From the NCBI GenBank assembly GCA_963812015.1, contig CAWETI010000002.1, positions 1-64,000 on the forward strand: 64,000 nucleotides of DNA, read 5' to 3'. The stretch is from an uncultured delta proteobacterium (GTDB taxonomy: Bacteria; Desulfobacterota; Desulfobaccia; Desulfobaccales; 0-14-0-80-60-11). Positions 1-64,000 of the stretch are shown here, piece after piece; position 1 is the first letter of the stretch, and each line of letters starts with the position of its first letter. Below the pieces are notes generated by a model. The model was not told the DNA's origin, searched no databases, and saw only the letters and a list, made by a program, of their open reading frames with translations. The translations under genes and the position numbers were made by a program.

Positions 1-66
1 ACTTCAAATCCGGTGTGCCGTCTGCTGAAGGCGGTAGGTGGGTTCGATTCCCATGCACTTCCGCCA
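1..66 (+). tRNA. selC: tRNA-Sec (anticodon UCA), 5' part lies outside the window
   Basis: Anticodon loop CT-TCA-AA at 2-8; long variable arm (TGCCGTCT...AGGCGGTA); T arm GTGGG-TTCGATT-CCCAT; acceptor strand GCACTTCC-G-CCA ending at 66. Confidence 0.95.
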
Positions 67-80
67 ACGATTTGCCAGGA

Positions 81-113
81 GGGGGGCCAAATTATTTGGC
101 CCCCTTTTTCTTT
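81..113 (+). terminator. Intrinsic terminator of selC; also the left copy of the islet direct repeat
   Basis: GGGGGCCAAA-TTA-TTTGGCCCCC hairpin followed by TTTTTCTTT, 14 nt after CCA. Confidence 0.8.
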
Positions 114-413
114 GGGTGTGCAAATAGTGTGCATATTCTAGAGTGAAGCCTCATTTCCCCGGCACGATGAGAAGGAAAGGGGCCAGGGCCAAGCTCCCCT
201 TCCACAATGCCCCAATTTCAACGTAGAGCGGCCCATAAGTGGGCTAATTTCGCACGCTCTCCCTGAATGAACATTAGGGAAGGGAAACCCTGATAGTCAT
301 TCTGAGGGCATCTCAATGCGCGTTGGTAAGGGGGCTTCTCGCTTTCTATTAACATTTAGGATAAAATTCGGGCAGATTGCAAAACTCAGAAAGATAATAA
401 AGAGGTAATTACC

Positions 414-905
414 ATGAATGAGACATTGTTGGATTCGCAGTCTATTTTAGGCCGATTGAACAGGATTGAGTCGGCTTACAAAAGACAACGGTTTGTTATG
501 CTTATCTTACTAATTATATTCATGGCTCTTTTGATTATAGGACAGACTCCCCGATACTATGAATCATTATATGCCCAGAATTACTCAGCAATAGATGGTA
601 ATGGTAATACTAATATGATACTTGGCAATAATAATGATGGTTCAGTGGGACTTTCCTTTAAAGACAAAAGGGGGCAAGTCAGAGTCTTGTTCGGAGTATT
701 GAAAAATGGCCAGTCGGGGCTTATGTTGATGGATGAGAACGGAGTTGTAAGGATTGACTTAGGATTCGATCCGGGTGGAAATCCTGTATTATATTTTCGT
801 GATAAGACGATGAAACATCGTGTTGAATTAGGGGTATTACCGAATGGGAAAGGAATACTGGGTTTTACAGATGAGAATGGGAGAATTATTTCTAAAATCC
901 CCTAA
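414..905 (+). CDS. Hypothetical membrane-anchored protein with about five 23-aa beta-hairpin-like repeats
   Basis: RBS AGAGGT upstream of ATG; one N-terminal TM segment; repeats of the form L-x-F-x-D-x-x-G-x-x-R-x-x-LG. Confidence 0.75.
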   Translation: MNETLLDSQSILGRLNRIESAYKRQRFVMLILLIIFMALLIIGQTPRYYESLYAQNYSAIDGNGNTNMILGNNNDGSVGLSFKDKRGQVRVLFGVLKNGQSGLMLMDENGVVRIDLGFDPGGNPVLYFRDKTMKHRVELGVLPNGKGILGFTDENGRIISKIP

Positions 906-1175
906 ATAATATCGGAGATTATGCGGCAGCCTTAGCTGCGTCTGCAAGATTACTTTGGCAGTATTGGCTATAGTAACGTTAATAGTAATGATAGTAGTTA
1001 TGTTAATAATATTGGAGCTTTACTATAATAGTGGTAGCAGTGTTAATAATAATAATGATAGAGGGGGAAGGGGCGTGGGGGGGGGGTCCCCAAGCCCCCG
1101 CTCTCCTGCCAGAATTCCAATGACCAAATTTTATAGAACACAATTTTCAAAACAGGGTCGGCTTGTCTATAAAGT

Positions 1176-1523
1176 TTATCTTAGATATTCTCTTAATCCC
1201 TTTGCCAGAATAATCCCTCCATTTATCGATAATAGCGCCCCTATAGCAAAGCAAAGAGGCTCATGTACATATGAATGATATATTCCTGAGTTATATGAGC
1301 TAATTAAAAAGTACAACCCAAAACCAAGTAAACAATTCCCAATTACCATTATAACAATATTAATATTTCTTTGTATAAGGTCTTTGATTGTTATGATAGT
1401 TCTTTCCAGGATAATCCTGTTAAAAGTAGCGAGTTCTAATGGTTGCCTCATCCATAAAACCAATTTAAGCCAGCAATACGCAACATACAGAGCGATAATA
1501 CCCAATAATATAATATCGGTCAT
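1176..1523 (-). CDS. Hypothetical 3-TM membrane protein
   Basis: RBS GGAGG upstream of ATG; three hydrophobic segments. Confidence 0.6.
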   Translation of the reverse strand: MTDIILLGIIALYVAYCWLKLVLWMRQPLELATFNRIILERTIITIKDLIQRNINIVIMVIGNCLLGFGLYFLISSYNSGIYHSYVHEPLCFAIGALLSINGGIILAKGLREYLR

Positions 1524-1747
1524 CTCAATCCTCCATTTCTATCCTAAAGTTCCTCATGGCATCTTTCAATTCATCATACACGAAAAGAAAGATAGAACTT
1601 ATAGGTTATAATTTGCTTGATAAATTTCAAAGCGGGGTCAAAAATATCTCCGAACAGGGAGCATCGTTTCCGTTTGGTTTCTCCATTTTCCCTAAAATTC
1701 GATATGCCTAACTCTCAGCCCCGGCCTGATGCTGGTTCAGGTTGTGG

Positions 1748-1785
1748 AAATAAAAAGCCGAGTGGCCTCAGCAAGGCAACTCGGC
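1748..1785 (-). terminator. Hairpin plus T-tract on the minus strand inside the islet
   Basis: Minus strand GCCGAGTTGCC-TTGCTGA-GGCCACTCGGC-TTTTTATTT. Confidence 0.6.
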
Positions 1786-1912
1786 AATCTGTTCAAATCC
1801 TGCTTCATGACTTCCCCCCTGGCAATAGGGGTTGCTTTACGCATGTACTCCCTTATCCAACAATGGGGTCGAAATGTCAATTAGATTAGTAACTAAGTTA
1901 AGTGGGACGTAG

Positions 1913-1947
1913 GGGGGGCCAATTTTTTTGGCCCCCTTTTTCTTTGG
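1913..1947 (+). repeat. Right copy of the 35-bp islet direct repeat (att-like)
   Basis: GGGGGGCCAATTTTTTTGGCCCCCTTTTTCTTTGG versus GGGGGGCCAAATTATTTGGCCCCCTTTTTCTTTGG at 81-115. Confidence 0.85.
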
Positions 1948-2115
1948 TGGAAGGGGCCGGGGGGGGCCGGTTCGAGTCGCTGGGCCGGCACGCGCCTCAG
2001 GCTAGTGTGGCACCGGGGATCGCGGGGAGGCGTGCCTGCTGTTTATCTCCCCACCGAGAGGCCGCCAAAGCCTTGGCTTTTACCCCGGGCCCGGGGGAAT
2101 GCAATAAGAAAACGA

Positions 2116-2156
2116 TTGTGAAATTTTTCTCCATTGCATGATTTTCATGTTATAAT
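2116..2156 (+). promoter_or_regulatory. Putative Rex operator overlapping an extended -10 promoter upstream of the hdrL operon
   Basis: TTGTGAAATTTTTCTCCA (2116-2133) has 2 mismatches to the Rex consensus TTGTGAANNNNTTCACAA; TG-T-TATAAT at 2148-2156. Confidence 0.5.
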
Positions 2157-2340
2157 AATAGCTGGTGGGCGTTTTTTTTTGGCAAAAAATCCCGGTTTTC
2201 CTGCAGAGTTCAGAGACTTTTTTTCTCCGGGAGCCGCCCCAGGCGCGGGATCTGGCGTGAATCCCTGTGAAGGCTAGGCTTGGCATAATGCACCCGGGGA
2301 GCCGGCACGCTGGCACAAAATCGAATTCAGGGTCTGGACG

Positions 2341-2719
2341 ACGCCGGAAAAGTGTGGCACAGTGTTGATCGCAGAGGGCAGCGGTGCATTGTCGCAGAGC
2401 TTGCATTCTGGATCGCCGAACAGGGACGCCGGCTCAAAGCCGGGGATAATTTCACAGACCTCCTCGCGACCCTGCAGAGTAAAAAGATCAACGTGCTGGT
2501 CATGGATGTCCGCCTGCCGGAAGAAATGGGTTATGGGGCCATTTCCAACGTCCAAGGACTGCACCGCCGGTTGCCCATCATGATTACGGCTGATGAAAAT
2601 AAGGCGGAGCAAAATAGCCGCATCCGGGATCAAGGGATTTCCGCTATCCGGTAAATTCCTTGGGGATGGATGGCCTCATAAGAGCCATCGCCAACGCTAG
2701 GGTGCGATCATCCCGATAA
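2341..2719 (+). pseudogene. Degenerate single-domain response regulator (receiver) gene
   Basis: Receiver-like pieces in shifting frames: GTVLIAEG..., INVLVMDVRLPEEMGY...LPIMITADEN..., RYPVNSLGMDGLIRAIANA*. Two frameshifts, and ACG where ATG is expected. Confidence 0.6.
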
Positions 2720-2922
2720 TCTCAGAGAAGGCGGCGATGCCATTACCCATGGAACCGCCCCCAGACACGGATGTTCCTGACCCGGTGAACGCCTTTGTGG
2801 TTCCGGGGATGAATAACTGAAGGAGTGCTGATCTCCACCATCAGGTGGGAGGACAACTGCCGTCGATCCTGGCTGCGGCCGGGGCCTCACGGCATCCGGA
2901 AATTTATTTAAGGGATAGAACT

Positions 2923-5900
2923 ATGCCCCCAGAAAAAGATGCAGTGACACAAGAAACGCCACGGAATAAGGGTAAAGTGGGTGCGGTGATGGTGGTAGGC
3001 GGAGGCGTCGCCGGCATGCAGGCGTCCCTGGACCTGGCCAACGCCGGCTTCTATGTTCATCTGGTGGAAACCAAGCCGGCCATCGGCGGGGTCATGGCCC
3101 AGTTGGACAAGACCTTTCCCACCAATGACTGCGCCATGTGTATTATTTCCCCCAAGCTGGTGGAATGCGGCCGGCATTTGAACATCGAGATCCACACCCT
3201 CACCGATGTGGCGGAGATTTCGGGAGATTCGGGGAACCTCAGCGTCACTCTCAAGAAACAGCCGCGCTATATCGATCAGGCCAAGTGCACCGGTTGCGGC
3301 GAGTGCACCAACGTCTGCCCGGTGACCATGTCGGACACCTTTAACGAGGGTCTGGCCGAGTGGAAGGCGACCTATCGCCTCTATCCCCAGGCGATCCCCT
3401 CGACTTTTGCCATCAAGAAATTCGACCGGGCCCCCTGCGTCCGGGCCTGCCCCGCCAACCTGAGCGCCCAGGGCTATGTCCAGCTCATCAAGGCCGGGAA
3501 ATATAACGAATCCCTCAGCCTCATCATGGACCGTCTGCCCCTGCCCGGGACCATCGGCCGCATCTGCCCCCATCCCTGCGAGAGCGACTGCCGCCGCCAG
3601 GAGATGGACGAGTCCGTGGCCATCTGCTCCCTGAAGCGGTTCGCCGCGGACCAGGCCGATTGGGACGCCCTGCCGGTGCCCGAAGTGCCCCAGAAAAATC
3701 TGTCCGTGGCCATCGTCGGGGCGGGGCCGGCGGGATTAAGCTGCGCCTATCACCTGGCCCTTCAGGGCTATCAGGCGGTGATCTTCGAGGCCGCCCCGGA
3801 AGCCGGCGGCTGGCTGCGCTACGGCATTCCGGAGTATCGCCTGCCCCGGGAAGTCTTGGGGCGGGAAGTGGATTATCTTAAGCGCCTGGGAGTGAAAATC
3901 CATTACAACTCCCCCATCGGCGCAGGACGCACCATCAACGATCTCCTCACCCGGGACGGGTTCAACGCCGTCTTTCTCGGAGTGGGGGCCCAGGATTCCA
4001 TCCGCCTGCCGGTGCCCGGAGCCGAGGCCGCCGGCGTCCTCTGGGGGGTGGAGTACCTGAAGGAAGTGAACTCCACCGGTGAATCCCCCACCCAGGGCAA
4101 ACGGGTGGTGGTCATCGGCGGCGGCAACGTGGCCATGGACGTGGCCCGGGTGGCCCGGCGCAAAGGGGCCGCCTCGGTGACCCTCATCGCCCTGGAATCC
4201 CCCGAAGAGCTGCCCGCCTCCCCCTGGGAAGTGGAAGAGGCCAAGGTCGAGGGCATCGAGATTGCCCATCGCTTCGGGGTCAAGCAGATCCTGTCCCAGA
4301 ATGGTAAGGTCACCGGCCTGGAATTGAAGGCGGTGGAACGGGTCTTTGACGAGCAGGGCCGTTTCGCCCCGGCGTATTTTGAAGATCAGGTCTCCACCCG
4401 GGAGGCCGACGTGGTCATCATGGCTATCGGCCAGAAGACCAATCTCAAGTTCATCACCCCGGCCGACGGCATCAAGCTGACGCCCCGGGGCTTGATCGAG
4501 GCCGATGCCAGCACCCTGGCCACCTCCCGTGAGGGCGTCTTTGCCGGTGGTGACGTGGTGACCGGCCCCTGGATCGCCATCGGGGCGGTGGCCGCGGGGC
4601 GGGAAGCCGCCATCTCCATCGACCGGCATCTTAACGGTCTGGATCTCAAGGCGGACCGTGAGGCCCCCTTAAGGCCCATCGAGCCCGGCAACTGGAATCC
4701 CATCCCCACGAACCAGCCCAAAGCGCCCCGGGAACACATGCCGGAGATGCCCCCGGTGGAATGGGCCAAGAGCTTCAAGGAGATCAACCTGGGCTTCACC
4801 GAGGCCCAGGCGCAGGCGGAGGCCGCCCGGTGCATTAACTGCGGGCTGTGTTCCGAGTGTATGCAGTGTGTGGCGGCCTGCCAGGCCGGGGCCGTCGACC
4901 ACAGCATGAAACCCGAAACCAAAGAGATCAACGTCGGGGCCGTGATCATGACCCCGGGGTATCAAGTCTTCAGTCCCGTCAAGTGTGATTCGTACCATTA
5001 TTCCAGTTATCCCAATGTGGTGACCTCCCTGGAGTTCGAGCGGATCCTCTCCGCTTCCGGGCCCTTCGCCGGACACCTGGTGAGGCCCTCGGACCACAAA
5101 GAACCCAAGAAGATCGCCTGGCTGCAATGCGTGGGTTCCCGGGATGTGAAATACCACACGTACTGTTCCTCGGTCTGTTGCATGTACGCCATCAAAGAAG
5201 CGGTGATTTCCAAGGAGCACGCTCCCTATCCCCTTGATACCGCCATCTTTTTCATGGACATGCGGACCTTCGGCAAAGACTTCGAACTCTACTACAATCG
5301 CGCTGAGCAGGAACACGGGGTGCGATTCATCCGTTCCCGCATCCACAGTATCGATGCCCTGCCGGGTGACGATTTGCAGATCCGGTATGCCGACGAAAGC
5401 GGCGCCGAGCAGCGGGAAGTCTTTGATATGGTAGTACTGTCCGCGGGCATGGAGGTCAGCCCCCAGGGCCGGAATCTGACCCAGATCCTGGGAGTAGATA
5501 CCAACACCCATGATTTTGTGGCCACCTCCCCCTTCTCGCCCGTGTCCTCTTCCCGTGAGGGCATCTATGTCTGCGGGGCCATGCAAGGGCCCAAAGACAT
5601 TCCCGAATCGGTCATGCAAGCTTCGGCTGCGGCCGGGGCGGTGGGCGCCACCCTGGGAGCGGTCCGCTGGACCGAGACCAAGACCCGGGTAGTGCCCGAA
5701 CCCAAAGACATCAAGCCGGAAGACACGCCCCGCATCGGGGTGTTTATCTGTAACTGCGGCATCAACATCGGCGGCTATATCGACATCCCGGCGCTGTTGG
5801 CATACGCCAAAACGCTGCCCAACGTGGCCTACGTCGAAGATAACCTCTTCACCTGTTCCCAGGACACCCAGGTCCGGATGACCGAGAACATCGACAAACA

Positions 5901-7389
5901 AAACCTCAACCGGGTAGTGGTGGCCGCCTGCACCCCCATCACCCATGAGCCCCTGTTCCGGGAGACCTTGATTGACGCGGGCTTGAACAAGTATCTCTTC
6001 GAAATGGCCAACATCCGGAACCAGGACTCCTGGGTGCACATGAAGGAGCCGCAAAAAGCCACGGAAAAAGCTAAAGACCTGGTGCGGATGGCGGTGGCCC
6101 GGGTTGCCCTGCTGAAGCCGCTGAAGGAAAAGCCCCTGACCATCAACCAGCGGGCCCTGGTTATCGGCGGCGGGGTCGCCGGTCTCAATGCCGCCCTCAA
6201 TCTGGGGGATCAGGGATTTGAGACCATTCTCGTGGAGAAGGAACCGGAACTGGGGGGCAACGCCCGCCGGATTCACAAAACCATCGAAGGCATGGACGTC
6301 CCGGCCTATTTGGACGGGCTCGTCCAGCGGGTGAAGTCCCACGACATGATTGAGGTCCTCACCGGCGCCAAGGTGGTGGGGTTCAAGGGCTACAAAGGCA
6401 ACTTCACCACGACCGTGGTGCCGGGGGCCGGCCAGGATGAACAGACGTTCGATCACGGGGCCGTGGTGTTGGCCACCGGCGCTTATGAGTACCATCCCAA
6501 GGAATTTCTCTACGGGGAACATGAGCGGGTGATGACCCAGATGGAACTGGGGGACTTTCTCCACAAAGCGCCGGCGGAGGCCACCAAGTGGAACCGGGTG
6601 GTCATGGTGCAGTGCGTGGGCTCCCGCAACGAAGAGAACCCCAACTGCAGCCGGATCTGCTGCCAGGGAGCGGTAAAGTACGCCTTGCAGCTCAAGGAAC
6701 TCAACCCGGACATGGATGTGATGATTCTCTACCGGGATATGCGCACCTACGGCTTCCTGGAGGATTACTACCGGGAGGCCCGGGACAAGGGCGTGCTCTT
6801 CTCCCGGTTCGAGCCGGACCATTTGCCCCAGGTCCACAATGACAACGGGCAATTGGGCGTTACCTTTGTGGATCACGTGCTGGGTCGCCCCGTCAACATG
6901 TCCGTGGACGCGGTGGTGTTGAGCGCCGGGGCCCGGGCCGCGGACACCGAGAAGTTGGCAACCCTGCTGAAACTTCCCCGGAACGCCGGCGGATTTTTCA
7001 TCGAGGCCCACGCCAAGCTGCGGCCGGTGGATTTTGCCTCCGAAGGCATCTTCCTCTGCGGCATGGCCCATTCTCCCAAGCTCATCAGCGAAAGCATCTC
7101 CCAGGCCATGGCTGCGGCCGCCCGGGCCGGTGGTTTTCTGGCTGACGTTAACCAGACCATCAGCGGCGTCACCGCGCACGTGGCGCCGGAGCACTGCGCC
7201 GCCTGCCTGGTGTGTGTCCGGTCCTGCCCCTACGGCGTGCCGCAGATCAATAAGGATAATGTCTCGGAGATCAACGAAGCCCTGTGCCAGGGCTGCGGCG
7301 TCTGTGCCTCGGAATGCCCGGCCACGGTTATCCAGCTGAGCCATTATGAAGATGACCAGATCAGCGCCAAAATCAAAACTTTATTCTAA
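2923..7389 (+). CDS. hdrA: HdrL-type flavoprotein: HdrA module with inserted GltD-like NAD(P)H oxidoreductase domain, fused to a second HdrA module and ferredoxin domains
   Basis: VGGGVAG and DKTFPTNDCAMC; CTGCGECTNVCP; GltD-like PCVRACP/GRICPHPCE, IVGAGPAG and IGGGNVAMD; two QCVGSR...CSxxCC motifs; GVFICNCG; C-terminal 2x[4Fe-4S]. ATG 2923 has AAGGGA upstream. Confidence 0.92.
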   Translation: MPPEKDAVTQETPRNKGKVGAVMVVGGGVAGMQASLDLANAGFYVHLVETKPAIGGVMAQLDKTFPTNDCAMCIISPKLVECGRHLNIEIHTLTDVAEISGDSGNLSVTLKKQPRYIDQAKCTGCGECTNVCPVTMSDTFNEGLAEWKATYRLYPQAIPSTFAIKKFDRAPCVRACPANLSAQGYVQLIKAGKYNESLSLIMDRLPLPGTIGRICPHPCESDCRRQEMDESVAICSLKRFAADQADWDALPVPEVPQKNLSVAIVGAGPAGLSCAYHLALQGYQAVIFEAAPEAGGWLRYGIPEYRLPREVLGREVDYLKRLGVKIHYNSPIGAGRTINDLLTRDGFNAVFLGVGAQDSIRLPVPGAEAAGVLWGVEYLKEVNSTGESPTQGKRVVVIGGGNVAMDVARVARRKGAASVTLIALESPEELPASPWEVEEAKVEGIEIAHRFGVKQILSQNGKVTGLELKAVERVFDEQGRFAPAYFEDQVSTREADVVIMAIGQKTNLKFITPADGIKLTPRGLIEADASTLATSREGVFAGGDVVTGPWIAIGAVAAGREAAISIDRHLNGLDLKADREAPLRPIEPGNWNPIPTNQPKAPREHMPEMPPVEWAKSFKEINLGFTEAQAQAEAARCINCGLCSECMQCVAACQAGAVDHSMKPETKEINVGAVIMTPGYQVFSPVKCDSYHYSSYPNVVTSLEFERILSASGPFAGHLVRPSDHKEPKKIAWLQCVGSRDVKYHTYCSSVCCMYAIKEAVISKEHAPYPLDTAIFFMDMRTFGKDFELYYNRAEQEHGVRFIRSRIHSIDALPGDDLQIRYADESGAEQREVFDMVVLSAGMEVSPQGRNLTQILGVDTNTHDFVATSPFSPVSSSREGIYVCGAMQGPKDIPESVMQASAAAGAVGATLGAVRWTETKTRVVPEPKDIKPEDTPRIGVFICNCGINIGGYIDIPALLAYAKTLPNVAYVEDNLFTCSQDTQVRMTENIDKQNLNRVVVAACTPITHEPLFRETLIDAGLNKYLFEMANIRNQDSWVHMKEPQKATEKAKDLVRMAVARVALLKPLKEKPLTINQRALVIGGGVAGLNAALNLGDQGFETILVEKEPELGGNARRIHKTIEGMDVPAYLDGLVQRVKSHDMIEVLTGAKVVGFKGYKGNFTTTVVPGAGQDEQTFDHGAVVLATGAYEYHPKEFLYGEHERVMTQMELGDFLHKAPAEATKWNRVVMVQCVGSRNEENPNCSRICCQGAVKYALQLKELNPDMDVMILYRDMRTYGFLEDYYREARDKGVLFSRFEPDHLPQVHNDNGQLGVTFVDHVLGRPVNMSVDAVVLSAGARAADTEKLATLLKLPRNAGGFFIEAHAKLRPVDFASEGIFLCGMAHSPKLISESISQAMAAAARAGGFLADVNQTISGVTAHVAPEHCAACLVCVRSCPYGVPQINKDNVSEINEALCQGCGVCASECPATVIQLSHYEDDQISAKIKTLF

Positions 7390-7400
7390 GGAGTCCAACG

Positions 7401-7853
7401 ATGGAACCGTTTGAACCCAAGATTGTCGGGTTTTGCTGCCACTACTGAGCTTATTCCGCCGCGGACCTGGCAGGTTCGATGCGGTTGCAGTATCCGCCCA
7501 ACGTGCGTATCATCGAGGTACCCTGCACCGGCAAAGTGGACATCTTGCATCTGTTGATGGCCTTTGAATACGGTGCCGACGGGGTCATCGTCGTAGGTTG
7601 CATGGAGGGAGACTGTCACTACAGCGTTGGCAATCTTTTCGCCAAAAAGCGGGTCCAGCGGGCCAAGAAGATCCTCGACAAGGTCGGCATCGGAGGCGAC
7701 CGGCTGGAGATGTACAATCTATCTTCCGGGATGGGACCGCGGTTCGCCGAGGTTATGCGGGAGATAACCAAAAAAGTGCTGGAACTGGGGCCCAGTCCCA
7801 TCAGAGTTGCGACAGGAAAGGCCACCAGGCCCATTGCGGAGGTAACTACATGA
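7401..7853 (+). CDS. mvhD: MvhD/FlpD [2Fe-2S] subunit, selenoprotein (Sec at TGA 7446-7448)
   Basis: AAGGAG RBS then ATG 7401 reads MEPFEPKIVGFCCHY-U-AYSAADLAGSMRLQYPPNVRIIEVPCTGK...GCMEGDCHY. The TGA sits at the conserved Cys position of the MvhD N-terminus. Confidence 0.93.
7459..7484 (+). promoter_or_regulatory. Bacterial SECIS-like hairpin
   Basis: CCGC-GGACCT-GGC-AGGTTC-GAT-GCGG; G-containing apical loop about 21 nt after the UGA. Confidence 0.7.
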
Positions 7854-8518
7854 TTAAGGCAGTGCCCAAGCCCCTGGAAGAAGTCCTTGACCGGGTCAAA
7901 GACTTCAATAAAGTATTAATTGCCGGCTGTGATGGCTGCGTCACCGTGTGCGAGGCCGGCGGTGCGAAGGAAGCCAAAGTGCTGGCTTCGGCCCTGAGGC
8001 TCTACTTCACCCAGCAGGGCCGGCAGGCCCAGGTGGATGACACCAGCCTGACCCGGCAGTGCGAAAAGGAGTACCTGGCGCAACTCTCCGACACGATTGA
8101 CAACTACGATGCCGTGGTCTCTCTGGCCTGCGGCTGCGGCGTCCAGTACCTGGCGGAGATGTACGACAAAAAGATCGTCTACCCCGGGGTGGATACCTGT
8201 TTTATGGGCGTCAACGAGGAACGGGGGCTCTATGCCGAACGCTGCCAGGCCTGCGGCCGCTGCATCCTGGCGGATACAGGCGGCGTCTGCCCCATCGCCC
8301 GTTGTTCCAAGCGCATGCTCAACGGCCCCTGCGGCGGCTCCGCCGAGGGCAAGTGCGAAATCAACAAAGATATCCCCTGCGGCTGGGAGCTGATTTATGA
8401 ACGGCTGAAGACCCTGGGCCAGCTGGACCGTTTTGAGAAACCCGTGGATCCCAAAGACTGGAGCACTTCCCGGGATGCCGGACCTCGTAAGATCGTCAGA
8501 GAGGATTTACGGATATGA
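7850..8518 (+). CDS. metV: Methylene-THF reductase small Fe-S/Zn subunit MetV
   Basis: GCDGCVTVC, RQCE, ACGCG, CQACGRC...CPIARCSK...NGPCGG...C...CGW; ATGA overlaps with mvhD and metF. Confidence 0.9.
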   Translation: MIKAVPKPLEEVLDRVKDFNKVLIAGCDGCVTVCEAGGAKEAKVLASALRLYFTQQGRQAQVDDTSLTRQCEKEYLAQLSDTIDNYDAVVSLACGCGVQYLAEMYDKKIVYPGVDTCFMGVNEERGLYAERCQACGRCILADTGGVCPIARCSKRMLNGPCGGSAEGKCEINKDIPCGWELIYERLKTLGQLDRFEKPVDPKDWSTSRDAGPRKIVREDLRI

Positions 8519-9450
8519 GCGTGACTACCCCCAGCAAACTGCAGAAAATCATCGCGTCGGGCAATTTCGCCCTCACTTCCGAGGTCGGTCCCCCACGGAG
8601 CGCCGATGGCAAGGCGGTTGAGGAAAAAGCCAACCTGATCAAGGATTATGTCGATGCCATCAACGTCACCGACAACCAGACCGCAGTCTGCCGGATCTCC
8701 AGCCTGGCCTGCTGCATTCGGCTCAAGCTCATGGGGCTGGAGCCGGTCCTCCAGATGGTGACCCGGGACCGCAACCGCATCGCTCTCCAGAGCGATATCC
8801 TGGGGGCGGCCTCCTTCGGCATTAACAACATGCTCTGCCTCACCGGCGACCACCAGCAATTCGGGGACCACCCCAAGGCCACCAACGTCTTTGACCTGGA
8901 TTCCATCCAGCTCATCCAGACCGTGAAGATGATGCGGGATGAAGGCCGGCTGTTGGGCGGTCACGAATTTGACGTCCGCCCCCAGATGTTCATCGGGGCG
9001 GCGGCCAACCCCTTCGCCGGTCCCAACGTCGCCATGCGGGTGGCCCGGCTGGCCAAAAAAGTGGCCGCCGGGGTGCAGTTCGTCCAGACCCAATGCATCT
9101 ATAACCTGGATAAATTCAAAGAGTTCATGAAAATAGTGGTGGACCGGGGTCTCCACGAAAAAGTGTCCGTCATGGCGGGGATCACCCCCATGAAAGGCGT
9201 AGGTATGGCCAAATATATGCAAAAACGGGTGCCCGGCATGGATGTTCCCGATGAGATCATACGCCGCATGGGTGGCGTTCCCAAGGATAAGCAGGCCGAA
9301 GAAGGCCTGACCCTGGCGGTGGAACAGATCGAGGAACTGAAGAGCGTTGAAGGCCTCCGGGGGTTCCACATCATGGCCATCGAGTGGGAAGAAAAAGTCC
9401 CGGAAATGGTGAAACGGGCCGGCCTCTATCCCAGACCCCAAGTGGCTTAA
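8515..9450 (+). CDS. metF: 5,10-methylenetetrahydrofolate reductase
   Basis: TSEVGPP, NVTDN, RDRNRIALQS, LCLTGDH, KKVAAG-x-FVQTQ. Confidence 0.95.
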   Translation: MSVTTPSKLQKIIASGNFALTSEVGPPRSADGKAVEEKANLIKDYVDAINVTDNQTAVCRISSLACCIRLKLMGLEPVLQMVTRDRNRIALQSDILGAASFGINNMLCLTGDHQQFGDHPKATNVFDLDSIQLIQTVKMMRDEGRLLGGHEFDVRPQMFIGAAANPFAGPNVAMRVARLAKKVAAGVQFVQTQCIYNLDKFKEFMKIVVDRGLHEKVSVMAGITPMKGVGMAKYMQKRVPGMDVPDEIIRRMGGVPKDKQAEEGLTLAVEQIEELKSVEGLRGFHIMAIEWEEKVPEMVKRAGLYPRPQVA

Positions 9451-9630
9451 GCCTTACTCCTTGCCCCAAGGCTCCAGAGGCGGCATGAACCTGGTAAGGG
9501 CGTGAACGGAAAGGTTTCATGTCCGGATAGTGCCTGGGGGAGCCGTAGTTAGATTACTTTAACCAACCGGCATGAATCCGGCGGCTTGGGGAAAATTCCA
9601 CCGGATCAGCCTCAATGGCCATAAAGTCCC

Positions 9631-9666
9631 GGAGGGGGGCGCCCGCCTGGCGCCTCCTTCCCTTTT
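9631..9666 (+). terminator. Putative intrinsic terminator after metF
   Basis: GGAGGGGGGCGCC-CGCCT-GGCGCCTCCTTCC followed by CTTTT. Confidence 0.5.
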
Positions 9667-9969
9667 CCAGACAACCGCTTGGGCTCTGAGGGGTGTGCGC
9701 CTCTAACCCGGCCCCGCCTCAACTGCACCGGTTTGACCCGCTCGGCCGGCGCGCACGATTCCCCTGCACTTCCAGTTGGGCCATGACGTCTGGCGCGGCC
9801 GGCGCCCCCGATGACAGCCTGACGCAGGCCATCTTGCCAAACTGTTTGACAAGGCGAAATATTTTTATAAAATTTAATCAGCGTCACTGAAGAGGCCTGT
9901 AAGGCTTTCCATCCAGCAATGAGCGCGGCGGGGACAGAAAACCCCTGCCCCAGACAATAAGGAGAAGGT

Positions 9970-10467
9970 ATGAGCAAAGTTAAGAATGGCGATTTCGTCC
10001 AATTGCACTACACCGGCACCCTAGAAGACGGCACGGTATTTGACAGCAGTGAAGGCCGCACCCCCCTGGAATTTCAGGTGGGTGGCGGGGGCATTATTCA
10101 GGGCTTCAATGACTCGGTCATCGATATGGCCATAGAGGAAGAGAAGAAAGTCGTCCTCGCCCCGGACCAGGCTTATGGCCAACCCCGGGAGGACCTGAAG
10201 CGGGAATTCCCCGCCTCGATGTTGGAGGGCCACGAGATCACGGTGGGGCAGCAGCTGCAGTTCTCCAGCCCCCACGGCCCCGTGTCCGGCACGGTGTTGA
10301 GCATCGAGCCCGAGAAATTCGTGGTGGACTTTAATCATCCCCTGGCGGGGCAGACGCTGGAGTTCCAGATCAAAATCGTGGGCATCAGCGACGCACCCAC
10401 CCAGGCCCAGGGTGGGTGCTCCTGCACTCCTTCCTCCTGCTCCTCCGGCTGCGACTCCTGCGGCTAA
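9970..10467 (+). CDS. slyD: FKBP-type peptidyl-prolyl isomerase with Cys-rich tail
   Basis: HYTGTLEDGTVFDSS, VVDFNHPLAG; tail GGCSCTPSSCSSGCDSCG; TTGACA...TAAAAT promoter at 9846-9873. Confidence 0.92.
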   Translation: MSKVKNGDFVQLHYTGTLEDGTVFDSSEGRTPLEFQVGGGGIIQGFNDSVIDMAIEEEKKVVLAPDQAYGQPREDLKREFPASMLEGHEITVGQQLQFSSPHGPVSGTVLSIEPEKFVVDFNHPLAGQTLEFQIKIVGISDAPTQAQGGCSCTPSSCSSGCDSCG

Positions 10468-10486
10468 TTTAGCCGGGGCTAAAAAT

Positions 10487-10524
10487 CAGGGGATGACACC
10501 TGGATCATCGGGTGCCATCCCCTG
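10487..10524. terminator. Hairpin between convergent slyD and the Spy-like gene
   Basis: CAGGGGATGACACC ... GGTGCCATCCCCTG inverted repeat. Confidence 0.55.
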
Positions 10525-10641
10525 CAGCATTTCAGGGAGCCCTGGCGACAGGCCTCCTCTCCTAAACGTGCGCCTGGGGCCTGGCCTCGGAAAACCACGC
10601 CGCACCTTCCGAAGGCGGGGAGAAGGGCGCGGCGTTGGCGG

Positions 10642-11202
10642 TTATTGGGTTACCGGCGGATTGTTGGACGGGGTATTGTCCTGATTGGCGCGGCCGCCGC
10701 CCCGGGGACCCATGCCGGGTCCCCCCCGGCGGCCGCCGCCATGCCGGCCGGGGCCACAGCCCAGGCGGGTTTGTACCAGGTTCAAAAAAGCGGCGTGCTG
10801 TTCGGGAGTCAAGTTCTTTTTGAATTCCAGCAAAAACCGCGCCATCTCTTCTTCCAGGCTGCCTTGCAAGGTGTTGATCTCCTGGATCTTGGCCTGGATG
10901 GCGCTCCAGGGGGTCGATTCCCCCTGGATCAGGTCGAAGAGCTCCTGGCGCTTTTGGGCCAGCTCCTGCCGGACTGCCTTCACCTTCTGATGGTGCTCCG
11001 GAAACAGGCGGCGCAAGGCCTGGCGCTGGGACTCGTCCATCTTGAGTTCCCGCCACAAGGCCCGCAGGGGCGGCGGCGGGAGCCCCCGGCCGGCGACCTG
11101 CTCGCCGTGCTCTTGGTAGCGCAGGTAGACGATGGTGCCGATGGTCCCCAGATTCAGCGCCAGGGAGAAAATCACCAGATAGATGAGCCAATTTCGCTTC
11201 AC
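10642..11202 (-). CDS. Periplasmic heavy-metal-sensor / Spy-CpxP-ZraP-like protein
   Basis: N-terminal anchor FSLALNLG, helical body, LTPEQ motif, Gly-rich tail. Confidence 0.8.
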   Translation of the reverse strand: MKRNWLIYLVIFSLALNLGTIGTIVYLRYQEHGEQVAGRGLPPPPLRALWRELKMDESQRQALRRLFPEHHQKVKAVRQELAQKRQELFDLIQGESTPWSAIQAKIQEINTLQGSLEEEMARFLLEFKKNLTPEQHAAFLNLVQTRLGCGPGRHGGGRRGGPGMGPRGGGRANQDNTPSNNPPVTQ

Positions 11203-11636
11203 TTGAGGGTACCGTTGCCTTCTTCGGGCTGATAAGACGCCATCACCGTGCCCAGGGACCCCTGGGGAAAGTCATGGAACACCTCCAGGCTGGCTACATC
11301 CGCCCCGTTGTCGCTGGGCGTCGCCGCGCCATAAAAACCCCGGGCCATGGTGCCGCCTAAGGCGACCCCCAGGACCAGACAGGCGGCCAGGGCCACGGAC
11401 TGCCACCACTGCCGGCGGCGGGGCGGCCGCAGCCGGGCCGCCACTTTCTCGGCCAGGCCCATGGGCGCCGGCGCCGCCAGGTCGCCCAGGGCGGCGTCCA
11501 GGGCCGTTAACTTTCGCCATTCCCTCCGGCAGGCCGCACACCTCTCCAGATGGGCCTCCACTGCGGCCCCGGCGGCCTCGGCCAGCTCGTAATCCAGCCA
11601 GGCGGATAGTTGTTCTTGTACTTCGTGGCATTCCAT
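11199..11636 (-). CDS. Zinc-finger (zf-HC2) anti-sigma factor
   Basis: MEC...LSAWLD...HLERCAAC (HxxxCxxC) followed by one TM segment; start chosen at ATG 11636. Confidence 0.85.
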   Translation of the reverse strand: MECHEVQEQLSAWLDYELAEAAGAAVEAHLERCAACRREWRKLTALDAALGDLAAPAPMGLAEKVAARLRPPRRRQWWQSVALAACLVLGVALGGTMARGFYGAATPSDNGADVASLEVFHDFPQGSLGTVMASYQPEEGNGTLK

Positions 11637-11862
11637 GGCAGTTCGTTTCCCCGAAAAAATTTCTCTTTTACTCATTAAAACACCATACGTGAGGAAATCC
11701 GGCGCGCCAAGAACAATTTTTGCAGCCGGGGCGCCCAGGGAGACGCCCTCACCGGGCAACCTCCCTCTCCCTGCCTTCCTTGACGGGTTCGCCCGCCATG
11801 ATTACTTTACACCAAACAAAATACGCACGCATGCCCCAACCGGGGGCCAAGGGAGGGAAGTT

Positions 11863-12147
11863 ATGTTATCGCAGCTACCGGCGGATTTTTCCAAAGTCGC
11901 CAAAAAAAATCTCAATCAGGAAATACTCCGGGCGGCCATCATCGCCGAACTGGACGCCATCAACTTCTATGAGCAGATGGCGGCCCTTACCGATGACGGC
12001 GACATCAAAAAGGTCCTCCTGGACATCGCCCGGGAGGAAAAAACCCACGTGGGGGAATTCCAGACCATGCTGCTCCGGTTTGATGCCGAACAGGTCAAGG
12101 AAATGGACCACGCCAAAAAAGAAATCAAGGAGCTCACCGGGAAGTAA
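11863..12147 (+). CDS. Short ferritin-like protein (encapsulated-ferritin/rubrerythrin half-bundle type)
   Basis: ELDAINFYEQ...AREEKTHVGEF; RBS GGAGGG; TTGACG-17-TACTTT promoter at 11780-11808; terminator at 12174-12202. Confidence 0.85.
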   Translation: MLSQLPADFSKVAKKNLNQEILRAAIIAELDAINFYEQMAALTDDGDIKKVLLDIAREEKTHVGEFQTMLLRFDAEQVKEMDHAKKEIKELTGK

Positions 12148-12402
12148 CGCCGCGGCCGCAACCGTTTGAACCCATCCCCCTCTCACCCAGGGGGATTTTT
12201 TTGGCCCCAGGTCGTCAAACTCCCTCGGGCAACCACCGGGAAGACGCCCGGGCCAGGCCGGGGGCGGGGCGACGCTGAGTGCCATGCTCTTCGGGGCGAG
12301 CAGCTCATGGACCTGCATGAGATTAGCCTATTATGAAATTTATGAAATTGCCGGTGGGGCACAAAATTGTCGACAGCATCTGACAAACCCGACCCCACCC
12401 CC

Positions 12403-12957
12403 TCATAAATAATCCTGCAAGGCCTTCTTCAGGAACTGCCGGGCCCGTTTCAGCAGGCCGTCCACCGCCTGGGGGCTGAGGCCCATTTCCTCGGCAATCT
12501 CCTGGTAGGAAAGCCCGGCGAAGCGCTTCAGGACCAAGGCCCGACGCTGGTTCTCCGGGAGGGCGTCCAGCAACTGCTCCAGCTGGCGGCTCAGGTCCTG
12601 CTCCTCCAGGGCCTGAAGGGGGGTGGCTCCGGAATCCGCCAGGCCCGGAGCATCCTCCTGGTCCAGGGATTCCTGGGGATGGCGCTGGCGCAGGAGGTTC
12701 AGGCAGTGGTTGGCGGTGATGCGGTGCAGCCAGCTGCTCACCTTCGCATGGGGCTCAAAGCGGTGGGCGTGCTCGTAAACCTTGAGAAAGACCTCTTGTA
12801 AGGCGTCTTCCGCCTCCAGGGGGTCTTTTAAGAGGCGGTAGGCCACCTGATAAAGGCGGCCCTGATGCCGGCGGATGAGTTCCGCCAGGGCGGCCTGGTC
12901 TCCTTGGGCCACCCGCCGGAGCACCGCATAATCCAGATCGGTGGGCTCGGAGGTCAA
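12403..12957 (-). CDS. ECF sigma-70 factor
   Basis: AEDALQEVFLK, SWLHRITAN (region 2); LSYQEIAEEMG (region 4). Confidence 0.92.
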   Translation of the reverse strand: MTSEPTDLDYAVLRRVAQGDQAALAELIRRHQGRLYQVAYRLLKDPLEAEDALQEVFLKVYEHAHRFEPHAKVSSWLHRITANHCLNLLRQRHPQESLDQEDAPGLADSGATPLQALEEQDLSRQLEQLLDALPENQRRALVLKRFAGLSYQEIAEEMGLSPQAVDGLLKRARQFLKKALQDYL

Positions 12958-13319
12958 AACAGGGTGAGGCAGACGAGGTCGTCCTTCTTGCAGGCCCGGA
13001 GCTTTTCCATGTGGCGCAGCGGCGCGAATTCCCGGCGCAGCTCATCTTCGGTCAGCCCCAGGTGGACGCAGGCCTCGGGAATCGGCACCTCGCCCCGTTC
13101 TTTCACCAGGTCGTAAAGCTTTTGCTGGAGCGGGGTCAAGCTGTGCCCCCCCGGCAGGTCCTTGAGACTCTTGGCGGTATGCACCGCCCAGGGGTCGCAG
13201 ACCTTGGTGGGGCTTAAGGCGTCCATGTAACAGTCCTCGCAGAGTTCCTGCCCGCGATATTCCCGGACTTCGGCGGGATCAATCGCGCCGGCGCACTTGG
13301 CACACCTCTGGTTCGTCAT
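12954..13319 (-). CDS. Hypothetical protein with CxxC...CxxC zinc finger and winged-helix-like C-terminus
   Basis: CAKC...CEDC...CDPWAV; RBS GGAGGT; stop overlaps the sigma factor start. Confidence 0.75.
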   Translation of the reverse strand: MTNQRCAKCAGAIDPAEVREYRGQELCEDCYMDALSPTKVCDPWAVHTAKSLKDLPGGHSLTPLQQKLYDLVKERGEVPIPEACVHLGLTEDELRREFAPLRHMEKLRACKKDDLVCLTLF

Positions 13320-13498
13320 GCCACGTCACCTCCGTACTCTTAGGTGCTGGAACCGCCAGGAGTTAAGTCGCCCCTCGCCACGCTGTTGGCCCGGCGGGCA
13401 GGCCCCGGTAAGGCGGGAAATAAAGGGGGGCGGTGCGGACACCGCCCCTCCGCCCCCGGATACCGGGCGAGACAAGCTCCGGACACCGGGTTACGCAC

Positions 13499-13903
13499 CT
13501 ATAATTCGTAAGTCCCTTCCATCTCCAGGACAAATTCGCCGTGCTTGTCCGACGGTTTCACGACAAAAGTGCCGCTCCCCTTAACCCCGGCCAATTTGCC
13601 GATGCCTTTGTAAACCTCCCATTTACCCTTGGTCGTGGCGCCCTGCTTTTCCCCCTGAAAGCGGGAGTAAACCCCGCCATTCTGGTAAATAGTGGAGGCA
13701 TAGCCAGTCATGGGCCCGTCGCCTTTGACCCGGTCATGGAAGCCAACGCTGCGACGGGAAACAAATTCACCGGCTACTCCGGGGGTGTAATTAATGGGCT
13801 CACCCTCCATCTCGGTGAGCATCAAGGTGTGATCGGGGACATCGCCAACCGAGAGCATTTCCCGGCGAGTGACAAAAATTTTGAAGCTGGCCTTGCGCTG
13901 CAT
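13499..13903 (-). CDS. Hypothetical beta-rich protein
   Basis: RBS AAGGAGG; GIGKLAGVKGSGT motif; terminator-like hairpin downstream at about 13418-13449. Confidence 0.7.
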   Translation of the reverse strand: MQRKASFKIFVTRREMLSVGDVPDHTLMLTEMEGEPINYTPGVAGEFVSRRSVGFHDRVKGDGPMTGYASTIYQNGGVYSRFQGEKQGATTKGKWEVYKGIGKLAGVKGSGTFVVKPSDKHGEFVLEMEGTYEL

Positions 13904-13974
13904 GGTATTCCCTCCTTAGACAGTGAGGCGGTTATGGATGCAAGCCGTGGTCTCGCTCCTGGTTCCTTTAGATA

Positions 13975-16437
<2,463 letters not shown>

Positions 16438-16893
16438 TCAATTCTCGGGGATCTTAATGGTGCCGCGGATCAGATCGTTCATGGTTTGGGGCTTGGCCAG
16501 GCTCTGGCAGAGCAGCTCCTTGACCCCCCGGACGAAATGGTCGCGATCCACCGGTTGATGGGTCCCCATCACAATATTTATATCAGGAAATTCACGTTTT
16601 ATCAATGTCGTATAGGGCTTGATAAAGGGGCATAACGCTACCATACAAAATGACAGGTGCAGCGCATCTATGCGGAACTCGGCTAACGCCCGGACTCTTT
16701 TAAGAATCTTCTCCGGCGCGGCAAGAGTGGGACACCCGGCGCAATTAATGATGCCAATTAAATCCAGCGGTTCATCTTGGGGATATGGCTCGAACCAGCC
16801 CCGGCGTTTCCGCATATCGCCGAGACATACTACGGAAGCACAGTTCGTTTCTTGAGTGCAATTGGAGCAGGTAAGAATACCGATACGAGCCAT
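16438..16893 (-). CDS. CGGC-domain metal-binding protein
   Basis: IGILTCSNC...CASVVC...INCAGCP...HLSFC...CP...MGTH. Confidence 0.8.
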   Translation of the reverse strand: MARIGILTCSNCTQETNCASVVCLGDMRKRRGWFEPYPQDEPLDLIGIINCAGCPTLAAPEKILKRVRALAEFRIDALHLSFCMVALCPFIKPYTTLIKREFPDINIVMGTHQPVDRDHFVRGVKELLCQSLAKPQTMNDLIRGTIKIPEN

Positions 16894-16897
16894 AAAA

Positions 16898-16929
16898 CAG
16901 TTTCCGGTTTTCTATGTTCGGTTTTCGGT
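16898..16929. repeat. Heptamer array (CGGTTTT)n, left arm of an inverted repeat
   Basis: CAGTTTC CGGTTTT CTATGTT CGGTTTT CGGT; complementary to 17498-17529. Confidence 0.7.
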
Positions 16930-16967
16930 ATGAGATTGTGGTAATGTGATATTATTGGAACAACACA

Positions 16968-17459
16968 CTACTTTTTGACCCGCGGCACAACTTTAATCCC
17001 GAACATCACTTCACCGTAGCCGCCGCAAGCGACGCCCACATCCAGGCAGCGGACCGAATGCATGAAATGAAACTGGTTGGGGTCCAGCCCTTCGCTCAAG
17101 CGCTCGTTGATGAGGGCAACCGGCACCGCCAACTGCGATATGGCGTACACACACAGTCTGGGAGGACAGAACTTGGTGAGGAAATTGCCGTCCACATCCA
17201 GGATAAATTTATCCCCCTCCTGGTAGCCGGAATTGCAGTGCCGGGCCCGCACCACCTCGGCTTGGATGGAATAGCAGGCCGCGGCCCGGCCCAGCCGCTC
17301 CATTTGCCGCAGCCGGGGGTCTCCGGCCTGGAATTCCTTCAGGTCCGCCTCGGTGTAACCCACCTTGGCTCCGAAACGCTTGAGATCCTTTGGCTCTTCT
17401 TTATCTTCCATAAGGTCCGTAAATGGTGGGCCATGCCCACCCAACATTTTATCACTCAT
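16968..17459 (-). CDS. Hypothetical Cys-containing protein (start could be ATG 17411)
   Basis: HCNSGY...GDKFILD...LCVYA...CLDVG..CGG.G motif pattern; GC-rich codon usage. Confidence 0.7.
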   Translation of the reverse strand: MSDKMLGGHGPPFTDLMEDKEEPKDLKRFGAKVGYTEADLKEFQAGDPRLRQMERLGRAAACYSIQAEVVRARHCNSGYQEGDKFILDVDGNFLTKFCPPRLCVYAISQLAVPVALINERLSEGLDPNQFHFMHSVRCLDVGVACGGYGEVMFGIKVVPRVKK

Positions 17460-17497
17460 AACCTTCAGCGGGGGACATCACGGCGCTACCTGCTTTT

Positions 17498-17529
17498 ACC
17501 GAAAACCGAAAACCCGTAACCGAAAACCG
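17498..17529. repeat. Heptamer array (AAAACCG)n, right arm of an inverted repeat
   Basis: ACCG AAAACCG AAAACCC GTAACCG AAAACCG immediately after the dnaN stop. Confidence 0.75.
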
Positions 17530-17533
17530 TCTT

Positions 17534-18724
17534 TTAAAGGCTCATGGGCATGATGATGCTGAAGTAGTGGGGGTCCGTCTGGTCCACCAGGCAACAGGGG
17601 CGGTCCTTTTCGTTGACTTTAAGGATCACCATATCGCTGGTCATGGCGTTCAACGGCTCCAGGAAATACCGGGCGTTGAAGCCGATCTCCATGGGAAGGG
17701 CCTGGGCGTCGCCCTGTTCCATGAACAGGCCCACCACTTCCCGGCCTTCCCCCACCTCCGGGTTGTTGAAGGTGACTTCCAGGTGGTCCGGCATGAGCTT
17801 CAGGATCACGCCTTTGAAGCGCTCCGTGGACAACAGGGCAATCCGCCGGATGGTGTCGAACAAAAGGCGCCGGTTGATGGCGAAGCTATAGGCGAAGCTC
17901 TCCGGGATGATGCGCCGGTAGTCGGGAAATTTCTTGTCCAGGAGCAGCCGGATGAAGAGGTATTTGTCGTCGGCTTTTAAAGCCAGGCTCTGCTTGCCCA
18001 GCCCCAGGGAGACGTGCTCCTCTTCGGCCAGGAAGCGGATCACTTCCGCCATGCCTTTCCGGGGGATGAGGATGCCTTTGGCGATGGGAAATTGGCCGGA
18101 CTCCTGGAGGGGGCGTTCAATCAGGGTGAGGCGGTGGCCGTCGGTGGAGATGAGGCGCAGCCAATAGTCCAGGTCCGATTCAACCTCAGCCCCTTCCTCC
18201 GCCAATGATTCCGCCTGGGCCCCACCCCGGGGAAATCCCACCCGCTCCCAGAAGATGCTGGAGAGATGGTACTGCAGGTCGTCGGCCGAGACGGAAAAGA
18301 TGGTCTTTTCGATCATCTCCTTGACCATGCGGGATTCCACCTGCACCAGCTCCTGGTCGGTAATCTCCGGGACCGGGGGAAACTGGTCCGCCGGCAGGCC
18401 GTGGAGTTGGTACCGGGCATCCCCTTCCTGGATCTTCAGGTTGGAATTTTCCGTGCCCGTCAGGTCCAGGGTCTCACCCGGCAACTCTTTGATCAGGTTG
18501 TAGAGATAGTGGGCCTGGACGGTGATGGCCCCGTGTTCCATCACCTCCGCCGGGTAGAAACCCCGGAAACTCACCTCCAGGTCGGTGGCGGAAACGACCA
18601 CCCGGTTTTCATCGGTCTGCAGGAGAAAATTAGCCAGGATGGGCATGGTGCCCCGGCGGTCCACCACCCCCAGGGTCCGCCCCACTCCCTTCAACAAGGT
18701 TTCCCGATCGATCTTCAGGCGCAT
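17534..18724 (-). CDS. dnaN: DNA polymerase III beta sliding clamp
   Basis: MPILAN, SATDLE, STDGHRL, FPDYRRIIP, IGFNARY, IMPM. Confidence 0.97.
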   Translation of the reverse strand: MRLKIDRETLLKGVGRTLGVVDRRGTMPILANFLLQTDENRVVVSATDLEVSFRGFYPAEVMEHGAITVQAHYLYNLIKELPGETLDLTGTENSNLKIQEGDARYQLHGLPADQFPPVPEITDQELVQVESRMVKEMIEKTIFSVSADDLQYHLSSIFWERVGFPRGGAQAESLAEEGAEVESDLDYWLRLISTDGHRLTLIERPLQESGQFPIAKGILIPRKGMAEVIRFLAEEEHVSLGLGKQSLALKADDKYLFIRLLLDKKFPDYRRIIPESFAYSFAINRRLLFDTIRRIALLSTERFKGVILKLMPDHLEVTFNNPEVGEGREVVGLFMEQGDAQALPMEIGFNARYFLEPLNAMTSDMVILKVNEKDRPCCLVDQTDPHYFSIIMPMSL

Positions 18725-18729
18725 ATTTC

Positions 18730-18910
18730 TTTTCTCCTAAAAGATTAGAAATCTAATCGAATTAATAAGTACCCAGCGGTTGGTCGATAAGTAAGCCAAG
18801 TATTTAATTTTCCACACACTGTTATCTACAAAGAATAATTCCTACCTTGATGCGCTCGCCGGGTTATGCGTAACCGGCTCCAAGTCAGCCTCGGGGGCCT
18901 GTCGAAAAGT
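18730..18910. other. Putative replication origin (oriC-like) upstream of dnaN
   Basis: TTTTCCACA (18808-18816, matches TTWTNCACA), TTATCTACA (18822-18830), TGTCGAAAA (18900-18908), GGTCGATAA (18782-18790); AT-rich tract toward dnaN. Confidence 0.55.
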
Positions 18911-19009
18911 GAGTCAGTTGGACATATTTTCTTCAAGGTGCGGTTGACATCCAAATTCTCATGCTTAAATAAAATATTTTAGGGTGATCCAGCGGGTCCC
19001 CCAGTTTTC

Positions 19010-19036
19010 CTCGTTCCCAAGTTGTACTTGGGAACG
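19010..19036. repeat. REP-like palindrome
   Basis: CT-CGTTCCCAAG-TTGTA-CTTGGGAACG. Confidence 0.6.
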
Positions 19037-19059
19037 CCGTTATCTCCCCCGCTTGACCC

Positions 19060-20718
19060 TTACTTACATACCGCGCCCTGGCTGCCTGAGCTCACCATGC
19101 GGCTGTAACGGGACAGATACCCCTGTTTGACCTTGGGTTCCGGGGGCTGCCAGTTTTGCCGGCGCCGGGCCAGTTCGGCCTCATCCACCAGCAGGGTCAG
19201 GCTCTTCCCCGGGATGTCGATCTTGATCCGGTCACCCTCGTGCACCAAGGCGATGGGGCCGCCCTCCGCGGCCTCCGGCGAGATGTGGCCGATGGCCGCG
19301 CCGCGCGTCCCGCCGCTGAAGCGGCCGTCGGTCAGCAGGGCCACCTCCTTATCCAGTCCCATGCCGGCGATGGCCGAGGTGGGGGTGAGCATCTCCCGCA
19401 TGCCGGGGCCGCCCTTGGGGCCTTCGTAGCGGATGACCACGATGTCCCCAGGCTTAATTTTACCATCCAGGATGGCACGGGTGGCGTCTTCTTCGGCATC
19501 AAAGACCCGGGCCGCGCCTTCATTGACCAGCATCTGGGGGTCAACCGCCGATTGCTTGACCACCCCGCCGTCGGGCGCCAGGTTACCCCGGAGGATGGCA
19601 ATGCCCCCCTGGGGGTGGTAGGGGTGGCTCAGGGGGTGGATGACCTGCTCGTCCAGGACCTTGACCGCCGCCAGGTTATCCGCCACGGACCCCGCGGTGG
19701 CGGTGAGGGGGGCGCCGTCCACCAGGCCGGCTCCCATGAGGACCTTCATGACCGCGGGGACCCCGCCGGCCGCGTTCAAATCCTCCAGGTGGTGGGGCCC
19801 GCCGGGGCTCATGGAGCACAGGTGGGGGGTCTTGACGCTGATCTCGTTGAACAGGTCCAAGGACAGGTCGATGCCGGCTTCCCGGGCGATGGCCGGCACG
19901 TGGAGCACGGTGTTGGTGGAGCAGCCCAGGGCCATGTCCACCGCCATGGCGTTCTTGAAGGCCGTAAGCGTCGCAATCTGCCGGGGCAGGATCTGTTTGG
20001 CGACCAGCTCCATGATCTTGAGGCCGGCTTCTTTGGCCAGGCGAAAGCGGGCCGCGTGCACCGCTGGGATGGTGCCGTTGCCGGGTAGCGCCAGCCCCAG
20101 GGCCTCGCTCAGGCAGTTCATGGAATTGGCGGTGAACATGCCGGCGCAGGAGCCGCAGCCGGGACAGGCGCACTCCGCCAGTTCCTTGAGGTCATCTTCG
20201 CAGATCTTTCCGGCCTTCACTGCGCCCACCCCTTCAAAGACCGTGATCAAATCCACCGCCTGGCCCTTGAAGCGCCCGGCCAGCATGGGGCCGCCGGAAA
20301 TCAGGATGGCGGGGATGTTGAGGCGCAGGGCCGCCATCAGCATGCCGGGGATGATCTTGTCGCAGTTGGCCACCAGGACGAGGCCGTCCACGGGATGGGC
20401 CGTTGCCATGATTTCGATGGAGTCGGCGATGAGCTCCCGGGAAGGCAGGGAATATTTCATGCCGGCGTGGTGCATGGCCAGGCCGTCGCAGACGCCGATG
20501 ACCCCGAATTCCAGGGGAGTGCCGCCATTCAAGCGCACCCCGGCCTTGGCCGCCTGGGTGATCTTGTCCAGGTGGATGTGGCCGGGAATGAACTCGTTAT
20601 AGGAATTGGCGATGCCGATAATGGGCTGGTCGATCTCCCGGTCGGTTAACCCCATGGCCTTGAGGAGAGACCGGTGGGGATATTTTTCCAGGCCCAATTT
20701 CATCAGATTGCTGCGCAT
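19060..20718 (-). CDS. ilvD: Dihydroxy-acid dehydratase
   Basis: [48 protein letters not shown]. Confidence 0.98.
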
Positions 20719-20730
20719 GCAACTGCTCCT

Positions 20731-22662
20731 TTAAGGGTTGTCGGACTTGTCCGACCCAGACCCGGGTTCGCCGCCGGGCGGGGCTTCCGGGGTTTTCGCT
20801 TCGGGCGCGCCCTCGGGCTGAGGCTCGACCCTTCCCGGTTCGGGTGCGGGTTTCTTTCTGGATCTGCCTGACCCCCGCCGGGGCCGGCCGGTTTTTTTCG
20901 GCGCGGCAGCCGGTTGGGGTTCGGGGGCTGTTTGGGGCTCAGGCCCGAGTTCGCCGCCGGGCTGGGTTTCCGGGGTTTTCGCTTCGGGCGCGCCCTCGGG
21001 CTGAGGCTCGACCCTTCCCGGTTCGGGTGCGGGTTTCTTTCTGGATCTGCCTGACCCCCGCCGGGGCCGGCCGGTCCTTTTCGGCGCGGCAGCCGGTTGG
21101 GGTTCGGTGGCCTTGGGGGGCTCAGGCCCGGGTTGGGGTTCGGCCGCCGGCCTGGTCTCGGGGCCCGGCTTGGCCTCGGAGGGTTCCCGCTTGAGATATT
21201 CCACCTGAATCTCTTCGGGCCCCAGGCCTTCTTTGGGAAGCACCATGATCTTAAGATGGTGATGCTCTTCCAGGGTGAGGATTTCTTTACGTTTCTTGTT
21301 GAGGAGGAAAGTGCTCACTTCCAGGGGCACCGTCGCCCGGACCTCCTGGAATTGGCCTTGGGTTATCTGGGTGGAGATTTGCCGGAGCAGGCTCAGGCCC
21401 AGAGAATCCACCCGTTTAACGCGGCCCCGGCCCTGGCAGGCAGGACAAACCGTGTAGGCGCTGACCTCCGCGGTGGGGCGCAGACGCTGGCGGGAGAGTT
21501 CCAGCAGCCCGAACTTGGACAGACTCCCCACGGTGACCCGGGCTTTATCTTTTTTCAGGCTCTGCTTGAGGGCCTGCTCCACCTCTTTCTGGTGCTTCCT
21601 GTCCTTCATGTCGATGAAGTCGATGACCACCAGGCCGCCCAGGTCCCGGAGGCGGAGCTGCCGGGCCACTTCATCGGCGGCCTCCAGGTTGGTCTTCAAG
21701 GCCGTGTCTTCAATTTCCCTCTGGCTGGTGCAGCGCCCGGAGTTGACGTCGATGGAGACCAGGGCCTCGGTGGGGTTGATGACGATGCCGCCCCCGGATT
21801 TCAGGGGCACGCGCTCCGAGTAGATGCGCTCCATCTGGTCTTCCAACTGGAAGCGGGTGAAGATGGGCAGTTCGTCCTTGTAAAGTTTCAGGGTATGGAC
21901 GTGCCGGGGGGACATTTCCAGGATAAAGGTGCGCAGCGTCTGGTAGACTTCTTTGTTGTCCACCAGGATGGTGGTGATATCCGGGGAAAAATAATCCCTG
22001 ACGGTCCGGGTGATGAGGTCCAGGTCCCGGTGCAGCAGGCAGGGGGCCGGTGTGGTGGCCGCGGCCTGGTTGATGGATTCCCAGAGCTTCAGGAGATATT
22101 TCATATCCTTGGCCAGCTCCGGGGTCTTGGCGGTCTCGCCGGCCGTGCGGATAATCAGGCCCATCTCCGGGGGCAACCCCAATTTCTGGGCCAATTCTTT
22201 GAGGCGCTGGCGCTCCTCTTCCTTTTCGATCTTGCGGGAAACCCCCAGATGGCTCTGTTTGGGCAAGAGCACCATGCGGCGGCCGGGAAGGGAAATATAG
22301 GTGCTCAGGTAGGCGCCCTTGGTGGCCGACTCCTCTTTGTAGACCTGGACGATGAGCTCCTGGCCTTTGCGCAGCACCCGCTGAATCTTGGTCTTGGCCC
22401 GGCTCTGGGTTTTTTCCTGGTAATAGTCGGGATGGACTTCGGACAGAGGCAAAAAACCGTGGCGCTCTCCGCCGTAGTTGACAAAGGAGGCCTGGAGGCT
22501 GGGCTCGATATTGACCACGATGCCTTTATAAATATTGGCTTTGGTGGGTTCCCGGGAGGCGGACTCCAGGGCCAGCTCTTCCATCTGGCCTTCTTCGACG
22601 ATGGCGACCCGGAATTCCTCAGGGTCGGCGGCGTTGACAAACATCTTCCGAGGCGGGCTCAT
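20731..22662 (-). CDS. rne: Ribonuclease E/G family with Pro/Glu-rich duplicated tail
   Basis: NIYKG S1 domain, IDVNSG, LRLRDLGGLVVIDFIDM, CPACQG zinc link; start overlaps the upstream stop (ATGA). Confidence 0.92.
   Translation of the reverse strand: MSPPRKMFVNAADPEEFRVAIVEEGQMEELALESASREPTKANIYKGIVVNIEPSLQASFVNYGGERHGFLPLSEVHPDYYQEKTQSRAKTKIQRVLRKGQELIVQVYKEESATKGAYLSTYISLPGRRMVLLPKQSHLGVSRKIEKEEERQRLKELAQKLGLPPEMGLIIRTAGETAKTPELAKDMKYLLKLWESINQAAATTPAPCLLHRDLDLITRTVRDYFSPDITTILVDNKEVYQTLRTFILEMSPRHVHTLKLYKDELPIFTRFQLEDQMERIYSERVPLKSGGGIVINPTEALVSIDVNSGRCTSQREIEDTALKTNLEAADEVARQLRLRDLGGLVVIDFIDMKDRKHQKEVEQALKQSLKKDKARVTVGSLSKFGLLELSRQRLRPTAEVSAYTVCPACQGRGRVKRVDSLGLSLLRQISTQITQGQFQEVRATVPLEVSTFLLNKKRKEILTLEEHHHLKIMVLPKEGLGPEEIQVEYLKREPSEAKPGPETRPAAEPQPGPEPPKATEPQPAAAPKRTGRPRRGSGRSRKKPAPEPGRVEPQPEGAPEAKTPETQPGGELGPEPQTAPEPQPAAAPKKTGRPRRGSGRSRKKPAPEPGRVEPQPEGAPEAKTPEAPPGGEPGSGSDKSDNP
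20761..21130. repeat. 183-bp (61-aa) tandem duplication in the RNase E/G tail
   Basis: Copies start at 20761 and 20944; both encode PQPAAAPKxTGRPRRGSGRSRKKPAPEPGRVEPQPEGAPEAKTPE. Confidence 0.9.
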
Positions 22663-24038
22663 GAATACCCCTCGCGGCACTGTTGGGCGAATTCTTTAAA
22701 CCCGGGCTGGCAATCCTGGGCATACATGCGATTGATGGCCAGGGGCAAAGCCGCGGGACTTTTTAAATTGCGGATGGGGCGCATCTCCTGACGGCGGAAA
22801 AATGCGGTTTTCACCAGAAAATTGATATCTCCCTGGACCGGCTGAAAATAGAGGAACCCGTCCTTGACGGTGATGGGCATGGGCAGGCCGGTTTCCCCGA
22901 TGCGGCCCCAGCACACCCAGGGACTGGGATAGTGATTAAAATTCCGGTTCAAGAAGGTGATGTCCCGGTTCTCGATGTCGCCCAACTGAAAACTTTCGAT
23001 CATCACATCCCGCCCGAGTTCCGAATCCCACGCCAGCATCCCGCCTTTCTGGGGTTTGGCGGGATTATTGGCCATTACTTCCATGACCATGTTATACCCC
23101 TGGTCCCCCAGTTCCAAGGCCAAACCCAGGCCGTGGAAATCCAGGGACCCGATGAGATAATCCAGATCCTCTATATTATAGGAAATTTTATCGGCAAAAC
23201 CCTGCAGCCAGTCGGCCACCTCTCCCCGGGAGTGAAACTTCTTGTCCCAGGGATGAGTTCCCGCCAGGGAGAATAGCTGGCGCGCCATGGTCTGCTGCAT
23301 GACCATCTGCCCGTGGTTATGCAGCCGGCGGGGGCTGTTGACATCGTAGAAAAAATTCCCCCTCTCCAGATTGAGGCCGTGAAAGCTTTCTTGCACCATA
23401 AAATAGACCTGGGCGGGATTGAAGCCGAAAAAATGCCATTGGTAAAAATCTTTTTCGACGTGGGCCAACATTTCCCGGCCAATGATAATCAACAGATGCT
23501 GACGCCCCAGCACCTCCCGGGGAGATTCCCCTAATTCCCGGGCCAGGTTTTCCAGGTCAAAGGCGAGCTGGAGCATGTGGCGGGCCCCCAGGGAGAGGGG
23601 CAAGAGCGCCTGGGGTGAACAGTCCAGTTGCGGCGCCAGGTCCTCCGGGGCAATGATCCGGCCGGCTTCCTGGCTCATGAGGTGGGCGGTGCGCTCAAGG
23701 GTGATCTCCCGGGCGATATCGAGGAAATATTTGGAACCCAACATCAAGCGGGTGCCCTCACCGGCGGCGGCATGCTCGAAGAGAATTTCGCCCCGGGCCA
23801 CCGCCGCCCGGGCCCGAGCCAGGCGTGCCTGGTGGCCGTCATGTTCATCGAGGACGAGGATTTGCCGGGGCTCCGAAAGCATCGAAAGGCGGGGGTAACG
23901 GTTAAGGTCCTTTTCCCGAAGGGCAATTTCGGCTAAAGAGGGGAAGTGGTGTAATTTCTCTTGCGCCAGGGCCACGCAGGAGCTGATATAGGGTTCAAGG
24001 GCGCCGGGATCGATTGCCGACTTGGTTGCTTGGGGCAT
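22659..24038 (-). CDS. Divergent UDPGP/UAP-like nucleotidyltransferase
   Basis: AAAGEGTRL...K nucleotide loop, FMVQ, HNHG, SYNIEDL and QKGGML resemble UDP-sugar pyrophosphorylase motifs. Confidence 0.55.
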   Translation of the reverse strand: MPQATKSAIDPGALEPYISSCVALAQEKLHHFPSLAEIALREKDLNRYPRLSMLSEPRQILVLDEHDGHQARLARARAAVARGEILFEHAAAGEGTRLMLGSKYFLDIAREITLERTAHLMSQEAGRIIAPEDLAPQLDCSPQALLPLSLGARHMLQLAFDLENLARELGESPREVLGRQHLLIIIGREMLAHVEKDFYQWHFFGFNPAQVYFMVQESFHGLNLERGNFFYDVNSPRRLHNHGQMVMQQTMARQLFSLAGTHPWDKKFHSRGEVADWLQGFADKISYNIEDLDYLIGSLDFHGLGLALELGDQGYNMVMEVMANNPAKPQKGGMLAWDSELGRDVMIESFQLGDIENRDITFLNRNFNHYPSPWVCWGRIGETGLPMPITVKDGFLYFQPVQGDINFLVKTAFFRRQEMRPIRNLKSPAALPLAINRMYAQDCQPGFKEFAQQCREGYS

Positions 24039-24222
24039 GAAAGGCCTGTAATATTGAGATGTTAAAACATTTAATTATCATGGGTGCGCCGTATTGTCAA
24101 GGAACATTACGTCATCAGAGGTGGCCGGCCGTCGGCCCGGGGTTAAGAGAACCTGTAAAAAAAGCATATTTCCGGAAGATGGTGAAACCAGGGGGACGGC
24201 GCCCAAGTCCGCCCCCACCGGC

Positions 24223-25071
24223 TTACATTTCGGTTTTATCGCGATACACCAGGACCGGGCGGGTGGAAAGGCGCACCAGGTTGAGGGCCTCGTCGCTGAT
24301 CAGCTTCAAATACTTGGGCCGCTTGTGCCCATAGGCCCCCAGCACCAGCAGGTCATACCGTTCCACGGCCACCGCCTTGAGGATTTCATCCACGAAGTCC
24401 CCCTGGGCCAATTTTTTGCTGGGGGTGTAGCCGTATTTCTTTAGGGTGTCTTCCCCGGTGAGCAAACACGCCTCGGCGAATTCCGGGGTTTCCCCCAAAG
24501 CGGTTTCCTGGACGTGGAGGATGGTGACTTCCGGTTTTTGCTTGGCGAAGAGCGGGGCGATGAATTCCAGGGCGCCCTGGTCGCACTGAGACCCCCGGTA
24601 GGCCACCAGGATCTTCTGGATCGGCCGGAAATTGCGCATGAGGAGCACCGGTTGCAGGGCATGGTGGAGAATCTTGGCGTGCACCGAGCCCAGCAAAAAG
24701 CCCCGGATCGAGGAGCGGCCCTGGGAGCCCATCACGATCAGGTCGTACATGCCTTCGTTGGCGGCGTTCAGGATCTCATCGGCGGGGTCGCCCACGGCCA
24801 CCAGGGGCTCACAAGGCACTTTACCTCCCAGGCAGATCTCACAGGCCTCGAAAATCTCCTCCACGGTTTTTGCCGCCTCGGATTCGATGGCCTTTTCCAC
24901 ATCCTCCCGGGTGGTGAAGGGGGCATACGAGCTTTCCGCCACGGACTCCACGATATTGGGTTTCACATAGAGGGCGTCCACGTCCGCCTCGAAATGTTCC
25001 AGCAAATGGCAGGTGTAGCGCAGGGCCTGCTGCGACTCCTCGCTTTTGTCCACCGCGACCAGGATTTTCAT
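24223..25071 (-). CDS. Tandem universal stress protein
   Basis: ILVAVD...GDPADEIL...DLIVMGSQG...LGSV; second USP domain. Confidence 0.9.
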   Translation of the reverse strand: MKILVAVDKSEESQQALRYTCHLLEHFEADVDALYVKPNIVESVAESSYAPFTTREDVEKAIESEAAKTVEEIFEACEICLGGKVPCEPLVAVGDPADEILNAANEGMYDLIVMGSQGRSSIRGFLLGSVHAKILHHALQPVLLMRNFRPIQKILVAYRGSQCDQGALEFIAPLFAKQKPEVTILHVQETALGETPEFAEACLLTGEDTLKKYGYTPSKKLAQGDFVDEILKAVAVERYDLLVLGAYGHKRPKYLKLISDEALNLVRLSTRPVLVYRDKTEM

Positions 25072-25145
25072 AGGTATCTCCTCTCAGATGGTAGTGAGCG
25101 TCCAGAAAAGTGGTCGGTTTTCTGGATTATAGACTCAGGCTGGGG

Positions 25146-26012
25146 TTAACGCATCACCAAAACCGATGTCTGGCACTTGCTCACAAAGCGCCCGGCCCAA
25201 TCCCGGGGATAGAACCGGTCCAGCAAGGATTTCTTCCCCATAAACAGGGCCAGGAGGTCCTGCTGCAATTCCTTGTCGATGAAGTTTTCAAAATCGGCGA
25301 TCTCGGTGAGGCGGGTGCTCACCTTGATCTGGCGATCCTCATAGTAGTCGCCGATCTCGATCAGCCGCCGGTATACGTCCTTCTTCATGCCGCCTTCCTG
25401 GGAAAGGCCGATCAATTCCAGCTGCGCCCCGTGCAGCGTGGCCATCTGGTTGATCATTTCCAGGGAATCCTGGCTGATGTAACTCTGGTCCAGACAGGCC
25501 AGGATGCGGCTGATGGGCTGCGCTTCTTTGACCAGGAGCACCGAGCAGGCGGCGTCATTCACCACTTTCTGGGGCACCGCGGCCGAGCCTTGCCAGAGGC
25601 ACTGCGGCCCCTTGGTGCAACCTAGCACGACCAGATCGCTTTCGTCTTCCCGGGCTTCCCCCAGGATCTCCTGGGCCTCATTACCGCAGCGAAGGCGCAC
25701 TTTCACGTCTTTCTTGGCCCCCCGGTTCACCAGCAACTCTTCCCACTGGCCGCCCTTCACGGGAATCCACTCATAGCGCCAGTCCCCCAGGGCATAGGGT
25801 GAGCCTTCGCCCCCGGCCCGGTGGAGAAAAGCCTCCCGGTACCCGTGTAAGGCCTGGGCCAGGGGCTGGCCCTCGGCCGGTTGCCCCGCGGCCTCGGCCG
25901 GAGATATTCCCAGCAGGGTTACGTCAGCCCAGGTGTTGGTGGCCAGTCGCGCCACTTCGTTGAGGGCGTAGGCGCTGTAAGGATGTTCATCTCCGGCGAA
26001 TAAAATTTTCAT
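25146..26012 (-). CDS. Tandem universal stress protein (divergent)
   Basis: KILFAGD, GNEAQEIL, DLVVLG, CSVLLVK, SVLVMR. Confidence 0.8.
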   Translation of the reverse strand: MKILFAGDEHPYSAYALNEVARLATNTWADVTLLGISPAEAAGQPAEGQPLAQALHGYREAFLHRAGGEGSPYALGDWRYEWIPVKGGQWEELLVNRGAKKDVKVRLRCGNEAQEILGEAREDESDLVVLGCTKGPQCLWQGSAAVPQKVVNDAACSVLLVKEAQPISRILACLDQSYISQDSLEMINQMATLHGAQLELIGLSQEGGMKKDVYRRLIEIGDYYEDRQIKVSTRLTEIADFENFIDKELQQDLLALFMGKKSLLDRFYPRDWAGRFVSKCQTSVLVMR

Positions 26013-26069
26013 GGGTCTTCCCCTCCCTATGGTTGGCGAAATCTTAACCGGACTGCAACCCCGGTTCGG

Positions 26070-26432
26070 TCAATCCCCCAAGGCTTTCTTGACCGATTGC
26101 TTTAATTCGTCGATCTTGACCGGTTTCGGGAAAAAATCGTAAATACGCTCCCGGATGGCCTCGATGGTGGCGTCCAGGGTGGCATACGCCGTGAGCATAA
26201 TCACCCGGGTGTGCGGGTAGAGTCGGTTCACTTCTTTCAAGATATCCATGCCGCTGACCTGGTCCATCTGCAAATCGGTAATCACCAGGTCGTACGGTTG
26301 GCTTCTAATCGCCTCCAGGGCTAGTTGACTGTCGGTGAAGGTCTCCACTTCGTAGCCTTCGGCCTGCAAGATTTTTTTCGCCATGTCACCCACAATCTTT
26401 TCGTCATCAATCACGACAATCTTTTTGGCCAT
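26070..26432 (-). CDS. Stand-alone response regulator receiver
   Basis: VIDDE, VITDLQM, MLTAY, FPKP. Confidence 0.92.
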   Translation of the reverse strand: MAKKIVVIDDEKIVGDMAKKILQAEGYEVETFTDSQLALEAIRSQPYDLVITDLQMDQVSGMDILKEVNRLYPHTRVIMLTAYATLDATIEAIRERIYDFFPKPVKIDELKQSVKKALGD

Positions 26433-26434
26433 GG

Positions 26435-27856
26435 TTAATCCCCTTGTTCCTTGCCCTTTGCAGGTAGCTTAATGGTAAACGTGGTGCCCTGGCCCTCGGT
26501 GCTCTCCACCGAGATTTCCCCGTGATGCTGGCGGATGATGCCGTAACTCACGGACAATCCCAGGCCGGTGCCCTTGGTGCTCTTGGTCGTAAAAAAAGGA
26601 TCAAAAATATAAGGCAGAATATCCTTATTAATGCCGGTGCCGGTATCCCTCACGGTCATGGTGACCATCCGGCGCTCCTGATCCAGGCCGATATCGATGA
26701 AGAGCTCCCCCCCCTGGGGCATGGCCTGAATGGCGTTGATGAACAGGTTGACCAGCACCTGTTGGATCTGGGGGGCGTCCACCGAGACGGCCGGCAGATC
26801 TGGGGCGACGACCACGTGATGCCCGACCTTGGAGATTTTGAGCTGGTTGGCCACCAGCCCGAGACTCCGGTTGACGATGTCCCCCATCTGGCAGTCGGCT
26901 AATTCCTGTTTCTTTTGCCGGGAGAAATCCAGGAGGTTTTCCACAATCTTCTTGATCCGTTCGCTTTGGGTATAAACGTCGCCCATGTAATTTTTCTTGT
27001 CGTCATCTCCCAGCAGGTCGTAGAGACTCAGGTAGGTCTGGGCAATCAGAGAGATATTATTCAAGGGATTCCCCAGCTCGTGGGCCACTCCGGAGATCAG
27101 GATCCCCAGGGAGGCCAGCTTCCCCGATTGCACCAGCTCCTGTTCCCGCTTTTCCAGTTCCCGGGCCATCTCCGAAATCGCCTGCACCGCAACCTGAATT
27201 TCGTTGTGCGGGGAAAAGCTCCTGGCGGCCACTTCCCGAAACCGGCCTGCGGAGACCATTTTAATCATCTGTTCCATGACCGTGATTTCCTGAATAAGAA
27301 ACCGGAAAAAATACTGCCAGAGCACGACCTGGATAACAAAAATGATCGCCAGGGAGACAATGAGCATAACAATGTTGTAGCTGATGATATAACTGACAGT
27401 TTTGCGTTCTCCCCGGAGCAGCGTCGCCGATAGTTCGGTAAGTTCATGGCCCAGCCTCCGGATTTCCTCTTCGTGATACGAGGGGATCTTTTGGTTGCTG
27501 ATGGCTTGTTGAATCAAATCCAAATAATGTTTGAGATTATGGAGCAAATTCTCGTAATCCTGGTCACTTAAACCATGCAAACCGGGAACCAGATACGACC
27601 GGGATGATTGAAGCACGCCATACCGTTCCCGGCCAATGGTTTCCAACTCAGTGAGCGCCCCCAGGTCCTGATACAAGAAGTAATTTTTTTCAGCCTTGCG
27701 CATCTCCAGCAGGGAAATGTTTAAATCATCGATAATTTCGATGGCCTGTAATTTGGTCAAAACCGCTTTAAAGGAAAGATAGCCGAATCCGCAGATCAGG
27801 CAGATGACAATAGCTTGAATGACTGCGGCGATGATAATTCTTTTTCTTATGCTCAT
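26435..27856 (-). CDS. Membrane sensor histidine kinase (NtrB-like)
   Basis: Two TM segments; GVAHELGNPL H-box, NLFINA, DTGTG, FDPFFTTK, GTGLGL; start ATG 27856. Confidence 0.92.
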   Translation of the reverse strand: MSIRKRIIIAAVIQAIVICLICGFGYLSFKAVLTKLQAIEIIDDLNISLLEMRKAEKNYFLYQDLGALTELETIGRERYGVLQSSRSYLVPGLHGLSDQDYENLLHNLKHYLDLIQQAISNQKIPSYHEEEIRRLGHELTELSATLLRGERKTVSYIISYNIVMLIVSLAIIFVIQVVLWQYFFRFLIQEITVMEQMIKMVSAGRFREVAARSFSPHNEIQVAVQAISEMARELEKREQELVQSGKLASLGILISGVAHELGNPLNNISLIAQTYLSLYDLLGDDDKKNYMGDVYTQSERIKKIVENLLDFSRQKKQELADCQMGDIVNRSLGLVANQLKISKVGHHVVVAPDLPAVSVDAPQIQQVLVNLFINAIQAMPQGGELFIDIGLDQERRMVTMTVRDTGTGINKDILPYIFDPFFTTKSTKGTGLGLSVSYGIIRQHHGEISVESTEGQGTTFTIKLPAKGKEQGD

Positions 27857-27890
27857 CGCGGTCCGGAACAACGGCTTAACCCTTCCCCGG

Positions 27891-28751
27891 CTACATAAAC
27901 GAACCGAATTTATGTGATTGGATGGACTTCTCCACCCGCTGGTCCACGGCTTCCGGGGCCAGCTCCTTTTCGAGTTGGGGCAACATCTTACGCTCGACCC
28001 GGTAGGATTTGACGAACAGTTTGATGGCCATGCCGATGCTGGAAAGCCCCGCCAGGGTAATGATGGCATCGATGATGGACCAGTAGCCCAGGCCAAACAT
28101 GCGGGTGAAGATGGTGCCGATGGCGATAAAGGTCAGGCCGGTCCGCAAATAAGAGAGTTCTGTACGCTGCTTGGCCAGGATAGTGCGATATTGGGATAAA
28201 TTGGTGCGAGATTGGGCCAGGCCGGTGCGGGCGCCGCTCATGCGGGTGCGGATTTCCGCCAGCTTGTTGCGCATTTCGGCCCATTCGGTGCGGCTCTGGG
28301 CCCAATCGGTGCGGCTCTTCGCCAGGGTGGTGCGCTCATCGGCCAGGGTCGTCCGACGCTCGGATAAGCCGGTGCGGTGTTCGGCCAGGCTGGTGCGTTT
28401 ATTGGCTAGTTCCGTGCGGCCGTCGGCGAGCTCGGTGCGTCGATTAGCCAACTCTGTACGCTTATCGGCCAATTCCGTGCGCCGCCCCGCCAGCTCGGTA
28501 CGACCATTGGCCAACTCAGTTCGTTTGTTGGCGAGCTCGGTGCGTCGATTAGCTAGAGCGGTACGCCCTTCGGCCAGCTCGGTGCGCTTGTGCGCCAGGG
28601 CGGTGCGCTCTTCGGCCAGTTTGGTGCGGAACTGGGCCAGGGCGGTCCGGTCCTCGGCCAGATGCTCCCGGCGATCGGCCCACTCCTCCATGGCCTTGAT
28701 GAGCTCTTCGCCTTGAAGGGAACTGATTTGTTTTTCGTCGTCATCAGACAT
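27891..28751 (-). CDS. DUF202/YidH-like membrane protein with long heptad-repeat coiled coil
   Basis: 26 consecutive R-T-x-L-A-x-x heptads leading into RTELSYLRTGL and two TM helices. Confidence 0.8.
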   Translation of the reverse strand: MSDDDEKQISSLQGEELIKAMEEWADRREHLAEDRTALAQFRTKLAEERTALAHKRTELAEGRTALANRRTELANKRTELANGRTELAGRRTELADKRTELANRRTELADGRTELANKRTSLAEHRTGLSERRTTLADERTTLAKSRTDWAQSRTEWAEMRNKLAEIRTRMSGARTGLAQSRTNLSQYRTILAKQRTELSYLRTGLTFIAIGTIFTRMFGLGYWSIIDAIITLAGLSSIGMAIKLFVKSYRVERKMLPQLEKELAPEAVDQRVEKSIQSHKFGSFM

Positions 28752-28796
28752 GTTACATTATGTCCTTATTCAAGAAACTAACCCCGGGACGAGATA

Positions 28797-29603
28797 TCAA
28801 TAGAGCACCAGCATCAAGGGATTTTTTACCTGGGCCAGCCACTGCAGGCGGATATGGTCTTTTTTCACGGCCCGCTCCAGGGCAACGGCCACCATGCCGT
28901 AGTCTTTGAGCATGGCCGGGTTCGGGCCGCCGGAGGACCAGTCGGCCACCTCTTTGACCTCCACGGTGCCTCCCGCCGCCTCCATGGCGGCCAGGGCTTT
29001 CCGGGCCTCGTCCCGCAGGGCGTCGCCAGGTCCGCCGTACCCCGCCTGGGGCGGCAGGGCCAGGTGTACCGGGATGGAGCATCCGCCCCAGAGCTTAGTT
29101 ATGGCCGGCAGGATCGCCCGGGCGCCGGCCAAATCCGGGCATACCACCAGGGCCTGGTGGATCTTCCGCAAGACCCGCAGCCAGATGAGCGGGCAGGCGA
29201 GCTTCTGGTAGAACTTAGCGTGCAGGCGCCGCTGGATAGTGGTCGGATTAAAGGGATACGGGGCTCCTTCCACATAGAGATCAAAGGGCTCATGGCCAAT
29301 AATCTTGAGGAGTTCATAATCCCGATCTCCATATATTACCCGGGGCTCCTGCAACAACGGGCAGGTTTCCTGTTCGGAAGAGAGCACTTCCTCGATCTCC
29401 TCCCGGCCCATTTCGACGATCTCCCGTTCCCAGGTATGCCGGACCCAACCCGTTCCCGTAGCCGGCACTTCCGGCGGCGGCGCCTTGACATAGACCGGAT
29501 AAAGCTCCATGGGGATCAGGTTGCCCAGGTCGCAGGCATAACGGATGGCCATGCTGGAGGCCAGGTCCACTTCGATGGCTACCAGGGTTTTAAGCATAAG
29601 CAC
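28797..29603 (-). CDS. Universal stress protein-like
   Basis: KTLVAIE...AIRYAC...PVYVK; GDRDYELL; PLMLVLY. Confidence 0.7.
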   Translation of the reverse strand: MLMLKTLVAIEVDLASSMAIRYACDLGNLIPMELYPVYVKAPPPEVPATGTGWVRHTWEREIVEMGREEIEEVLSSEQETCPLLQEPRVIYGDRDYELLKIIGHEPFDLYVEGAPYPFNPTTIQRRLHAKFYQKLACPLIWLRVLRKIHQALVVCPDLAGARAILPAITKLWGGCSIPVHLALPPQAGYGGPGDALRDEARKALAAMEAAGGTVEVKEVADWSSGGPNPAMLKDYGMVAVALERAVKKDHIRLQWLAQVKNPLMLVLY

Positions 29604-29663
29604 TTCCCCCTTAATCGAGGCGTGGTCTAGCCGGCAGGTGCGATCCGGCCGGCGCCGCCCCCT

Positions 29664-30053
29664 TTAGGCTCCCGCCCCGCGAATCTTGGCGGCCGCCCGG
29701 GTCACCACGTCCTGAATCTCGCTCAATTTGAAGGGCTTGGCGATGAAGTCAAACACGCCCTTCTGGAATGACTGCTTGGCGGTTTCCATGGTGGCGAAAC
29801 CGGTGATGACGATCACCTCGGTTTCCGGGTGCTGCTTTTTAGCCTCCTCCAGAAACCGCATGCCGTCGATCTCTTTCATCTTGAGATCCGTGATCACGAT
29901 GTCATAGGTGGTCTGTTGAATCTGATGCATGGCCTCGACGCTTTGGGTGAAGGTGTCCACTTCGAACCCCAACTTTTCCAAAGCCGGCTGCAGGCGTTTG
30001 CAGACAATGGGTTCATCGTCCAGCACCAATACCCTGAGCTTATTTTCCGTCAT
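29664..30053 (-). CDS. Stand-alone response regulator receiver
   Basis: VLDDE, ITDLKM, VITGF, IAKPF. Confidence 0.92.
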   Translation of the reverse strand: MTENKLRVLVLDDEPIVCKRLQPALEKLGFEVDTFTQSVEAMHQIQQTTYDIVITDLKMKEIDGMRFLEEAKKQHPETEVIVITGFATMETAKQSFQKGVFDFIAKPFKLSEIQDVVTRAAAKIRGAGA

Positions 30054-32610
30054 AACTTCCTCCTTCCGGGGGCTTCTCCCTTAACTGGGAGTTTTGGTGA
30101 AAAAAAGCCTCCACAAAATCCGGGACGTCTTCATCGTTGCGCAGCTGAATATCCAGCTGGCGGGTGAACCCGATCAACCGGCCCAGGAGCTGGAGTCGCT
30201 CCTCCATATCTTCCCGGGGCAGGTGGAGTACCTTGGCCACCACCAGATCGCCTTTGGTGTCCACCTTAAAGTGGAATTGGGACAGAATCTTCTCCAGGAG
30301 TTGAGCCCTCCGGGAGCGGCGGGTAAGGTCGGTCACCCCGCCCACAAAACGGAAATAGATGTGGTTGTGAGGCGCTTCAGGCTCCATGCGGGCATCCACC
30401 AGAGTAAAGTGGTAGCCCAACCGCAGGTGCAGATTCATATAGGTTTCGCTGATCACCGCCAGGTTGAAGCCCGACACGCTGGTGGCGCCGGAGGTCTTGG
30501 TGAGGCTGGACATCATCCCCTGAAAGTCCACCGGCACGGGTTCGGTGCTCCAGACTCCGGGGCCGGACAGGCCTTGCCACAGGGCCTGCATGGGCCTGGA
30601 CCGGATGTGCTCCGGCAGGAGCTTGGTCCCCTGGGCCTCCGGGGCGATCCCCCCGCCCAGGTCCAAAATCTTCAAGCCCAGGGGGATGTCCGAAACCAGG
30701 GTGAAAATCCTGACCCCCTTGAAGCGTTTGACAAACCGGGGCAGATCCATCAATTCTTCCACGGCCTTTTCGTGGATGAACCGGATGACGTCGTGCACGG
30801 ATTGGCAACCCCCGGGGGTAAAATTCGGGTCCTGGGGGTCCAGCAAATGGAGCGGGGCGATGCGGGCCAAAATTCTCCGGAGCAGCCGGAATTCCGGGGC
30901 GTCCTCAAAGGCCAGGGACTGAATCAGTTCATACTGGATCAGTTCTTTCACCCGGCCCTCATAAATGGTCCGCTGCTTGGTGTCCACCGTGACCTTCATG
31001 CCGGCCGGCAGGATCTCCATGGCATTCTCCACCCCCACCAGGGTGGGCACCCGGAATTCCCGGGCGATGGTGGCCAGATGCCCGGCGGCGGAGCCCCGCT
31101 CGGCCACGATGGCCGCCGCCCGGGGCACAATCCGGGCCAGCCATGGGGCCGTGTATTTGGTCACCAGGACGGCTTCTTCGGGAAAGCGGTCCATGTCCGC
31201 ATCGGCGCTGATGTGGGCCACGGTGCCGGCGCCCACCCCGGCATGGGCCACCACCCCGACGTCCTGGACCAGGATGGGGTAGAGGGCGCAGGTCTCGCAA
31301 ATATCCTGTCTCGGGGGCGCCGCGGGTTTGGAGATCTGCAAGGCTCGGGATTGCAAAACCCAACAGTGGCCTTCTTGATCCAGGGCGTATTCGATCTCCT
31401 GGGGGAGCTTGAAGTAGCGCTCCAGAATCAGGGCCCAGCGCCCCAGGGTTTCAATGGTGGCCTCGGAGAGGGTTTCCCGGCTCTGGTCCTCCGGGGGGAC
31501 CGGCACTTCCTCCTCACCCCCGCCGGCCATGGCCTGAAACTGTTTTTCTTTCCGGGCGATTTCTCGTGACCTGATCCCGTGGGGAAAATCCCGCTCCACC
31601 ACGTAGCGGTCCGTGGGGCCCTTTCCCTCCACCACGGTGCGTCCCAGGCCCCAGGAGGCAAAAATGACCAGGCAATCGCCTTCCAGACCGCCCACGTCCA
31701 CGGTGTGCACCACCCCGCTGGCCCGGCAGGGAATCATCTCCTGGCACAGCACCGCCATGGCCGCTTCTTCCCCCAGCATCCCCATCTTCTGCCGGTAGAT
31801 GAGGGATTCGGGAGAGTAGAGACTGGCCAGGACGGTTTTATAGGCCTTGAGGATCCTCCGGGCCGGCACGTGCAACAGGCTCTCATGCAGTCCGGCAAAG
31901 GACAGTTCCCCATCTTCGCCGAAGGCGCTGCTCCGGACGGCCCAATCGCCGCCGCCCTTCTCCGCCTGCCGTCTCAGTTCCCCGGCCACTTCGTGGGGCA
32001 CCACCCCCGCCAGGATGCTGTATTGGATCTGGCGGGAAACCTGGCGCTCATCGTACTCCCCCGCCGCCCAACTCTCCAGCAGGGAGTGGATCCTTTCCTC
32101 CAGATGGTTGTGTTCCAGGAAGAGCCGGTAGGCCCGGGTGGTGATGATGAAACCGGGCGGCACCGGCAGGTGCAGGTTCTGGATGGCCACCGCCAGGTGG
32201 CTGGCTTTGCCCCCGACGAGTTCGGGGCGGTCCAGGGGGGCCTCGGCCAGGGGAATCACCAGGGGCATCTCCTTGGACAGGAGCAGCCGTCCCCGGAGTT
32301 CGGCCCCCAGGGGGATGAAGATGCGGTCGATGGCCTGGTACAGATCCACATAACGGTTAGAGGTAATGAGATTTAAGTCTTTCACCATGTGCAGCAGCAG
32401 CGTCTGGACTTCCTCGGTGGTATCGATCAGGTACTTGCGGTCAAAGATGTATTCCCCGCCGGACTTTTCCCCCAGATCGGCAATGAGTTCCATGACCCGC
32501 TGGTGGTCTTGCAGCAGCGCCTGGAAGTGTTCAAAAATCTCCGGAAAGGCCACCAGGTCCAGTTTGGGCCGGTGCAGCCGGTTCAGGAGATTTTGGAGAA
32601 CGCGCCACAT
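30040..32610 (-). CDS. PEP-synthase/PPDK-like protein (ATP-grasp plus phospho-His domain, atypical C-terminus)
   Basis: VGGKASHL, AVRSSAFGEDG, QEIEYA, LQSRAL; His domain GSAAGHLATIAREFRVP. Confidence 0.85.
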   Translation of the reverse strand: MWRVLQNLLNRLHRPKLDLVAFPEIFEHFQALLQDHQRVMELIADLGEKSGGEYIFDRKYLIDTTEEVQTLLLHMVKDLNLITSNRYVDLYQAIDRIFIPLGAELRGRLLLSKEMPLVIPLAEAPLDRPELVGGKASHLAVAIQNLHLPVPPGFIITTRAYRLFLEHNHLEERIHSLLESWAAGEYDERQVSRQIQYSILAGVVPHEVAGELRRQAEKGGGDWAVRSSAFGEDGELSFAGLHESLLHVPARRILKAYKTVLASLYSPESLIYRQKMGMLGEEAAMAVLCQEMIPCRASGVVHTVDVGGLEGDCLVIFASWGLGRTVVEGKGPTDRYVVERDFPHGIRSREIARKEKQFQAMAGGGEEEVPVPPEDQSRETLSEATIETLGRWALILERYFKLPQEIEYALDQEGHCWVLQSRALQISKPAAPPRQDICETCALYPILVQDVGVVAHAGVGAGTVAHISADADMDRFPEEAVLVTKYTAPWLARIVPRAAAIVAERGSAAGHLATIAREFRVPTLVGVENAMEILPAGMKVTVDTKQRTIYEGRVKELIQYELIQSLAFEDAPEFRLLRRILARIAPLHLLDPQDPNFTPGGCQSVHDVIRFIHEKAVEELMDLPRFVKRFKGVRIFTLVSDIPLGLKILDLGGGIAPEAQGTKLLPEHIRSRPMQALWQGLSGPGVWSTEPVPVDFQGMMSSLTKTSGATSVSGFNLAVISETYMNLHLRLGYHFTLVDARMEPEAPHNHIYFRFVGGVTDLTRRSRRAQLLEKILSQFHFKVDTKGDLVVAKVLHLPREDMEERLQLLGRLIGFTRQLDIQLRNDEDVPDFVEAFFHQNSQLREKPPEGGSYDGK

Positions 32611-32766
32611 GGAGTTTAATCCTCAGTCGGCCGGGGTTGTGCTCCCCAGACCCTGGTTATGTCCATAATATGTTTGCAGGCAAAAGCCAACAAAAACTGT
32701 AAAAGGTGGAGCCGGGGGAGGCGGGCTCGGCAGGCCCGGCCTTGTGCCCCCCTGCGCCCCGGGCCC

Positions 32767-33549
32767 TCAATGGCCGCCGCCGCCCTTGAAGAGGAAGCCC
32801 ATGGCGAACCCGATAACGATGGCGAGGACCACCGCCAGCACCCCGTAGGCGGCCCCGTGCTGGTAGGCCAGGGAAGCCATCAGGGCCGGAAAGCCCACCA
32901 TCTCGACCGTCAGGTCGGTGCAGGTGTTGTTCACGACCTTGTCATCCTGGATCACCGACAGGCAGACCTTGTAGGTGCCGGGTCTGATATTGGCGGGCAA
33001 GGGAAAACTGGCGGTCACCGTGCTTTCTTCGCCGGAGGCGGCCCCGGCCTTGAGGGCCCCGGGCCAGGTGGCGTAAATATGTTCGCTTTCCTTGAGTTCG
33101 AGGAATTGCTTCAGAAACTCCTGGCGCTCCGCCGGCACGATTTTGCCGCTGAAGGCAATCCGCTTCTCCAAGGCCCGATAGCCCCAGGTGGCCGAAGGCG
33201 GCGCCGCGGTGAGCAATTCCTTGGCGGTGCTCATGACCAGGTAGAGGGAGGGGGCGTCCTGGACCTTGATTTCGCCCACGTTCATCCAGAGCCCGCTCCG
33301 GCGCCCCTTGCGCATGAGGTGCTCCTCGGCGCTTGAGCCCATCACCTCCAGGACCGCCTGGGCCCCCGCCGGGATGGTTCCCGAGACCGTCACCGTCTCC
33401 CCCTGGAAAAAGGCGCCGATTTTCACGGTGACCGGGGAGACCGTCAGGCCCGGCGTCGCCGCCTGGGCCGGCAGCCCGCCGGCCAGCAACAACCCCAACC
33501 CCAACCCCAACCACGCGACCTTGCGGCATAACTGGACCAGGTGCTTCAT
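32767..33549 (-). CDS. TIGR02186-like membrane-anchored protein (TSUP partner)
   Basis: Signal peptide, IGAFFQG, KGR..GLWMN, C-terminal TM segment; directly after the TSUP gene. Confidence 0.75.
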   Translation of the reverse strand: MKHLVQLCRKVAWLGLGLGLLLAGGLPAQAATPGLTVSPVTVKIGAFFQGETVTVSGTIPAGAQAVLEVMGSSAEEHLMRKGRRSGLWMNVGEIKVQDAPSLYLVMSTAKELLTAAPPSATWGYRALEKRIAFSGKIVPAERQEFLKQFLELKESEHIYATWPGALKAGAASGEESTVTASFPLPANIRPGTYKVCLSVIQDDKVVNNTCTDLTVEMVGFPALMASLAYQHGAAYGVLAVVLAIVIGFAMGFLFKGGGGH

Positions 33550-33550
33550 C

Positions 33551-34483
33551 TCAGTGCCCACCTTTGTGCGCCAGGAGGAGATGGGGCGGCAGAACCAGGC
33601 TCAATAACATCTGCACCATCACCAGCAACACGATGGAGGCCAGGAGAATCTTGAGCTGGTCGGCCTTGAGCCGCTTGCTCAGGCGCACCCCGAACTGGGC
33701 GCCCACGGTGGAGCCCAGCAGCAGGATGATGGCCAGGATCAGGTCCACCGTATGATTGGAGGCGGACTGCATGATGGTGACGTTGATGCAGGTGAACAGG
33801 ATTTGCACGAGGCTGGTGCCCACCACCACGTGCATGGGCATGCGCAGCATATAGACCATCACCGGCACCATGATGAAGCCCCCGCCCACCCCCATGATGG
33901 CCGCCAGGATGCCCACGAACACCCCCAGGATGAGGGGGAGCAGGGGGGAGAGGACAACCCCGGACTTTTCGAATTTCATCTGGTAGGGGAGGGCCTGGAT
34001 CATGCGGTTGTAGAGGGAGGCCTTAGTGGGCGCTTCCACCCGCCTGCTTTCCACCGGCTTTTTCCGCATGCTCTGGAGGCTCTCCGCAAACATGTAGAAG
34101 CCGATGACGCCCAGCATGACGACGTAGGTGATCTTGATGACGAAGTCGGCATTGCCCATGGCCCGGAGCAGCTTGATGAATTGCACCCCCACGGTGCCCC
34201 CCAGCACCCCGCCGATGATGAGGAAGAGCCCCATCTTGAAGTCCACGTTCCCCAGGCGGTAGTGGGCATAGGAGGCCGAGGTGGAGGCCGCCACAATCTG
34301 GTTGGAGTCCGAGGCCGCGGCCACCGTGGAAGGGATTCCCACCATGATCAAGAGCGGCGTCATGAGAAATCCGCCCCCCACCCCGAACAGCCCGGAGAGA
34401 AAGCCCACCGCGCCCCCCAGGCCAAAAAGAAGCAAGATGTTGGTGCTGTTACCAGCCAGTGGTAGATAAAGGTTCCAGGACAT
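33551..34483 (-). CDS. Sulfite exporter TauE/SafE (TSUP) family transporter
   Basis: SGLFGVGGGFLMTP and AIMGVGGGFIMVP repeats; VGTSL. Confidence 0.92.
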   Translation of the reverse strand: MSWNLYLPLAGNSTNILLLFGLGGAVGFLSGLFGVGGGFLMTPLLIMVGIPSTVAAASDSNQIVAASTSASYAHYRLGNVDFKMGLFLIIGGVLGGTVGVQFIKLLRAMGNADFVIKITYVVMLGVIGFYMFAESLQSMRKKPVESRRVEAPTKASLYNRMIQALPYQMKFEKSGVVLSPLLPLILGVFVGILAAIMGVGGGFIMVPVMVYMLRMPMHVVVGTSLVQILFTCINVTIMQSASNHTVDLILAIILLLGSTVGAQFGVRLSKRLKADQLKILLASIVLLVMVQMLLSLVLPPHLLLAHKGGH

Positions 34484-34511
34484 GTGCCGCTCTCCCCTCC
34501 TTTATGTAGCG

Positions 34512-34967
34512 CTAAAGATCCGTCAGGCGGGTCACTTTTCCCTGGCCGCGCACCAGGAGAATTTCCCCGCCGATTTGCTGGTGTAGATTTTTTAAGGCGG
34601 CGGTGCACCCGGGATACCGGTCCCACCGGGAATCCTCGGGCCAGCCCAGGATAATGAACTGCAGGGCGCTCTGGGCCCGGGCGAAGGCCAGGACTTCCTC
34701 GCAGAAGGCGCCGGCCGCCAGGAAGATCTCCAGGCTCACCCCTTCTTGCTGGCAGCGCTCCCGGACCTTGCCCAGCCACAGGCTCTGTTCTTCTTTGAGG
34801 CCGCCCAGAGAAATGTCGCCGGCATCCTTGGGGTCCCCGGGGCGGGGCGGGAACACCGCCATGAGCACCAGGGACAATTTGAGGCGCGCCGCCAACTGCA
34901 CGGCATAGGAGGCGGCCCGGGAATCCGGCATATCCAGATCGATGGCTAAGAGCACCCTTTTGTTCAT
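34512..34967 (-). CDS. Single-domain USP-like protein
   Basis: RVLLAID...YAVQLAARL; GAFCEEVL; FIILG. Confidence 0.65.
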   Translation of the reverse strand: MNKRVLLAIDLDMPDSRAASYAVQLAARLKLSLVLMAVFPPRPGDPKDAGDISLGGLKEEQSLWLGKVRERCQQEGVSLEIFLAAGAFCEEVLAFARAQSALQFIILGWPEDSRWDRYPGCTAALKNLHQQIGGEILLVRGQGKVTRLTDL

Positions 34968-34982
34968 GTCCCTCGAGTATAA

Positions 34983-34998
34983 TGCACCAACCGGGCCA
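34983..34998 (-). promoter_or_regulatory. Sigma54 (-24/-12) promoter for the TSUP/PPDK-like operon
   Basis: Minus strand TGGC-CCGGTTGG-TGCA, i.e. GG-N10-GC. Confidence 0.65.
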
Positions 34999-35052
34999 AG
35001 ACAACTTTATCTGTAATAACAATGGTATAGCTAAATGGAGCCCGCAGCGTTA

Positions 35053-35137
35053 TGTTTCATAATGGAATAGAGCTGGTGGGGGAAAGTGGGGATGCGGCGG
35101 CAAACTGCGGGATAAGGGTCGATTTCATATTGAAACA
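35053..35137. promoter_or_regulatory. Paired palindromic enhancer (UAS) sites
   Basis: TGTTTCATAATGGAATA (35053-35069) and GATTTCATATTGAAACA (35121-35137); consensus TGTTTCA-N3-TGAAACA. Confidence 0.6.
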
Positions 35138-35174
35138 AGGCCGTGAAACAAGGCCGTGTGGCTTGGAGAGAGCC

Positions 35175-36512
35175 TCAGGCCTTGGACAGGCCGTACTTTT
35201 TCATCTTGCGCCACAGGGTGGTCCGGGGCAGGGCCAGGATGCGGGCGCTTTCCCCCACCTGGTGATTGGTGTAGTCCAGCACTTTCTGGATATAATCCCG
35301 TTCCTGCTGCTCCAAAGTATGCCAGCGGCCGTTGGTGGTGGGGGCCAGGTCATGGAGGTCCGGGGGCAGGTCGGCCAGGGTGAGGGTGTCGCCATCCGCC
35401 AGGGCCACGGCCCGTTCGATGATGTTCTGCAATTCCCTGACGTTGCCGGGGTAAGCATAGGTCTGGAGCACCGTCCGGGCGGCCTTGTCAACCCCCACCA
35501 GCCGCTTGGCGAACTTGTGGCTGAAGAGATTCAGGAAGTACTGGATCAGGAGGGGAATGTCTTCCTGGCGTTCCATGAGGCTGGGCAGGGTGATTTGGAC
35601 CACGTTGAGGCGGAAGTAGAGGTCCTCCCGGAAGCGGCCCTCGGCCACCGCCCGTTTCAAATCTTTATTGGTGGCCGCAATGAACCTGAGGTCCAGTTGA
35701 ATGGGCCGGTTGCCCCCCACCCGGGTAATCTGGCTTTCCTGGATGACCCGGAGGAGTTTGCCTTGCATGGACAGGGGCATATCCCCGATTTCGTCCATGA
35801 ACACCGTGCCCTGGTGGGCCGTTTCCAGGATGCCGATCTTGGTGGCGATGGCCCCGGTAAAGGCGCCCCGCTCATAGCCGAACAATTCGCTGGCGATCAG
35901 CTCTTCGGTAAACCCGCCGCAGTTGAAAGCCACAAAGGGCCGGGTGCGCCGGTCGCTCTCCCGGTGGATCAGCCGGGCCACCAGTTCCTTGCCGGTGCCG
36001 CTCTCCCCCTGGATGATGACGTTGCAGTCCAGGGGGGCGACCTTCCGGGTGATTTGGAACACCTCTTTCATTTTCGGGCTGACCCCGATCATCTCCCCCC
36101 AACCGTCCAGGGGTTCCAGCCGGGCCTTGAGCTGGCGGTTCTCGGTGACCAGACGCTTGTGTTCCAGGGCCCGGCGGCTCAGGTTGCGGATTTCCTCCAA
36201 TTTCAGGGGCTTGGCCACATAGTGGAAGGCGCCCTTCTTGACGGCCCCGATGGCCGCATCGATGGAGGCGTGGCCGGTGATCAGGATGACCTCGGTTTCG
36301 GGCAGCCGGGCTTTGGTCTGCTGCAATACCTCCATGCCATTGACCCCGGGCAGCACCACATCTAAAAAGACCAGATCAAAACTGCCCAGGTCCAGGTCCC
36401 GGAGAAAATCCTCCCCCGAACCAAAGGTCTTGACGCTGTGGCCGTCTTTTTCCAGGGCCGCCTGGAGTCTTTTCTGGACGATAACTTCATCATCCACTAC
36501 GGCGATGTTCAT
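35175..36512 (-). CDS. Sigma54-dependent response regulator (NtrC family)
   Basis: Receiver, GESGTGKE, GAFTGA, FREDLYFRL, WPGN-like YPGNVREL, Fis HTH. Confidence 0.95.
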   Translation of the reverse strand: MNIAVVDDEVIVQKRLQAALEKDGHSVKTFGSGEDFLRDLDLGSFDLVFLDVVLPGVNGMEVLQQTKARLPETEVILITGHASIDAAIGAVKKGAFHYVAKPLKLEEIRNLSRRALEHKRLVTENRQLKARLEPLDGWGEMIGVSPKMKEVFQITRKVAPLDCNVIIQGESGTGKELVARLIHRESDRRTRPFVAFNCGGFTEELIASELFGYERGAFTGAIATKIGILETAHQGTVFMDEIGDMPLSMQGKLLRVIQESQITRVGGNRPIQLDLRFIAATNKDLKRAVAEGRFREDLYFRLNVVQITLPSLMERQEDIPLLIQYFLNLFSHKFAKRLVGVDKAARTVLQTYAYPGNVRELQNIIERAVALADGDTLTLADLPPDLHDLAPTTNGRWHTLEQQERDYIQKVLDYTNHQVGESARILALPRTTLWRKMKKYGLSKA

Positions 36513-36540
36513 GGCGCTCCCGATTCCGGTCCGTGGCTGG

Positions 36541-37986
36541 TCATGCTTCTTTATAGAGGGGGAGCGTCAGGGTAAAGGTGGCGCCCGCACCGACGCGGCT
36601 CTTGACCTCTATATGGCCGCCGTGTTTTTCCACAATGCCGTAAGTCACCGACAGACCCAAGCCGGTGCCCCGTCCCACCTGCTTGGTGGTGTAGAACGGA
36701 TCAAAGATTTGGGAGAGATGCGCCGGGTCGATGCCCACCCCCGTGTCCGTCACGTCAATGACCATCCACTGGCCGTCCGGGGACGGGTGCGCCTTGATGG
36801 ACAGCGTGCCCCCGTCCAGCATGGCATGGATGGCATTGATGAACAGGTTGAGAAAGACCTGTTGCAGACTTTTCTTCTCCCCCCGGATGGGCGGCAGACC
36901 GGCCGGAATATCCTGTTCCACATTGATACCCGAGAGGGTCAGCTGGTTGCGCACCAGCTTTAGGGTATCCTGGATGACCGCGCCGATGGACAGCGCCCCA
37001 AATTCCGGCTGCTCGGCCCGGGAGAAATCCAGGAGACCTTTGACGATCTCGGCGGCCCGCTCGGCCTGGATCAGGATATCCTGGATCAGCCCCATGGCCT
37101 CCTCCCGGGACACCTCCTTAAAATCCTCTTTCAAGGCCTCGGCGGTCAGCACGATATTGTTGATGGGATTGTTCAACTCATGGGCGATCCCCGAGGTCAG
37201 GGTGCCCACCGCGGCAATTTTCCGGGATTGCACCAGTTGTTCCTGGTGCTCCTCCAGCTCGTGAATCATCCGGTTGAAGGCCCGGAACAGGGCGAAGAAT
37301 TCCTCCGAAGAGCTCGTCGGCTCGGGGAGGGGAGTGAAATCGCCGTGGGCGATCTTGTCCATGGCCTGCTGCATCTGGAACAGAGGCTGCACCAGCATGC
37401 GGGAGAGGTAGAAGGCCACCACGATCCCCAGGGCCAAAAACACCACCACGGAAATAATAAAGAGAATCATGGCTCGTTGAAACAAACGGTCGATCTGGAG
37501 CCGCTCATCCTTTTCCCAGGTTTCGGTGATGTTGAGCAGCTCCTGGCCCTGGTGGCGCAAGGCGTCTTCCAGGGGGGCGAACATCTGGTTTTCCATGGCC
37601 GCGCCGGGTTGGGGCGCCTTGGCTTTGATCCGGGCCATGATTTCCTGATAACGAGCCAGACTGCGGGAAAAATCCAGTTGCTGTCGGGACGTCTTTAACG
37701 CCAGAATTTCGGATTCGTGACTTTGATAAATATTTTTGGCGTGGGTTAAGTAAGTCTCGGCTTCCTCGAGACTGGCCGCCTGGTGGTAGAGGAAGAAATT
37801 TTTTTCCACCCGGCGCAATTCCAAGATGGTTTGAAACAGGTCGTCGGTGAGCTCCAGGAGGCGCAGCCGGTGGCCGATTTCCCGGTGGACCTGGAAGCTG
37901 AACGCCGAGAAAATCAGCACTGACAGCAAGCTGAACAGAAAGGCCAGGATGATCTTGCGTCGGATCTTAAAGGTGGTTTTTTGCAT
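36541..37986 (-). CDS. HAMP sensor histidine kinase
   Basis: Two TM segments, HAMP, GIAHELNNP, FDPFYTTK, GTGLGL. Confidence 0.93.
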   Translation of the reverse strand: MQKTTFKIRRKIILAFLFSLLSVLIFSAFSFQVHREIGHRLRLLELTDDLFQTILELRRVEKNFFLYHQAASLEEAETYLTHAKNIYQSHESEILALKTSRQQLDFSRSLARYQEIMARIKAKAPQPGAAMENQMFAPLEDALRHQGQELLNITETWEKDERLQIDRLFQRAMILFIISVVVFLALGIVVAFYLSRMLVQPLFQMQQAMDKIAHGDFTPLPEPTSSSEEFFALFRAFNRMIHELEEHQEQLVQSRKIAAVGTLTSGIAHELNNPINNIVLTAEALKEDFKEVSREEAMGLIQDILIQAERAAEIVKGLLDFSRAEQPEFGALSIGAVIQDTLKLVRNQLTLSGINVEQDIPAGLPPIRGEKKSLQQVFLNLFINAIHAMLDGGTLSIKAHPSPDGQWMVIDVTDTGVGIDPAHLSQIFDPFYTTKQVGRGTGLGLSVTYGIVEKHGGHIEVKSRVGAGATFTLTLPLYKEA

Positions 37987-38284
37987 ATCTGGATAGTGTT
38001 AGGAGGAATTTAACCGCCCGATTCTGCTGATAATCATAACAAGAACCCGGCGGCGATTAAAGCAGAGAATTGCGGCGAGGGTCCCTTGGGAGGGGACATC
38101 CTGCCCAAACGGCCCGTCGGGCTGCGGCGCCGGATTGAACCCGGCAAGCCCCTCGCCGTACCGCACCGGTCTGGTGGTTCTCCTCCTCCCGGAGGAATCG
38201 GTAGGAGCATCGGGACCAAAGACTAAGGGCGGGATACCCCGCCCCCCCGTCCGGCCACCGGCTGCTCCCTTCCGGGGAAACGTT

Positions 38285-39259
38285 CTAACCGCCGTCTTTT
38301 TTGGTTTCCTGCAACTTCCCCAAGGCCCGCTGCAGATTGGTCTTAGCTTCCTCATAGAAGGTGGGCCTGAGCTCAAGGGCCCGCTGGAAGCATTTGGCGG
38401 CTTCTTCGTATCGCCCATCCATGAAATAATACACCCCGATATTGTTGTAGGCCTGGGCCTCGTCACCCGCCTTCATGAAGGCCTCCAGGGCCTGGGGATA
38501 CTGCTTCTGGACCGCCAGGGTCTGTCCCAGGAGCAGACTGACCTTTTGGTTTTGGGGGGCCAGGGTTTGGGCCTGCTTGAGGGTTGCCGTGGCGTGTGGA
38601 TAATCCTTTTGCTGCAGGTAGGCCCGGGACAGGGCGGTGAGAGTGGATACCTGCCGGGGATCCAGCGACGCGGCTGATTTCAGGGCAAGAATGGCTCTCT
38701 CGGGCCGGCCGGACTCCAGGAAGCTGACTCCCAGCAGGTGGTAGGTTTGGGCCCGCCTGGGATCCTGGGATAACACGTACTGAAATTCGTCGATGGCCTG
38801 GGAATAATCTTGTTTTTGAAGGAACACCAGCCCCAGGGCCTCGTGGGCCTTGAGCATCTCCGGCTGGTGCACCAGGACCAGGGCCAGTTCTTTCTGGGCG
38901 TCATCCAACTTCCCGGACAAGAGAAATATGACCCCCACTTTGTAGTGCAGATCATAGCGTTCCGGGTGCGCCTGCAGGATTTGCAGATAATTGACCAAGG
39001 AGTTTTCGAAGTTCCGGTTTTTCAAGGCTAAATCGGCCATAGCCTCCTGGCGCTCTTCGGGCACCTGCTCCACTGCCTTGGGTTTGCGGTCAGGCCAGGG
39101 GTCATGGAGGGCCTGCATATCGGCGGTTTCTTCCGGAGACAGTCGCCGCATCCCAATATTCTCTGGTGATTTCTTGGAACAATGGCTCGTCAGGACTGGC
39201 AGGGCCAAGACCAAAAATACGGTGGCCAGCCGCCGGAGACATTGCTTTGCCGTCCCCAT
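38285..39259 (-). CDS. TPR lipoprotein (TadD-like)
   Basis: Signal peptide ending LTSHC; multiple TPRs; AQAYNNIG. Confidence 0.75.
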   Translation of the reverse strand: MGTAKQCLRRLATVFLVLALPVLTSHCSKKSPENIGMRRLSPEETADMQALHDPWPDRKPKAVEQVPEERQEAMADLALKNRNFENSLVNYLQILQAHPERYDLHYKVGVIFLLSGKLDDAQKELALVLVHQPEMLKAHEALGLVFLQKQDYSQAIDEFQYVLSQDPRRAQTYHLLGVSFLESGRPERAILALKSAASLDPRQVSTLTALSRAYLQQKDYPHATATLKQAQTLAPQNQKVSLLLGQTLAVQKQYPQALEAFMKAGDEAQAYNNIGVYYFMDGRYEEAAKCFQRALELRPTFYEEAKTNLQRALGKLQETKKDGG

Positions 39260-40856
39260 TACTTCTCACTCTCCAGGCGGGCCATCAGTTGGGGGCGGGC
39301 CAGGAGGTCGGCGCCTAAAAGGATTTTGACATCCGTCCCTTGCTTGAGCTTCGTGCTGGGTTCCAGTCCTGCTTCCGGGAAAAAAGTGCTGGCCACCGCC
39401 CGGGCGACTTTTTCCGCTCCGGGCCGATAATAAATCATGGTCTTGGTCGCACCGAAATCTATATGATTGCCGATTGTGGCCACCGTGAATCCCTCCTGGC
39501 TGAGCCAGGCGCGGGTCTGATGGGCCAGATTGCGGGTCCAAGTGCCGTTCCGTATTTCTATGTTGGTATCCATCAGTTCAGCGGAGGTCAGATATTTCGG
39601 GTAGCCAAACGGGGTGGCTTCGGCAACCTGAGCTAGCGCCGCCGCCGGAATCGGCTCGGGAACAACAGCCTGCTGCTTGGCTTCTACCGGGACCGGCTTC
39701 TGAGTCGCAGGTTCTTTTGACACCTGCCTGGGGGATTCTTTAAGGGCCAGCGGTTGAGCCGGGGGCTAGCCTTGGCTAATGCCTTGGCTGGTCCCGGGGC
39801 GAGGGCGGCTTTCGGCTTTGAGACTGAAGCGACCTTGACCGCGGGCGAAGCAGGTGCAGGCTTCTGGGCAGCTATGGCGCGGTCAGATATGCCGGGACTC
39901 GCAGGGGGAGCCTTTTCAAGAATGGCAGGCTTCCGGGCCTCCTCCCGGGGCTTGGGGGCGACCGGGGCGGGGGTCTGAGCCAACGGTTTGGCGGCCGGCA
40001 GGGATTTGGCCTTTTGGACCATCACCGGTTGAGCCGGGAGGGCACCCTTGGCTGGCATGGGGGCAGGCAAACGGGAAACGGCCGCTTTCGGCGCTGGAGC
40101 TTGCGTTACCTTGGCCGCAGGAGGAGCGGGTTCGGGCCTCCGAGCATACACGGCCCGGTCAGGCATCCCCAGGGCTGCCTGGGCCTGGGTCACCTTGGCG
40201 TCGGCGGCGGCCACACCTTCCGCTTCCTGCCAGAGCCTTCGGGCCTCCTCCTGGCGGCCGACACGGCAATACAGGAGCCCCAGGTTGTTGCGAGCCGCTA
40301 CATTCTGGGGATCACGGGCCAGGCTTTGGCGATAGCACGTCTCAGCCTCTTGCCAGCGGCCCTCCAGGTAGTAAGAGAAGCCTAAATTATTGAACAAAAC
40401 GGGATGGGGGCCTTGCCGGGCAAGAGCCTCCTGGTAAAGCTGGTGGGCCGCTTCGAATTCCCCCAGCTCTTCATAGCTCTGGGCCAGGGCGTTGACCATC
40501 TTGAGATTATCGGGGTTTTCTTGGTGGGCTTGCTCCAATTCCTTGAGGCCCAATTCGGGCTGCCCCATCAATTTGTAATAGTGAACATTCCGTAACAACC
40601 GGGAGATATCCCCGGAAGACGGTCGGACGTTGGCAACATAAGAACCGGGGGTTCCTTCCAGCCGGCCGGAGCCCGAAAACGGGGCGCTGCAGCCAACTAC
40701 CCCGTATGCTAGGGTTCCCGCCAGGGCCAGCACCGCCAGGCCGGCCACCCCATAGCCGTAAGGGGACCTGCGATCAGCCGGAAGCGGCATGGCCGGCCCG
40801 GTCATGCCGGCTGCTCCCGGTTTTGGCCTTTCCCGATTAATCATGCCGGTCTCCAT
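39259..40856 (-). pseudogene. TPR plus LytR_C-domain protein split by a 1-nt frameshift
   Basis: N part: TPRs and a Pro/Ala linker. C part: IEIRNG...IGN...TMIYYRPG...DVKILLGAD. Adding one G to GGGGG at 39761-39765 joins the two frames. Confidence 0.7.
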
Positions 40857-40910
40857 GGTCGTCGCCTCTTGTTCACGCCGCGGTCCCCCTGTAGTAGCAG
40901 CTCGTGCGGC

Positions 40911-41201
40911 TCACTGATTTAACAGCTTCATTTCCAGGGCCTTCTTATCTTCGCCCTTAAAGCTCTTGTCATATTTCTCGAGTTCGTTGGCCGCGGCCTG
41001 GGGCGACAGCCCCACCGCGGGCTTCGGGTCGAAGCCGGCCTGGGGGTTCACCACTTGCTGGGCGATGTTGTTCCGCACCGAATTGCCGTAATCCATCTCC
41101 ACGGCGCTGGGCGGGTAGCACCCGGCCAGCAGCAGCAGCGCTACCCCCAACAGCGCCAGGCGCCTCCAGGTCTTGAGGATGTCAGTCTTATGGTTGAACA
41201 T
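40911..41201 (-). CDS. Small Tad-associated lipoprotein
   Basis: Lipobox LAGC; DYGNSVRNNIAQQVVNP; directly after the secretin gene. Confidence 0.75.
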   Translation of the reverse strand: MFNHKTDILKTWRRLALLGVALLLLAGCYPPSAVEMDYGNSVRNNIAQQVVNPQAGFDPKPAVGLSPQAAANELEKYDKSFKGEDKKALEMKLLNQ

Positions 41202-41225
41202 GGCTCTCTCTCCGGCGCCGGGCGC

Positions 41226-42677
41226 CTAATTCAGGGACTGGTGGCCGAATCCCGGCGGCAGCGGCGCCGCAGGCGCCGGGGTCGGGGTCGGCTTCTGCCG
41301 CCCCTGCTCCAGCCCCAGCAGGTAGGTGTCAACATCACTGGGATCGATCCACTTATCCGTGGGCAACCGGGCCGCCCCCGGCGCCATGGGCTTCACCAGG
41401 TGGGGGGTCACCAGGGCCACCAACTCCGTTTCATTCTTCTGGTAGTTGGTGGAGCGGAACAGGACCCCCAGGACCGGGATATCCCCCAGCACCGGAAACT
41501 TGTTGATGACATTCCGGGTATAGTCCGACAACAGCCCGGCGATGGAGAAAGTCTGGCCGTCTTGCACCTCTATGTGGGTGTCCATCTCCCGGGTGGTCAG
41601 CCCCGGCACCGTAAAGCCCTGCAACTGAATCCCCAGGGTATAATCCAGCTCGCTGACGATGGGATGCACCTTCACCGCGATCTTGCTGTCGTTCAGCACC
41701 ACGGGGGTGAAATCCAGCTGGACCCCGAACTTCTTCCAGTCGATGGTGATGGTGGCCGCCCCGCCGATGCCGCTCTGGGGCACCGGCACGGGAAACTCAC
41801 CCCCCGCGATGAAGGAGGCCTTCTGGCCGCTGGTGGTCACCAGATTGGGCTCCGCCAGCACCCGGCCCAGGTTCTGCTGCTTCAGGAGGTCCAAAAACAC
41901 GGTCCACAGGGTGCCGGCCGCGGTCCAGCCCCCCATGGCCGTGATGAGGCTGCCGGGGCCCTGGGAGAAGGTGGTGCCCGGGGCGGCGGCGGTCCCGGTG
42001 AAGGTGCGCACCAGATTGCTGATGGGGGCCAGGCTGTTGATCTGGTTGACGCCGAAATTGCCGCCGGGGGCCACCGCGTTGAAGTTGACCCCGATCTGCT
42101 CGGCGATCACCCGGTTGATCTCCGCCACCCGGACCTCCAGCATCACCTGCTGCACCCCGCCCACGTGCATCAGGTTCACCACCTTTTCCTTCTTGCCGCC
42201 GGCATAAGGCATGGCCAGAGACAGGGCGGTGTCCTGGGCCACCGGCCCGGAAACTTCCCCGGACAGGACGATGGACTCACCCGCGGCCTCGGCCCCGATC
42301 TTTTCCTTGGGCAGGATCTGGTGGAGCTTCTCCTTCAACAGGGTCAGGTCGGCCTCCACCGTGACTGTGGCGGAGGTGAAGCGGGACTTGCCCCACATGG
42401 TGATATTCGTCACCCCCGGGGCCAGACCGTTGACATAGATCTCCCGCTCGTTAATCAGGATGAGATCGGCGACGTCCGGGTCGGCCACCGAGATGCGGGT
42501 GAGGCTGAACGGCGTACGCAACACCTTGGAGTGCCCCACCTGCAGACGCACTACCTGGGCGATCTCCTGGTTCTTCACCCGATCCAACAGGTCCGCCGCC
42601 GGGGCCGGAACCGCTCCCAGGAAAGCCAGGATTATCCCCCACCACAGCCACATCCACCTGCGGGCTGGTCTTCCCAC
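41226..42677 (-). CDS. cpaC: Flp/Tad pilus secretin (CpaC/RcpA)
   Basis: ISVADPDVAD N-domain, QVMLEVRVAE, LAEPNL, FIAGGEFPVP, KFPVLGDIPVLG.LFRS, ETELV..VTPHLV. Confidence 0.9.
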   Translation of the reverse strand: MGRPARRWMWLWWGIILAFLGAVPAPAADLLDRVKNQEIAQVVRLQVGHSKVLRTPFSLTRISVADPDVADLILINEREIYVNGLAPGVTNITMWGKSRFTSATVTVEADLTLLKEKLHQILPKEKIGAEAAGESIVLSGEVSGPVAQDTALSLAMPYAGGKKEKVVNLMHVGGVQQVMLEVRVAEINRVIAEQIGVNFNAVAPGGNFGVNQINSLAPISNLVRTFTGTAAAPGTTFSQGPGSLITAMGGWTAAGTLWTVFLDLLKQQNLGRVLAEPNLVTTSGQKASFIAGGEFPVPVPQSGIGGAATITIDWKKFGVQLDFTPVVLNDSKIAVKVHPIVSELDYTLGIQLQGFTVPGLTTREMDTHIEVQDGQTFSIAGLLSDYTRNVINKFPVLGDIPVLGVLFRSTNYQKNETELVALVTPHLVKPMAPGAARLPTDKWIDPSDVDTYLLGLEQGRQKPTPTPAPAAPLPPGFGHQSLN

Positions 42678-43294
42678 AACTCTATCCCCCCCTGTGGCTC
42701 GCTACTTTTGCCAAACTTCTTCGAGCCACATAAAGACCAAATTAATAGTAGTTTTATGATACCTAAGTGATTGAAAGGTTTTTGTCAACTTTTTTTTATA
42801 TAGAGGCAGACCAAATTAATAAGAAAAGGCATTTTTTTTAAAATTCAGTCAGTATTGAGTCGAATTTCATAAGATTTCGGTGTCCTGTAGGCCGTAGTGC
42901 ACCGAACGGAGAATAACCCGGACCTTTGAGCCTTGGCTCACGGTGACGGATGAAAGTGTCATGGTTAATTTCATAATAGCTTGTGACGAAGTAAACAATC
43001 CCACATCGGCATGGCCACGCCAAAAATGATATCAGCCCTCGGTTCCGGCTTAGGCGTTACCGATACAGGTTGGCAGTGAAAACATGACATTTTTTGACAA
43101 AAACATGTAAGGCGCCGCGTGAGGCCTCAGGCGAGTGCTCGCCGGTTTATCAGCCGGGGCAAGCGTTCTCGCCGGATAGCCAGACCCCTCACCTTATATG
43201 ATATTTTCAATAATACCCGGGTGTGAACCCGATGCAAATAAGTAGACGCTTGGCGAAAGCTATATTATAGTGTTATTCAAAAGTTGGGTTTGGG

Positions 43295-44155
43295 TTGGTA
43301 ATGGTGTGTGGCTTACAGGTCGCCCTGGTGCTCGGATTAACCGGGTTTATGCTGGGTCTTTTCCCTGGCCCACTAGGAGAGCCCCGTCCGGGAGAGGGGG
43401 GGGAGTGTGTCAGGGTGGCGCATCCCGCGGCCGCGGCCCCCAAAGCCGCGTCAGGAGATGATACAGGGCCATCGCCCCTGGCCGAGTTGGCCCAGCCGGG
43501 GAGTGAGCCCAACCACCCCGGCGAGGCATGGTCTGTAACGGTCAGGGGGCCATCCGGTCGATCTCCCCGGTTGCCGGCCCAGATTGTCAGTCTGGTCAAA
43601 CGCCAAAACCTGGCAAGGGTGATTGAGAAATACGCCCGGCGGTATGGCGTGGATGAAGACCTGGTGTGGGCCGTCATTCGCCAGGAGTCCGGGTTTAATC
43701 CCGATGCCGTATCCCCTAAGGGCGCCATGGGACTCATGCAGCTGATGCCGGGGACCGCGGCCCTGATGGGGGTATCCGACGCCTTTGACGTGGAGCAGAA
43801 CATTGCCGGCGGGATTAAATATCTCGAACGGTGCCTCAGCCAATTTAACCAGGATGTTTGCCTGGCCCTGGCCGCATATAACGCCGGGTCTGAGAATGTG
43901 GTTAAATACCAGGGGTGCCCCCCGTTTCCCGAGACGCGGCATTATGTCGCGACCATCCTCCAGGCCTATGCGGGGCAGACGATTCGAAAAGATTTTGAGC
44001 TTATCAGCTTAAGTCCGGTGGTGGACGAAGACGTTCCCGACACCCCCGGGCCCAGGGGATTAGCCTGGAAGATACCCCTGCCCCAATGGAGAATTGCACA
44101 ACCGCGCGCCAAGCTTACCCCTCCTCTCTGGAAAGTGCCCCTGCGCCCTTTCTGA
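43295..44155 (+). CDS. Lytic transglycosylase (SLT domain)
   Basis: AVIRQESGFNP, SPKGAMGLMQLMP, ALAAYNAG, PFPETRHYV. Confidence 0.9.
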   Translation: MVMVCGLQVALVLGLTGFMLGLFPGPLGEPRPGEGGECVRVAHPAAAAPKAASGDDTGPSPLAELAQPGSEPNHPGEAWSVTVRGPSGRSPRLPAQIVSLVKRQNLARVIEKYARRYGVDEDLVWAVIRQESGFNPDAVSPKGAMGLMQLMPGTAALMGVSDAFDVEQNIAGGIKYLERCLSQFNQDVCLALAAYNAGSENVVKYQGCPPFPETRHYVATILQAYAGQTIRKDFELISLSPVVDEDVPDTPGPRGLAWKIPLPQWRIAQPRAKLTPPLWKVPLRPF

Positions 44156-44276
44156 GCCATTGGCAGCGGGCCCGGCGTTGGGGGGTGGTCTGGCTGCGGC
44201 CCATCCAGCGCCACCGATCCTTTTCCCGGCTAGGCTGAGGATAGCGATAACTTTTCTTCAAAGGATTGAGGAAATT

Positions 44277-46697
44277 ATGCAGAAACAACCGTGTTCCTGG
44301 TGGAATAGAGTCGTCTGGGTGGTGGCGTTGCTGTTGGTAGTCTCCCTCTGGGCATGCAGTAGCATGGAGGAAAAACGCAATAAATTCATGGCTTCCGGGA
44401 AAGAATTATACCAGAAGTCAGACTATGTCAGGGCTCGCCTGCAATTCCAGAACGCCTTGCAGATTGACCCCAAACTTGCCGAAGCCTCCCTGTGGCTGGG
44501 CAAGACGCAACTCAAGCTGCAAAATCCCCGGGAGGCATATACGGCCTTGAATCTTGCCGTGGAGCAAGACCCCCGGCTCACGGAGGCCCAAATCCTTTTG
44601 GGGGAGCTTCTCCTGATGGCCAGGCAGCTGGATAAAGCCCAGGAAAGGTTAGAGATCGCCTTAAAGCAGGAACCCCGCAATACCGACGCCTTAGTGTTGG
44701 CCGCCGCCTTAGAAGCGGCTCGGGCCCGGACCCCAAAAGCCCTGGAGGTGCTGGCGGAAGTGCGCCGGCTGGACCCCGGCAAGATCCCTGCCTATGTGAT
44801 GGCGGCCTCCTTTCTGTCAAGAGAGCACAAACCAGAAGAGGCCGCGGCCATACTGGAGCAAGGCATTAAGGCCAACCCCAAATCCCTGAACCTCTATGTG
44901 GCTCGAGCCAGCCTGGCGGACCACCAAAAGCAGTTTGAGGTCGGAGAGTCATTTCTGCTGAAAGCCATCGCCCTGGAACCCAAGGACACCAACCTTTATA
45001 ATCAATTAGTGGGCCATTACCGTATGGCCGGGCAAGGGGATAAAGCTGAGGAGGCTCTCCGAAAGAACGTCAGCCTGGAACCGGATAACGAAAAACCGGC
45101 CATCCTGCTGGCGCGCTTCCTGGCCAGCCAGGGGCGGCGCCAGGACGCGGAGATCACCCTCAAAGATTTTATTAAGGGGCATCCGGACAATTATCCGGCC
45201 CGCTTTGCCCTGGCAGAAATTGATGTGGCTCTCAGGCGGCCGGACCAGGCCGAGCCGGTGTTGCAGGAAATCACCAAACTGGACCCTGAAGGACCTAACG
45301 GGGTTAAAGCCAAAAATGAACTGGCTCGTCTTAAGATAGCCCAGGGTCATATCGATGCCGGGGAGAAGCTGGTGAATGAAGTCCTGAAGGATCACCCGAA
45401 GGATATGAATGCCACCGAAACCCGGGGGCTCATCGCCCTGGATAAACAGGACGGCCTGACCGCGGTGAATAGTTTCCGTCTCCTCACCCAGGATCGGCCC
45501 CAAGACCCCCAGGCCTGGCTGCTTCTGGCCAGGGCCAACCTGCTTAATAAGGAAGAAGGATTGGCCAGGGAGAACGCTAAAAAAGCGCTGGAGATTAAGC
45601 CGGATTTTCTAGAGGCCAGGAAATTCCTCTATGGCATCTTTCTCCAGGCCAAGGATTATGACGGCGCTATCAATACTATCCAGGGTTACCTCCGAGTCAA
45701 CGGCCAGGACATGTTTAATCTGATAATCCTGGGGGAGGTCTATGGCCTCAAAGGCGACTATGGCCAAGCCAGGGCAACCTTCCAGAAAATCATTGATTTA
45801 GAGCCGAAGGACCCTCAAGGCTATTATCAACTGGCCCTTTTGGGGGTAAAGACCAAAAAGCCGGATGAAGCCCTCAGGTACGCTGGCCAGGCCTTGCAGG
45901 TACAACCCGGTTTCCTGCCCGCCTTGCAACTCCTGGCGGGCATCTATCAGGACCAGAAGCAGCCGGATAAGGCCTTGGCGGCAGTACGCCAGAGCCTGGC
46001 CCGCAGTCCCCAAAATCCGCAATTGCTCCAAATGTTGGGTGAACTGCTGTTGGTCCAGAACCAGCCCCAGGCAGCCATCGCCCCGCTGGAAGAAGCCCTG
46101 AACCTGAACCCCCGCCAGGTGGCCTCCCTGCAACAATTAGCTCTGGCCTACGAGCGCCTGCCCAATCCGGATAAGGCCTTGGCGCAACTTGAGGCAAAGG
46201 TGGCCGACCCCAAATCTTCCCCGATTTTCTCCCTGGTGTTGGCCACGGTCTATGAACAACAGCAAAAATTTGAACAAGCGATCAACCTGTATAGCAGCCT
46301 GGTGGCTCGAAACTTGTTTACCTCCCTGGCGGGTAATAATCTGGCCTACTTGATGGCGGAACACCAGCCCACGGCGGAAAATCTCATGCGGGCCCAGAAG
46401 CTGTCGTCTGAATCCCTGGAAGAGCACCCCGAAGAGGCCAGCTTTTTGGACACCCTGGGCTGGGTTCTCTGTAAACAGGAAAAATACGCCCAGGCCAAGA
46501 CCTACCTGGAAAAGGCGCTGGGGCATGACCCCAATCAACCCACCATGCTGTACCATTTGGCTTGGTGTGAAGCCAAACTGGGAGAAACGGCCGCAGCCCG
46601 GGCCGCTTTGCAGAAGGCCCTGGGCAGCAAGACCAAATTTGGGGAACGGGACGCGGCCCAAAAGCTGCTGGACGGTCTGCCCGCCGGCGGGAAATAG
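44277..46697 (+). CDS. Large TPR lipoprotein (PrsT/exopolysaccharide-locus type)
   Basis: Lipobox LWAC; TPRs throughout; C-terminal NNLAY...DTLGW...YHLA. Start ATG 44277 with GAGG RBS. Confidence 0.85.
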   Translation: MQKQPCSWWNRVVWVVALLLVVSLWACSSMEEKRNKFMASGKELYQKSDYVRARLQFQNALQIDPKLAEASLWLGKTQLKLQNPREAYTALNLAVEQDPRLTEAQILLGELLLMARQLDKAQERLEIALKQEPRNTDALVLAAALEAARARTPKALEVLAEVRRLDPGKIPAYVMAASFLSREHKPEEAAAILEQGIKANPKSLNLYVARASLADHQKQFEVGESFLLKAIALEPKDTNLYNQLVGHYRMAGQGDKAEEALRKNVSLEPDNEKPAILLARFLASQGRRQDAEITLKDFIKGHPDNYPARFALAEIDVALRRPDQAEPVLQEITKLDPEGPNGVKAKNELARLKIAQGHIDAGEKLVNEVLKDHPKDMNATETRGLIALDKQDGLTAVNSFRLLTQDRPQDPQAWLLLARANLLNKEEGLARENAKKALEIKPDFLEARKFLYGIFLQAKDYDGAINTIQGYLRVNGQDMFNLIILGEVYGLKGDYGQARATFQKIIDLEPKDPQGYYQLALLGVKTKKPDEALRYAGQALQVQPGFLPALQLLAGIYQDQKQPDKALAAVRQSLARSPQNPQLLQMLGELLLVQNQPQAAIAPLEEALNLNPRQVASLQQLALAYERLPNPDKALAQLEAKVADPKSSPIFSLVLATVYEQQQKFEQAINLYSSLVARNLFTSLAGNNLAYLMAEHQPTAENLMRAQKLSSESLEEHPEEASFLDTLGWVLCKQEKYAQAKTYLEKALGHDPNQPTMLYHLAWCEAKLGETAAARAALQKALGSKTKFGERDAAQKLLDGLPAGGK

Positions 46698-46770
46698 TCA
46701 GATTACGGGAGCCCCGCATCGGGAGAACCCCTCCCCCAAATAACTACATTTTTCAGGAGAGCGAGTCCCC

Positions 46771-48201
46771 ATGGTTGATGCTGCGACAATTCCCATTTAC
46801 GGCGTAATTCTGGCCGGGGGGTGGGGGACCCGGTTTTGGCCCCTGAGCCGCTCCCTTTACCCCAAACAGATCTTGCGCCTCCTGGGCTCGGAATCCATGC
46901 TGCAATCCACCGTCCAACGCTTGCTGCCGCGAATTCCCCCGGAGCGCTTGGCGGTGGTGACCAATGCCGACCAGGCCGGGCTGATTCACCAGGAATTGCA
47001 GCGCCAAGGCTGGGAGGAGGTCCGCATCTGGATTGAACCCGAGGGCCGCAATACCGCGGCGGCGGTGGGGCTGGCGGCGGTTTATTTGGGGGAGGAGGCT
47101 GATGAGGCCGTTATGGCGGTCTTCCCGTCCGACCATTTCATCCAAGATCAGGCCGGTCTGCTGCGGGCCCTGGACTTGGGCGCCGCCTGGGCTCAGGCCG
47201 GCTACCTGGTGACCTTCGGCATTCCCCCGATCCGGCCGGAGACCGGGTACGGTTACATTAAGCGCGGCAATCCCCTGGATGCAACGGGGGGAGCTTTCCG
47301 GGCAGTCCGGTTCATCGAAAAACCCCCCCGGGCCCGGGCCCGGGAGTTCCTGGCCGAAGGGGGCTATTACTGGAATAGCGGGATCTTCATGTTCCGCCGG
47401 GATGTTTTGCTGGAAGCCTGTTCCCGTTATTTGCCCGACCTGTACCGGGAACTGGCCCGGTTACAGGTCAAGGAAAACCGGCCCTCCCTTAAAGAGGTCT
47501 ATCACCATCTCCCCAGCATCTCCCTGGATCATGGCATCCTGGAGAAGGCCGAGAACGTGGCGGTGGTGCCGGTGGAGATGGGTTGGAATGATGTGGGGAC
47601 CTGGGAAGCCCTGCATGAGATCTTTCCCCAGGATGAACGGGGCAACGTGACCCTGGGCCGGGTAATGGACCAGGGCAGCCGGGACAGCATCATCTATGCC
47701 CAAACCCGCCTGGTGGCCACCATCGGATTGGAGAAGATCATCGTGGTGGATACTCCGGATGCCACCCTGGTCTGTCACCGGGATCGGGCCCAGGACGTCA
47801 AAGACCTGGTGACGGAATTGCACCGGCAACACCTGGTGGAGTCGATGCAGCATACTACCGTGGAGCGCCCCTGGGGCCGCTATACGGTCATGGACGAGGG
47901 GCTGGGATTTAAGGTCAAACGGATCGTGGTGGACCAGGGCAAAAAGCTCAGTCTCCAGGTGCACCAGCGCCGGGCGGAACACTGGGTGGTGGTCTCGGGC
48001 ACCGCCCAGGTCACCATCGGCCAGGAACTCAGGCTGGTGTCCAGTAACCAGAGCGTCTACATCCCGCCGAAGACTCCCCACCGCCTGGAAAACCCCACCG
48101 TGGAACCCTTGCAGATTATCGAGGTCCAGACCGGGGACTACCTGGAAGAAGACGATATCCTGCGCCTGGAGGACGATTACTGGCATCCCGACCAGGCCTA
48201 A
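46771..48201 (+). CDS. manC: Mannose-1-phosphate guanylyltransferase / mannose-6-phosphate isomerase
   Basis: ILAGGWGTRFWPLSR..YPKQ, EPEGRNTA, ETGYGYI, WNSGIF; cupin RPWG...EHWVVV. Confidence 0.95.
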   Translation: MVDAATIPIYGVILAGGWGTRFWPLSRSLYPKQILRLLGSESMLQSTVQRLLPRIPPERLAVVTNADQAGLIHQELQRQGWEEVRIWIEPEGRNTAAAVGLAAVYLGEEADEAVMAVFPSDHFIQDQAGLLRALDLGAAWAQAGYLVTFGIPPIRPETGYGYIKRGNPLDATGGAFRAVRFIEKPPRARAREFLAEGGYYWNSGIFMFRRDVLLEACSRYLPDLYRELARLQVKENRPSLKEVYHHLPSISLDHGILEKAENVAVVPVEMGWNDVGTWEALHEIFPQDERGNVTLGRVMDQGSRDSIIYAQTRLVATIGLEKIIVVDTPDATLVCHRDRAQDVKDLVTELHRQHLVESMQHTTVERPWGRYTVMDEGLGFKVKRIVVDQGKKLSLQVHQRRAEHWVVVSGTAQVTIGQELRLVSSNQSVYIPPKTPHRLENPTVEPLQIIEVQTGDYLEEDDILRLEDDYWHPDQA

Positions 48202-48671
48202 AGGGTTACCGCGGTTATTAAACCGGACAGTGTTGTGTCTCAGGTCGATTGTTTCAAACCCTGAGGCACATAATCTTCCCCGCCCCTGGCGGGAGTTCCC
48301 CTGTTCCCCTCGCAAAAAACACCATTCCAGGGGGCCTGATTTGATTCTGCCGGGAAACATGCACTATAATATTCATCATGGGAACCTGGATTGCGGCCCC
48401 TTGGTTTGCTGGAATTCTTGCCCCCAACGTCGCCGGCCTCTGCCGATCATCTGCTCTGAGGCTGGGCGCCGGCCTTTCAATCAAGCGTCATGCACGTTAG
48501 ACCCGTGGCGGCATTTTCCGTAATGTCCGCCACCGCACCGATCGTAGCGCTTGTTGGTGAGGCGGATCGGCCTCCGGCTCACCCGGGCGAGTGCTCATCA
48601 GGTTTAAAGGAAGCGACGAAGGCCGGTGATCGCCTAAGGGCGATGCCGGTAGAGCGGCTTGGAGGCAGTCG

Positions 48672-50249
48672 ATGCGGGTTCTTTTGATCTACCCTGAATT
48701 TCCCAGTTCATTCTGGTCGTTGCAGCAGTCGTGCGAACTTCTGGGACGAAAAACTCTCATGCCGCCCCTGGGCCTCATTACTCTGGCGGCGCTCCTGCCG
48801 GGAGACTGGGAGTTGCGCCTGGCGGACTTAAACACGCGGCAACTCCGACCCGACGACTGGGACTGGGCCGAGCTCGTCATGCTCTCCGGCATGATCGTCC
48901 AGCGGGATGGTCTGTTTAACCTGATCCGGGAGGCCAAACAGCGGCACAAAACCGTGGTGGTCGGCGGCCCCTACCCCACCTCGGTGCCCCAGGAAATCAT
49001 GGAGGCGGGAGCCGATTTTCTCGTGCGGGGCGAGGGTGAAATTACCCTGCCGCTCTGGCTGGCGGCGTGGCGGGCCGGTGAGACCCACGGGGTGATCGAG
49101 CCGGACGGTAGGCCGGATATGGCCCTGTCGCCGGTGCCCCGTTTTGATCTGCTCAATCTGGACGACTATATCCTCGCGGGCGTCCAGACTTCCCGGGGGT
49201 GTCCTTTTAATTGTGAGTTCTGCGACATCGTCAACCTGTATGGTCGCAAGCCCCGTTATAAAAATCCCGATCAGGTTCTGGCGGAGTTGGAAACGCTCTT
49301 TAACCTGGGATGGAGACGAGAGGTTTTTTTCTGCGACGACAATTTTATCGGCAGTCAAACCCATGCCCGGGCCATCCTCAAGAAACTCACCCCCTGGATG
49401 GAAGGCCACGGGGAGCCCTTCAGTTTCTGGACCCAGGTGTCCGCCAATCTCGGGCATAATCCAGCCATGGTGGATCTGCTGACTGAAGCCAATTTCGGCA
49501 ATGTCTTCATCGGAGTCGAGTCTCCGGACGAGGCGGTTTTGGCCGGCAACCGCAAATATCAAAACCTGAAGGACCCCCTGGATCAATCATTGAACAACAT
49601 CAGCGCCAACGGACTGGGGGTGGTCCCCAGCTTTATCATGGGCTTTGATCAGGAGACCAAAGGCGCCGGCGACCGGATCTGCGCCTTCGTGGAACAGAAT
49701 AACCTGCCTCTGGTCATGCTGAACCTGTTGCAGGCGCTCCCCAATACCGCCTTATGGGACCGGCTCCAGGAGGAAAACCGGCTGACGGGAGCCGGGGTTA
49801 CCGCCGACATGGTCGATACGACCTTTAACTTTTTGCCGACCCGCCCGGCCGCCGAGATCGTGGCCGAGTACATCCGGGCGGTAGACTACCTTTACGAGCC
49901 CTCAAAATATCTGGCCCGGACCTACCGGTACTTTCTGGCCATGAGACCCACGCGCTCCGCCGCCGCCGAAAAGCGCCAGGGCCAGGGGAAAGGCAAACAG
50001 CAAAGCCGTTTGGCGAACAGGGTCCGGCGCGATATGGGCGCGTTTCTTAAGCTGCTCTGGCGACAGGGTGTCGTGGCCGGCTACCGGCGGCAATTCTGGC
50101 GGCAGTTGGTAGGAATGTACCGGCAAAATCCCAGCCGTATAGCCAAATATCTGGAAAAATTGGCCATGGGGGAAAATCTTTTTCGGATTCGGGAAAGCCT
50201 GCTGGCCCGAGCCGGCCAGTCCAGGCCTGGAAAGAGCTCCGGGGCTTGA
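48672..50249 (+). CDS. B12-binding radical SAM protein (DUF4070 type)
   Basis: PPLGL.T.AA, VVVGGPY, SRGCPFNCEFCD, DDNFIG. Confidence 0.9.
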   Translation: MRVLLIYPEFPSSFWSLQQSCELLGRKTLMPPLGLITLAALLPGDWELRLADLNTRQLRPDDWDWAELVMLSGMIVQRDGLFNLIREAKQRHKTVVVGGPYPTSVPQEIMEAGADFLVRGEGEITLPLWLAAWRAGETHGVIEPDGRPDMALSPVPRFDLLNLDDYILAGVQTSRGCPFNCEFCDIVNLYGRKPRYKNPDQVLAELETLFNLGWRREVFFCDDNFIGSQTHARAILKKLTPWMEGHGEPFSFWTQVSANLGHNPAMVDLLTEANFGNVFIGVESPDEAVLAGNRKYQNLKDPLDQSLNNISANGLGVVPSFIMGFDQETKGAGDRICAFVEQNNLPLVMLNLLQALPNTALWDRLQEENRLTGAGVTADMVDTTFNFLPTRPAAEIVAEYIRAVDYLYEPSKYLARTYRYFLAMRPTRSAAAEKRQGQGKGKQQSRLANRVRRDMGAFLKLLWRQGVVAGYRRQFWRQLVGMYRQNPSRIAKYLEKLAMGENLFRIRESLLARAGQSRPGKSSGA

Positions 50250-50572
50250 CCGCAATACCGCAGGCGTCTTCGGGCTGGGCCCCAGCCTGACGGGACCTTC
50301 AGGCAGTGAGCCGTTGGCCGGGTGCCGACCCGTTCCCTTCCCCGGGCCATTGCCGGCAATCCCATCCCGGAGACCGGGATGGCCATCTTCCGGCAGGCAG
50401 GTCGCCCCCAGCTCATATCACAAGATTGTATTTACTTCTCATATATTTATGACAAAAATGTGCTAATTAACCGGAAAAAGTTTCCGGCAGCCAACCCCCG
50501 CCATTCCCCTCAGCGTTACTAAATCCAGCTCTCACCGCCCATCTCCGCCCGGCCCGCCGGTTCAGATTGCCC

Positions 50573-50589
50573 CAGGCATATTTCTTGCT
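50573..50589 (+). promoter_or_regulatory. Possible sigma54 promoter of the NifA-like gene
   Basis: AGGCATATTTCTTGCT, i.e. GG-N10-GC, just upstream of ATG 50603. Confidence 0.4.
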
Positions 50590-50602
50590 TCAATTTTGGC
50601 AT

Positions 50603-52177
50603 ATGGAAACTAAGCTCAACGAACTGGAATTAAAGGTTCTCTACGAGATTAGTAAAATTATCGGTCAGGCCCTGGACCTCGATCAAGCCATGGAAGCCGT
50701 CCTGGCCATATTGTCCGATTCCCTGGCCATGCAGCGGGGCACCGTCACCCTCAAAGACCCGGAAACGGGCCATCTCCGCATCTGCGCCTCTCACGGGCTG
50801 AGCCCTGAAGAAAGGCAGCGGGGCATCTACCGCCTGGATGAGGGGGTCACCGGCCTGATCTTTCGCACCGCCCAGCCTTTCGTAGTGCCCGACGTCAGCC
50901 AGGAACCCCTATTCCTGAATAAAACCAAATCCCGTAATATCAACAAAGGCCAGATCTCCTTTATCGGGGTGCCCATTATCCTCCATGGCGCTCCCATGGG
51001 GGTTTTAAGCGTGGACCGCCTCTATGGGGAGGACATTTCTTTTGAAGAGGATGTCCGGTTTCTCAGCATCGTGGCCACCCTCATCGTCCAATTTGTCAGC
51101 CTCAACCTGCAGGTGAGGGCCCGGGAAGAGCACCTGCGCCAGGAAAACCTGTCGCTCCGGGTAGAGCTGTCGGAAAAATCCCCTAATCTGGTCCTGGTGG
51201 GGAGAAGTCCGGCCATTGCCGAGGCCCGGCAATTGATCAAAAAAGTCGCCCCGGTCCGGGCCGGGGTCTTGCTGGTGGGGGAGTCGGGCACGGGCAAGAC
51301 CTTGATGGCCCGGCTGATCCACGAATTGAGTCCCAGGGCCAAGTATCCCTTCCTCAAAATTAACTGCGCCTCCCTCCCGGAAAATGTGCTGGAGAGCGAG
51401 TTATTCGGCCAGGAGAAAGGCGCCGCACCGGGGGTGGGGCGGGCCAAACCCGGGCGCCTGGAAGAGGCCGACGGCGGCAGCATCTTTTTGGACGAAGTGG
51501 AGGAGCTGTCTCTACCCCTCCAGGCCAAGGTGCTGCGATTTCTCCAGGAACGGGAATTCGAGCGCCTGGGCAGCGCCAGGACCAGGAAGGTGGATGTCCG
51601 GATCATCGCCGCCACCGCCAGAGAGCTGACGGAACCGGTCACCGCCGGCGCCTTCTCGGAAGACCTCTACTATCTGCTCAGCGTCTTCCCCATTCGGGTG
51701 CCGCCACTCCGGGACCGCCGGGAAGACATCCCGCCCCTGCTGGATCACTTCCTGGATAAGGTCTCGGAGGAATACGCCCGCCGTTTTTATTTTACCCAAA
51801 AGGCCCAATCGGTCTTGCAGGATTATGGTTGGCCGGGGAATGTGCGGGAAATGGAAAACCTGGTGGAACGGCTGTGCATCATGGTGGAGGGCTCGGAAAT
51901 CGATCTCAAGGACCTGCCGGCCTTTCTATCGCCGGCCAGGACCAAGGCGGAGCCCGAGGACCAGGCGTTTCTCTCCCGTCTCAAGGAGATGGAAAAGCGA
52001 GAGATCATGGCCGCCCTGGAGCGCAACCACTGGATTCAATCCCAAGCCGCCATGGATCTGGGCCTGACCCTGAGGCAGATCGGCTACCGGGTCAAGCAGT
52101 TCGGCCTGGAACGGGTGATCAAGGAGCAACGGGGGCAGGGCCTGGGAGGCAAGCTCAAGAGTATGGCTCACCGGTAA
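50603..52177 (+). CDS. NifA-like GAF-AAA+-HTH regulator with degenerate activation motifs
   Basis: GAF (GEG-like DEGVTG, EPLFLNKT, SFIGVPI), GESGTGKT, FLDEV, WPGNVRE, HTH LGLTLRQIGYRV. GAFTGA is replaced by GAAPGV. Confidence 0.88.
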   Translation: METKLNELELKVLYEISKIIGQALDLDQAMEAVLAILSDSLAMQRGTVTLKDPETGHLRICASHGLSPEERQRGIYRLDEGVTGLIFRTAQPFVVPDVSQEPLFLNKTKSRNINKGQISFIGVPIILHGAPMGVLSVDRLYGEDISFEEDVRFLSIVATLIVQFVSLNLQVRAREEHLRQENLSLRVELSEKSPNLVLVGRSPAIAEARQLIKKVAPVRAGVLLVGESGTGKTLMARLIHELSPRAKYPFLKINCASLPENVLESELFGQEKGAAPGVGRAKPGRLEEADGGSIFLDEVEELSLPLQAKVLRFLQEREFERLGSARTRKVDVRIIAATARELTEPVTAGAFSEDLYYLLSVFPIRVPPLRDRREDIPPLLDHFLDKVSEEYARRFYFTQKAQSVLQDYGWPGNVREMENLVERLCIMVEGSEIDLKDLPAFLSPARTKAEPEDQAFLSRLKEMEKREIMAALERNHWIQSQAAMDLGLTLRQIGYRVKQFGLERVIKEQRGQGLGGKLKSMAHR

Positions 52178-52332
52178 TCTCCGAAGCTCGTCATGGCCGG
52201 ATCTTAACCTCATCCCCCGGCCTCGACCCCCAAACCCGTAACTTCCTCCCCCATTCTGGTCGCCACCCTTACATATTTGTTAACCTGTCGACGGCTCATA
52301 CCAAGGTGCCGTCAAACAAGTAACTATCCGAA

Positions 52333-52364
52333 ATGTAGGGGCGGTTCGCGAACCGCCCCTACAT
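52333..52364. repeat. GTAG-family REP palindrome
   Basis: Perfect 32-bp palindrome ATGTAGGGGCGGTTCGCGAACCGCCCCTACAT. Confidence 0.8.
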
Positions 52365-52519
52365 GGGTTGCTATCATAAAGCTAAAATTACCTTTTTGAC
52401 GGCAACTTGGTATCACTCGAAACCGGGCCAGGGAGGTAGGGCGAAGCTCCGGGGCCGCCCCGAGCGCGGTGAGATGGTCGGCGTGACCCAAGCCGCCAGC
52501 CTCTCGCCCCGGCGCTCTC

Positions 52520-54223
52520 CTAAAGCGCATTCAATTGCAGCGTAATGGGCTTGGTGTCCGCGGCGGGACCGTCGAACTGGATGGGACCGGGGAAGCGGTA
52601 GTGGTCTTCGTGGGCCCACTTCTGCCGTTCCTGCTCCAGGAACTTAAAAGCCGGCAACTCCAGGTCCACCTTCTGCTTGGCGATCACCAATTCCAGGCGT
52701 CCCTTGCGCTCTTCCAGGTGCATCAGGGGTGCCAGGGGGATGCCGATGGGCCGCCAGTCCGCCACCGGTTTGTGCAGGTCTTTGATGGCCGCCATGTAGC
52801 CGGTGGCGCCGTTGGCCAGGAGGCTGTAGGCCGCAAACCCCAGGTTATAGCCGTAATCGCAGTCGAACTGGGTGGGGAAAGTGCCCCGGCCGTCATAGCC
52901 GTAATAATGATTCTGGGTCCGCAAATTGCCCTTGTAAATCCCTTTGGCCTTCTGCTTTCGCAGGTAGGTGGCCACCATTTCCAAAAGGATGCGCTCGGTG
53001 TTCACCAGGGAAAACGGGAAGTTGCCGTGGCTGTCCCGGGGCAGCAGCAGGCCCCGCTGGAGCAAGGACGGAAAGCCCAAAAAGACGCGGCTGTCGTAGT
53101 CCCGCCAGATGTCGTTGTTGTCGATGAGCTGCACCTGTTCTTCATAAGAGAGCTTGTGGAAGGACTCGTCTTCCGTGGCCTCCCGGTTGTAGGCCGCGAT
53201 GATGTAACTGATCTTGATGATCAAGACGTTGACTTCGTGGATGAATTCCAGGATCCCTTCGGGAACCAGAATGGTGCCGTAATTCTTGCCTTCCCGGGCC
53301 CGATCCACGATGACGTCGGCGATGAGGCGCACCACGTTGTGGATGGTGAGCTCCTTTTCTTCGATTTCCTCCCCGATGAGAATGACGTTGGGATGGGTCT
53401 GGAAGGCCACTTCCAGGGCGATATGGCTGGCGCTTCGGCCCATCAGGCGGTTAAAATGCCAGTATTTCAGGTCGGATTTGCAATCGGAATTGAGATTGCC
53501 CACCTCCGTGGCGAAGGCCATGCAGGCGGAGTGAAATCCGAAAGGGATCTGGAGCAGGCCCGGCACCTGGAGGTCGCCGTCAATGGTTTTGGGAATGCCG
53601 ATCACCTGGGTGTTGATCCCCCGGAGATTTTCTGCCAGGAAGGCGGCGTTGGTGTTGGAATCATCGCCCCCCACCACCACCAGGCCGGACAGCTTCAGGG
53701 CGGCGCAGGTTTCCCGGCACTGCTTCATTTTTTCGGGGGTGTCGATCTTATCCCGGCCGGTGCCCAACATGTGAAAGCCGCCGGAATTGAGGTGGCGTGA
53801 CACCAGGTCGTCGCTGATTTCCACGTGTTTATCGGTGATGATGCCTTTGGGGCCGGCCAGAAAGCCGATCACCTGGCTGTCCGGATGGGCCCCCTTGGCC
53901 GCCTGGAACAGGCCGGCAATGACGTTGTGGCCGCCCGGGGCCGGACCTCCGGAGAGCACGATACCCAGGCGCAGGGGCTTTCCCGGGCGCGGCTGGTTAT
54001 CCGGAACGATTTCCACCAGCTTATTCTTGCTGACGAAGGGCAGCTGTTCTTGGGCTACCCTCATCACGTCCAAGTCGAAGCCCTCCAGGGGGCGGGTGAG
54101 GCCGGGGCCCGCCGCCAGGCGCGGGCACAGCAACGGTTGGTAGGACCGGCGTGCAGCACGAAAAACCGTTTCGTTGCCAAGCAGTTCCGCGAGGTGGGTC
54201 TGCCGGGATTCGCCTGCCATCAC
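52520..54223 (-). CDS. pfp: Pyrophosphate-dependent phosphofructokinase (long type)
   Basis: SGGPAPGGHNV, GGDDSNTNA (Asp form indicates PPi), PKTIDGDL, LMGRSASH. Confidence 0.93.
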   Translation of the reverse strand: MMAGESRQTHLAELLGNETVFRAARRSYQPLLCPRLAAGPGLTRPLEGFDLDVMRVAQEQLPFVSKNKLVEIVPDNQPRPGKPLRLGIVLSGGPAPGGHNVIAGLFQAAKGAHPDSQVIGFLAGPKGIITDKHVEISDDLVSRHLNSGGFHMLGTGRDKIDTPEKMKQCRETCAALKLSGLVVVGGDDSNTNAAFLAENLRGINTQVIGIPKTIDGDLQVPGLLQIPFGFHSACMAFATEVGNLNSDCKSDLKYWHFNRLMGRSASHIALEVAFQTHPNVILIGEEIEEKELTIHNVVRLIADVIVDRAREGKNYGTILVPEGILEFIHEVNVLIIKISYIIAAYNREATEDESFHKLSYEEQVQLIDNNDIWRDYDSRVFLGFPSLLQRGLLLPRDSHGNFPFSLVNTERILLEMVATYLRKQKAKGIYKGNLRTQNHYYGYDGRGTFPTQFDCDYGYNLGFAAYSLLANGATGYMAAIKDLHKPVADWRPIGIPLAPLMHLEERKGRLELVIAKQKVDLELPAFKFLEQERQKWAHEDHYRFPGPIQFDGPAADTKPITLQLNAL

Positions 54224-54459
54224 ATTTCTCCTTCCGGATTACCTTGACCGGGGTTCTGCCGGGGCCGGGGACCGCCGCCCCACCAGCCGGGTTTTCCCTG
54301 GAGGGCGGGGATTCCGCCTCCGCCAACCAGGTTCTTGCTCAAGGTCTTAACTTGGCATTATTGGCCAGGGGAAATTATTGACCAGATTACCATACCGACG
54401 CCCTAAGAGAAACCGCGAAGCGAGCCGCCGGGTCCCGGCTCTTTCTCCCCCAGTCCGGC

Positions 54460-55113
54460 TTAGCGCATCAGCTCCTTCAAGCGCCGCACGTTTTCGGCGA
54501 TGGGTTTGTCGTTGAAAATGCCGGAGCCGGAGACGAAGACGTCCGCCCCGGCGGCCACCAGGTCCCCCAGGGTGTTCAGGTGCACCCCGCCGTCCACCTG
54601 GATGAGGACGTCCAGCCCCTGCGCGTCGATCATCTGCCGCAGGCGGCGGATCTTAGGGAGGACCCCGGGGATGAATTTCTGGCCGGAAAACCCGGGGTTC
54701 ACCGTCATCAAGACCACCATGTCCACGTCTTTCAGGACGTATTCCAGGCAGTCCAACGGGGTGGCGGGGTTCAGGCTCACCGTGGCCTTAGCCCCGGCTT
54801 CCTTGATCTGGTGAATGAGGCGGTCCAGGTGCACCGTGGCTTCCACGTGAATCCCCAGCCAATCGGCCCCGGCCTTCACAAAGGCCTCGACGTAGCGCTC
54901 GGGATTGCTGATCATCAGATGGACATCCAGGGGCAGGCTGGTGGCCTTGCGGATGGCCCGGGTCACCACGGGACCGATGGTGATATTGGGGACGAAATGC
55001 CCGTCCATGACGTCCACGTGGATCCAATCGACGCCGGCCTGCTCCGCTTCCTTCACCTGTTCCGCCAGTCGGCCGAAATCTGCCGATAAAATCGAGGCCG
55101 AAATTTTTCGCAT
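54460..55113 (-). CDS. rpe: Ribulose-phosphate 3-epimerase
   Basis: SILSADF, HVDVMDGHFVPN, DVHLM, MTVNPGF, VDGG. Confidence 0.97.
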   Translation of the reverse strand: MRKISASILSADFGRLAEQVKEAEQAGVDWIHVDVMDGHFVPNITIGPVVTRAIRKATSLPLDVHLMISNPERYVEAFVKAGADWLGIHVEATVHLDRLIHQIKEAGAKATVSLNPATPLDCLEYVLKDVDMVVLMTVNPGFSGQKFIPGVLPKIRRLRQMIDAQGLDVLIQVDGGVHLNTLGDLVAAGADVFVSGSGIFNDKPIAENVRRLKELMR

Positions 55114-55300
55114 GGGCGCTCCTGTTTTTCTGCCGGCTGGGCCCGGGCAGCAGTCTCAGGTCAACTTACCCCTGGTGCCGGGGAAAAATCAAGGAGGGAA
55201 TGACGCCGGCAAGGAATTTTTGCCAAAAATCAGCCCACAGGCGAAAACGGCCCGGTATCTTTCAAGGCCGCTGGTTGACGCGGCCTGCCGGCGCGGCTGG

Positions 55301-55651
55301 TTATAATTCCGGGGCGTGCGACGGCACCAGACAGACGATAAGCAATGACTCCTGGCCGGGATTTCTGATTTGATGTTCTTCATTGCCGGGGATAAACACC
55401 ACATTACCTGATTTCACCGGATGCCATTGGCCATGACCATAAATTTCGCCTTCACCCGCGTGCACGAACATCTCATGTTCCCAAGCATGCACGTGCTTCG
55501 GGGTATTGCCTCCCGGGGAAATAGCAAAAATTCTCATATAAAAATTATTCGCACCGTCATGTTTGCCGATAACCACCCGTGCCGCTACCCCTTTGATGTC
55601 GGGCTTGTCAAAATACGTGGCCTCGACGTCAGTGTACTTTTTAATTCTCAT
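55301..55651 (-). CDS. Cupin domain protein
   Basis: TPKHVHAWEHE...G.G; FIPGNEEHQ. Confidence 0.88.
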   Translation of the reverse strand: MRIKKYTDVEATYFDKPDIKGVAARVVIGKHDGANNFYMRIFAISPGGNTPKHVHAWEHEMFVHAGEGEIYGHGQWHPVKSGNVVFIPGNEEHQIRNPGQESLLIVCLVPSHAPEL

Positions 55652-56079
55652 ACTATCCCCCTCGCTGCTGGTACATAACGCCGCGCCTAACCGTGGCGGT
55701 TTACCCTAGCCGAGGTGATCCGCGGGTTAGACCACAGGTCGTGCCAGGGCAATCTGGATGAACTTTGGTGCATTAATGTGATCCTGACATTAAACGTATG
55801 CAATCTTCCGAGTATTGTCAATCGCGGCCAGGTATCAGCACGGGATGAGAAGGTTCCCTCCTGCAAAGTAAACGTCATATCTTGAATCAATCCCTTTAGT
55901 TCTGAAGAGAATTGCTCTTTACGGTTTGCCTTAAAGGGCCACTTATTTATATAAGGGGCTGCAAAAAAGTAGTACCTTTTTCGGTCAAGGGTGCGGTAAA
56001 ATACAACCGCACCTGTTTAAGTGCCTCGTAACAGATCGTCCCCGAGTTAACCCAGCATTGCTTTTACCAAGGAGGCGGC

Positions 56080-56808
56080 ATGGCGGGTCTGACGGCGGAA
56101 ATCCAGTGCCAAGTGTGCGGGAAACCTTTTAAGATTGGCGAGGTGATCAAAGGCAAACTCATAGAAAAATCCCTCGCCAAGCTCATCCAAGCGAAGCACC
56201 CCAAATGGTCCTCAACCGGTTATATTTGCCTGCCCGACCTCAGTCTCTTCAGGACGCAATATGTTGCCAAGGTCCTCAAAGACGCCAGCCAGGAGGTTTA
56301 CGACCTGGAAAAGGGGATGGCGAAAAGCCTGGAAGAGGAAGAACTCGTGTCCCGAAATATCAACCAAGACTTCGAGAGCAGCCTGACTCTCGGGGAGCGG
56401 TGGGCCGACCGGCTGGCGGATTTTGGGGGAAGCTGGACTTTTATCAGTATTTTCATGACCGTTCTGATTATTTGGATGGCCATCAATACGTGGATTCTCT
56501 TGGAAAGGCCCTTCGATCCCTATCCGTACATCCTTCTCAACCTGGTGCTCTCCTGCCTGGCAGCTATTCAAGCACCGGTAATTTTGATGAGCCAGAACCG
56601 CCAGGAGGCCAGGGACCGCCTCCAGTCTGAACACGATTATCAGATTAATATAAAGGCAGAAATCGAAATTCGTAAGTTACATGAGAAACTAGACCATCTC
56701 CTGATGCATCAATGGCAACGTCTGATGGAAATACAACAGCTTCAGGTGGACCTGATGGACGAAATCAGCCGGACTTCTTTAAAGGGGAAAGAACCTGATA
56801 ATGGATGA
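56080..56808 (+). CDS. DUF1003 membrane protein
   Basis: ADFGGSW, FDPYPYILLNL.LSCLAAIQAPVILMSQNRQ. Confidence 0.9.
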   Translation: MAGLTAEIQCQVCGKPFKIGEVIKGKLIEKSLAKLIQAKHPKWSSTGYICLPDLSLFRTQYVAKVLKDASQEVYDLEKGMAKSLEEEELVSRNINQDFESSLTLGERWADRLADFGGSWTFISIFMTVLIIWMAINTWILLERPFDPYPYILLNLVLSCLAAIQAPVILMSQNRQEARDRLQSEHDYQINIKAEIEIRKLHEKLDHLLMHQWQRLMEIQQLQVDLMDEISRTSLKGKEPDNG

Positions 56809-57072
56809 CTCGGGCAGGGTTAACTGATATCTGCCAAATCGGGGCGATTTCCATCAACATAAAAGATATTCGCTCCGGCTCGCATATCTGCATTGCGGAC
56901 CTCACTGCGGCTCAGGGTTTCGCCTTTGGCGGCGGACCCACGCCTGATCCCGCCTCGATCAGGCTCAGCGTGCCTCTTTTTTAGGGAAAATTCAACGGGC
57001 GATATTCTGGGGGTATCAAGAGGGTGGCCGGGATAAGCCACCGGTGAACCATGCCTCGGGAAAGGGCCGGTT

Positions 57073-57798
57073 TTATGTGGCCGGGACCAGGGCCGCGGCC
57101 TCCTGGTCAATCAGCCACAGGACCTCGCCGTTTTGGGGCTGGATGAGTTGGGCCGGCAGGCGGGCCGGGTCCCGGGGACCGTGCAGCACCTCGTATAAGA
57201 CCCCGGCCTTGGAGCTTCCCGCCACCAGAAAGGCCACCACCATCGCCTGGTTGATAAACGGGGCAGTTAAGGTGACCCGGTTGAGGTCGGCCTCGGCCAC
57301 ATAGACGGCGGCGGCCCAGCGCCGCGTTTCCTCCAGCACCGGCGTGCCCGGGAACAGCGAGGCGGTGTGGCCGTTGTCCCCCAAGCCCAGCAGGACCAGG
57401 TCCAGGTGGGGGGGCCGGCCGGCAAAGAATTCCCTGAGCTGCGCCTCATACTGCCGAGCCGCGGCGGCCGGCGCCCGGGCGCAATCCAGGGGGTGAATCT
57501 GCCCCGTGGGGATGGGCACGCGGTCCAGCCAGGCCGCCTTCGCCATGCGGGCGTTGCTCCGGGGATCGTCCAGGGGCACGCACCGCTCGTCCCCCCAGAA
57601 GACGTGCATCCGGTCCCAGGGCGCCTGATCCAAAAACGGCGGCGCGGCCAGCAGCTCATAGGTGCGCCGGGGGGTAGTGCCCCCCGAGAGGGCCACGCTG
57701 AACCGGCCCCGGTGGGCCACGGCCAGATTCGCCTGGCTAACCAGCAAGACGGCGGCGGCCCGGCTTAAAGACTCCGGGTCGGGATATACCCTGATCAT
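57073..57798 (-). CDS. pgl: 6-phosphogluconolactonase
   Basis: [35 protein letters not shown] overlap with zwf. Confidence 0.95.
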
Positions 57799-59348
57799 GG
57801 CTGCACCACGGTGACCCGGCACACGGGTTGGTCTGTCTGACATTGGAGAAAGGTGGGGGCCACCCAGTTGTGCCCCTCCTGGGCGAGCAGGACATTGGCC
57901 GCCTCCGGACCCCAGGTGCCCGCGGCGTAGTTGGGAAAGTCCGTGGGCTTGATGGTGTCCCAGGCCTCCAGAATGGGGCTGAGTATGGACCAGGCCGCCT
58001 CGGTTTGGTCGGCCCGCATGAACAGGGTGGCGTCCCCCAGCATGACGTCCAGCAGCAGGGTTTCATAAGCCTCCGCGGTCATGATTTTAAAGGCCTCCCG
58101 GTAGAAGAATTGCATGAGCACCGGCGACAGGCGCATGGTCGGCCCGGGGTACTTGGCCTCAAACCGGAGGAAAATGCCTTCCTCGGGCTGAATGGCGATG
58201 ATTAGCCGGTTGGGCCGCCAATCCATCCCCGCCGAGGCCGGGAAGCTCTGGTGCGGCACCTCCCGAAACTGGATGGACACCTCTGAAATCTTGGCGGGCA
58301 TACGCTTGCCGGTGCGCAGATAAAAGGGCACCCCCTCCCAGCGCCAGTTGTCCACAAAAAGCTTGAGCGCCGCAAAGGTATCGATGTTGGAATCGGCGGC
58401 CACGTCGGTTTCGGAGCGGTAGCCCTTGATCGCTTGCCCATCGATGCTGCCGGCCCCGTATTGGCCCCGCATCGCATGGTTGTGCACCGCCTCCGGCGAG
58501 ATGGGCCGGACGGCCCGGAGCACGTCCACCTTCTTGTTGCGCACTTCGTTGTCGCTGAAAGAGTTGGGCGGCTCCATGGCAATGAGGCACAAGACGGTGA
58601 GCAGGTGATTCTGGATCATGTCCCGCAGGGCCCCGGCGTGGTCGTAGTAGTGGGCCCGACTGCCCACCCCGTCGGCCTCCGCCACGGTGATCTGCACGTG
58701 GTCAATGTAGTGGCGGTTCCAGATGGGCTCAAACAGGACGTTGGCAAATCGGAAGGCCAGGATATTCTGGACCGTCTCTTTGCCCAGATAGTGGTCGATG
58801 CGAAAAATCTGGGATTCCTGAAAGATCTCCCCCAGGATGCGGTTCAGGGCCTGGGCCGAGGCCAGGTCATGGCCGAAGGGCTTTTCCACCACGATGCGGG
58901 ACCGTTGGCGGTCCTGGTTCAACTTGGCCTGGCCCAACTCATGGGCCACGGGCTCAATCATCCCCGGCGGCAGACTCAGATAAAAGATGCGGTTGGCCTT
59001 GGCATCCCAGGCCTTATCCTGGTCCGCCAGTCTCCTGGCCAGATCATTGAAGACCCCCGGTTGGTCCAGGTCCGCGGCCATAAAGCTCAGGTGCGAGGCA
59101 AAAGCCTGCCAGTCGGCGTCCGTGGTCTGGCCCCGGCGGGAAAACTTGTCCACGCCCTCCTTAAGATGCTGGCGGAATCCCTCGTCGGTGGTGTGCCGGT
59201 GGCCGGTGCCGATGATTAAAAACTTCTCCGGCAGCCAGTGGTCCAGGTAGAGATTGTAGAGGGCGGGGATGAGCTTGCGCCAGGAGAGGTCGCCGGCGCC
59301 ACCGAAAATGACGAAGACCGTGGGCTCCGGCCGATGATCGGTTCCCAT
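57795..59348 (-). CDS. zwf: Glucose-6-phosphate dehydrogenase
   Basis: [34 protein letters not shown]. Confidence 0.97.
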
Positions 59349-59384
59349 AAGAACTCCTCGTGCAGACTTCAGAAAATGGTAAGT

Positions 59385-59505
59385 TGAGGGGAGGACCGGG
59401 GGAGGTCAACTCCCCCGCCCTCCCCTCCCACCCCCCTGTACGGGGTTGGGAGAGGGGGTGTGGGGGAGGGGGTAGGGGCTTTCGCCCCTAGCCCCCTCCC
59501 CCACA
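59385..59505. repeat. G/C-run compound hairpin element between gnd and zwf
   Basis: GGGAGG..GGGGGAG-GTCAA-CTCCCCCGCCCTCCC and TGTGGGGGAGGGGG-TAGGGGC-TTTC-GCCCCTA-GCCCCCTCCCCCACA. Confidence 0.6.
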
Positions 59506-59517
59506 ATCAGTTCGGCC

Positions 59518-60936
59518 TCACTCCTCCTCCCATTGGGTATGGAAGATGCCGGGGGCGTCGAGGCGTTCGTAGGTATGCGCCCCGAAGAAGTCCCGCTGGG
59601 CCTGGATCAGGTTGGCCGGGAGCACGGCGCTGCGGTAGGCGTCGAAATAGCCCAGGGTCACCATCAGGGCCGGGGCCGGCAGCCCCAGGGCGGCGGCCAC
59701 CTGGACCACGGCCCGCAAGTCCGCCTCCCGGGACAGGAATTCCTGGCTCAGGTGGGGGTCCATCAGGAGGTTGGGCAACGCCGCGTTGGCCTGGTAGGCG
59801 GTGCGGATGTCTTCCAGGAGGGCCGCCCGGATGATGCAGCCCCCCCGCCAGATGCGGGCCACAGCCTCCAGGTCCAGTCCATAGCGATAGGTGGCGGAGG
59901 CTTTTTGGAGCAGGGCCATACCCTGGGCGTAGGTGGCGATCATGCTGGCATACAGGGCGTTTTTCAACTGGCCGATGAAGCGCTCGCGGTCGCCCGTAAA
60001 GGTGTGGGTGGGCCCGGCCAATACCTGAGCCGCCGCCTGCCGTTCATCCCGGCAGCCCGACAGATCCCGCATGACCACCGCCACGTCGATGGTGGGCGTC
60101 CCCACCTGCAGGTCCATGGCATCCCAGGAGGTCCACATGCCGGTGCCTTTTTGCTTGGCCTTGTCCAGGATCATATCCACCAGGGGCTTGCCGGTGCGGT
60201 CGTCCTGACGGGCAAAGATCTTGGTGGTGATTTCCATGAGAAAGGAGTTGAGCTCCGCCTGGTTCCAGCGGTCATAGAGGGAGGCCAGCTCGGCCGGCGT
60301 CAGGCCCAGGCCCCGCTTCAGGAGATCATAGGTCTCGACGATCAGCTCCATGAGCCCATATTCGATGCCGTTGTGGACCATCTTGACGTAGTGCCCGGCA
60401 GAGCCCGGCCCCAGAAAGGTGACGCAGGGGTCGCCGTTGACGTGGGCCGAGGCCGCCTCCAGGATGGGGCCCACCCGGTCGTACATCGCCTGGGAGCCGC
60501 CGGGCATCAGGCTGGGGCCGTGCCGGGCCCCGGCTTCGCCCCCGGAGATCCCCATCCCCATGAATTGCAGCTGTTTGGCGGACAGGATTTTGCCCCGCCG
60601 GTTGGTGTCGGTGAAATGGGAGTTGCCGGCGTCGATGATCAGATCGCCGGGGGCCAGCAAAGGCAGCAGTTCCCGGATCACCGCATCCACCGGGTCGCCG
60701 GCCGCCACCAGCAGGATGAGGGCCCGGGGCGGGCGCAACCGCCCGACGAACTCTTGCAGGTCATAACCCGCCTTGATGGCCCGGGAGCCCACCTCGTTGG
60801 CCATGAACTCCCTGGTCGTCTCGGTGGTGCGGTTATATACAGCCACGGCAAATCCGTGATCCGCCATGTTCAGGACAAAATTGCGTCCCATGGTTCCGAG
60901 GCCGATCAAGCCGATGTCACAACCCTGATTGCTCAT
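59518..60936 (-). CDS. gnd: 6-phosphogluconate dehydrogenase (NADP, decarboxylating)
   Basis: IGLGTMG, YNRT, GHYVKMVHNGIEY, QKGTG, QAQRDFFGAH. Confidence 0.97.
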   Translation of the reverse strand: MSNQGCDIGLIGLGTMGRNFVLNMADHGFAVAVYNRTTETTREFMANEVGSRAIKAGYDLQEFVGRLRPPRALILLVAAGDPVDAVIRELLPLLAPGDLIIDAGNSHFTDTNRRGKILSAKQLQFMGMGISGGEAGARHGPSLMPGGSQAMYDRVGPILEAASAHVNGDPCVTFLGPGSAGHYVKMVHNGIEYGLMELIVETYDLLKRGLGLTPAELASLYDRWNQAELNSFLMEITTKIFARQDDRTGKPLVDMILDKAKQKGTGMWTSWDAMDLQVGTPTIDVAVVMRDLSGCRDERQAAAQVLAGPTHTFTGDRERFIGQLKNALYASMIATYAQGMALLQKASATYRYGLDLEAVARIWRGGCIIRAALLEDIRTAYQANAALPNLLMDPHLSQEFLSREADLRAVVQVAAALGLPAPALMVTLGYFDAYRSAVLPANLIQAQRDFFGAHTYERLDAPGIFHTQWEEE

Positions 60937-60993
60937 ACACGATCTCCGATTAACTTAACCTTCTCAAGGCACACTCAGGTGTGGGCCCTGGGC

Positions 60994-61019
60994 GGGCGGA
61001 CACGCCGGTCCGCCCCTAC
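60994..61019. repeat. GTAG-family REP (minus orientation)
   Basis: GGGCGGAC-ACGCCG-GTCCGCCC-CTAC. Confidence 0.7.
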
Positions 61020-61133
61020 GCCCGGTATGCAGATGCTTCTCTGGTTTTCGCCGGGTTTCCTGCCCTCAATCCTCCACCGTCAGGCCCAGGTCCTGGGCGA
61101 TCTCCAGGAACAGGGGCGTGATGCCGGCGGAAC

Positions 61134-62303
61134 TCATGATGTGCCGCCTGACCGGGCCGATGCCGCGGCCCCGGCCCCGGCCAAGACCTCTTGGCGCTTA
61201 CCTTCCAGGGTACCCATGAGGGAGTCAAAGGGCTGGTTGAACTTCTCCACCCCTTCGTCTTCCAGTTGCTGGGTGGCCTGGTCGAGGTCGATCCCCAGCT
61301 CCGGCAGGCGCGCCAGGGAGCCGGCGGCCAGGTCCAGCCCCTCCGTCAAGCGGGGGGCCGGATCGCCGTGGTCCCGGTAAGCCTCCAGGGTCTCCGGGGG
61401 CAGGGTGTTGACGGTGTCGGGGGCGATGAGGGGTTCCACGTACTTGACATCGGGGTACGCCGGGTTCTTGGTGCTGGTGCTGGCCCACAGGAGGCGCTGG
61501 GGCCGGGCCCCCCCCTCGGCCAGTTTCTTGAAGCGGGCGCTCCCGAAAATTTCCTGATAGATGCGGTAAGCTTCCTTGGCGCTGGCGATGGCCACCTGGC
61601 CGATCAGTTCCCGCGCTCCCGGGGCCTGGGGCCCACCGGAGGCCGCCAGTTTTTCCAGTTGGGGGTCCAGGAGCACGTCGATGCGGCTCAGGAAGAAACT
61701 GGCCACCGAAGCCACCCGGTCAAGGGGCTGGCCCTGGGCCGCCCGGGCCTCCAGGCCGGCGATATAGGCCTCGGCCACTTCCCGGTAGCGGGGCAGGCCG
61801 AAGAGCAGGGTGACGTTGACGTTGATGCCCTCGCTGATAAGCTGCCGGATGGCCGGCAGGCCCTCTCGGGTGGCGGGCACCTTGATCAGGACATTGGGGC
61901 GGGAGAGGGCCTGCCACAAGCGCCGGGCCTCCGTGATGGTGCCCTGGCTGTCGTGGGCCAGGTGGGGGTTGACCTCCAGGCTGACGAAGCCGTCTTGGCC
62001 TGCCAGCCGGTCATACCCCGGCCGGAAGAGGTCAGCGGCCCGCCCGACGTCTTCCACGGTGAGGGTCTGGTAGATCGCGTCGATGGAGGCCCCCGCCTGG
62101 ACCAGGGCGCGGATGGCCTCGTCGTAGTCGCGGCTGCCGGCAATGGCCTTTTGGAAAATGGCGGGGTTGGACGTGACCCCCTTGAGGCCGTCGTCGTCGA
62201 TGAGCTTTTGGAGTTCCCCGGAGTCGATCATCTGCCGGCGGATATAGTCCAGCCAGATACTCTGGCCAAAGGCGCCCAGTTTCAGCAAGGGGTTCTCTTT
62301 CAT
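61134..62303 (-). CDS. tal: Transaldolase
   Basis: SIWLD, GVTSNP.IF, VSLEV, IKVPAT, NVTLLF, LWASTSTK. Confidence 0.96.
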   Translation of the reverse strand: MKENPLLKLGAFGQSIWLDYIRRQMIDSGELQKLIDDDGLKGVTSNPAIFQKAIAGSRDYDEAIRALVQAGASIDAIYQTLTVEDVGRAADLFRPGYDRLAGQDGFVSLEVNPHLAHDSQGTITEARRLWQALSRPNVLIKVPATREGLPAIRQLISEGINVNVTLLFGLPRYREVAEAYIAGLEARAAQGQPLDRVASVASFFLSRIDVLLDPQLEKLAASGGPQAPGARELIGQVAIASAKEAYRIYQEIFGSARFKKLAEGGARPQRLLWASTSTKNPAYPDVKYVEPLIAPDTVNTLPPETLEAYRDHGDPAPRLTEGLDLAAGSLARLPELGIDLDQATQQLEDEGVEKFNQPFDSLMGTLEGKRQEVLAGAGAAASARSGGTS

Positions 62304-62758
62304 GCCGGTTGCTCCTGTTTTTCCAGGGCTTTGACCTTAGCGAGGCGCCGTTTGAACCGCTCCGCCCCCTTGAAGCTGGCCTTCAAAAAGGCTTTAATCA
62401 GCTCCGCGGCCAGGGCATAACAGGTAACGCGCCCCCCCAGGCACATGATGTTCATGTCGTCGTCCTCCACCCCCTGGTGGGCGGAGTAGGGGTCGGTGAT
62501 GAGCGCGCCCCGGGCCCCCGGCACCTTGTTCACCGCCACGCAGGCGCCCACGCCGCTGCCGCAAACAGCTATGCCCCGGTCCACTTCGCCTCGGGCCACC
62601 GCCCGGGCCAGGGGCGCCACCAAGTCGGGGTAATCATCCTGGGGGGCGTACTCGTTGGCGCCGAAGTCCACCACCTCGTGGCCCAGGGTCTTGAGTTCTT
62701 CCTTCAGTTGTTCCTTCAGTTCGAAGCCACCGTGATCCGCGGCGATGCCCAGACGCAT
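62300..62758 (-). CDS. rpiB: Ribose-5-phosphate isomerase B
   Basis: ADHGG, DYPD, CGSGVG, NKVPG; start ATG 62758. Confidence 0.93.
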   Translation of the reverse strand: MRLGIAADHGGFELKEQLKEELKTLGHEVVDFGANEYAPQDDYPDLVAPLARAVARGEVDRGIAVCGSGVGACVAVNKVPGARGALITDPYSAHQGVEDDDMNIMCLGGRVTCYALAAELIKAFLKASFKGAERFKRRLAKVKALEKQEQPA

Positions 62759-62827
62759 ATATTTCACCTTTCTCGGTTTGATGGATAGGGGCGCAGGGCG
62801 CACCCTGGGAAAAGCTCTGAAAGGGTT

Positions 62828-62855
62828 GTAAGGGCGGTTCGCAAACCGCCCCTAC
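62828..62855. repeat. GTAG-family REP palindrome (degenerate copy of 52335-52362)
   Basis: GTAAGGGCGGTTCGCAAACCGCCCCTAC. Confidence 0.75.
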
Positions 62856-62871
62856 CGCAGTCATCCCTATT

Positions 62872-64000
62872 CTATTTCCCCTGCTTGATCTGCTTCACCA
62901 GCTTGACGATGGCGCTCCGGGAGATCTCCTCGAAATCCAGGAGTTCCGCTGGCTTGCCGGTTTGGGGTTTCTTGGTCACCGCCAGGGAATAGACGGGCGC
63001 CGGGTGGGGGGCCAGGGCTGCCATGACCGCCTCGCCGATGCCGCCGGCGGGATAATGGTCTTCCACGGTGATCAGGCCTTGGGTGGCTTTGGCGGCCGCC
63101 AGCAAGGTGGCGGCGTCCACCGGCTTGACGCTATAGAGGTCGATGACCCGGATAGTGATCCCCTCTTGCTGCAAGGCATCGTAGGCCGCCAGGGCTTCAA
63201 ACAGGGTGACGCCGGCGCCGATGACCGTGGCCACATCTTGGTCGCTTTGCCGCAGCACCTTGCAGCCGCCAATAGGAAATTCCTCCTCGGGGCCGTAGAT
63301 GATGGGAGTAGCCATGCGGGTGGTGCGGATATAGACGATGCCGGAGTGTTGCAGGGCGGCCTCCACCAGTCGCTCGGTGGACACGGCATCCCCGGGGTAG
63401 AGCACCACGCTGTTTAAAACCGCCCGGAACATGGCCAGGTCCTCCAGGCCCATCTGGGACGGCCCGTCTTCGCCGATGGAAACCCCGGCATGGGACCCGG
63501 CGAACTTGAGGTTGGGCTCGCTGTACTGGCTCATGCGGATCTGGTCGAAGGCCCGGGAGAAAAAGGCCGCAAAGGTGGAGAGGAAGGGGATCTTGCCCCG
63601 GGTGGCCAGCCCCAACCCCGCGCCCACCATGTTTTGCTCGGCGATGTACATTTCGAAAAACTGCTTGGGATAGGCGTCCTCGAAGATCTCGGCGTAGGTG
63701 GAGTTGCTCACCTCGGCATCCAGGCTGACCAGGTGGGGAAATTGCGGAAAAAGCCGCTTTAAGGCGTTGCCGTAGGCCTTGCGGGTGGCCAGGGAGGTCC
63801 CCGGCGCGTAGGCCAGGAGGGCGGCGGGTTGGGGCGCAACCGTCGCCGGTTTCAGGTCCAGGGGCGGGGCCACGACGCCCCGGACCGATTTATCCACCGG
63901 GCCTAACTCCGGTAAGGCCTTGGCCAGCTCTTCCTGGGTTAGGGTCTTGCCGTGCCAGCCGTTTTTGTCCTCCAGGAACGAGACCCCTTTGCCCTTGATG
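62872..64000 (-). CDS. tkt: Transketolase, 5' part lies outside the window
   Basis: Frame is open to the window edge (KGKGVSFLEDKNGWHGK); IAEQNMV, GEDGPSQM, TVEDHY. Confidence 0.93.
   Translation of the reverse strand, partial: IKGKGVSFLEDKNGWHGKTLTQEELAKALPELGPVDKSVRGVVAPPLDLKPATVAPQPAALLAYAPGTSLATRKAYGNALKRLFPQFPHLVSLDAEVSNSTYAEIFEDAYPKQFFEMYIAEQNMVGAGLGLATRGKIPFLSTFAAFFSRAFDQIRMSQYSEPNLKFAGSHAGVSIGEDGPSQMGLEDLAMFRAVLNSVVLYPGDAVSTERLVEAALQHSGIVYIRTTRMATPIIYGPEEEFPIGGCKVLRQSDQDVATVIGAGVTLFEALAAYDALQQEGITIRVIDLYSVKPVDAATLLAAAKATQGLITVEDHYPAGGIGEAVMAALAPHPAPVYSLAVTKKPQTGKPAELLDFEEISRSAIVKLVKQIKQGK

Follow-up and report, generated by a model that had tools for sequence, protein, structure and literature searches.

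Which molecule serves as the third electron partner of the Hdr-type methylene-THF reductase has been a standing question since 2014, and the operon analyzed here poses it for a locus that lacks hdrBC. The window, which is the whole stretch of 64,000 nucleotides analyzed from an uncultured delta proteobacterium of the Desulfobacterota, carries the gene order hdrL–mvhD(Sec)–metV–metF on the plus strand at 2923-9450 (Table 1). We suggest, with a probability of about 0.5, that the operon encodes an hdrBC-less variant of the type IV methylene-THF reductase (MTHFR), in which the middle couple would be methyl/methylene-THF, the low branch would belong to NAD(H), and the third partner would be a high-potential carrier from outside the operon.

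Table 1. Features of the operon and of its upstream flank.
Feature	Position	Strand	Description
REC gene (receiver domain)	2345..2719	+	Two frameshifts compared with intact relatives; ORF 2352-2654 matches Pfam Response_reg
metF′ deletion remnant	2737..2889	+	About 150 bp; four collinear pieces match metF′ of relative L013
hdrL	2923..7389	+	1488 aa; fused HdrA pseudo-dimer with GltD-like insert (domain search and structure alignment)
HdrA module 1, first part	2980..3417	+	FAD Rossmann fold, TFPTNDCxxC, first half of inserted ferredoxin domain (motifs)
GltD-like cassette	3418..4827	+	Inside the inserted ferredoxin domain of module 1
HdrA module 1, second part	4828..5697	+	E706 and K758 (= 5ODC E356 and K409) and cluster cysteines intact
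HdrA module 2	5722..7386	+	N-terminal, TrxR-like and C-terminal ferredoxin domains; no inserted ferredoxin
mvhD	7401..7853	+	FlpD domain; selenocysteine at codon 16 (7446-7448)
SECIS-like hairpin	7456..7483	+	Core GGACCTGGCAGGTTC at 7463-7477
metV	7850..8518	+	Fe-S subunit of MetVF; PF12225 (DUF5981)
metF	8515..9450	+	PF02219 (MTHFR)

The operon and its upstream flank

The tight packing described in the first-pass annotation was confirmed, with an 11-nt gap between hdrL and mvhD and then two ATGA overlaps (mvhD/metV and metV/metF). The domain search that it proposed found Pyr_redox_2, Fer4_20 and HdrA2-like domains in the fusion, followed by FlpD, DUF5981 (MetV) and MTHFR. The reading as an Hdr-type methylene-THF reductase operon is supported, and the genome has acsB, one of the acsABCDE genes of the proposed check. 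As in type IV (Hdr-type) MTHFR, metV and metF are adjacent, the MetF catalytic residues are present, and hdrA and mvhD lie directly 5′ of metVF; hdrC and hdrB were not found in the same cluster. We file the operon as a putative variant of type IV, not as a strict member. The rnfC gene that marks type III (MetVF-RnfC2) had no match over the cut-off in the genome.

An in-frame TGA at codon 16 of mvhD occupies the Cys position of the homologues. The GACCTGGCAGG hairpin core 3′ of the TGA was present in 54 of the 56 TGA-type and 0 of the 30 Cys-type mvhD sequences examined. The folding z-score of the SECIS was only −0.7 to −2.0, and as this is unconvincing by itself, the SECIS claim is based on core conservation. 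The genome has selA and tRNA-Sec, so that UGA at the Cys position, a SECIS-like core and these two parts of the Sec machinery are found together, as expected of a selenoprotein MvhD. MetV has invariant cysteines in a 64-row alignment and had no match in the PDB; folded alone (pLDDT 84), it retrieved generic alpha/beta structures (best Z 9.4, rmsd 2.8, 101 aligned). MetF carries E23, D112 and Q193, which we take to be the catalytic equivalents. They are present in the alignment to 1V93 and kept in 105, 103 and 104, respectively, of the 105 MetF-class rows.

Allowing at most 1 mismatch, we found no sigma-54 promoter match 5′ of the operon; there were 15 matches window-wide, against 20.8 expected, and candidates occurred in 4 of the 11 related loci scanned (two of them from the same genome). 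The sigma-70 and terminator scans gave nothing operon-specific. Contigs of relatives in the RNA run X13 span the operon; such contigs are no measure of expression.

The 280 bases 5′ of the operon contain a metF′ remnant preceded by the frameshifted REC gene, both absent from the first-pass annotation. The frameshifts were seen in a three-frame comparison against the relatives L013, L018 and L019. In relatives, metF′ measures about 870 bp and encodes a divergent paralogue of MetF. Complete relatives have the order REC–metF′–hdrL–mvhD–metV–metF–REC, and the copy in the window is a trimmed form in which the downstream REC is missing. REC-metF′ is kept in 25 of 25 family operons having the full upstream flank. 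An assembly artefact was ruled out for the remnant, as contigs of runs X2, X3 and X13, in addition to those of X1, which may be the source run, bridge the deletion gap-free. A role of MetF′ as a substitute for HdrBC was also ruled out, as metF′ occurs beside hdrCB as well: in the phylum sample, it was found in 6 of 15 loci with hdrB upstream.

HdrL and its exchangeable cassette

The first-pass description of the hdrL product, two HdrA modules fused with a GltD-like pyridine-nucleotide domain, was borne out by domain and structure alignments. HdrL fusions are recognised by HdrA modules joined to a glutamate-synthase-like NAD(P) domain, with mvhD as the next gene, and this combination is present here. 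In solved Hdr complexes, the arm of one HdrA serves the flavin of its partner, MvhD forms the donor arm, and electrons of low potential leave through the inserted ferredoxin domain. In HdrL, the N- and C-terminal arm domains are on module 2, and the flavin site with E/K and the inserted ferredoxin domain are on module 1, the first part of which aligned to residues about 146-297 of 8RVV/8RVU. These alignments show HdrL, in its predicted architecture, as one HdrA dimer fused asymmetrically.

E356 and K409 are cited as the mark of a bifurcating HdrA flavin (PMC9430772). Module 1 has both (E706 and K758), and module 2 has G1210 (6550-6552) in the place of E356 and retains K1252. The spacing from E to K is 52 in module 1, against 54 in Moorella, and 42 in module 2 of both. 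The loss of the glutamate at the second flavin, with the first flavin retaining it, is new here. A free inserted ferredoxin domain, the mark of a ferredoxin-reducing HdrA, was not found in HdrL: in module 1 the domain is interrupted by GltD, and module 2 lacks it.

The motif ALES at the second Rossmann strand of the cassette, already noted in the first-pass annotation, lies at residues 423-426 (4189-4200), and E425 stands where NADPH-type GltD has Arg. After this strand, NADPH-type GltD/NfnB has Y-R-R, as in E. coli GltD and the NfnB-like protein of this genome, and the NAD-annotated PreT has A-R-E; HdrL has A-L-E. An NAD preference of the cassette would fit this comparison with E. coli PreT and GltD. 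It is very likely that the fusion supplies a pyridine-nucleotide site, as had been proposed and as Moorella HdrA does. The cassette in the window came from a paralogue. Among 25 family operons, the same position holds a YRR-type GltD in 15, nothing in 7, an LE-type GltD in 1, and NuoEFG-type cassettes (NuoEFG or NuoEF+GltD) in 2. These sequences suggest that the ferredoxin-domain exit is a modular socket with a swappable NAD(P)H-binding cassette, which is new here. Since the socket is empty in 7 of the 25 operons, the subfamily does not strictly depend on NAD(P).

Absence of hdrBC and comparison with known systems

As had been stated, hdrB is absent from the window, where no CCG (HdrB) match was found. 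The description as self-contained is not supported: the genome itself encodes hdrCB, and 40 of 41 family genomes encode an HdrB homologue; the remaining one, G183, has 16 CCG matches. The genome has three operons of the HdrL-type MTHFR kind, one of them with hdrCB, which lies on C3 in front of that paralogous operon; a paralogous operon with MetF′ lies at C2:990 kb. The genome also has five metV genes, dsrA, aprA and a menaquinone synthesis gene.

In the synteny survey, 47 of the 81 classified loci were hdrB-less over the stretch seen (at least 1.8 kb upstream and 1.5 kb downstream). In 42 of these 47 loci, E and K are both kept in module 1, and the module 2 glutamate is absent in 42 of 47 (20 of 23 after dereplication). 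At G1210 and in the EYGYG motif at 690-694, the hdrB-less proteins no longer have the residues that the hdrCB-linked ones conserve, so they may not bind HdrC at all. The losses of the glutamate and of hdrCB represent only 2 changes each on the 56-row tree, which gives no statistical power, and their link is read as a subfamily trait rather than as demonstrated co-evolution.

The first-pass annotation left room for novelty, and both the fusion and the hdrBC-less cluster are already published. In the accessible text on Moorella thermoacetica HdrCBA-MvhD-MetVF (PMC9430772, PMC8760232, PMC5861303), the order hdrA-mvhD-metV-metF is the same. The type IV HdrA of Moorella, with 1487 aa against 1488 aa here, has the same architecture and an NADH site (PMC9430772, PMC8760232): in both proteins there are two TrxR-like modules, a GltD insert, which in Moorella lies inside the first TrxR-like domain, and a second module without the inserted ferredoxin. 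Unlike Moorella, the window operon lacks hdrCB, has Sec in MvhD, and has Gly at E356 of module 2, whereas Moorella, compared through its published description, keeps E/K in both modules; relatives of the window operon add REC, metF′ and a second REC. Clusters of hdrA-mvhD-metVF without hdrBC are described in Thermacetogenium phaeum (PMC6895022) and type I Acetothermia (PMC9586279), where hdrBC is likewise encoded elsewhere; an HdrL-type fusion, Sec-MvhD and MetF′ do not appear in the accessible descriptions of these clusters. The T. phaeum HdrA is only 31% identical to that of Moorella (PMC6895022). Desulfobacterium autotrophicum HdrL-MvhD (PMC2702500) likewise joins HdrA to glutamate synthase; an NADH site is predicted in the fusion, and the mvhD that follows often encodes a selenoprotein; the accessible text describes it without a link to metVF, and its function there is predicted.

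The arm, E/K flavin, HA4-type cluster and inserted ferredoxin domain, together the full set for a single bifurcation unit, are shared with the methanogen HdrABC-MvhD (5ODC, 8RVU; PMC12350162). Unlike that homodimer, HdrL is a single asymmetric chain with GltD in the exit domain and no HdrBC, and MetVF stands in place of the hydrogenase or formate dehydrogenase. The type IV MTHFR of Sporomusa ovata (PMC9430772) also has a two-module HdrA, MvhD and MetVF, with E/K at one flavin site only; unlike the window operon it has HdrCB and no GltD insert, and in the latter it resembles the empty-socket relatives.

Proposed electron flow and its meaning

In the reading that we prefer, MvhD and the arm would feed the module 1 flavin, and MetVF would dock on MvhD, as the solved Hdr complexes suggest. 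Because of this arrangement, methyl/methylene-THF (−200 mV) would be in the middle and NAD(H) (−320 mV) on the low branch. The high-potential branch would run via the HA4-type clusters to a carrier encoded outside the operon, possibly menaquinone or a disulfide, which would be reached in trans via HdrCB or QmoC-like proteins, or else by way of the altered module 2 flavin. The net reaction would be 2 methyl-THF + NAD+ + X(ox) ⇌ 2 methylene-THF + NADH + X(red), and it should be reversible, since about −1 kJ/mol was computed for menaquinone from published potentials. Ferredoxin would not be required, and the enzyme would serve the Wood-Ljungdahl pathway of a sulfate reducer.

This electron flow is favoured by the match of HdrL to the Moorella HdrA, which holds the NADH site, by the intact E706/K758 and the E and K kept in most hdrB-less loci, and by the varied socket fillings, as a low-potential exit could have. 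The current Moorella hypothesis shares the redox order, with menaquinone, and the genome combines acsB, dsrA, aprA and the menaquinone synthesis gene with no rnfC over the cut-off. Counting against it are the lack of a high-potential partner within the operon, the lost hdrCB-linked residues (G1210, EYGYG), the few tree changes behind the glutamate/hdrCB association, and the empty sockets. Port roles also vary, as the benzoyl-CoA reductase model routes electrons otherwise, and no match to MetV was found in the PDB.

In the scheme of the first-pass annotation, NADH would be the middle donor and enter at GltD, MvhD-MetV would lead to methylene-THF as the high-potential couple, and ferredoxin or another low-potential carrier would be reduced. 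This was the original Moorella proposal, a ferredoxin-reducing scheme with methylene-THF as the high-potential acceptor; it is thermodynamically feasible (near −5 kJ/mol), and requires no HdrBC, which fits the operon. The C-terminal ferredoxin domain is intact, as are all cluster cysteines. However, it inverts the port roles of the methanogen Hdr, and the ferredoxin-binding exit is filled by GltD in module 1 and missing from module 2. Work on Moorella did not confirm a part for ferredoxin, and none was observed in T. phaeum. The assignment of ferredoxin as low-potential acceptor and methylene-THF as high-potential couple is probably wrong, given that GltD occupies the exit and MvhD is the donor arm in solved Hdr, and we consider the whole scheme quite improbable.

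Somewhat unlikely is a self-sufficient, non-bifurcating NAD(H):methylene-THF oxidoreductase, in which HdrL would be a wire from GltD to MvhD/MetVF, functionally like type III, and the loss of HdrBC would be the loss of the third partner. The many hdrB-less loci and their missing module 2 glutamate agree with it, but module 1 keeps E/K in most of these loci, and the Moorella complex showed no NADH oxidation when only methylene-THF was supplied. T. phaeum fractions reduced methylene-THF with NADH, and ferredoxin-dependent bifurcation was not observed, which would also agree; the authors, in the accessible text, infer a route via quinones (PMC6895022). It is very improbable that the operon is a decaying, redundant copy, or that its complex is incomplete and needs MetF′ from the paralogous operon at C2:990 kb. 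The frameshifted upstream REC, the deleted metF′ in a family that otherwise keeps REC-metF′, the missing downstream REC and the multiple metV genes point that way, but none of the four core genes is disrupted, and the catalytic residues and SECIS core are present. Three other studies contain relatives, at about 88-93% identity, that share the metF′ deletion, so the core has persisted beyond it.

The operon is common and its enzyme type already known. Methyl-THF oxidation is an energetic barrier for sulfate reducers and syntrophs in the reverse acetyl-CoA pathway. A wider reading, which we hold to be unlikely, is that the HdrA2/HdrL subfamily found without hdrBC in Desulfobacterota represents a fifth type of MTHFR, which would bifurcate as a complete machine with no need of HdrBC. 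Its module 1 flavin would split the electrons of methyl-THF, the low branch would leave through a recombination-exchanged cassette (NAD, NADP, HydABC-like module or free ferredoxin), and the high branch would end at the module 2 flavin, rebuilt by Glu-to-Gly to reduce quinone or disulfide directly. If true, it would explain how complete-oxidising sulfate reducers pass the methyl-THF barrier. The family holds natural controls: HdrCB and the second-flavin glutamate are each present in some members and absent from others, and one socket has five fillings; these turn the competing models into direct comparisons and could help to identify the third electron partner.

The window operon and its trimmed flank

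The tight packing claimed in the first-pass annotation, with its short gap and two overlaps, was borne out by the coordinates, and domain searches agreed with the hdrL-mvhD-metV-metF labels. The in-frame TGA of mvhD aligns with the Cys of homologues, and among the compared loci the core GACCTGGCAGG lies downstream of it in 54/56 TGA-type sequences versus 0/30 Cys-type sequences; selA and tRNA-Sec were both found in the genome. MetF residues E23, D112 and Q193, which presumably have catalytic roles, are kept in the window and are conserved in 105, 103 and 104 of 105 MetF-class rows, respectively. The window operon is a real, common variant of a known enzyme type.

We examined 30 loci of the family (hdrBC-less HdrA2/HdrL operons), 25 of them with a full upstream flank. 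All 25 show the order REC–metF′–hdrA2/hdrL–mvhD–metV–metF, where REC is a receiver-domain gene and metF′ a divergent metF paralogue. A second REC lies 3' of metF in 24, and the contig of the remaining one ends there. None of the 25 holds hdrCB within the operon; in three family operons hdrCB lies 3-4 kb upstream in divergent orientation. The window's own first REC is frameshifted, a remnant of metF′ survives and the REC usual after metF in relatives is lost, and by this comparison the window copy is a trimmed form of the family operon. The remnant is real and not recent, because contigs from three other studies bridge it gap-free at about 88-93% identity. At the D112 position MetF′ has D in 21/50 and E in 26/50 rows, with Q in 21/50 at the Q193 position; judged by these sequences, it is probably no normal catalytic subunit.

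The window starts with the 3′ part of tRNA-Sec (1-66). The complete gene stands at the end of contig C4 of the same genome, which places the contig break inside tRNA-Sec. The following low-GC stretch (about 70-1950; 0.36-0.38 at 501-1500), possibly a small island, has similar hairpin-like repeats on both sides (near 80-120 and 1910-1950) and two ORFs without Pfam matches. Ordinary housekeeping genes (gyrB, dnaN and ilvD-like, labelled by reading) occupy 13975-20718.

Coordinates of the features discussed. C2 and C3 are contigs of the host genome, and L137 and L138 are compared loci; LE-type and YRR-type refer to the GltD motif after the second Rossmann strand (ALES in the window, Y-R-R in NADPH-type GltD)
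Feature	Position	Strand	Remarks
hdrL	2923-7389	+	1488 aa; domain searches
mvhD	7401-7853	+	11-nt gap after hdrL; TGA at codon 16
metV	7850-8518	+	ATGA overlap with mvhD
metF	8515-9450	+	ATGA overlap with metV
metF′ remnant	2737-2889		150 bp, what survives of metF′ in the window
Second operon	C2:990,673-998,788		metF′, YRR-type hdrL, Sec-mvhD, metVF, REC
Third operon	C3:943,740-931,537		hdrC, hdrB, LE-type hdrL, Cys-mvhD, metV, divergent metF, two further HdrA-like genes
NuoE/NuoF/NuoG-like cassette in HdrA ferredoxin domain	L137:7041-13138		hdrA2 split into three genes
NuoE/NuoF/NuoG-like cassette plus GltD	L138:5892-13262		frameshifts; hdrA2 split into three genes

HdrBC in the host genome and the phylum

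Named near relatives, with MetV identity up to 93%, are Desulfobaccales or Deltaproteobacteria MAGs, which suggests Desulfobaccales as the order of the host. A search of the genome for acs genes had been proposed, and acsB was matched over the cut-off, together with dsrA, aprA and one menaquinone synthesis gene; rnfC gave no match over the cut-off in this genome. We take further genes to be acsD, cooS, acsC, acsE, fhs, nfnAB and qmoABC, labels that come from reading the sequences and not from profile results. In all, metV occurs five times in the genome, and three of its operons have the order hdrL-mvhD-metV-metF, one of them being that of the window. HdrBC is available in trans, because hdrC and hdrB are present in the C3 operon, and an HdrB homologue occurs in 40/41 family genomes; the claim of a self-contained enzyme is therefore unproven.

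Elsewhere in the genome, a lone metV without adjacent metF follows a nitrogenase-like gene cluster, labelled by reading (C2:1075737-1076408), and a metV-metF pair without hdrL-mvhD is divergent from fhs and nfnAB-like genes (C2:139550-146062). Several phylum loci (L086, L088 and L127) have fhs-hdrL-mvhD-metVF adjoining nfnAB-like genes. Two further hdrL-mvhD loci (C3:2010034-2022728 and C3:702081-709825), with an in-frame TGA after TFPTND, are linked to formate-dehydrogenase-like and hydrogenase-like genes.

MetV was matched in 123/151 phylum genomes. The sample comprised 80 loci, chosen for flank among the 150 matches listed, with 133 further matches beyond these, and 47 of the 80 encode a two-module HdrA with MvhD and MetV. 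Here hdrB lies just upstream in 15, further upstream in 4 and downstream in 3; it is absent from the visible stretch in 20, where the GltD insert is found in nine, and the flank is too short in 5. The downstream flank covered was mostly < 3 kb.

At L070, L073 and L129, FdhA-like, NuoF-like and GltD-like genes stand directly 5' of metV-metF with no HdrA, and from gene content would form another NAD(P)H-to-MetVF route. A same-order relative with an LE-type hdrL operon carries an HdrC/HdrD-like gene in pieces 3' of metF (L107:1446-2771), a possible cis partner.

Socket and flavin sites of HdrL

The alignment of module 1 (the first HdrA module of HdrL) to methanogen HdrA starts at the Rossmann fold, and the inserted ferredoxin domain of this module is split by GltD, at residues about 166-635. 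Module 2 lacks an inserted ferredoxin but carries both the N-terminal domain and the C-terminal ferredoxin. Opposite the bifurcating-flavin signature, E356 and K409 of 5ODC, module 1 has E706 and K758, and module 2 has G1210 and K1252. In contrast, the Moorella HdrA, of 1487 aa and HdrL-like architecture, is described in the accessible text of PMC9430772 with E/K in both modules.

Across 81 classified loci (9/90 rows without module 1 were dropped; two pairs share a genome), module 2 keeps the Glu in 17/18 with hdrB just upstream, the exception being an alignment gap, versus 5/47 without hdrB, of which 42 retain both E and K of module 1. Dereplication at 80% gave 12/12 versus 3/23, and the EYGYG motif of module 1 is likewise lost in the hdrB-less set of these rows. 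On a 56-row tree the Glu and hdrB traits change only twice each, which leaves the pair test without power.

Compared with its orthologues L015 and L019, the window HdrL shows 33-57% identity over residues 243-617 and 71-93% in the remaining bins; against the C3 paralogue the same residues reach 67-83% and the bins past 618 reach 40-72%. Many of the closest cassette matches (83-87%) among the best 120 database matches have HdrA modules only about 50% identical; the motif is LE-type in 118 of these 120 and unparsed in the other two. Grouping of the window GltD with its backbone sisters was rejected (AU p about 1e-4), the group having been defined after the trees were viewed. Among the 25 family operons with a full upstream flank, the slot holds YRR-GltD in 15 (one of which has a second, empty-socket copy after it), is empty in 7 and holds LE-GltD in 1, NuoE/NuoF/NuoG-like genes in 1 and these plus GltD in 1, with hdrA2 split in three. 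These comparisons indicate that the GltD slot in the HdrA ferredoxin domain is a swappable socket. At the position of E425 in the window HdrL, E. coli PreT, whose annotation is NAD-dependent, likewise has Glu and E. coli GltD has Arg, and the domain likely prefers NAD.

Electron route and significance

In the Hdr complexes of methanogens, MvhD and the HdrA N- and C-terminal domains are reported to form an arm that serves the flavin of the partner HdrA, HA4′ is the way out for the high-potential electron, and the inserted ferredoxin domain is the exit point that receives the shuttled low-potential electron (PMC12350162, accessible text). HdrL holds exactly one such arm-flavin-exit unit. Mapped by analogy, MetVF would sit at the donor arm, with MetV placed on MvhD, while the low exit would serve NAD(H) and the high branch a third carrier; we give this reading a probability of about 0.5. 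The same redox order has now been proposed for Moorella with menaquinone as the third carrier (PMC13391211, in part), and our own arithmetic from -200, -320 and -74 mV (methyl/methylene-THF, NAD(H), menaquinone) places the reaction near equilibrium. The available portion of PMC9430772 reports S. ovata pull-downs that show MvhD with HdrA, HdrB and MetF, and MetV with HdrA and with MetF. The pairs determined there do not include MvhD-MetV.

A plain NAD(H) wire is a somewhat unlikely alternative, since the Moorella complex, whose NADH site is HdrA, showed no NADH oxidation with methylene-THF alone (PMC8760232, accessible text). The first-pass annotation had NADH as middle donor, methylene-THF as high-potential acceptor and ferredoxin reduced. 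Such coupling seems improbable to us: port mapping from methanogen Hdr would put NAD(H) at the low exit, and PMC8760232 leaves ferredoxin unconfirmed in Moorella. That the window copy is redundant or incomplete appears more improbable still, although the genome has five metV genes and the window has a frameshifted REC, a metF′ remnant and no last REC.

The novelty first envisaged is largely published. The hdrBC-less operon is real, but the fusion (PMC9430772) and hdrA-mvhD-metVF with hdrBC located elsewhere (PMC6895022, PMC9586279) appear in the accessible parts of these papers. From similarly partial texts, HdrL was defined in PMC2702500, clusters with hdrCB are given in PMC5736913 and PMC7325909, metF adjoins HdrABC in Seep-SRB1g (PMC10553843), Desulfobacca acetoxidans MetF is the deepest bifurcating Met homologue by the count of PMC6085437, and the Moorella type IV MTHFR is also treated in PMC5861303; PMC5109826, PMC11287216 and PMC10327494 proved not relevant. 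In the searched literature, covering few subscription papers, neither the REC–metF′ operon nor an exchange of the socket nor loss of the glutamate in module 2 was described. With its modular socket and asymmetric flavins, the family is useful as a test set.
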